A stretch of DNA of 63,139 nt, filler included, from Collodictyon triciliatum (GCA_043381765.1; 29 parts of 29 records of this genome joined end to end with filler, not necessarily neighbours in it); one strand, 5' to 3'. Shown: positions 1 through 63,139, numbered from the whole stretch's first letter. Notes: generated by a model from the sequence alone, not told the origin. Program-made: numbers and translations.

Positions 1-23918: not shown

Positions 23919-26303
23919 NNNNNNNNNNNNNNNNNNNNNNNNNNNNNNNNNNNNNNNNNNNNTTAATTAATTAANNNNNNNNNNNNNNNNNNNNNNNNNN
24001 NNNNNNNNNNNNNNNNNNGATCGTTTCCCTCCATCTCATCCATCGCTCTCTTCCTCCCTTCTCTCCTCTCTCTTTCTCATAGTTTCATGCCCATGCTCAT
24101 CCTTTCGACCTCTATCTCCTTATACTTTTTCTCATAGCCATTTATTCCTTTATTTTCCATGTTATATTTTATCTTACCCTTTGGTTAATGTAGCTTCGCT
24201 ATTATTGAGTAGTCAGAAATTGTCTAGACTTACCGGTATATTTAAAATGTTAACGTGTTGCTTAATACAGCATCTAGGTTGAGTTCAAACCTGCACCAAA
24301 AATCAAAAAGCCTACAGTTTCAAGATTATCATCAATTTCTGTCCATAGAATCCAATCTAATTAAATTCGATACAGTTTTGTAAAGTCATTCAATATTTTA
24401 ATTTCTATGTATTAATATTACAAATCAATATGACGAAGGGAAAGTCTTGGAAAGGCTATTTTGAGTCTGAAATTCACATTTGTATTATATAACATATTAT
24501 GTATACCACAACATAAATGATTATTGTTTAAAAATCAAGGAAAATAGCATGGCGTGGATATATAAACCAAATCAAATTATCCTTGAAAGAATAATTCCAA
24601 CATACGTCCGTTATAAGTGAACTTCAAGGTCATTGGAAGAGGTAAAATATCCACTGAACAGACATAATATTGTAACGAAATTTGATTAAAAGATACAATA
24701 TATTTTTTTTTGTATAGAAAGAATGATATCTTTAAAGTGGAACCATATTTACTTCAAAATGTTAATAGACAGTATCATAATTTTTTTTGTGTGACTTTAA
24801 ATAGCAGGTAAATATCCGACATTTTAAGTATTCGGTGCCTGCGTGCAAGTAACATTCTCTACTAATTTTACTAAAAGTCATCCTCTTTTGATCAATTTCA
24901 ATCATTTCAACATCAAAGTCATTCCAAAAATATGAGGTAAAACTTTTCTGCACATTATTAAAGGTATCACAGCACGCTGGAAGACAAGAATTAAATAAGC
25001 GCTGTGGAGCTCTGCAAAACCTGTTACTTCTTTTGCACAAGCACCTTTTAATTTCAGGGTATTTAGGATTCTTACCAGTGCATAACCGCCCTTAATCAAA
25101 TTGGAAGGGTGGTATATGATTTATGAAGTATCGTTTTTAGTGAATGTGCTAGATGGTCTCAATGGTTTCAAAGTAGTCTGCTACAGTTCTGTAAACATAT
25201 GAACGAAACCCCGAGGATGCCTCACCTTGATAGTTTAGAAGACGCAATCTCATAAGCGGCCAGTAGATAGGTTCATTTACTGAAACAGATGTAACGGTCA
25301 ATTTCAAATGGATATGTCAAATGTCCGAGACATGAGGCTTTTACATGTTTAGCCATAAGAAAAAGTCTCTTTGGATTTACATGAACAGAAAGTGATATGA
25401 TGAAACCTGAATCAACAAAAAACACTGGATTGTACCATGAAATCCTGAATATTCAGCCATGTCTTGCACATTTATAGGCCATATTGGTCTATTAAATGAA
25501 CTTTCCCCCTAAAGTCACACATTATTTTCATCAATTATGAACAATTAACAAAGTTCATTATTTTGATTGAAAGTTTAAAATTTTAATCAACGACATTGCT
25601 CACCACACAGCCAATGGGCAGATATTTTTAAAGGAAGGGCATATTGTGTCGGTCTATTCTTATGCATCTTACGCACCATGAGTAGTACAGTTGTCAACTG
25701 TAGATATGACATTACTAGAGGCATAATTTATTCACATGCCCTTCGTTGTTTTCGATGTCTTGAAGTGGATTGGTTACGAAAATTCTATGCCAAAGATAAT
25801 GACACGAGTAGGCATTTGGAAAAAAGGTGAGATTTTTATTCAAATTTATTATCTATCTCTTTGAATTCTATTTAAATTTAAGATTTTTTTTGCAATGAAA
25901 TTAAACAAAAGTGGATAGAGCAAAAAAAACCTTTGCAAACGTCGAGTTAAGCAAAATGATAGAAAATTCGTTTTTCATCAGATACAATTGACGGTCAACA
26001 ATAATACAATCTCCATCAAGTACAATTGTCCCGGAAACGAAAATTGGAAGGATGAAGCCTTTCATATTGAATTTCCAGCCCCACAAAGGCAGTGAATTTN
26101 NNNNNNNNNNNNNNNNNNNNNNNNNNNNNNNNNNNNNNNNNNNTTAATTAATTAANNNNNNNNNNNNNNNNNNNNNNNNNNNNNNNNNNNNNNNNNNNNT
26201 CCTCCTCCTCCTCCTCCTCCTCCTCCTCCTCCTCCTCCCCCTCCTCCTCCCGTCCAGGAAAAAAAAAACGCTATATCAAGTAACATGGCTTGTATTGTGA
26301 TAG

Positions 26304-27005
26304 GAGGAAGAAGTGGAAGCCTCATGATGAGCTCATCTGATAATCGTTTGGTTGTTAAGTCCATGACCGCAGACGAGAGCAAACTGCTAAGAGAAATGAT
26401 TCGTGACTATTATCAAGTAAAATTTGGCCATACTATTCAATTTTAAAACGATTTATTTAATTTCATCCCTTTCACATTTATGTGAAAAAAAAAATGAACA
26501 CTCTATTTATTCAGAGAACTATTAATTATAGCTTGTTTGGCGGGGAGAAAATCCATTTTTAGTTATATTTAACTGTTTAACTCTATAGCACATGACAGAT
26601 TATCCAAACACGCTCATTATCCGTTTTCTGGGTATTTTCAGCTTCAAGTACTCACAACAGCAACGCATACATTTTGTTGTGATGGAAAATATTATGCACA
26701 CCAATTTACACATACAAGAAAAGTAAGTAGTTTATACAATATCGGTGAATACTTCCTGATATATATATATAGTATAATATAGGTACATGTTTCTGTCACA
26801 GAGCATAAATACTCAATTTTTTCTCTTCCTTTCAATCCTTTTTTCCATAAAAACGTAACATTATCAATGTAATAAGGTATGACTTGAAGGGCTCTCGTGT
26901 TGGCCGTTTAACAAAAACCGATGACGACTCTGTCTCTGGGGCAATTTTGAAAGTACTTTAAGCTATTCGATAAAGTTTATCATCGCAATTTCAACCAATT
27001 ATGCA

Positions 27006-27100
<95 letters not shown>

Positions 27101-28160
27101 TCATTCCTCCCTTCATTTATTTGTTTGTTTATTTGTTTATTTCCTTTCTTACTTATATTTGTTCTAATTTGTTCAAATAACTTGATTTCTAATTAATTTG
27201 CCGACATCACTTAACATCTGTGTATTTAAGATTTTGTTTTTGTTTATTTTTACCATCTGCGTTAATATAATACCATCTTACCATAAATAAGGACATGAAT
27301 GTCAAGGACAATTTCCATTTTGGCCCAGAGGGAAGACAAGTGTTTTTGACACAAATTAGCGCTGATACTGATGTAATACAATATATATGTTGATATCTTT
27401 TGATTTTTTGGTTAATCGAATAAAGGAAAAAAAATCTTTTAATTTTTGGATTTTTTTTTGTTAGCAACAAAGTTTATTTATTACAATAAATCTGTTTGTT
27501 TTTTGTGTCAAAAAGTAAAGGAACTACACTTAACACCGACTTCAAAATAGTTTCTGCTTCACTACCAAATCATGGATTACAGTCTGTTGTTAGGAGTGCA
27601 TTCCGTCCCCATTTATGAAGGTGTCGAAGAGACTACAGATATTGGTGAAACAAATGCAGATTATTCTCGCACCTTGGGTGGGGTTCAAGTTACCAGACTT
27701 ATATTTTAAATGATAACAGATATACATATGAAATCTTCATTATGATGCCCATCCCTAAGGTAATATACTCCTGTAGATTCTCCATCCAGCAAAGCACTTC
27801 GGTTAGATACACTTTCTTCGCTCCAGAAGAATTGAGAAAATATTGATATTTCCTTTTAAGCTAAAGCACCTCCTCTTTCCCTCTTTATATATATTACGAC
27901 TTACTTGCCCGCATTCAATATTCTTTAGAGTCAATCCAAAGGGCATGATTTCATTTTTCCGCTCTTATGAGGGTGGGTATCGCGGTTCTATCGTGCCAGT
28001 AAGCTCTGCGGACGAAAATGGAGAGGCAGAAACAAATAGCTATGGCAGGAAACTCGTTGCTCATCAGCATATATATTACTTTGGAATCATCGACATTCTG
28101 CAACAGTATAATCTGAGAAAACAAATGGAATATTCTCTCAAAGGACTTATTTATGAAAAG
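26304..28160 (+). CDS. PIP5K: Phosphatidylinositol-4-phosphate 5-kinase catalytic domain, partial
   Basis: GRSGSLMMSSSDNRLVVKSM; PNTLIIRFLG...FVVMENI; YDLKGS; IMDYSLLLGVH; YYFGIIDILQQYNLRKQME. Confidence 0.93.
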
Positions 28161-28380
28161 GTGGTGTACACTTAACAGACCGTCGTATTCACTTGGAACA
28201 TTATGTGATTTTTGTTTGTTTTTTTGCTTGTTTTTTTTTTTTTTTTGTTTGTTTGTTTTTTTCTTTTTAACTTTTTTTTTNNNNNNNNNNNNNNNNNNNN
28301 NNNNNNNNNNNNNNNNNNNNNNNNTTAATTAATTAANNNNNNNNNNNNNNNNNNNNNNNNNNNNNNNNNNNNNNNNNNNN

Positions 28381-30263
28381 TTTGTCGAGTCGTATACGCG
28401 GATGTGATGACTTCCGTATTCACTCACCACGATTGTGTTGTTTGGACCTTCTGCAATCGAAACATGATGCGGCACTTCGTTAATCTTCACCGTGCGCAGA
28501 AATCCTCCCATCGCATCATATACGTTGATTTTGTCTCCGCCGCATCCAATCACACACACTTCGTTCTTTGAAGTCACACAAATGCCTTCGGGATTCGCGA
28601 TTCCTTTTTCTTGCAAAGTTGACTCTGCAAACGAGCGTTCATACTCAAACGCCCGGTTGAACTTCTCCACTTGATTCTTGCCATAGTTTGCAACATAAAG
28701 ATTGCCTTCGCTGTCAAAGCACATATTATATGGATAAGTGAATCCCCCAAAGTCGCTCGATGCTGTGCTTTGTGCGCTTCTTTTGCGGCCCGATTGGATT
28801 GTCTCAATCACATTGAAGTTGTCATCAAAGATTTGCACACGATATTTTCCACTGTATTCACCAACAGCGATGCGCCCATCAAGTGAAATAGCGATTCCGA
28901 TTGGATTATTGAATTGACCGGGGCCTGAACCATTCGTGCCGAACGTGCGATAAAAGCTCAAATCCTCGTTTAACACTTGAACACGATGGTTGCTGTATTC
29001 GACAACGAATATCTGCTTTGTCTTTGGATGCACAGCGATTCCCCACGGATTAGAAAACTGCTGATTTCCACTTCCCTGTGACCCGACCTTCTTCTGAAAA
29101 ACATAGTCTCTGATGCTGTGTCTCCACGCCTTCTGGTACAAGTCCACACCCATTCTCTTCTTCTCTTCCTCCTCCTTTGCAATCCGCTCCTTCTCCACAC
29201 GGTACTCTTCCACTATGCCTTCCAACTCTCTCATCTGCTCCTCTCTGTCCTTCATGCGTCTCTGCCACTCCGCGTTTTCCCTTCGAAGCTCTTCCAACTC
29301 CGTTTCGCACTTTGCGTGGATTTCCTTCGTCGTCTGTGCTCCGCTTTCTCCAATCACCACATCGCCCCCGACCTCCATGCTTGCTGCAAGCTGCTGCACA
29401 TCCACATCCACATCCACAATCTCCAACTCTTCCTTCTCTGCTTCCGTCTGAATGGCTGTCCGTGCAAACATTGCGCTCTTGAAAAGCTTGCTCACAATGC
29501 CGCTGTGCTCGTAGACTTCTTTCGACTCCTTCAGCATCGCGATTGAGTGCTTCAGAACCATCTCTGCTGCCTCCACTTTGTGCTGCGTGTACTTGACTCG
29601 GTCGCTTGCTGGCTGTAGTGTTGTCTTGACCTGAATTGATTGTTTTTTTTACTCATACTCATACATACAGAGAACATCATAGCATGCAAATGAGATGATT
29701 TTCTGATTGATAGATGCGTGAGAATGTGTGTATAATCTTGTGATTACCGTTTGCTTCAGCTTCTCTCTCAGCTCTCCCGCCTTTTTCACGATGTCGTCGT
29801 ACAGATTGTCGATCTTTGAGTTCTGCTCGTGCTCCTCGTGATTAAGCTGTGTCGTTGATGCGATTGAGAGGAATGATTGGAAAAGAAATGATTGGAAAGA
29901 AATGATGGAGTCCGTTTGTGGAGCACATCTTCTTTGAAACAAATGAAGCTATATGAATTGCAAACAATGATGCACCTTTTTCATTTTGGTGTCGACTTTC
30001 GCCTTGATTTCGGTGATTGAGTTTATCTTCCTCTCCGCCATTTCGATCAGCTCGTCTTCCTTGATTGATGAGTAATCGATACTCTCGACTTCAATGTAAT
30101 CGTGTGTTTTAGTGGTTTTTAAATCCTCAAAACCACAATGTGCGCACATTTCAGTGATGGGCCAACATTGTTTGCAGACCGAAATGATTGAAAGCTCATG
30201 TAGAATACATTTGCGCATGTTGACTGTGTGTTTAGCCCCAGCTTCAAGCAGCGTACTATTCAT
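28381..30263 (-). CDS. B-box-like/coiled-coil/NHL-repeat (TRIM-NHL-like, no RING) protein, 3' partial
   Basis: N-terminal CxxH...CxxC...CxxC...H pattern, then coiled-coil exons, then NHL repeats (GSGNQQFSNPWGIAV...VVEYSNHRVQV; GPGQFNNPIGIAIS; FTYPYNMCFDSEGNLYVANYG). Confidence 0.85.
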
Positions 30264-30560
30264 GGGAGGAAAAAGTCAAGGTAAATCAGAAATGAACATA
30301 AATCAATACAAAAGAGAAAGAGAAAGAGAAGATAACCACAATACGAAATACAAGAGAATAGAGAAAAAGAAGAAAAGAAGAAAAGAAGAAAAGAAGAAAA
30401 GAAGAAAAGAAGAAAAGAAGAAAAGAAGAAAAGAAGAAAAGAAGAAAAGAAGAAAAGAAGNNNNNNNNNNNNNNNNNNNNNNNNNNNNNNNNNNNNNNNN
30501 NNNNTTAATTAATTAANNNNNNNNNNNNNNNNNNNNNNNNNNNNNNNNNNNNNNNNNNNN

Positions 30561-31310
30561 GCAAACAGCACAAGTCGAATCCAAGCTTGGAACTTCACAC
30601 ACCAAAGACAGTCCGAGCAAGCAGGAGCGTATGTTTCTAAAACCACAAACGCGTATCCAAACTCCGGTTAAGCAAAGTCCACTGCCGGCTACGCATGGTT
30701 CCGAAACCAGGGGACGGTCAAGCGCCACTTCCATGAATACCAGACAAACAACGATGTATCGCTTTTTGTCTGAGTCGCCCAGCAAGAAATGCAAGTAAAG
30801 TGACCCGTTGTCCCCTCAAAAAACTCATCCAATGGAATGAAATAGGATATAACACCTTGTCTGAGATAGATGGTTGAATGGACTCTTCGGAATCGATTTG
30901 AGAAGTAACTGCCATGTGCGTACTTTCATCGACCCGACAACTCTATCCGCTCTTCTATCAGTCTCGAATACAACCAGAAACCGCGTTGGAGCTGATTTAC
31001 CTTGTGTAGAATAGTCTGCGTGTGAGAACACTTTCTCTCCTCTATCTTTTTTTTCTCCTTTTCTTTTTCTTTCGCCCCAAAGCACAAAATCTCCAACCAC
31101 ACAATCCGGGGTTTTCCACTGTCTTGTCCACAGCTCATTTTTGTCCTAGAGGCGAAGGCGATTTCCTCGGCTTTGTTTTCTCCATAAACTGTTGGAAAGA
31201 AATCGAAAAAAACTTTCAAAAGTACTCACCAAAATCGGTTTGTTTATTGGATTACAGGTCGATTGCTTAGGCCAAACAACCGATGTGAACATTTATTTAC
31301 TACAGAGTGG
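30561..31310 (+). mobile_element. Non-LTR retrotransposon family B, copy 2: ORF1 3' end, T-rich spacer, degenerate APE-like remnant
   Basis: 30561-31040 is closely similar to about 58247-58725. The downstream fragments KISNHTIRGF, QLIFVLEAK and GLFIGLQVDCLGQTTDVNIY resemble APE N-terminal motifs. Confidence 0.65.
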
Positions 31311-31455
31311 TGTATTGTAGATGCCTCTGTATTAAACAGTGCATCCTTAAAAATTTGCAGAAGACCTTGAATTTTATTCAAGAAAACTAAAATACCTGGT
31401 TGTCAAGACACAAGATTTAGACTTTGGTTTTTATTCATGTATGAGTATCATTTAG

Positions 31456-32520
31456 TTAATTGTAAACGCTGCTGGATGCTGATCTGGACGAAAGTTTGTC
31501 AATTGAGTTCCACATCGAGGACAGAACCTTCCGTAAGAAACCCTGGTGGCATTCATCATTTTTTAGAGGAAGAAAATCAGAATCAAAAACAAAACAAAAC
31601 AAAAAAGGAAAGAGAAAAGAAAAAGCAAGAGAACGCCATATTCCTTCACGAAATTGTAAATGGAATAAAAAGCTATAGCTAACCTTAGTTGGCAGTTTCC
31701 GCAAAACACTGGGGTGAAAAGGTGCTGAATGAGAACCATTCTCTTATAGCTGACCCATGCGTGAACTACCATCAAAAACTGAACGATGAACACAACCAGC
31801 AATAAACTCCATCCACTCCCTGAAAATGTGATTCCTTTCAAATCCTTCAACCATACATCATTCTCATCCGTGGTGAAATTTGCTGGTGATACGTTTATTA
31901 AAGATTAAAATGATAAATTTAGCCGTATGTTAGATATAACACAAAAATTAAAATGAGGTGGTGGACATAAATCAATTATATTTTTATAATGCATTTGCGT
32001 AGTTAAGAAACAAAGATAAACTGCTTGATGAACAGCCAACTTTTGATAGCCAAGCCGGCAGCTTACCCTCAATTGTGATTTTCTCTGCGTTAATCCCGAG
32101 CAATAGACTTGCGTCTTCTAAAGTATACATATCCGCAACCACTACCACATTTAAATATGCAAATATCCGTTTAATAGTTCTGCAATGGAAGACACTATTT
32201 TTCTTCTTTTTTTTCCCCAATAAGTATTAAAATAATCAGACATCGTGTTGTAGTGTTGAGGTTCTTCATGCGCTTCTTTCAATTCTGTCTGAAAACATGA
32301 TAAGATGACGAATGAGAGGAAATGAATGCATATAATGGCAAACCCCCGAAGGTACCATTGAGCGCGATGGCAATAGTGTCGTTGATCCTGGAGTCATTTG
32401 CTGCGGTGAAATGCTTAACCCGACCCATACTCGAAGGACCGTCTGATTTATCATCATCACCAGTTCGTTCAAGTGATGGAAATAACAGTTGGCTGCACAA
32501 CAATACTCCAAGTGTTATTC
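31456..32520 (-). CDS. Hypothetical spliced protein, C-terminal exons with one transmembrane segment
   Basis: GT-AG-bounded coding blocks ([13 protein letters not shown]...[17 protein letters not shown]...; [31 protein letters not shown]...*); family not recognised. Confidence 0.45.
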
Positions 32521-32977
32521 TCTAATCGCTTAATTTGAGATAATGATAATGATAATGATAATGATAATGATAATGATAATGATAATGATAATGATAATGA
32601 TAATGATAATGATAATGATAATGATAATGATAATGATAATNNNNNNNNNNNNNNNNNNNNNNNNNNNNNNNNNNNNNNNNNNNNTTAATTAATTAANNNN
32701 NNNNNNNNNNNNNNNNNNNNNNNNNNNNNNNNNNNNNNNNAGTGATGAATGAAATTACTATGTAACTAGGTCAGTCAAATATCTGCCCCCATCTCTATGC
32801 ATTGGAGCCAGTATAAAGTACGTAACAATTACTGAAAACGCAGTCGATTTTTTTTTTTTTATGGGCGCTGGTATCTTTTCTTCGACTTTTGTGTGAATTT
32901 CGTCATAATATACCGTTCTTTTTGTTGCCTAAGAAAAAAAATGACACTGACAAAATACACCATATTTTAAGCTGCAA

Positions 32978-33391
32978 ATGCCCCCGCCTCAGTCTATCAA
33001 ACAGCTAATCCGAGAACGTAAACATGAGCAACTAAGAAAAGAGCACTCCGAATTCAATCGCCTTGTTCGGCTGGATACTATGAAATGTAAGACGAGATTG
33101 TTCCCTCCTTCTTTGTATCAGATATGGCTCTCTCCTTACGAAAATTTAAAGTATAAATAAGTATTGTACCTATTTAAACCTCAGTAAGGAACGAAACTGG
33201 AAGAGGCTTTTCAGCGTGGAGAATATTTTGCCAGAAAAAAGGCATGGAATTCGTTCACAAAGCCGCCTGCATCGTCAAAGACGAAGCTATCAGGTGCGGA
33301 TGACCTCCATGAGAAGCCGGAGACACAGTTTACATTACAAGAGGAGATGATGCAATTGGAAGAGTTCCGTCAGAAGAACGGGCTGTATTGA
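32978..33391 (+). CDS. Small hypothetical two-exon protein (splice phase unresolved)
   Basis: ATG exon MPPPQSIKQLIRERKHEQLRKEH with a GTAAG donor, and a downstream open frame KLEEAFQRGEYF...QKNGLY*; a clean in-frame junction could not be found. Confidence 0.35.
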
Positions 33392-33871
33392 TGGATTCGT
33401 TCCGCAAGGATTGAACGGGTACTTTGAGGCCCTTCCTTTCATTTCGTGTTGTGCCCCCACCAGAGTGCTTTGATATGATTTTGTATTCTACTTGAGATCA
33501 TCTGTCAGATGCCCATTCCTCCATCGCCCTCTTGTAATCAAAAGTCAGTTCCCTTGCCATCAATCTGGTTACTCAGGAAAACAAAACAACATCATCATCA
33601 ACAGCTTCTATACCACATGCCGCCTACTTTTATACTTTTCATTCTACAACTATTTAATAAATCGAAGGAGATACCAATAATCAAGGGACCGAGAATGAAA
33701 AATGTCCAAGAAAGATATATGCAAATAAATGATAGATGAACAAACATATATGTGGGACACATGTAAAAGACAGAGACAAATGAAACGCAGCAACGGTTTG
33801 CCAAATAACCATCTCTCCTCATCCATTCTGTCATGGTTTATTTATCGACTCGAAAGTTATTCTTGTGTCTC

Positions 33872-34418
33872 CTACACGGATGATTGAATCTCTCCTGATA
33901 ATCCATTCGATACCGCGATGATGAAGCGTCGGACATCACGCCATTCTTTCATAGGAATGCGAGAAGACACCTCCAAACTCACACCGTCACGCATCTGCAA
34001 GGTTGTGGAATGCAGCATCCAGGATAAAAACATGAACATCACTACAACAGCTAGAGAAAGTGCACAATGGATAGAACGGGGCACACTTACATGTCTGGAG
34101 TAGTATCTTGACCAGAAGCCAAGAAGTTCGACCAAATTGGTGAGAGACTTGTTTGGCGTTCCATTCATGAGGTCGGTTTGATGAAGAGTCTATATCAAAA
34201 TTAAAATATACTTGTTACACTTTCGACAGGATGTAGTGCGGGCGCTGAGACTGAATACTGTCTATAATTGCATTTCTCTCGCCCACTCACTTTCTCTTAC
34301 TTTGGTGGGTACATATGAACATGGTTGAAATTTCTACTTACATTCAGCAGAATCTTTCCCTCATTCCTTCGCTCCGCAAGTATAACCATGATAAGTGATG
34401 TGTTCAGACAACATATAT
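33872..34418 (-). CDS. TRPC4AP: TRPC4AP/TRUSS homolog, C-terminal exons
   Basis: NICCLNTSLIMVILAERR and LTNLVELLGFWSRYYSRH|MRDGVSLEVSSRIPMKEW match the recalled TRPC4AP C-terminus (NVSCLNTSLVILMLARR; LLRFWQQHY...LENSSCISFSYW). Confidence 0.8.
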
Positions 34419-35038
34419 CTAATGAGGATATACGTATATTTGACTGAAGAGGGAATTCATAATGAATATTATTCGAATAGCAGTTAATTGATCGACCGAA
34501 TTAGATATATATATATATATGAAAAACTAACTATCTTGGCTGATTTTATCAACATTGATCGAATTCACAAGATTATATAATGTGCGTGCGCGGTTGCGGT
34601 AGTAGAATTTGATAATCTAAAGATAATATATGTTGCGTTATGTCAGGTACCATGTTATTTGGTGGGTGATGGAGACAGAAACAGGTATGGGACAATCCAA
34701 ACCCAAATGAAACCGAATCATAAAAACAAATAATAAAAACAAATAATAAAAACAAATAATAAAAACAAATAATAAAAACAAATAATAAAAACAAATAATA
34801 AAAACAAATAATAAAAACAAAACAANNNNNNNNNNNNNNNNNNNNNNNNNNNNNNNNNNNNNNNNNNNNTTAATTAATTAANNNNNNNNNNNNNNNNNNN
34901 NNNNNNNNNNNNNNNNNNNNNNNNNCAAAGCAAAACAAAACAAAACAAAACAAAACAAAACAAAACAAAACAAAACAAAACAAAACAAAACAAAACAAAA
35001 CAAAACAAAACAAAACAAAACAAAACAAAACAAAACAG

Positions 35039-36074
35039 GTCATTCTCCAGGGGCGAGCATGCAATCTTTACTTCGACATCGAGTTTTACAAACAATTCAA
35101 CCCAGTTACTAATGGAGAGACATTAGTGACTATATTGCTGGACAAGATATTTGACTACATTTCTGTTATGTTATCGATGAGAATTAGCATGGACGATGTG
35201 ATTGACTTAGAGTCTCCCTCTGATGATAAATTTTCTCGCCATATTATTGTCAGAATTCCAGGATATATGTTTCTTGACAACCATCACGTAGGAGTATTTG
35301 TCCATAATTTTATTCAATTTCTTGAGAAAGAGAGAGAATATGACTACCAAATCGATGAACTGTTTGTATATGCTGATTCGACGAATACAGAAAAGAAGAA
35401 GCTTATTATTGACACATCAGTTTACTCCAAAAACCAATTATTCCGTATTATATTCTCATCAAAGAGGGGAAAGAATTCATACTTGATTCCATCAAGACGA
35501 TGTAATATTAATTCGAACCGCAAGACTATGTTCCTGGAGAGTCTGGTTACTTACCCTGCAAAAGAGGGATTTAAAATCATCCAAATCCCTGACGTGCCAC
35601 CGTACGGAAAAAAGGATTGTGATTCAAGGAAATTTAATCCCCCTAACACAAGCGAACCTTTATTATTTCAGATTCAAAAGGTGAATACCCGTGCCGAGTC
35701 AACCTGCCATTTTTTCTTCTTTCAAACCCATGTTTATCAGTGAATCAAAATCGAGTACAATAGTTTTGAGTTTATATGTTTAAGTGTAAGCCGGTTCAAA
35801 CACCCTTGCCATCATTTTTTTCTAACTCCTCTTCAAGATGCTCGTCACTCTTCACGCCAACTCAAACACCCAATTTATATAGTTTGTTGAAGAGGCATTT
35901 TTCTGCGAGTCGAAAACAGCCAGAATCGCGTCGTCGAAATACTTTCAAGACACATGCACTATCGTCTTTCAGATAAACAAAAGCTACCGATGGTGTGGAA
36001 ATATACAACGGGAGCACAAGTCCAACAGCATTATGATTGTTGTTGCCCTTAGGCTAGGACAGGCCTACCAAAAA
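35039..36074 (+). CDS. PRIMPOL: PrimPol (AEP primase-polymerase with UL52-type Zn finger), partial
   Basis: Motif I CNLYFDIEF, motif II KFSRH, motif III IIDTSVYSKNQLFRI, and Zn-finger YRWCGNIQREHKSNSIMIVV. Confidence 0.93.
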
Positions 36075-36639
36075 NNNNNNNNNNNNNNNNNNNNNNNNNN
36101 NNNNNNNNNNNNNNNNNNNNNNNNNNNNNNNNNNNNNNNNNNNNNNNNNNNNNNNNNNNNNNNNNNNNNNNNNNNNNNNNNNNNNNNNNNNNNNNNNNNN
36201 NNNNNNNNNNNNNNNNNNNNNNNNNNNNNNNNNNNNNNNNNNNNNNNNNNNNNNNNNNNNNNNNNNNNNNNNNNNNNNNNNNNNNNNNNNNNNNNNNNNN
36301 NNNNNNNNNNNNNNNNNNNNNNNNNNNNNNNNNNNNNNNNNNNNNNNNNNNNNNNNNNNNNNNNNNNNNNNNNNNNNNNNNNNNNNNNNNNNNNNNNNNN
36401 NNNNNNNNNNNNNNNNNNNNNNNNNNNNNNNNNNNNNNNNNNNTTCTTTTTTCATCGTTCTTTCTTTTTTTAAAATATCGTTTTTTTTTTTTAAAAAAAT
36501 AATAATCATTCTATCATTTCCCCCTTTATTCGATGCAAGGTTCATCATTTTATAATTGTTATCGAAATGATAAACTTTGGGTGAGGACTCTGTTTTTCTG
36601 TTTTTATTTTAATAAGATGCTCTTAATCATAGCTCTGGT

Positions 36640-36920
36640 TTAGAGTCGAGCATTCGGCCCGCTGATCAGCTCAGGTGTGATTAAAGGGGACACTGTGTTG
36701 TCATGCTCGATAGTCAGTTTTGATGCGATGACACCCTTCAGAAGAGATTCTTTGTGTCCGAGTCCCTGCAAGAGGCTGCTGAAAAATGCGCCAGCAAAGG
36801 AGTCTCCCGCACCAACAGTGTTTACAATCTAGTTTATAAAACAGTGAAAGGTTTACAGTCTACTCGCAACTGGTTTGTTCTTACGTTGGCGGATGAGCCT
36901 TGCCAGAGGCACTCAGATAG
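36640..36920 (-). CDS. PfkB/ribokinase-family kinase C-terminus (pseudouridine kinase-like), 5' partial
   Basis: IVNTVGAGDSFAGAFFSSLLQG...ASKLTIEH..TVSP: the PfkB anion-hole signature; TAA stop near 36640. Confidence 0.82.
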
Positions 36921-36928
36921 CTTGAAGA

Positions 36929-37005
<77 letters not shown>

Positions 37006-37105
37006 NNNNNNNNNNNNNNNNNNNNNNNNNNNNNNNNNNNNNNNNNNNNTTAATTAATTAANNNNNNNNNNNNNNNNNNNNNNNNNNNNNNNNNNNNNNN
37101 NNNNN

Positions 37106-38492
37106 TCCCGAAAGTGCTTCATCAAGTTCACCATTGAACACAGAGGAAGCAGTATCAATCGTGGAATGGCTTCAAAGTGGAGGAAACATCGCATGCCTCC
37201 AAGATTTCCAACCTCCTCAAGCCGATGATAGCCCACCAAACTCTCCTTTAAACCACGGAGAAAATGCCGAGGAAAGGGAAACCCAAGCTAACTCGGTAAC
37301 AGAATCGGGAAACATCATAATGGCACCCAGCAAACCACACCCACCAGCCACCTTAGAGGTCATGGCTCCTGGAACCACCCAAGAGACTCTTTCTTCAGCA
37401 AGTACTGCGCAATCCATAACAAACAACGTCCCAGACTCGGGATTGGAAGAACAACATTCCATCCAACCTGTCGTCATCATAGAAGGTTCTACTGGAGAAG
37501 AAAGTGAGCACCTTGAAGCTTCAGGAGCGACAAATTACTCCTCAAGTACTGTTTATGGGAGCAGACCAACTGTCGAAACTCTTGCAACTCCCCAGTGAGA
37601 AACGGCTTCCTATCCAAGAAAAAGAAACGTAGACGAATATAAAACACCGGTTATTCATCCTGACATCACTGGTGCCCAAAAAAATCGAAACAACCGATGA
37701 TAAAGCCTCTCCAGAGGAAAAGAGAGTGAATCAGTCAAGTACACCACCGAATATAGCGAGGCAGAAAGCAAATCAGAATGAAAGTGGAAATATAGTTGGC
37801 CCTGCCTACCGCGTGGATGAGGGAGAAAAATTGAAACCGAGGGGTTACTAGTGACTAACAGAGTGCATCTCCCAACACACCAGCTACAAAGGGGCTACAG
37901 CCAAAAGCCCAAGACCATCCGACAAATCCTGGCCGAACCGCGAGCAATTATAACACCGGCCAAATGAAGGACAAATCGAGTAAACCATCCCACCCTGAGC
38001 AACCCAGCTCCAGCGGAGAGAGCCAACCACCGGAGGCTACGGCCTCCAAAAGCCAATAGATTATTCATGCGTTTTAACGTTCTGTCGTGGAACGTTAGGG
38101 GGATTAACGACCCCCAAAAACGAAAAGAGGCCCTAAACACTGCTCTTTTCTCCCACGCAGACATCATTTACCTCCAAGAAACATGGCTCAGCCTTGAAAA
38201 TCTAACCAACAATGAAATATGGAAACGTCCACAAACGTGGTCATGTGACGATAATCAACAGAGACATGCAGGTGTAGCGATTTTATGCAAGAAATGGATA
38301 GCCAAACTCAATCCTCGCTTCAGAGAGATTATTCCCGGCCACTGCAAAAGTCTCGATATCCAAATCGATGGAGCTGACACCGGTATAATGGCAACATACA
38401 TGTCGCTCCAAACAGCAAGTTCAAATACTAGAATACACGAGTATGGGCTTATCTCTAAGGAGATGGAGTCTGCGAAACATATCATCATCTGC
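37106..38492 (+). mobile_element. Non-LTR retrotransposon family A copy 2: ORF1 with stops/frameshifts, APE truncated
   Basis: Colinear with about 15945-17330; ORF2 begins at 38067 (MRFNVLSWNVRGIN...LQET); similarity ends at IIIC just before GDFN. Confidence 0.9.
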
Positions 38493-39285
38493 TGAGGTTC
38501 AAACTGAATTGTTCGTCCGAATTATCATGAATATTTTTTTGGCTAGCCGAAATCCCCACCATCTTGCTTGAATTGAAAGGAAGAATAAAAAAAAATAATT
38601 TTTTTTGGCTACAACACCAATGCCAAAGACACTAGAATACCCTGGACAATCACAAGGGGACATATGATGTGGTCCTTATGGAGTGTGCTTGCATTCACTC
38701 GCTCTTATGACTCGACCAAATGAGAAATCAATATATCTAGGTTGGAAATCCTCATGCAATACAGCTTCTTGAACAGCTTGCTGAAAAACACCCGAATTAT
38801 TTGCCCCTTTGACCGCAAGCGAAGAGAGATGTGGGAATGTGTCGTAAAATGTGGCACATCACATATTTAAACCCTGCTGCCCACACAGCCAATCTACCAT
38901 TGGCCCGCCTTATCTCATTCGTTTCTCAGTTTAGTGTGCTATCGACTGTATGACTTTATTCGCCCTTCGTACGGTATGATATTTAGAAAATTAGGTCAAA
39001 TAAAGGGGAAAAGAATGATTTGTGCTCATCAGTTTCTGGTGCTACCTCGAGTTCTGTCGAAAATACCACGCTAAGATAAAAGATACGCATAATTATGCTA
39101 AGAAGGGGCTTGTGTCTTTCTCAATTTTTTCCGTGCATATATTGGTATCTAATTAGAGGGCAGATTCAGAAAGCAGCTTCTTATGNNNNNNNNNNNNNNN
39201 NNNNNNNNNNNNNNNNNNNNNNNNNNNNNTTAATTAATTAANNNNNNNNNNNNNNNNNNNNNNNNNNNNNNNNNNNNNNNNNNNN

Positions 39286-39386
<101 letters not shown>

Positions 39387-39391
39387 CATAC

Positions 39392-40405
39392 ATGAATTCT
39401 TCTTGGACTGGTGCATGAAAGTGTCTCTTCGCAGGATAAACCGCGAGCCCACGTCGCGGGTAAATTCGTTCCACTCTATAAGTGGAATCTTATACCTCAA
39501 CGCCCTTCTCACGTCGATGTAAGTTGATAAAGGAAGAGAATAATCCCTAGATATCATCAAGTGAAAAGAGGGGAATAGCCAGTTAATCAAACAATACATA
39601 GGTATATATATTTTAATGAGCAACCTCGGCTATTTCACATTTCATCTGAATATAAATGAATTTTATCATTTTGTAATTATTATTTTTTGCAAAGACGAAG
39701 AAGATAGGTACTCATATTTCTCTGGCTTTCTCGGTCCATCTGTAAATCCCTGAAAAACAACTGTGCGATTGTACATTCTAGCAAAACATATGGCCATTTG
39801 GAGTGATGTAATCTGGTTGTTGTATTGCCCCACATATCTGTTATAGGACAAATAGTTGCGTCGGCTTTTTGACATCATACCATCGCGGTGCACGGGAATG
39901 CTTCGTGGAGTTAATGAAAAAGAAAAGGATCGAAGCCCCCTTCTGACTCTGTCCTTCTTGTTACGTCCTTTGTCCTATATGTAATTGTCACATATAAAGA
40001 GCTGCACTGAATTATGAAGGAAGCTATGGCTACCATTACAAATTTCTTTGTTGGGCCTGGATTGCCCGAGAAAGTAGCGTTCTCCTCATCCTTCAAGAAA
40101 CCTTCTTTATTCCCTACATGATAAAAAAAAATTAAATGAAAACATACATAGAACCCATAAATATATCTAAATAAAAAAAAAACTATATTCCACTCGCTAT
40201 TCGTAATTAATTAACAGATAGAAAATCACATACCCGAGATTAAATAATGATCATAAATTGTTGCGATCATAAGTAATATGATTTACGATTATAATTTTTA
40301 ATACTAATTTCACATACCATTCAAACTTTTAGCAGATGATTCAAAACAGGGCAAGGAGAACAAGAGCAGAAATAGAACCACCAGTAATACAGAGCTTGTT
40401 TTCAT
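39392..40405 (-). CDS. Secretory O-fucosyltransferase-family glycosyltransferase (POFUT1/2-like, GT-B), 3' partial
   Basis: Signal/anchor exon MKTSSVLLVVLFLLLFSLPCF, spliced to NYLSY...GQYNNQITSLQMAICFARMYNRTVV and PLSTYIDV, matching the O-FucT G-x-x-N-Q...A..LNRTLV pattern. Confidence 0.75.
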
Positions 40406-41265
40406 GACTGTGCAAAGTTGAGGGAGACTTTATCTTATGACTTCCTGATGGAGACCACAGGTAGCGAAGTGAAATAATGATAAAAACAAAAGGAAAAGGT
40501 AAGAAAAGGAAAAACCAATGGAATAAGAGAAGAAGAAAAAAGAGACAAGAGAGGGGATGAAACAACGAAAAGACAATAAATCAAAAGAGAAAGGAGAAAG
40601 GAAAAATAAAGGGATCGAAGAAGAAAAGAGAAAACAGAAAAAGTCAAAAAGTCAAAAGAGAAAAGAGAAAGGAAAAATAAAAGGATCGAAGAAGAAAAGA
40701 GAAAACAGAAAAAGTCAAAAAGTCAAAAAGTCAAAAGAGAAAAGAGAAAGGAAAAATAAAGGGATTGAAAACAGAAAACAGAAAAGGAGAAAGGGAAATG
40801 GAAAAATAAAAGGGAATATGAGAGAAGAAGAAAAAAAAAAGAAAAAGAAAAAAGTTTACAAATAATAAAAGCAACATAGTAGATATGTTAAAAAAAAAAA
40901 TAAAGGGAAAGAGAGGAGAGAAAAAGCCAAGATCAGGCGCAAAGAAAATCGGGGTTTTTCCCATTGCCAAAGCGGGCTGTGGCGTCGTGTTTGATTGGGC
41001 TTGTGTTTGTGCTGGAATTTGAGAGAAAAGAATCCAGTCGGGGGCTGTGCAATCCAAAGGCTTTGGCAACACCCGGATAAGAACTGGTATATATAGATGA
41101 AGCTTCTAGAAAACCAACGGGATAATAGTCTTGAAATTTTAATAATTTTTTTTTAAAGAAAAAGACATACAACACAAAATGAAGATAAGGCAAGTTGGGA
41201 ATGGATGAAGAGAATATGAAAAAAAAATATATAATATGATAAAAAGACAATAAAAACAAGATAGG

Positions 41266-41365
<100 letters not shown>

Positions 41366-41989
41366 NNNNNNNNNNNNNNNNNNNNNNNNNNNNNNNNNNN
41401 NNNNNNNNNTTAATTAATTAANNNNNNNNNNNNNNNNNNNNNNNNNNNNNNNNNNNNNNNNNNNNTTTTGTTTGCCGTGTGAATAAAATAGTAAAAAAAA
41501 AAAAAAAAAAATCGATGGCCAAGCGGCCAGCCTTTTTTTTCTCACCAAAATTAATTTACTGTAAAAAGATTACATACATCGATGAATCGATCACTCATTT
41601 GACATCTTTGAAGTCGCTTTCTCTTGTTCACAATGAGGTATTACCGTAATGGTATCCTGAATGCTTTGTGCCCGTTTAGATTCATACACCAATAGAAAAG
41701 GTCTTAGATTTAATGTATTATAATAGAAAAGATGCAATCCTAATAATAGTAAATTTTGACAGCTGACCTGCATTCCTGAGTTTCTCGAGAAAATCACATG
41801 CTTGACGTCTCTACTTTTGCAAAGGAATCAAGTGGTTTTCATTAAAATGTCTTTCCTGTTCTATATTCCTTTTTCTTTTTTTTTAATAAAAAAAAACTTT
41901 TGCACCTAACATACCTATTTCATTCCTCATTATAATGTGTGCACACCTCTTGGTTTCTAAAGGCAAAATTCTGATATCCATTACATAGA

Positions 41990-43429
<1,440 letters not shown>

Positions 43430-45825
43430 ATCTTTTCCTGCTCATACGCAAAGCCGTCGTTTGCTTTGTTCTCGACTTGTATTTGGGGCTTCTTTACTCC
43501 TTTACTCTATTCCTCGATTTTACTTTTTTTTTTTTTTTTTTTTTNNNNNNNNNNNNNNNNNNNNNNNNNNNNNNNNNNNNNNNNNNNNTTAATTAATTAA
43601 NNNNNNNNNNNNNNNNNNNNNNNNNNNNNNNNNNNNNNNNNNNNCAAAAAACAAGAAACAAAAAAACAGAAATTTACGCATAATTTTTAATTAGTTTTTG
43701 ATTTTGAGCTTTCTATAATTTACTTTCTTTTTCTACCCTGTCTTAATACTATTGAAAGGATGTGGCAATAACACCATCAAAACAAATCCCCATTAAATAT
43801 TCTCGAGATAGCCGTAGGCCAAACAGCGTAGATAAAAGTGTATTAATGGCTAAAGGGTTTGTTTTAATATGATTTTTATAGACCTCGAAGTATTATAATT
43901 AAGAAAAATAGTGCGATTTATAAGCTATTTTCACATTCATTAATCATTTAGAATTATTCTATCAAACCCCCCGGCATCTCCTATCAAAAAAGAGTAAGCA
44001 TGAATTGACAGTCTCTTTATTATACTTAGTTTTGTTTCCAGAAGCACATCTTTCAACTATATATATAATACTAGTAATGATAAATATCAAATATGTCAAC
44101 GTAATCCTGTAGACCACGTCATCAGTTCCTTACATATTGCTCTACATAGTCGATACAATAGAGAACGTCCTACCTCGACTTCTGTTGCAGTACGCCCAAG
44201 GGTTCGTGTTATTCAAAATGGACACGTTCTCTAGCATCATACTTTTTTATAATAATTTGTAATACTCATATATACATTTATTTCACAATTCTATCAAATT
44301 CCTTTGAGTTGTATTTGCTGAAACGCACGAATTTCAAAACAATAAAATGTGATTAGCAATACAATTTAAAGAATCGAACTCCCTGGATTAGGTCTTCTCT
44401 TTGATTGGGAACTCTGTCAATGTAAGATAAGGTGCCCAACGGCGGACAAACTGTTCTAATAGATGGTGATGCTCGGGTTGATATGTGTATTTTTCGGTTA
44501 TTGTTATTTTAAAAGGGTGTCTATATCTACCTGAAAAGTTATTTTTTTTTGGGAAAACTGCCTGTCCTCGTCCGTCCTTCAAAATCATAATCTGACATTA
44601 ATTTTTCAGATATCTTGCCATTATCTCATGAAATAAAATTTATTTTTTCAGTCAGCAACAAGTGAATAAATCAAGCACTCACACAAAGCCTTCACCTACA
44701 GTTATTTTCCTCTCTTTTGCTACCTTCTTGGATTGGCAAAATATCGATGTATTGAGCCAGAAGATAGACCGATTGAAGTGCGTTGGATAAGCAGCAGATG
44801 GGTTGAGTTTAAGTCTGACTGGTAGGCAAACGACGCCAGCAGAAATAAGTTGGTGGAAGCGACCATATCTGAATGAGCCCACGAGGTTGGATTGCTGCAT
44901 GTTATGTTACTATTGTCAGATATTGTTTTAAATATAATACGAGACTCACAAAGTACCATTCATCGCAACATCACATAATCAAGCTGATGAAATCCGGTTG
45001 GTATGAAAAGAAGGCTCCAACATCTTGGGTGATTGCAAGGGTATCCCGATTTATTCGAAAAAAAGAGGTTCGGTGCCGACTCCGTCTCTTTTTACTGGCT
45101 GTTGTCAGCGAAGCGACATGTTTGATGGTAATACCCGATTATTCGCCCATGTCATCCGCAACACTTTATTGGTTTTAGAGTCGGTGGTGGGTTTGCCGGA
45201 ATTGAATGTCATGCAAGAATCCTACAAATGCTATTTTTTTACGTGAATGGTGTCTCTTTTTTCCCTTTTTCTTCTTTCTTTTTCTCTATTGGTGCGAATA
45301 AGTTTCTTGTTCGATGGAACTCGTTTTGTGTTGGAAGGAAAAGTCTAGATGTCAGCATCTTTGGGATATCTGCAAGAAGGATTATTTTGCCAATCCCAAA
45401 CAGAAAAGAGTCTTTTTCTTCCTCCTTAAAAAAAAAAGAAAAAAAAAGGACTTTTTTACTCATGATTCTGCAGAAGGTTTCATTCGCTTGCATTTGATTG
45501 GAAAGAATACGCCTTTTACAGGGATACAATACATCTTGCAGCTCTGTCCAAACTCAGCCGTTCAATAAATATGCAGCTTTCTGAAGCCATGTCTAACAAA
45601 TGAATATAACTATAGGCGGGATAGGAGGGCGCAGACTTGTAAAAGTAGCTTCATTTCTTCCCCTTTTCTCCTGTTGATATGAGAGTCCGAGGTTGCAATC
45701 AGGATTCACCGATAAAAAAGTCANNNNNNNNNNNNNNNNNNNNNNNNNNNNNNNNNNNNNNNNNNNNTTAATTAATTAANNNNNNNNNNNNNNNNNNNNN
45801 NNNNNNNNNNNNNNNNNNNNNNNAA

Positions 45826-45984
45826 CGGGAATCTCTAAACGAAATAACAAACCTCGATCAGAAACTCTTTGATGAAGTCTTTGATTTTGCTACAGCAGAC
45901 CCCTATTGTTTTCTCTACGTTAATTTAATGGTTCCTCGTAGAATCAAGGCCTATAAAAACTTTACGGAAGAAATCCTTTATTAA
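45826..45984 (+). CDS. C-terminus of an A32-like (FtsK-HerA) DNA-packaging ATPase, 5' partial
   Basis: RESLNEITNLDQKLFDEVFDFATADPYCFLYVNLMVPRRIKAYKNFTEEILY*, resembling the 'F..T..PY.FLY.N...Y.KNF' tail of PLV/virophage ATPases; not in the supplied ORF track. Confidence 0.7.
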   Translation, partial: RESLNEITNLDQKLFDEVFDFATADPYCFLYVNLMVPRRIKAYKNFTEEILY

Positions 45985-46000
45985 TATCTAGTCTTAATAT

Positions 46001-46165
46001 ATGTTACGACTATATACTCCTAATTCTAGACAACACGTATTTTTGACTTTTGAGGAGGCCCAGCAGTTTCTTGACTCGCTCTTTACAAAAAAGAATAGGG
46101 TAGACAAGAAAAGAAAATCTCTTTACTCTATTCTTCGTGGCCCTGTTACAGTTGTTTTTGATTAA
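46001..46165 (+). CDS. Small hypothetical viral-type protein (54 aa)
   Basis: MLRLYTPNSRQHVFLTFEEAQQFLDSLFTKKNRVDKKRKSLYSILRGPVTVVFD*; starts 16 nt after the ATPase stop. Confidence 0.5.
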   Translation: MLRLYTPNSRQHVFLTFEEAQQFLDSLFTKKNRVDKKRKSLYSILRGPVTVVFD

Positions 46166-46170
46166 AAGAT

Positions 46171-46369
46171 GGACCAAGTCCAAGGGATCAAGTCCTTTTG
46201 AAACTTTTTAAAATTCTGGACCTTCGGCCTTTTTCAAAAAAAAGGGGAAGGTCGGTATGAATAGTTTATTTTTATACTTGGACTAGTAAGGATGTCCGGG
46301 ACTTGATCCGTTGATAATGAGACTGAGAGGAGTAAGGAAAGAATGGAAAAGGATCAAGTGGTTCAAGTC
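46171..46369. promoter_or_regulatory. Direct/inverted repeat cluster (GG(A/T)(T/C)CAAGT) with central hairpin upstream of the replicase; candidate origin or regulatory region
   Basis: GGACCAAGTCC at 46171, GGATCAAGTCC at 46185, its exact reverse complement GGACTTGATCC at 46299, GGATCAAGT at 46351 and GGTTCAAGTC at 46360; GACCTTC..CCTTTTT / AAAAAGG..GAAGGTC hairpin at about 46219-46253. Confidence 0.45.
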
Positions 46370-46428
46370 AAAAAAATAAATGCCCACTTAAAAACATTTG
46401 TCTATGAGTAAGTAAGAACAAAAGAAAA

Positions 46429-47901
46429 ATGGAACTCATTGAATCAATCGACCCCGTTATCATCGACAAACTTCTGCAACAATCAGCAGAAAAAGTAGAC
46501 AAAAAGACAAAGGGAAAGCTAAGTGCAATTAAACAGCAATTAGTGGATGGGCAACTGAAAGTAAAATACGATTACTCAAAGCACTGCAGAAAAATGAAAG
46601 TTGGACGATTCTATCCAACGAGTGGTTCTTTGAGAATATTGGATAAGCCCATTCGTAATTATCTGATGAAGGATAAATATGCTAGTCTTGATATTGTTAA
46701 TTGCCATTATGCTCTGTCTTTAGAACTGGCAAAAAAATGGGACACACCTCATGAAGCTATTGAGGAGTATGTCAAGAACCGTGACAGTATAATTGAAAGG
46801 ACAATGGAGTTAACACAAAAGACTCGCAAAGAAGTTAAGAAGCTTTACCTGTCTCTGGCTTTCAGTGGCAAAGTCAAACCAATTGACCAGTTTGCTACTC
46901 AACTGCAATCAGATATGAACATACTCGCAGCTATGGCATATAGCAAATATCCGGAATGGCACAATCTTAAACTCCGTGAGTCAGACGAATGTTTAGCTGA
47001 TCACGACAATCGCATTTATAGTTTGTTGGCATATTTGCTTCAAACAGAAGAAACTAAAATAATGCAGAAAGTGATTGATGTCTTGGGTGAATGTGCGGTT
47101 GATGTTGGAATGTATAATTTTGATGTGTTGTTTATTGATAAAGCTCAATACGAAACCGGTGGAGAAATAGAGGGAAAAACCAAGGGCTTGACGATTTATA
47201 TTGAAAAGGAGACAGGGTATAAGATAGAATTTAGCTATGAACCTATTGAATCAACTTTTGAGCCTGATGAAGTTGCTACAACAGTTCCAATTGCAGAATT
47301 TGCAAAGACTCATTTTATGTTACGCGGTGACTTGTTTGTTGAGTATCCGGATGAACCCACTCGCAAACCCGAACATATTAAGTCTGCTTCATCTTACTGT
47401 GCGAGATTTGGTAAAAACTACTGGCAACAAGTACAAGCAACTATTCCGTGGGATAGATGTTATATGTACTTTGATTTTTTGCCGTATGACGGATTTACAA
47501 ACAAGTACAACCCAAAGGCCTATAACAATTTTACGGGCTTCAAATTTGAAGAGTACTTTCCTGAATTCAATGGATTGCAGTTGAAAGATTGGATTGGGTA
47601 CTGCAGACGCATAGGCGGTTCTGTAACAACTGAAGACTACACTGTCTGGAAAAATAGCATGACATATAAACAATTGTCAAAGTATCTCTGTGCTAGTAAT
47701 GCTGTGTCAGAGAAATATGTCATTCAATACCTAGCGAGAATTCTGTATCAACCCAATTATCGCATTGGCAAAATGATGATATTCAGAAACAACAGAGGAG
47801 GGACAGGCAAGACTGCTTTCTTTCATAAACTGTTTGTCCAGCAAATCATTGGAAAGCAATACGGCAGCACACACTCAAGTCTGTCTGAAATATTTGGAGA
47901 C
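46429..47901 (+). CDS. TVpol (family A-like DNA polymerase/primase) fused to a D5-like SF3 helicase, 3' partial
   Basis: GRFY...SL...IRNYL, motif A SLDIVNCH, motif B RKEVKKLYLSLAFSG, YLLQTEE and motif C YNFDVL; then YNNFTGF, YVIQYLARILYQP and Walker A GGTGKT. Confidence 0.82.
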
Positions 47902-48603
47902 NNNNNNNNNNNNNNNNNNNNNNNNNNNNNNNNNNNNNNNNNNNNTTAATTAATTAANNNNNNNNNNNNNNNNNNNNNNNNNNNNNNNNNNNNNNNNNNN
48001 NAAACAAACAAACAAACAAACAAACAAACAAACAAACAAACAAACAAACAAACAAACAAACAAACAAACAAACAAACAAATAAACAAACAAACAAACAAA
48101 TAAACAAACAAACAAATAAACAAATAAACAAATAAATAAATAAATAAATAAATAAATAAACAAACAAACAAAGAAATATATATTTTTTTCTACATACACC
48201 ATATTTTCCCCACGATTTGCGGTTATCCCAATGAATCTGGCAAACAAATGGAGTGGCAGCACGCCCGCGGAGTAGAGAGGGAACATTTTCCTTTATTCGA
48301 TTCAAAGGAGTAGAGAGGGAACATAAAAAAGCCACGTAGCAGTGTGGCCCATGCCAAGAATTGAGAATCCGCCATGAAGCCCAGAGGATGTGATGTTTCC
48401 GGCGACACATACACATATACATACACATACACATACGCATATAAATACAAATGCACATACACAAAGGTACAGACCCGCTCTGTTGTTGCGTGTTTGTTTG
48501 ATTGCTCGTTCCTCAGGTGTTTCCTTTTGTTCGCAAGGAAAGGCCAACAAAGCTGTCCGTGTGTGTGTTGGCGTGCGCGTGACAGGCCAGAGAGCAGAGA
48601 ATA

Positions 48604-50010
48604 ATGAGTCTGGTCTCTTTTGGCCGCCAATGCTCATACGAGCCACCCCACCCAATTCCGCTGTCAAACTCACCCTCCCCGATTGATCCTGAATACCACC
48701 CCAAGAGCGAGAAGCGCTTTCTTTCGTGCCCAGACATTGCTAGACACAAAGTTATCTTGTTGGGAGACTCGGCCTCTGGGAAGTCGTCTATTCTGTCTCG
48801 ATTCACGCGCGATGTCTTCGACGAGAAGTACCAGGTTGCAGACGCTTACGCCAACGACTGCTTATTATTATTATAATTATTATTATTATTCTTATTATTA
48901 TTCTTATTATTATTCTTATTATTATTCTTATTCTTATTATTATTATTCTTATTCTTATTATTATTATTCTTATTCTTATTATTATTATTCTTATTATTAT
49001 TCTTATTATTATTCTTATTATTATTATTCTTATTATTATTAGTATTAGTAATATTATTACGATGTTGTACGATACATTACGGTATGAATGAACATGCTTT
49101 CTATATCGCTAATTTTTTTGGTTTGTTTTTTTTTTTACAAAAAAGTTACTTTATAATAACATGATTTAATGGTTTTATCTATGATGTGAACGTGTTTTAA
49201 AAAATCGAGTTAGATAGTTTTTTTTTCTATGGGATATTCTAGTATCACTTACTTCTCCTTCAGACAACAATAGGTATGGATTTTCAAAGCAGAGTTATAT
49301 ATACAGAGAACAAGACTCTTGCACTCCAGCTCTGGGATACAGCAGGCCAGGTACAACTTGATTTTTAGATTAATGTCACACTGAATAGGATTTGAGAAGA
49401 GGATACAATCAAGTGCAGATATAATGACCGTCGAAAGACATGAATATAGAAGAGTCCTTTTCGTTTTAAGTGTTTTACAGAAAGATACATCAATTTTATT
49501 TTATTTTCTTATCTTTTCTTTGATTCTTATTTTGACTACTCACAATAGCGCACTAAATCAACTTCATTCATATATTATCATTTAGGAGAGGTACAACTCA
49601 CTGATACCAAAATACTTGAGGGACTGCTCTCTCGCCATTATTGTATTTGACATAACAAACCGAATCTCATTCGTGAATACAAACAAGTGGTTTGAGATGA
49701 TAAGAGCAGAGTCTGGACATCCTACTCCTATCGTACTGGTGGGTAATAAGCACGACCTGGAGTACAGGTGAATCTTTGCTTAATTTCATTGACGCCGTTA
49801 GGTAAGAGACTGACTTTCTATCCGTTCAATCTGGTTTCTGTGCGGGGCAAAGCCGGAGAGTTTCTTTCGAAGAAGGAAGCAATAGAGCATCAGAGTTGAA
49901 AGCATCTTATGTTGAGACCAGTGCTATGTCCGGCTACAATATTGACGACCTATTCAATCAAGTTGTCTCCAACGCACTGATTAGCCAGTATGCGCCTGAA
50001 AAGACATCGG
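48604..50010 (+). CDS. RAB6: Rab GTPase, Rab6-like, with N-terminal extension; 3' partial
   Basis: [14 protein letters not shown]...[13 protein letters not shown]...[22 protein letters not shown]...LVGNKHDL...ETSA. Confidence 0.85.
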
Positions 50011-50048
50011 GTATGCAAACCACTGTAAAAAAATATTAATATTTTTTC

Positions 50049-50080
<32 letters not shown>

Positions 50081-50180
50081 NNNNNNNNNNNNNNNNNNNN
50101 NNNNNNNNNNNNNNNNNNNNNNNNTTAATTAATTAANNNNNNNNNNNNNNNNNNNNNNNNNNNNNNNNNNNNNNNNNNNN

Positions 50181-51900
50181 GAGTAGAATGATGGCCTGCA
50201 AAACGAATTTAAATGGATATTATCGGCAAATCAATGCACACACCAATGAATTTGAACAGTGCAAAAGAAAAAAGAGAAAAGAGAAAAAGAAAAAAGAAAG
50301 AAAAAAGAAAGAAAAAAGAAAGAAAAAAGAAAGAAAAAAGAAAGAAAAAAGAAAGAAAAAAGAAAGAAAAAAGAAAGAAAAAAGCAATCGATTAGGTAAT
50401 CAAGATGAACTAACTTGTGGGTTAAATTTGACCAATTCGCTGAGGAGATCAAAATTAGCTTGTGTATCGTCACCGCCCAACCCGCCGCTGCCGAGAATAG
50501 ATTTGACAACATACTGAGGGGACATGGCAAATAATATCAATTGATAGCCCGAGAAAAGTCACAGAACTGCACAAAAATAACATAATTTTACATATTTAAT
50601 CTAAAAAAATGATTATTAATGTTAACATTTAAAAGTCCCGTCTTAACAAGAAATATTTGGTATTCCGGCCTCGAGCCCCTCAAGAACCCCTCTAAACACG
50701 AAGAAAGCCAATAGCTACAATAAAAAAAAGAGAAAAAAAAAAGGGGGAAATAGTTATGGAATAAGTGAATGACTGAATAGCGATGATGTTTATATCTAAT
50801 AAATAGAAACGACTTCTTCCATTTATTCTATATAATTATGATAGCTTTACTTATATATTGAGCCACTCTTTTGACTCATTAGTATTCTAGCTACGCCATG
50901 AACCTGATAAATGAAAGATAGAAATTTTGATTCGTGGTCTAAAACGAGTACTACAGATGAGGATATACAAGTCCATAATCGCCTGTACATCCAAATTTGA
51001 CGTGGTCAGACGATGCACGAACTAGAAGCAAAAGCGAATCAGTTAAGCATCGAAATACAAAGATACAAAGTAGAGAGATCTAATGTATGTCAGATACGAT
51101 TCCATTAACATGATGTGCATTACTATCCATCTCCTTCAATTCAGAGATAGTGAAGAGAAGCTGCTTGTTTCTTCCTCTGGACAAATCGCGGTCACAGAAG
51201 TTATGAATTAGTCTCAAAAATTGTGTTGACAATACAGACTCCGGATTACAATCGCAACTATATAGTTTTGGTACCGCGTATCATAAACACGAATATTAGT
51301 ATCCCAAAATTGTGAGGATGTGACCACATTGACAGAGACGTCACCCAAACTTTATGGACGGAGGAGCAAGATCAAAATATAATAAATGGCCGTGGGCGAA
51401 ACCTTGAGCCGTGAAGCCTCTGCGATGTAAATTATTCTTAATATATCAAAACCATACGAAGTCAGTGTTTCTGCTTTGTTTTTTTGTCTTCAATACATGT
51501 AATTGAATAAATGGTAATTTACCAACGGAGTATGGCCTTCGTGAGAGTGATTCCACTTTAAGCAGGACAGTATTTTTTGTAGCTTTGGTATAAGACATAA
51601 TTCTACGAAACGGGCCTTGTGCACGATGAAAAAATTCTTTAGTTGGTGAGTGTAAATTGTTATGACAGGCAAAATAGCCACAACATCTGGTTACTGGATA
51701 TTAACAGACGATATGCTAAAGATAAGCTTAAATGAATTATTATTTTTTCCCTATGACAGCCTTAGCTATTAGTACCAATGCCAACAATCTAAAGAATTTG
51801 GACAGTAAGAAATATAATCTATCAGAGAGGCTGGTACCTGAACATCACCAGTCCTTTTGCTTGAGAGCATTATAGATGTTGTAAATAGACAATCGACCTG
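50181..51900 (-). CDS. TRPC4AP: TRPC4AP/TRUSS homolog, central exons
   Basis: LRLIHNFCDRD...NKQLLF; YWLSSCLEGFLRG...QIFLVKTGLL; QANFDLLSELVKFNP (compare recalled FWQARAVESFLRG and QSYFDLLGELMKFN). Confidence 0.82.
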
Positions 51901-52137
51901 AATTTGATTAATTAGAAGCTATATACATATTTTGGAATGTATATTCAACGATGATATATTGTTTTCAAAATTATCTTTTATACGGTCCCATATAGTCAAA
52001 ACAACAAAAACAACAAAAACAACAAAAACAACAAAAACAACAAAAACAACAAAAACAACAAAAAACAAAGAAACAAAAACAAATTGAAGAGTCTTTCAAA
52101 TAAATTATGAAGTCAAGTCATAACACAAGAAACAAAT

Positions 52138-52169
<32 letters not shown>

Positions 52170-52626
52170 GAAAAAGAAAAAGAAAAAAGAAAAAGAAAAA
52201 AGAAAAAGAAAAAAGAAAAAGAAAAAAGAAAAAGAAAAAAGAAAAAGAAAAAAGAAANNNNNNNNNNNNNNNNNNNNNNNNNNNNNNNNNNNNNNNNNNN
52301 NTTAATTAATTAANNNNNNNNNNNNNNNNNNNNNNNNNNNNNNNNNNNNNNNNNNNNAAAAAAAAAAAAAAAAAGAAGAAACGATAAAGTAGAAAGTGAG
52401 AAGAGTATTATATTGAAGAAAAAAAAGAGAATAGAAGAATAGAAGAATAGAAGAATAGAAGAATAGAAGAATAGAAGAATAGAAGAATAGAAGAATAGAA
52501 GAATAGAAGAATAGAAGAATAGAAGGAAAAAGAATAGAAGAATAGAAGAATAGAAGAATAGAAGAATAGAAGAATAGAAGGAAAAAGGAAAAAGGAAAAA
52601 GGAAAAAGGAAAAAGGAAAAATACAT

Positions 52627-63139: not shown

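Follow-up and report, generated by a model that had tools for sequence, protein, structure and literature searches.

The window (the whole 63-kb stretch of DNA analyzed here) consists of 29 contigs of 2076-2096 bp joined by spacers of the form N44-TTAATTAATTAA-N44, and positions 45824-47901 are exactly one of these contigs (2078 bp). The contig carries three ORFs, all on the + strand as claimed by a first-pass annotation of the window, and both of its ends lie inside ORFs. The genes and features are:

45826-45984, + strand: end of a putative A32-type ATPase gene (52 aa and stop), open at the 5' end of the contig
46001-46165, + strand: small conserved ORF (54 aa) between the ATPase and replicase genes
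46166-46428, no strand: intergenic region with short and inverted repeats, at the junction of two modules (from sequence and DNA fold)
46388-46396, + strand: TTAAAAACA, a motif with a putative promoter function, 41 nt upstream of the replicase ATG
46429-47901, + strand: replicase ORF (491 aa, without stop), running off the 3' end of the contig
46429-47328, + strand: putative TV-Pol (family A-like polymerase/primase) domain, residues 1-300 (from conserved residues and a profile match)
47125-47127, + strand: codon GTG (Val233) directly after the catalytic Asp232; Gly in relatives
47329-47901, + strand: linker and first part of a putative SF3/D5-type helicase (Walker A GGTGKT, 47797-47814) that is truncated by the contig end

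The contig had also been described as intronless and as free of microsatellites, unlike the host contigs. The former holds for the ORFs as they stand and cannot be said beyond them. Tandem Repeats Finder detected no tandem repeat in 45824-47901, and most other contigs of the window end in microsatellites; however, the same program detected none in the neighboring contig (43645-45723) either, which makes the repeat-free argument weaker than had been implied. The other contigs span GC contents of 0.309-0.474, which include that of the contig (0.372). In GC3, the ORFs of the contig (0.32-0.37) are at the low end compared with the ORFs of the other contigs, which are a mixed set (0.37-0.56).

Genes upstream of the replicase

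The first ORF is identical in 47 out of 52 residues (90%) to residues 189-240 of a 240-aa metagenomic protein (L003:1156-1875) that passes the Pfam model Pox_A32 (E 9.8e-9, 35.5 bits vs a cut-off of 22.8), and the homologue at a second metagenomic locus (L002) matches the same model (E 1.7e-9). These matches support the earlier suggestion that 45826-45984 represents the C-terminal 52 codons and the stop of an A32-type DNA-packaging ATPase gene. The Pox_A32 match expected for this ORF was obtained with the full-length homologue but not with the 52 residues by themselves, which match no family; the Walker motifs lie outside the contig.

For the 54-aa ORF, equivalently placed ORFs exist in L003 (42% identity, E 2e-8) and in L002 (28% identity, alignment A5), and no Pfam or PHROG family was found. 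The order ATPase-small ORF-replicase is common to two metagenome loci. The L002 locus, a 71%-identical relative, additionally encodes an rve integrase (PF00665, E 8.9e-11) whose ends are AT-hook-like; no integrase and no TIR were found on the 2-kb contig. A 295-aa ORF that adjoins the ATPase gene in L003 gave no Pfam match above noise and no PDB match, and capsid genes, major or minor, were recognized neither on the contig nor on the three related loci (2.8-6.2 kb).

Domains and relatives of the replicase

The 491-aa ORF corresponds to the first two thirds of a protein of ~760 aa. Eleven close relatives share 45-86% identity with it, all of them 732-782 aa in length and with PF19263, and the wider family contains 5745 representatives (E<=1e-3). 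Motif A (SLDIVNCH), motif B (RKEVKKLYLSLAFSG) and motif C (YNFDV) start at 46684, 46825 and 47113, respectively, and these motifs and GGTGKT are all located where the first-pass annotation had put them. Among 100 aligned family members, which reach down to 19% identity to the protein of the window, the only invariant columns are D88, K137, D232 and K461 of Walker A; these fall in motifs A, B, C and the P-loop, and the motifs are therefore not chance strings. D88 (46690) and D232 (47122) are the palm aspartates, and K137 belongs to the fingers RxxxK (R133-K-E-V-K137, 46825-46839; family consensus RxxAKxxxLxxxYGG). R60 (46606; G59-R60 in KVGRFYP) is invariant in 63 sequences, where a conserved LQ...R.IR follows it in the family consensus, and is 99% conserved in the 100 sequences. 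E208 was also reported as invariant in the family alignments. The founding description of the TV-Pols lists conserved aspartates of an RRM-like palm, the fingers RxxxK and an N-terminal thumb of two antiparallel helices in a palm/fingers/thumb fold (Iyer, Abhiman & Aravind 2008, PMC2579912), and R60, D88, K137, E208 and D232 match features listed there.

The same paper names the Microcystis cyanophage Ma-LMM01 as a TV-Pol carrier, its text giving the phage and not the gene (PMC2579912). A search of the 62 ORFs of Ma-LMM01 with the N-terminal domain identified the ORF at 22746-24266(-) (hmmsearch, 22.8 bits, E 1.3e-7), whereas 2000 shuffles reached at most 5.9 bits, and the domain profile had a single match in the whole 162-kb phage record (E 8.8e-6). 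Alignment of the domain with the family of this ORF by hhalign gave a probability of 96.6% (E 5.8e-10, 238 columns). The matched ORF (BAF36121.1, 506 aa, next to two transposase genes) probably corresponds to the TV-Pol meant in the founding paper. The alignment of the two proteins, with ~16% identity over the 238 columns, pairs the Arg hairpin, LQ..R, D..NCH, K..L..G, LQ..E and the second Asp (hDG); unlike the replicase, the phage protein stands alone without a helicase fusion. Overall, the conserved defining residues and the match to the Ma-LMM01 candidate support the assignment of the N-terminal domain of the replicase to the TV-Pols, as the first-pass annotation had proposed. The PolA match that was expected along with it did not reach significance. 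No Pfam model matches the domain, and DNA_pol_A was found in none of the 63 family members. Comparison with two phage PolA profiles by hhalign was not significant (P 0.03-0.08, probability ~1%, reversed controls 0.33-0.63), and 19 out of 23 phage PolA domains scored with the domain profile outranked no fewer than 195 of the 200 shuffles made from each, with a top score of just 8.1 bits. In the hhalign alignments the GR, LQ..R, R..AK..YGG, Q..E and hDG/HDE motifs are in register, and the R60/LQ block is paired with TGR...Q.N.PR in the PolA profiles of the phages.

The frame is free of stops over 491 codons, which agrees with the earlier description of intact reading frames, but the copy in the window carries a G233V substitution and its helicase is cut after Walker A. 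Position 233 is Gly in 99 out of 99 other members of alignment A2. Because of Val233 at this position, the polymerase of this copy may be impaired or the base at 47126 may be an error; metagenome contigs of runs X1, X5 and X6 have G at 47126 (GGG, Gly). The substitution adjoins the catalytic Asp and could, together with the missing Pfam match and the statistically weak link to PolA, indicate that the N-terminal domain is inactivated or unrelated to working TV-Pols and that the protein acts as a helicase/initiator only, as has been suggested for replicases of other Polinton-like viruses in which the polymerase is a degenerate remnant; fusions of helicases with polymerase domains that have lost their activity are reported for elements of this kind in the available text of PMC5499653. 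Such a domain would not be expected to keep its catalytic residues, whereas the catalytic Asp pair and the RxxxK Lys are invariant and the hairpin Arg is at least 99% conserved in the 100 sequences, and the profile match to the Ma-LMM01 candidate is significant. An inactive domain is consequently considered very improbable.

The C-terminal part of the replicase is represented up to 29 residues after Walker A, in which G458, G460 and K461 are conserved or invariant (100 and 63 sequences); Walker B, motif C and the rest of the core lie beyond the contig end. The protein of the window alone shows just a weak VapE-like match (residues 423-478). DUF5906 is present in four out of four full-length relatives tested and in 61 out of 63 family members, and the family profile matches the PDB "Primase" chains 6k9e/6k9c (E 4e-40, profile positions 389-649) and the VapE-like protein 7pds (E 2.4e-10, positions 414-596). 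The chains 6k9e/6k9c are presumably those of the phage NrS-1 primase-polymerase. According to the profile match, the family shares with these structures an SF3 P-loop core with upstream and downstream helices, of which the helicase in the window reaches Walker A only; the N-terminal priming domains of 6k9e/6k9c and 7pds, where present, are not TV-Pols. The DUF5906 and PDB matches support a D5-type SF3 helicase in the large ORF, as annotated earlier.

The first TV-Pols to be described came mostly from phages and bacterial elements (PMC2579912), and 13 phage records match the helicase part of the replicase (20.6-23.8% identity), raising the question of a fragment of a bacteriophage or bacterial mobile element with a PolA/primase-helicase gene. 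However, these weak matches are limited to the helicase part, and the N-terminal domain is matched by no phage record (tblastn). A screening of prokaryote genomes (one for each of 185,579 species) revealed no relatives among 553 candidate stretches. Furthermore, the neighboring ATPase is of the Pox_A32 type, a relative has an rve integrase, and the closest clusters in the Atlas that bear a name are viral (Preplasmiviricota, score 0.87, to be taken as a lead only). A phage or bacterial origin is thus highly improbable, and the viral reading is not refuted by these searches of prokaryote genomes and phage records. No relatives were found in IMG/VR viral contigs. The virus had been called probably undescribed; close relatives are already present in public metagenomes, there as unnamed proteins.

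The intergenic region and mosaic ancestry

The region between the small ORF and the replicase contains four copies of GGAYCAAGTC (46171, 46185, 46351, and 46360), an inverted pair (46181-46195/46299-46313) and a hairpin (46219-46253). Its DNA fold has an energy of -32.1 kcal/mol (z -3.48), which none of 200 shuffles equaled. The motif TTAAAAACA occurs once in the 63-kb window compared with 3.44 copies expected by chance, so that its count alone indicates no enrichment. In L001 and L002 the same 9-mer lies 38-41 nt before the replicase ATG, and L002 has it at such a distance upstream of the start codon of a 99-aa gene as well.

At the DNA level, the contig shares 86% identity with one relative as far as ~46017 and 75% with two others from 46387 on, and the stretch between these positions resembles neither set of relatives. 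Similarity to L001 and L002 begins at 46387, right at the position-conserved motif. Metagenome contigs from three runs end in the intergenic region, and in two runs from different studies a contig with the intergenic segment continues into the same different sequence after 46375. Judged from these comparisons, the left part of the contig and its replicase have different ancestries. The contig is a clean, small example of morphogenetic and replication modules of different ancestry joined at one intergenic region, and this mosaic fits the module swapping in such viruses that is described in the available parts of two recent reports (bioRxiv 10.64898/2026.10.13.758929 and 10.64898/2026.06.19.733378). 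A reading in which the stretch from the small ORF to the replicase forms an autonomous replication cassette, exchanged among virus backbones at one constant junction, is considered unlikely; in a bolder form of this idea, based on analogy with MP and CcPol, the TV-Pol domain would use the conserved 54-aa protein as its priming cofactor.

Identity and origin of the element

The contig is very likely a fragment of a small dsDNA element of the Polinton-like virus/virophage assemblage (Polisuviricotina). Homologies and synteny support the earlier reading as a Polinton-like virus/virophage fragment with a TVpol-SF3 replicase and a packaging ATPase. As far as the available text of the respective papers goes, TVpol-S3H replicases are reported from Sputnik, from OLV and PgVV, and from a large number of Polinton-like viruses (PMC3671162, PMC4642659, PMC12220804, PMC9356565). 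The replicases of virophages (Sputnik V13, OLV25, YSLV1) likewise combine a family A-like TV-Pol at the N-terminus with an SF3/D5 helicase at the C-terminus, as described in the accessible parts of these four papers. Compared by description rather than by alignment, the Polinton-like viruses PgVV, PLV-YSL1 as well as PLV-RED1 have the same architecture and the cryptophyte and Tetraselmis elements the same two-domain replicase (available portions of the same four papers). These portions also agree with the contig in that TVpol-S3H virophages and Polinton-like viruses encode the replicase next to a packaging ATPase of the A32 type on a small dsDNA element of eukaryotes, and differ in that most TVpol elements described there have a tyrosine recombinase or no integrase, whereas L002 has an rve integrase. 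The element type is already known and the contig adds one more TVpol-S3H lineage of small eukaryotic dsDNA viruses. Polintons/Mavericks and Mavirus-type virophages are likewise small dsDNA elements of eukaryotes and encode an A32 ATPase together with an rve integrase (the latter here on L002 only), but replicate by a protein-primed family B polymerase. An assignment to the Polintons/Mavericks proper (PolB and rve integrase) was rejected, the replicase being TVpol-S3H and PolB being absent from every related locus examined.

The contig would span the junction of the morphogenetic and the replication module. The A32-type ATPase would pump the genome into a presumed capsid in whatever host, or with whatever helper virus, the element may have. 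The TV-Pol domain would be a minimal relative of the family A DNA polymerases in which D88 and D232 support metal-dependent nucleotide addition and R133/K137 hold the incoming nucleotide, and the fused SF3/D5-type helicase, presumably hexameric, would open the origin and unwind the genome. The TV-Pol domain might make and extend primers in the way of CcPol-MP of SCCmec, in which case the element would need no protein-primed PolB. The available text on this bacterial system (PMC7581432, bioRxiv 10.1101/2022.12.02.518924) places CcPol in the TV-Pol group, with its gene next to that of a D5/VapE-kind helicase (Cch2) in SCCmec, and reports primer extension by CcPol alone and de novo DNA priming with its small partner MP. 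Polymerase and helicase are separate proteins there and fused here, and priming by CcPol needs the OB-fold protein MP, encoded between the two, whereas the only small neighbor here is the upstream 54-aa ORF, with no evident relation to MP. As of 2020 the authors of the CcPol-MP study knew of no other characterized family member (available part of PMC7581432), and judged from this statement viral TV-Pols appear to be unassayed. A compact family of ~760-aa proteins with invariant catalytic residues is a reasonable subject for asking whether the fusions prime and extend DNA alone.

The contig is quite possibly co-sequenced, its source being either a free virus or an element that belongs to some other organism in the sample (prey, alga, or symbiont). 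All four runs compared, labelled aquaculture or freshwater metagenomes, have contigs matching parts of it: X5 and X6 match 45824-46208/46314 with 13 and 8 differences, and pieces of 151 nt in X8 show 0 and 1 differences. Among the 24 runs listed, there is none from a named organism. The contig is short, repeat-free and ends inside genes, and the GC3 of its ORFs is low. However, no listed run contains half of the words of the contig, the difference in composition is small and relates to a mixed set of ORFs, and hosts of integrated elements also occur in water metagenomes. Relatives of this lineage are present in contigs of water metagenomes.

Integration into the nuclear genome of the sequenced eukaryote, possibly as an old and decaying copy, is a more doubtful but still credible origin. 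Polinton-like viruses are often integrated in protist genomes according to the available parts of PMC12220804 and PMC9356565, the 71%-identical relative has an rve integrase, the GC content of the contig agrees with that of the other contigs, and G233V at a universally conserved Gly could represent early decay. On the other hand, the 2-kb contig has no host junction, TIR or target-site duplication, and ends inside ORFs and not at microsatellites as most host contigs do; parts of it are 97-100% identical in contigs of environmental water metagenomes. This origin is further opposed by the 491 codons without a stop, by a dN/dS of 0.16-0.18 vs L002 and L001, a value that speaks for constraint, and by a terminal branch (0.083) no longer than that of its sister (0.084). 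A minor observation is that five relatives of the replicase end in basic residues (...KRxRT(x)E) resembling a nuclear localization signal. For the genome project, the contig at 45824-47901 may be foreign to the sequenced organism.

Layout of the contig

The window comprises 29 contigs of 2076–2096 bp that are ordered by length and separated by spacers in which TTAATTAATTAA is flanked on either side by 44 N. Positions 45824-47901 correspond to exactly one contig (2078 bp) that has no physical link to the neighboring contigs. The first-pass annotation described three co-oriented ORFs and four replicase motifs on this contig, all of which were recovered at the reported places:

45826-45984, plus strand: ATPase tail, 52 codons and stop, open at the contig 5′ end
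46001-46165, plus strand: small ORF, 54 codons
46429 (ATG) to the last contig base (47901), plus strand: replicase ORF, 491 codons without a stop
From 46684, plus strand: replicase motif SLDIVNCH
From 46825, plus strand: replicase motif RKEVKKLYLSLAFSG
From 47113, plus strand: replicase motif YNFDV
47797-47814, plus strand: GGTGKT (Walker A) in the helicase part of the replicase

The annotation also contrasted the contig with its microsatellite-bearing neighbors. Tandem Repeats Finder identified no tandem repeats in 45824-47901 and microsatellites at the start or end of most other window contigs, but the preceding contig (43645-45723) is likewise free of microsatellites and the contrast is therefore restricted to the majority of the window. 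The GC content (0.372) and the GC3 of the ORFs (0.32-0.37) do not clearly separate the contig from the other window contigs. No tRNA or Rfam matches were identified on the contig, no similar genes were found on the other window contigs, and a TCTA motif located 5′ of two of the ORFs is not conserved in relatives.

The replicase

A total of 11 relatives cover the full 491 aa of the replicase with 45-86% identity. All of them carry PF19263 and have a length of 732-782 aa, indicating that the contig holds about two thirds of the replicase gene. Three of the relatives, P0005 and P0009 (64-71% identity) and P0011 (51%), are encoded on contigs of 11-17 kb. At E ≤ 1e-3, a profile of the 11 relatives matched 5745 cluster representatives, of which 133 reach E ≤ 1e-30; lengths of 650-850 aa predominate among the 150 matches listed.

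Judged by its homologs, the C-terminal part of the replicase is an SF3/D5-type helicase, in agreement with the initial assignment. The Pfam family DUF5906 was passed by all full-length relatives tested (4/4) and by 61 out of 63 diverse members of the family (VapE-like 35/63, Pox_D5 6/63). PDB sequence searches with the single window replicase or the 11-sequence profile returned chance matches only (e.g., polybromo, E 0.04-0.06). A 100-sequence profile matched the “Primase” chains 6k9e/6k9c (E 4e-40, profile positions 389-649) and the VapE-like protein 7pds (E 2.4e-10). The Walker A lysine (K461) is invariant in the 100-sequence alignment, and the helicase is cut by the contig end 29 residues past the Walker A motif. 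Each of the five relatives examined at the C-terminus ends in ...KRxRT(x)E, a tail that may be read as a nuclear localisation signal.

The N-terminal domain (N-domain) was not seen by any Pfam, PHROG or PDB sequence search. Only three columns of the domain (D88, K137, and D232) are invariant among 100 sequences with identities to the window protein down to 19%, and a second set, of 63 sequences, additionally shows no variation at R60 and E208. The family consensus consists of GRxY...LQxxxRxIR, DIDIxNCHP, RxxAKxxxLxxxYGG, LQxxE, and VLxxDG in that order. The TV-Pol family was founded by Iyer et al. 2008, where its features are given as a thumb made of two helices, an arginine that is absolutely conserved within a beta-hairpin, a pair of conserved aspartates in the palm, and an RxxxK fingers module (PMC2579912). 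Three of these four features are present at the sequence level (R60, D88 with D232, and R133xxxK137).

Cyanophage Ma-LMM01 is named as a TV-Pol carrier in the same paper, in a text that does not name the gene (PMC2579912). An N-domain HMM covering the columns of residues 1-300 was searched against the 62 ORFs of at least 100 aa in the first 50 kb of Ma-LMM01 and matched the ORF at 22746-24266 (minus strand) with 22.8 bits (E 1.3e-7 for 62 ORFs; the maximum among 2000 shuffles of this ORF was 5.9 bits). A second ORF (transposase, 10.5 bits, E 7e-4) was set aside due to an unconvincing gapped alignment. When the 63-sequence alignment was compared with the complete record (162 kb), the ORF at 22746-24266 was the single match (profile positions 60-241, E 8.8e-6), and hhalign aligned 100 N-domains to this ORF and six relatives with 96.6% probability (E 5.8e-10, 238 columns). 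The aligned blocks include the Arg hairpin, LQ..R, D..NCH, K..L..G, LQ..E, and the second Asp (hDG). The ORF is annotated as a hypothetical protein and adjoins two transposase genes; because it is the only match and has these neighbors, we infer that it represents the TV-Pol of PMC2579912. The match and the conservation of the catalytic residues both support the TV-Pol that was proposed from the window sequence.

The PolA relationship of the TV-Pols rests on PMC2579912, and the link of the N-domain to family A polymerases was weak in the sequence comparisons made here. A comparison by hhalign with a profile of 60 close relatives of a Ralstonia phage PolA resulted in P 0.03-0.04 (reversed-profile control 0.33-0.43), and one with a profile from a wider set of phage PolA domains (23 sequences) in P 0.08 (control 0.55-0.63), with hhalign probabilities of about 1% in both cases. 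Five blocks are in register between the N-domain and PolA (GR = TGR, LQ..R = Q.N.PR, R..AK..L..YGG = R..GK..L.LGYGG, LQ..E = TQ..A, and hDG = HDE). When each PolA domain was ranked against 200 shuffles of itself with the N-domain profile, 19 out of 23 outscored 195 or more of the shuffles (10 of these all 200), with a highest PolA score of 8.1 bits. The four remaining domains comprise two without a reported score and two that were reached by 76/200 and 5/200 shuffles, respectively. A PF00476 search of a phage record gave no control-genome loci. Overall, the data are consistent with the relation but do not prove it.

Probable packaging ATPase, element type, and mosaic ancestry

The proteins encoded on the contig, including the ATPase tail, displayed nothing above threshold in Pfam and PHROGs. 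Scanning of metagenome contigs with the replicase alignment yielded three loci with related replicases (L001, L002, and L003). The gene upstream of the replicase in L003 encodes a 240-aa protein that passes Pfam Pox_A32 (E 9.8e-9, 35.5 bits, cut-off 22.8), and its last 52 residues are 90% identical (47/52, E 1e-34 for the pair) to the window ATPase tail. The counterpart in L002 also passes Pox_A32 (E 1.7e-9). The Walker motifs of the ATPase fall outside the contig, and the A32 packaging ATPase proposed from the 52-residue tail is supported by way of the full-length homolog. A short ORF is located between the ATPase and the replicase in the window contig, L002, and L003; the 54-aa window protein is 42% identical to that of L003 (E 2e-8) and 28% identical to that of L002, and has no family match.

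The order ATPase–small ORF–replicase is common to the window contig, L002, and L003. Beyond the replicase, L002 contains two genes of 99 and 187 aa, followed on the opposite strand by an rve integrase of 417 aa (PF00665 E 8.9e-11, rve_3 E 7.7e-6) with a basic, AT-hook-like end. A divergent 295-aa ORF upstream in L003 could be a candidate minor capsid protein and has no support in Pfam or PDB. None of the three short loci contains a major capsid gene. TVpol-S3H replicases (TV-Pol fused to an SF3 helicase) that adjoin A32 ATPases have been described in Sputnik, OLV, and YSLV1 (PMC3671162), in many cryptophyte elements (PMC12220804), and in Tetraselmis elements (PMC9356565).

An origin of the genes from a prokaryote or a phage, which would contradict the initial reading, is not supported by the distribution of relatives. 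The prokaryote genome collection contained no relatives among 553 pattern matches, and the 13 matching records in the phage collection all match the helicase part only (20.6-23.8% identity). Scans of IMG/VR with the replicase alignment, the ATPase, and the L003 295-aa ORF identified no relative. In the Atlas, the named clusters nearest to the stored homolog P0006 are viral (Preplasmiviricota), with scores of 0.83-0.87 that serve as leads only. The best reading of 45824-47901 is a Polinton-like virus or virophage-type element, in line with the main interpretation of the first-pass annotation.

The two parts of the contig are allied to different relatives. The ATPase tail is 90% identical to L003 and 52% to L002 at the protein level, whereas the replicase is 51% identical to L003 and 71% to L002. 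At the DNA level, the identity to L003 is 85.6% over 45824-46017 and then drops to about 50%, and the identity to L001 and L002 is 75% from 46387 to the contig end. The sequence in between (46018-46386, most of the small ORF and the intergenic region) is unlike L003 and unlike L001/L002. Contigs of four metagenome runs show the same mosaic picture. On the left side, contigs of the aquaculture/freshwater runs X5 and X6 match 45824-46314 with 13 differences and 45824-46208 with 8 differences, respectively; in the replicase region, X6 differs at 181 out of 1617 positions and X1, a further such run, at 155 out of 1526. The contigs of X1, X5, and X6 end their match at 46180-46376 and continue into unlike sequence, the 30-nt continuation after 46375 being identical in X5 and X6, which belong to two studies. 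No listed metagenome piece spans the whole of 45824-47901. Swapping of the replication module between such viruses has been described (bioRxiv 10.64898/2026.10.13.758929, 10.64898/2026.06.19.733378; PMC9356565). A replicase fragment 5′ of the L001 replicase was considered as a footprint of module replacement and was dropped, as L001 74-173 is an exact 100-nt duplicate of L001 401-500 and most likely an assembly artefact of the public contig.

The intergenic region (46166-46428) contains four GGAYCAAGTC copies, one inverted copy, and one hairpin, and the junction region as single-stranded DNA has a better fold than 200/200 shuffles (z -3.48). It also contains a 9-mer that recurs in two of the loci:

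46388-46396, plus strand: TTAAAAACA, 41 nt 5′ of the replicase ATG
L001 183-191; L002 1499-1507 and 4179-4187 (-): the same 9-mer

In L001 and L002 the 9-mer precedes the replicase ATG by 38-41 nt, and in L002 it also precedes the ATG of the 99-aa gene at such a distance; it may act as a promoter element for the replication module. The window contains one copy (3.4 expected by chance), and the promoter reading draws on position only. A second upstream motif distinct from TTAAAAACA, TTTATTTCG[GT]TAATA, is located directly 5′ of the ATPase ATG in L002 (about 295-321, where it is duplicated) and L003 (about 1130-1155). Just 5′ of the ATPase, L002 (1-294) and L003 (820-1149) encode a conserved basic protein of ~100 aa (...EKQRAHLAKIQPKATEAKKKNKE...) without a family match.

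From the genes and their family assignments, the conservation of the catalytic residues, and the common gene order, all of which are demonstrated, a replication scheme can be proposed. The SF3 helicase would assemble into a ring for opening and unwinding the genome, DNA primers would be made and extended by the fused TV-Pol at its two-aspartate site, and the A32 ATPase would package the replicated product. Among the enzymes placed in the TV-Pol group, CcPol of SCCmec is the only one to have been assayed; it can extend primers by itself, whereas its priming requires a small OB-fold partner (PMC7581432; bioRxiv 10.1101/2022.12.02.518924). It is tempting to speculate that the 54-aa neighbor protein might assist priming by the TV-Pol.

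State of the copy and the other contigs

The replicase frame is open for 491 codons, as initially claimed, with a single odd substitution. Residue 233, directly after the catalytic D232, is Val (GTG, 47125-47127) in the window and Gly in 99 out of 99 other alignment members, and the contigs of X1, X5, and X6 carry G at 47126 (GGG, Gly). Val233 may stem from a sequencing error, or represent a variant that is either tolerated or damaging. The dN/dS of the replicase is 0.16 in comparison with L002 and 0.18 with L001. A 20-sequence tree places the window replicase as sister to the related protein P0004 (support 99/99), with terminal branches of 0.083 and 0.084, respectively.

Other window contigs carry NHL repeats and two LINE-type endonuclease ORFs, indicating that the sequenced organism is a eukaryote. 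The element may be integrated, episomal or derived from another organism in the sample, and we lean slightly toward a co-sequenced element. None of the listed sequencing runs holds half of the contig's words, and the fractions in sixteen further listed runs (0.05-0.21) are no evidence on habitat. X6 is an RNA-library run, and its contigs over the stretch are not proof of transcription. TVpol-S3H replicases and module swapping in Polinton-like viruses and virophages are already in print, and relatives of the element are present, unnamed, in public metagenomes; the contig adds a further element of this type, and both the observation and the main interpretation of the first reading are right.

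The two LINE-like units (15499-17377 and 37134-38492) are similar; in both, a Ser/Pro-rich ORF precedes an ORF for an Exo_endo_phos endonuclease (E 3.3e-6 and 5e-8, respectively). The NHL repeats (Pfam NHL E 4.8e-23) belong to an ORF at 28381-29576 (minus strand) that is open at the contig end, resembles a coiled coil in its N part, and probably represents a gene of the host. An open frame of 691 codons (17487-19559, plus strand, 47% GC, Ser/Thr-rich) fills a whole contig and matches no Pfam family at E ≤ 1e-3. A 205-aa ORF (35126-35743, plus strand) was considered as primase-polymerase-like, but the resemblance is unsupported, with no Pfam family at E ≤ 1e-3. Unlike the 44-N spacers, a stretch of 369 N within one contig (36075-36443) represents a scaffold gap.
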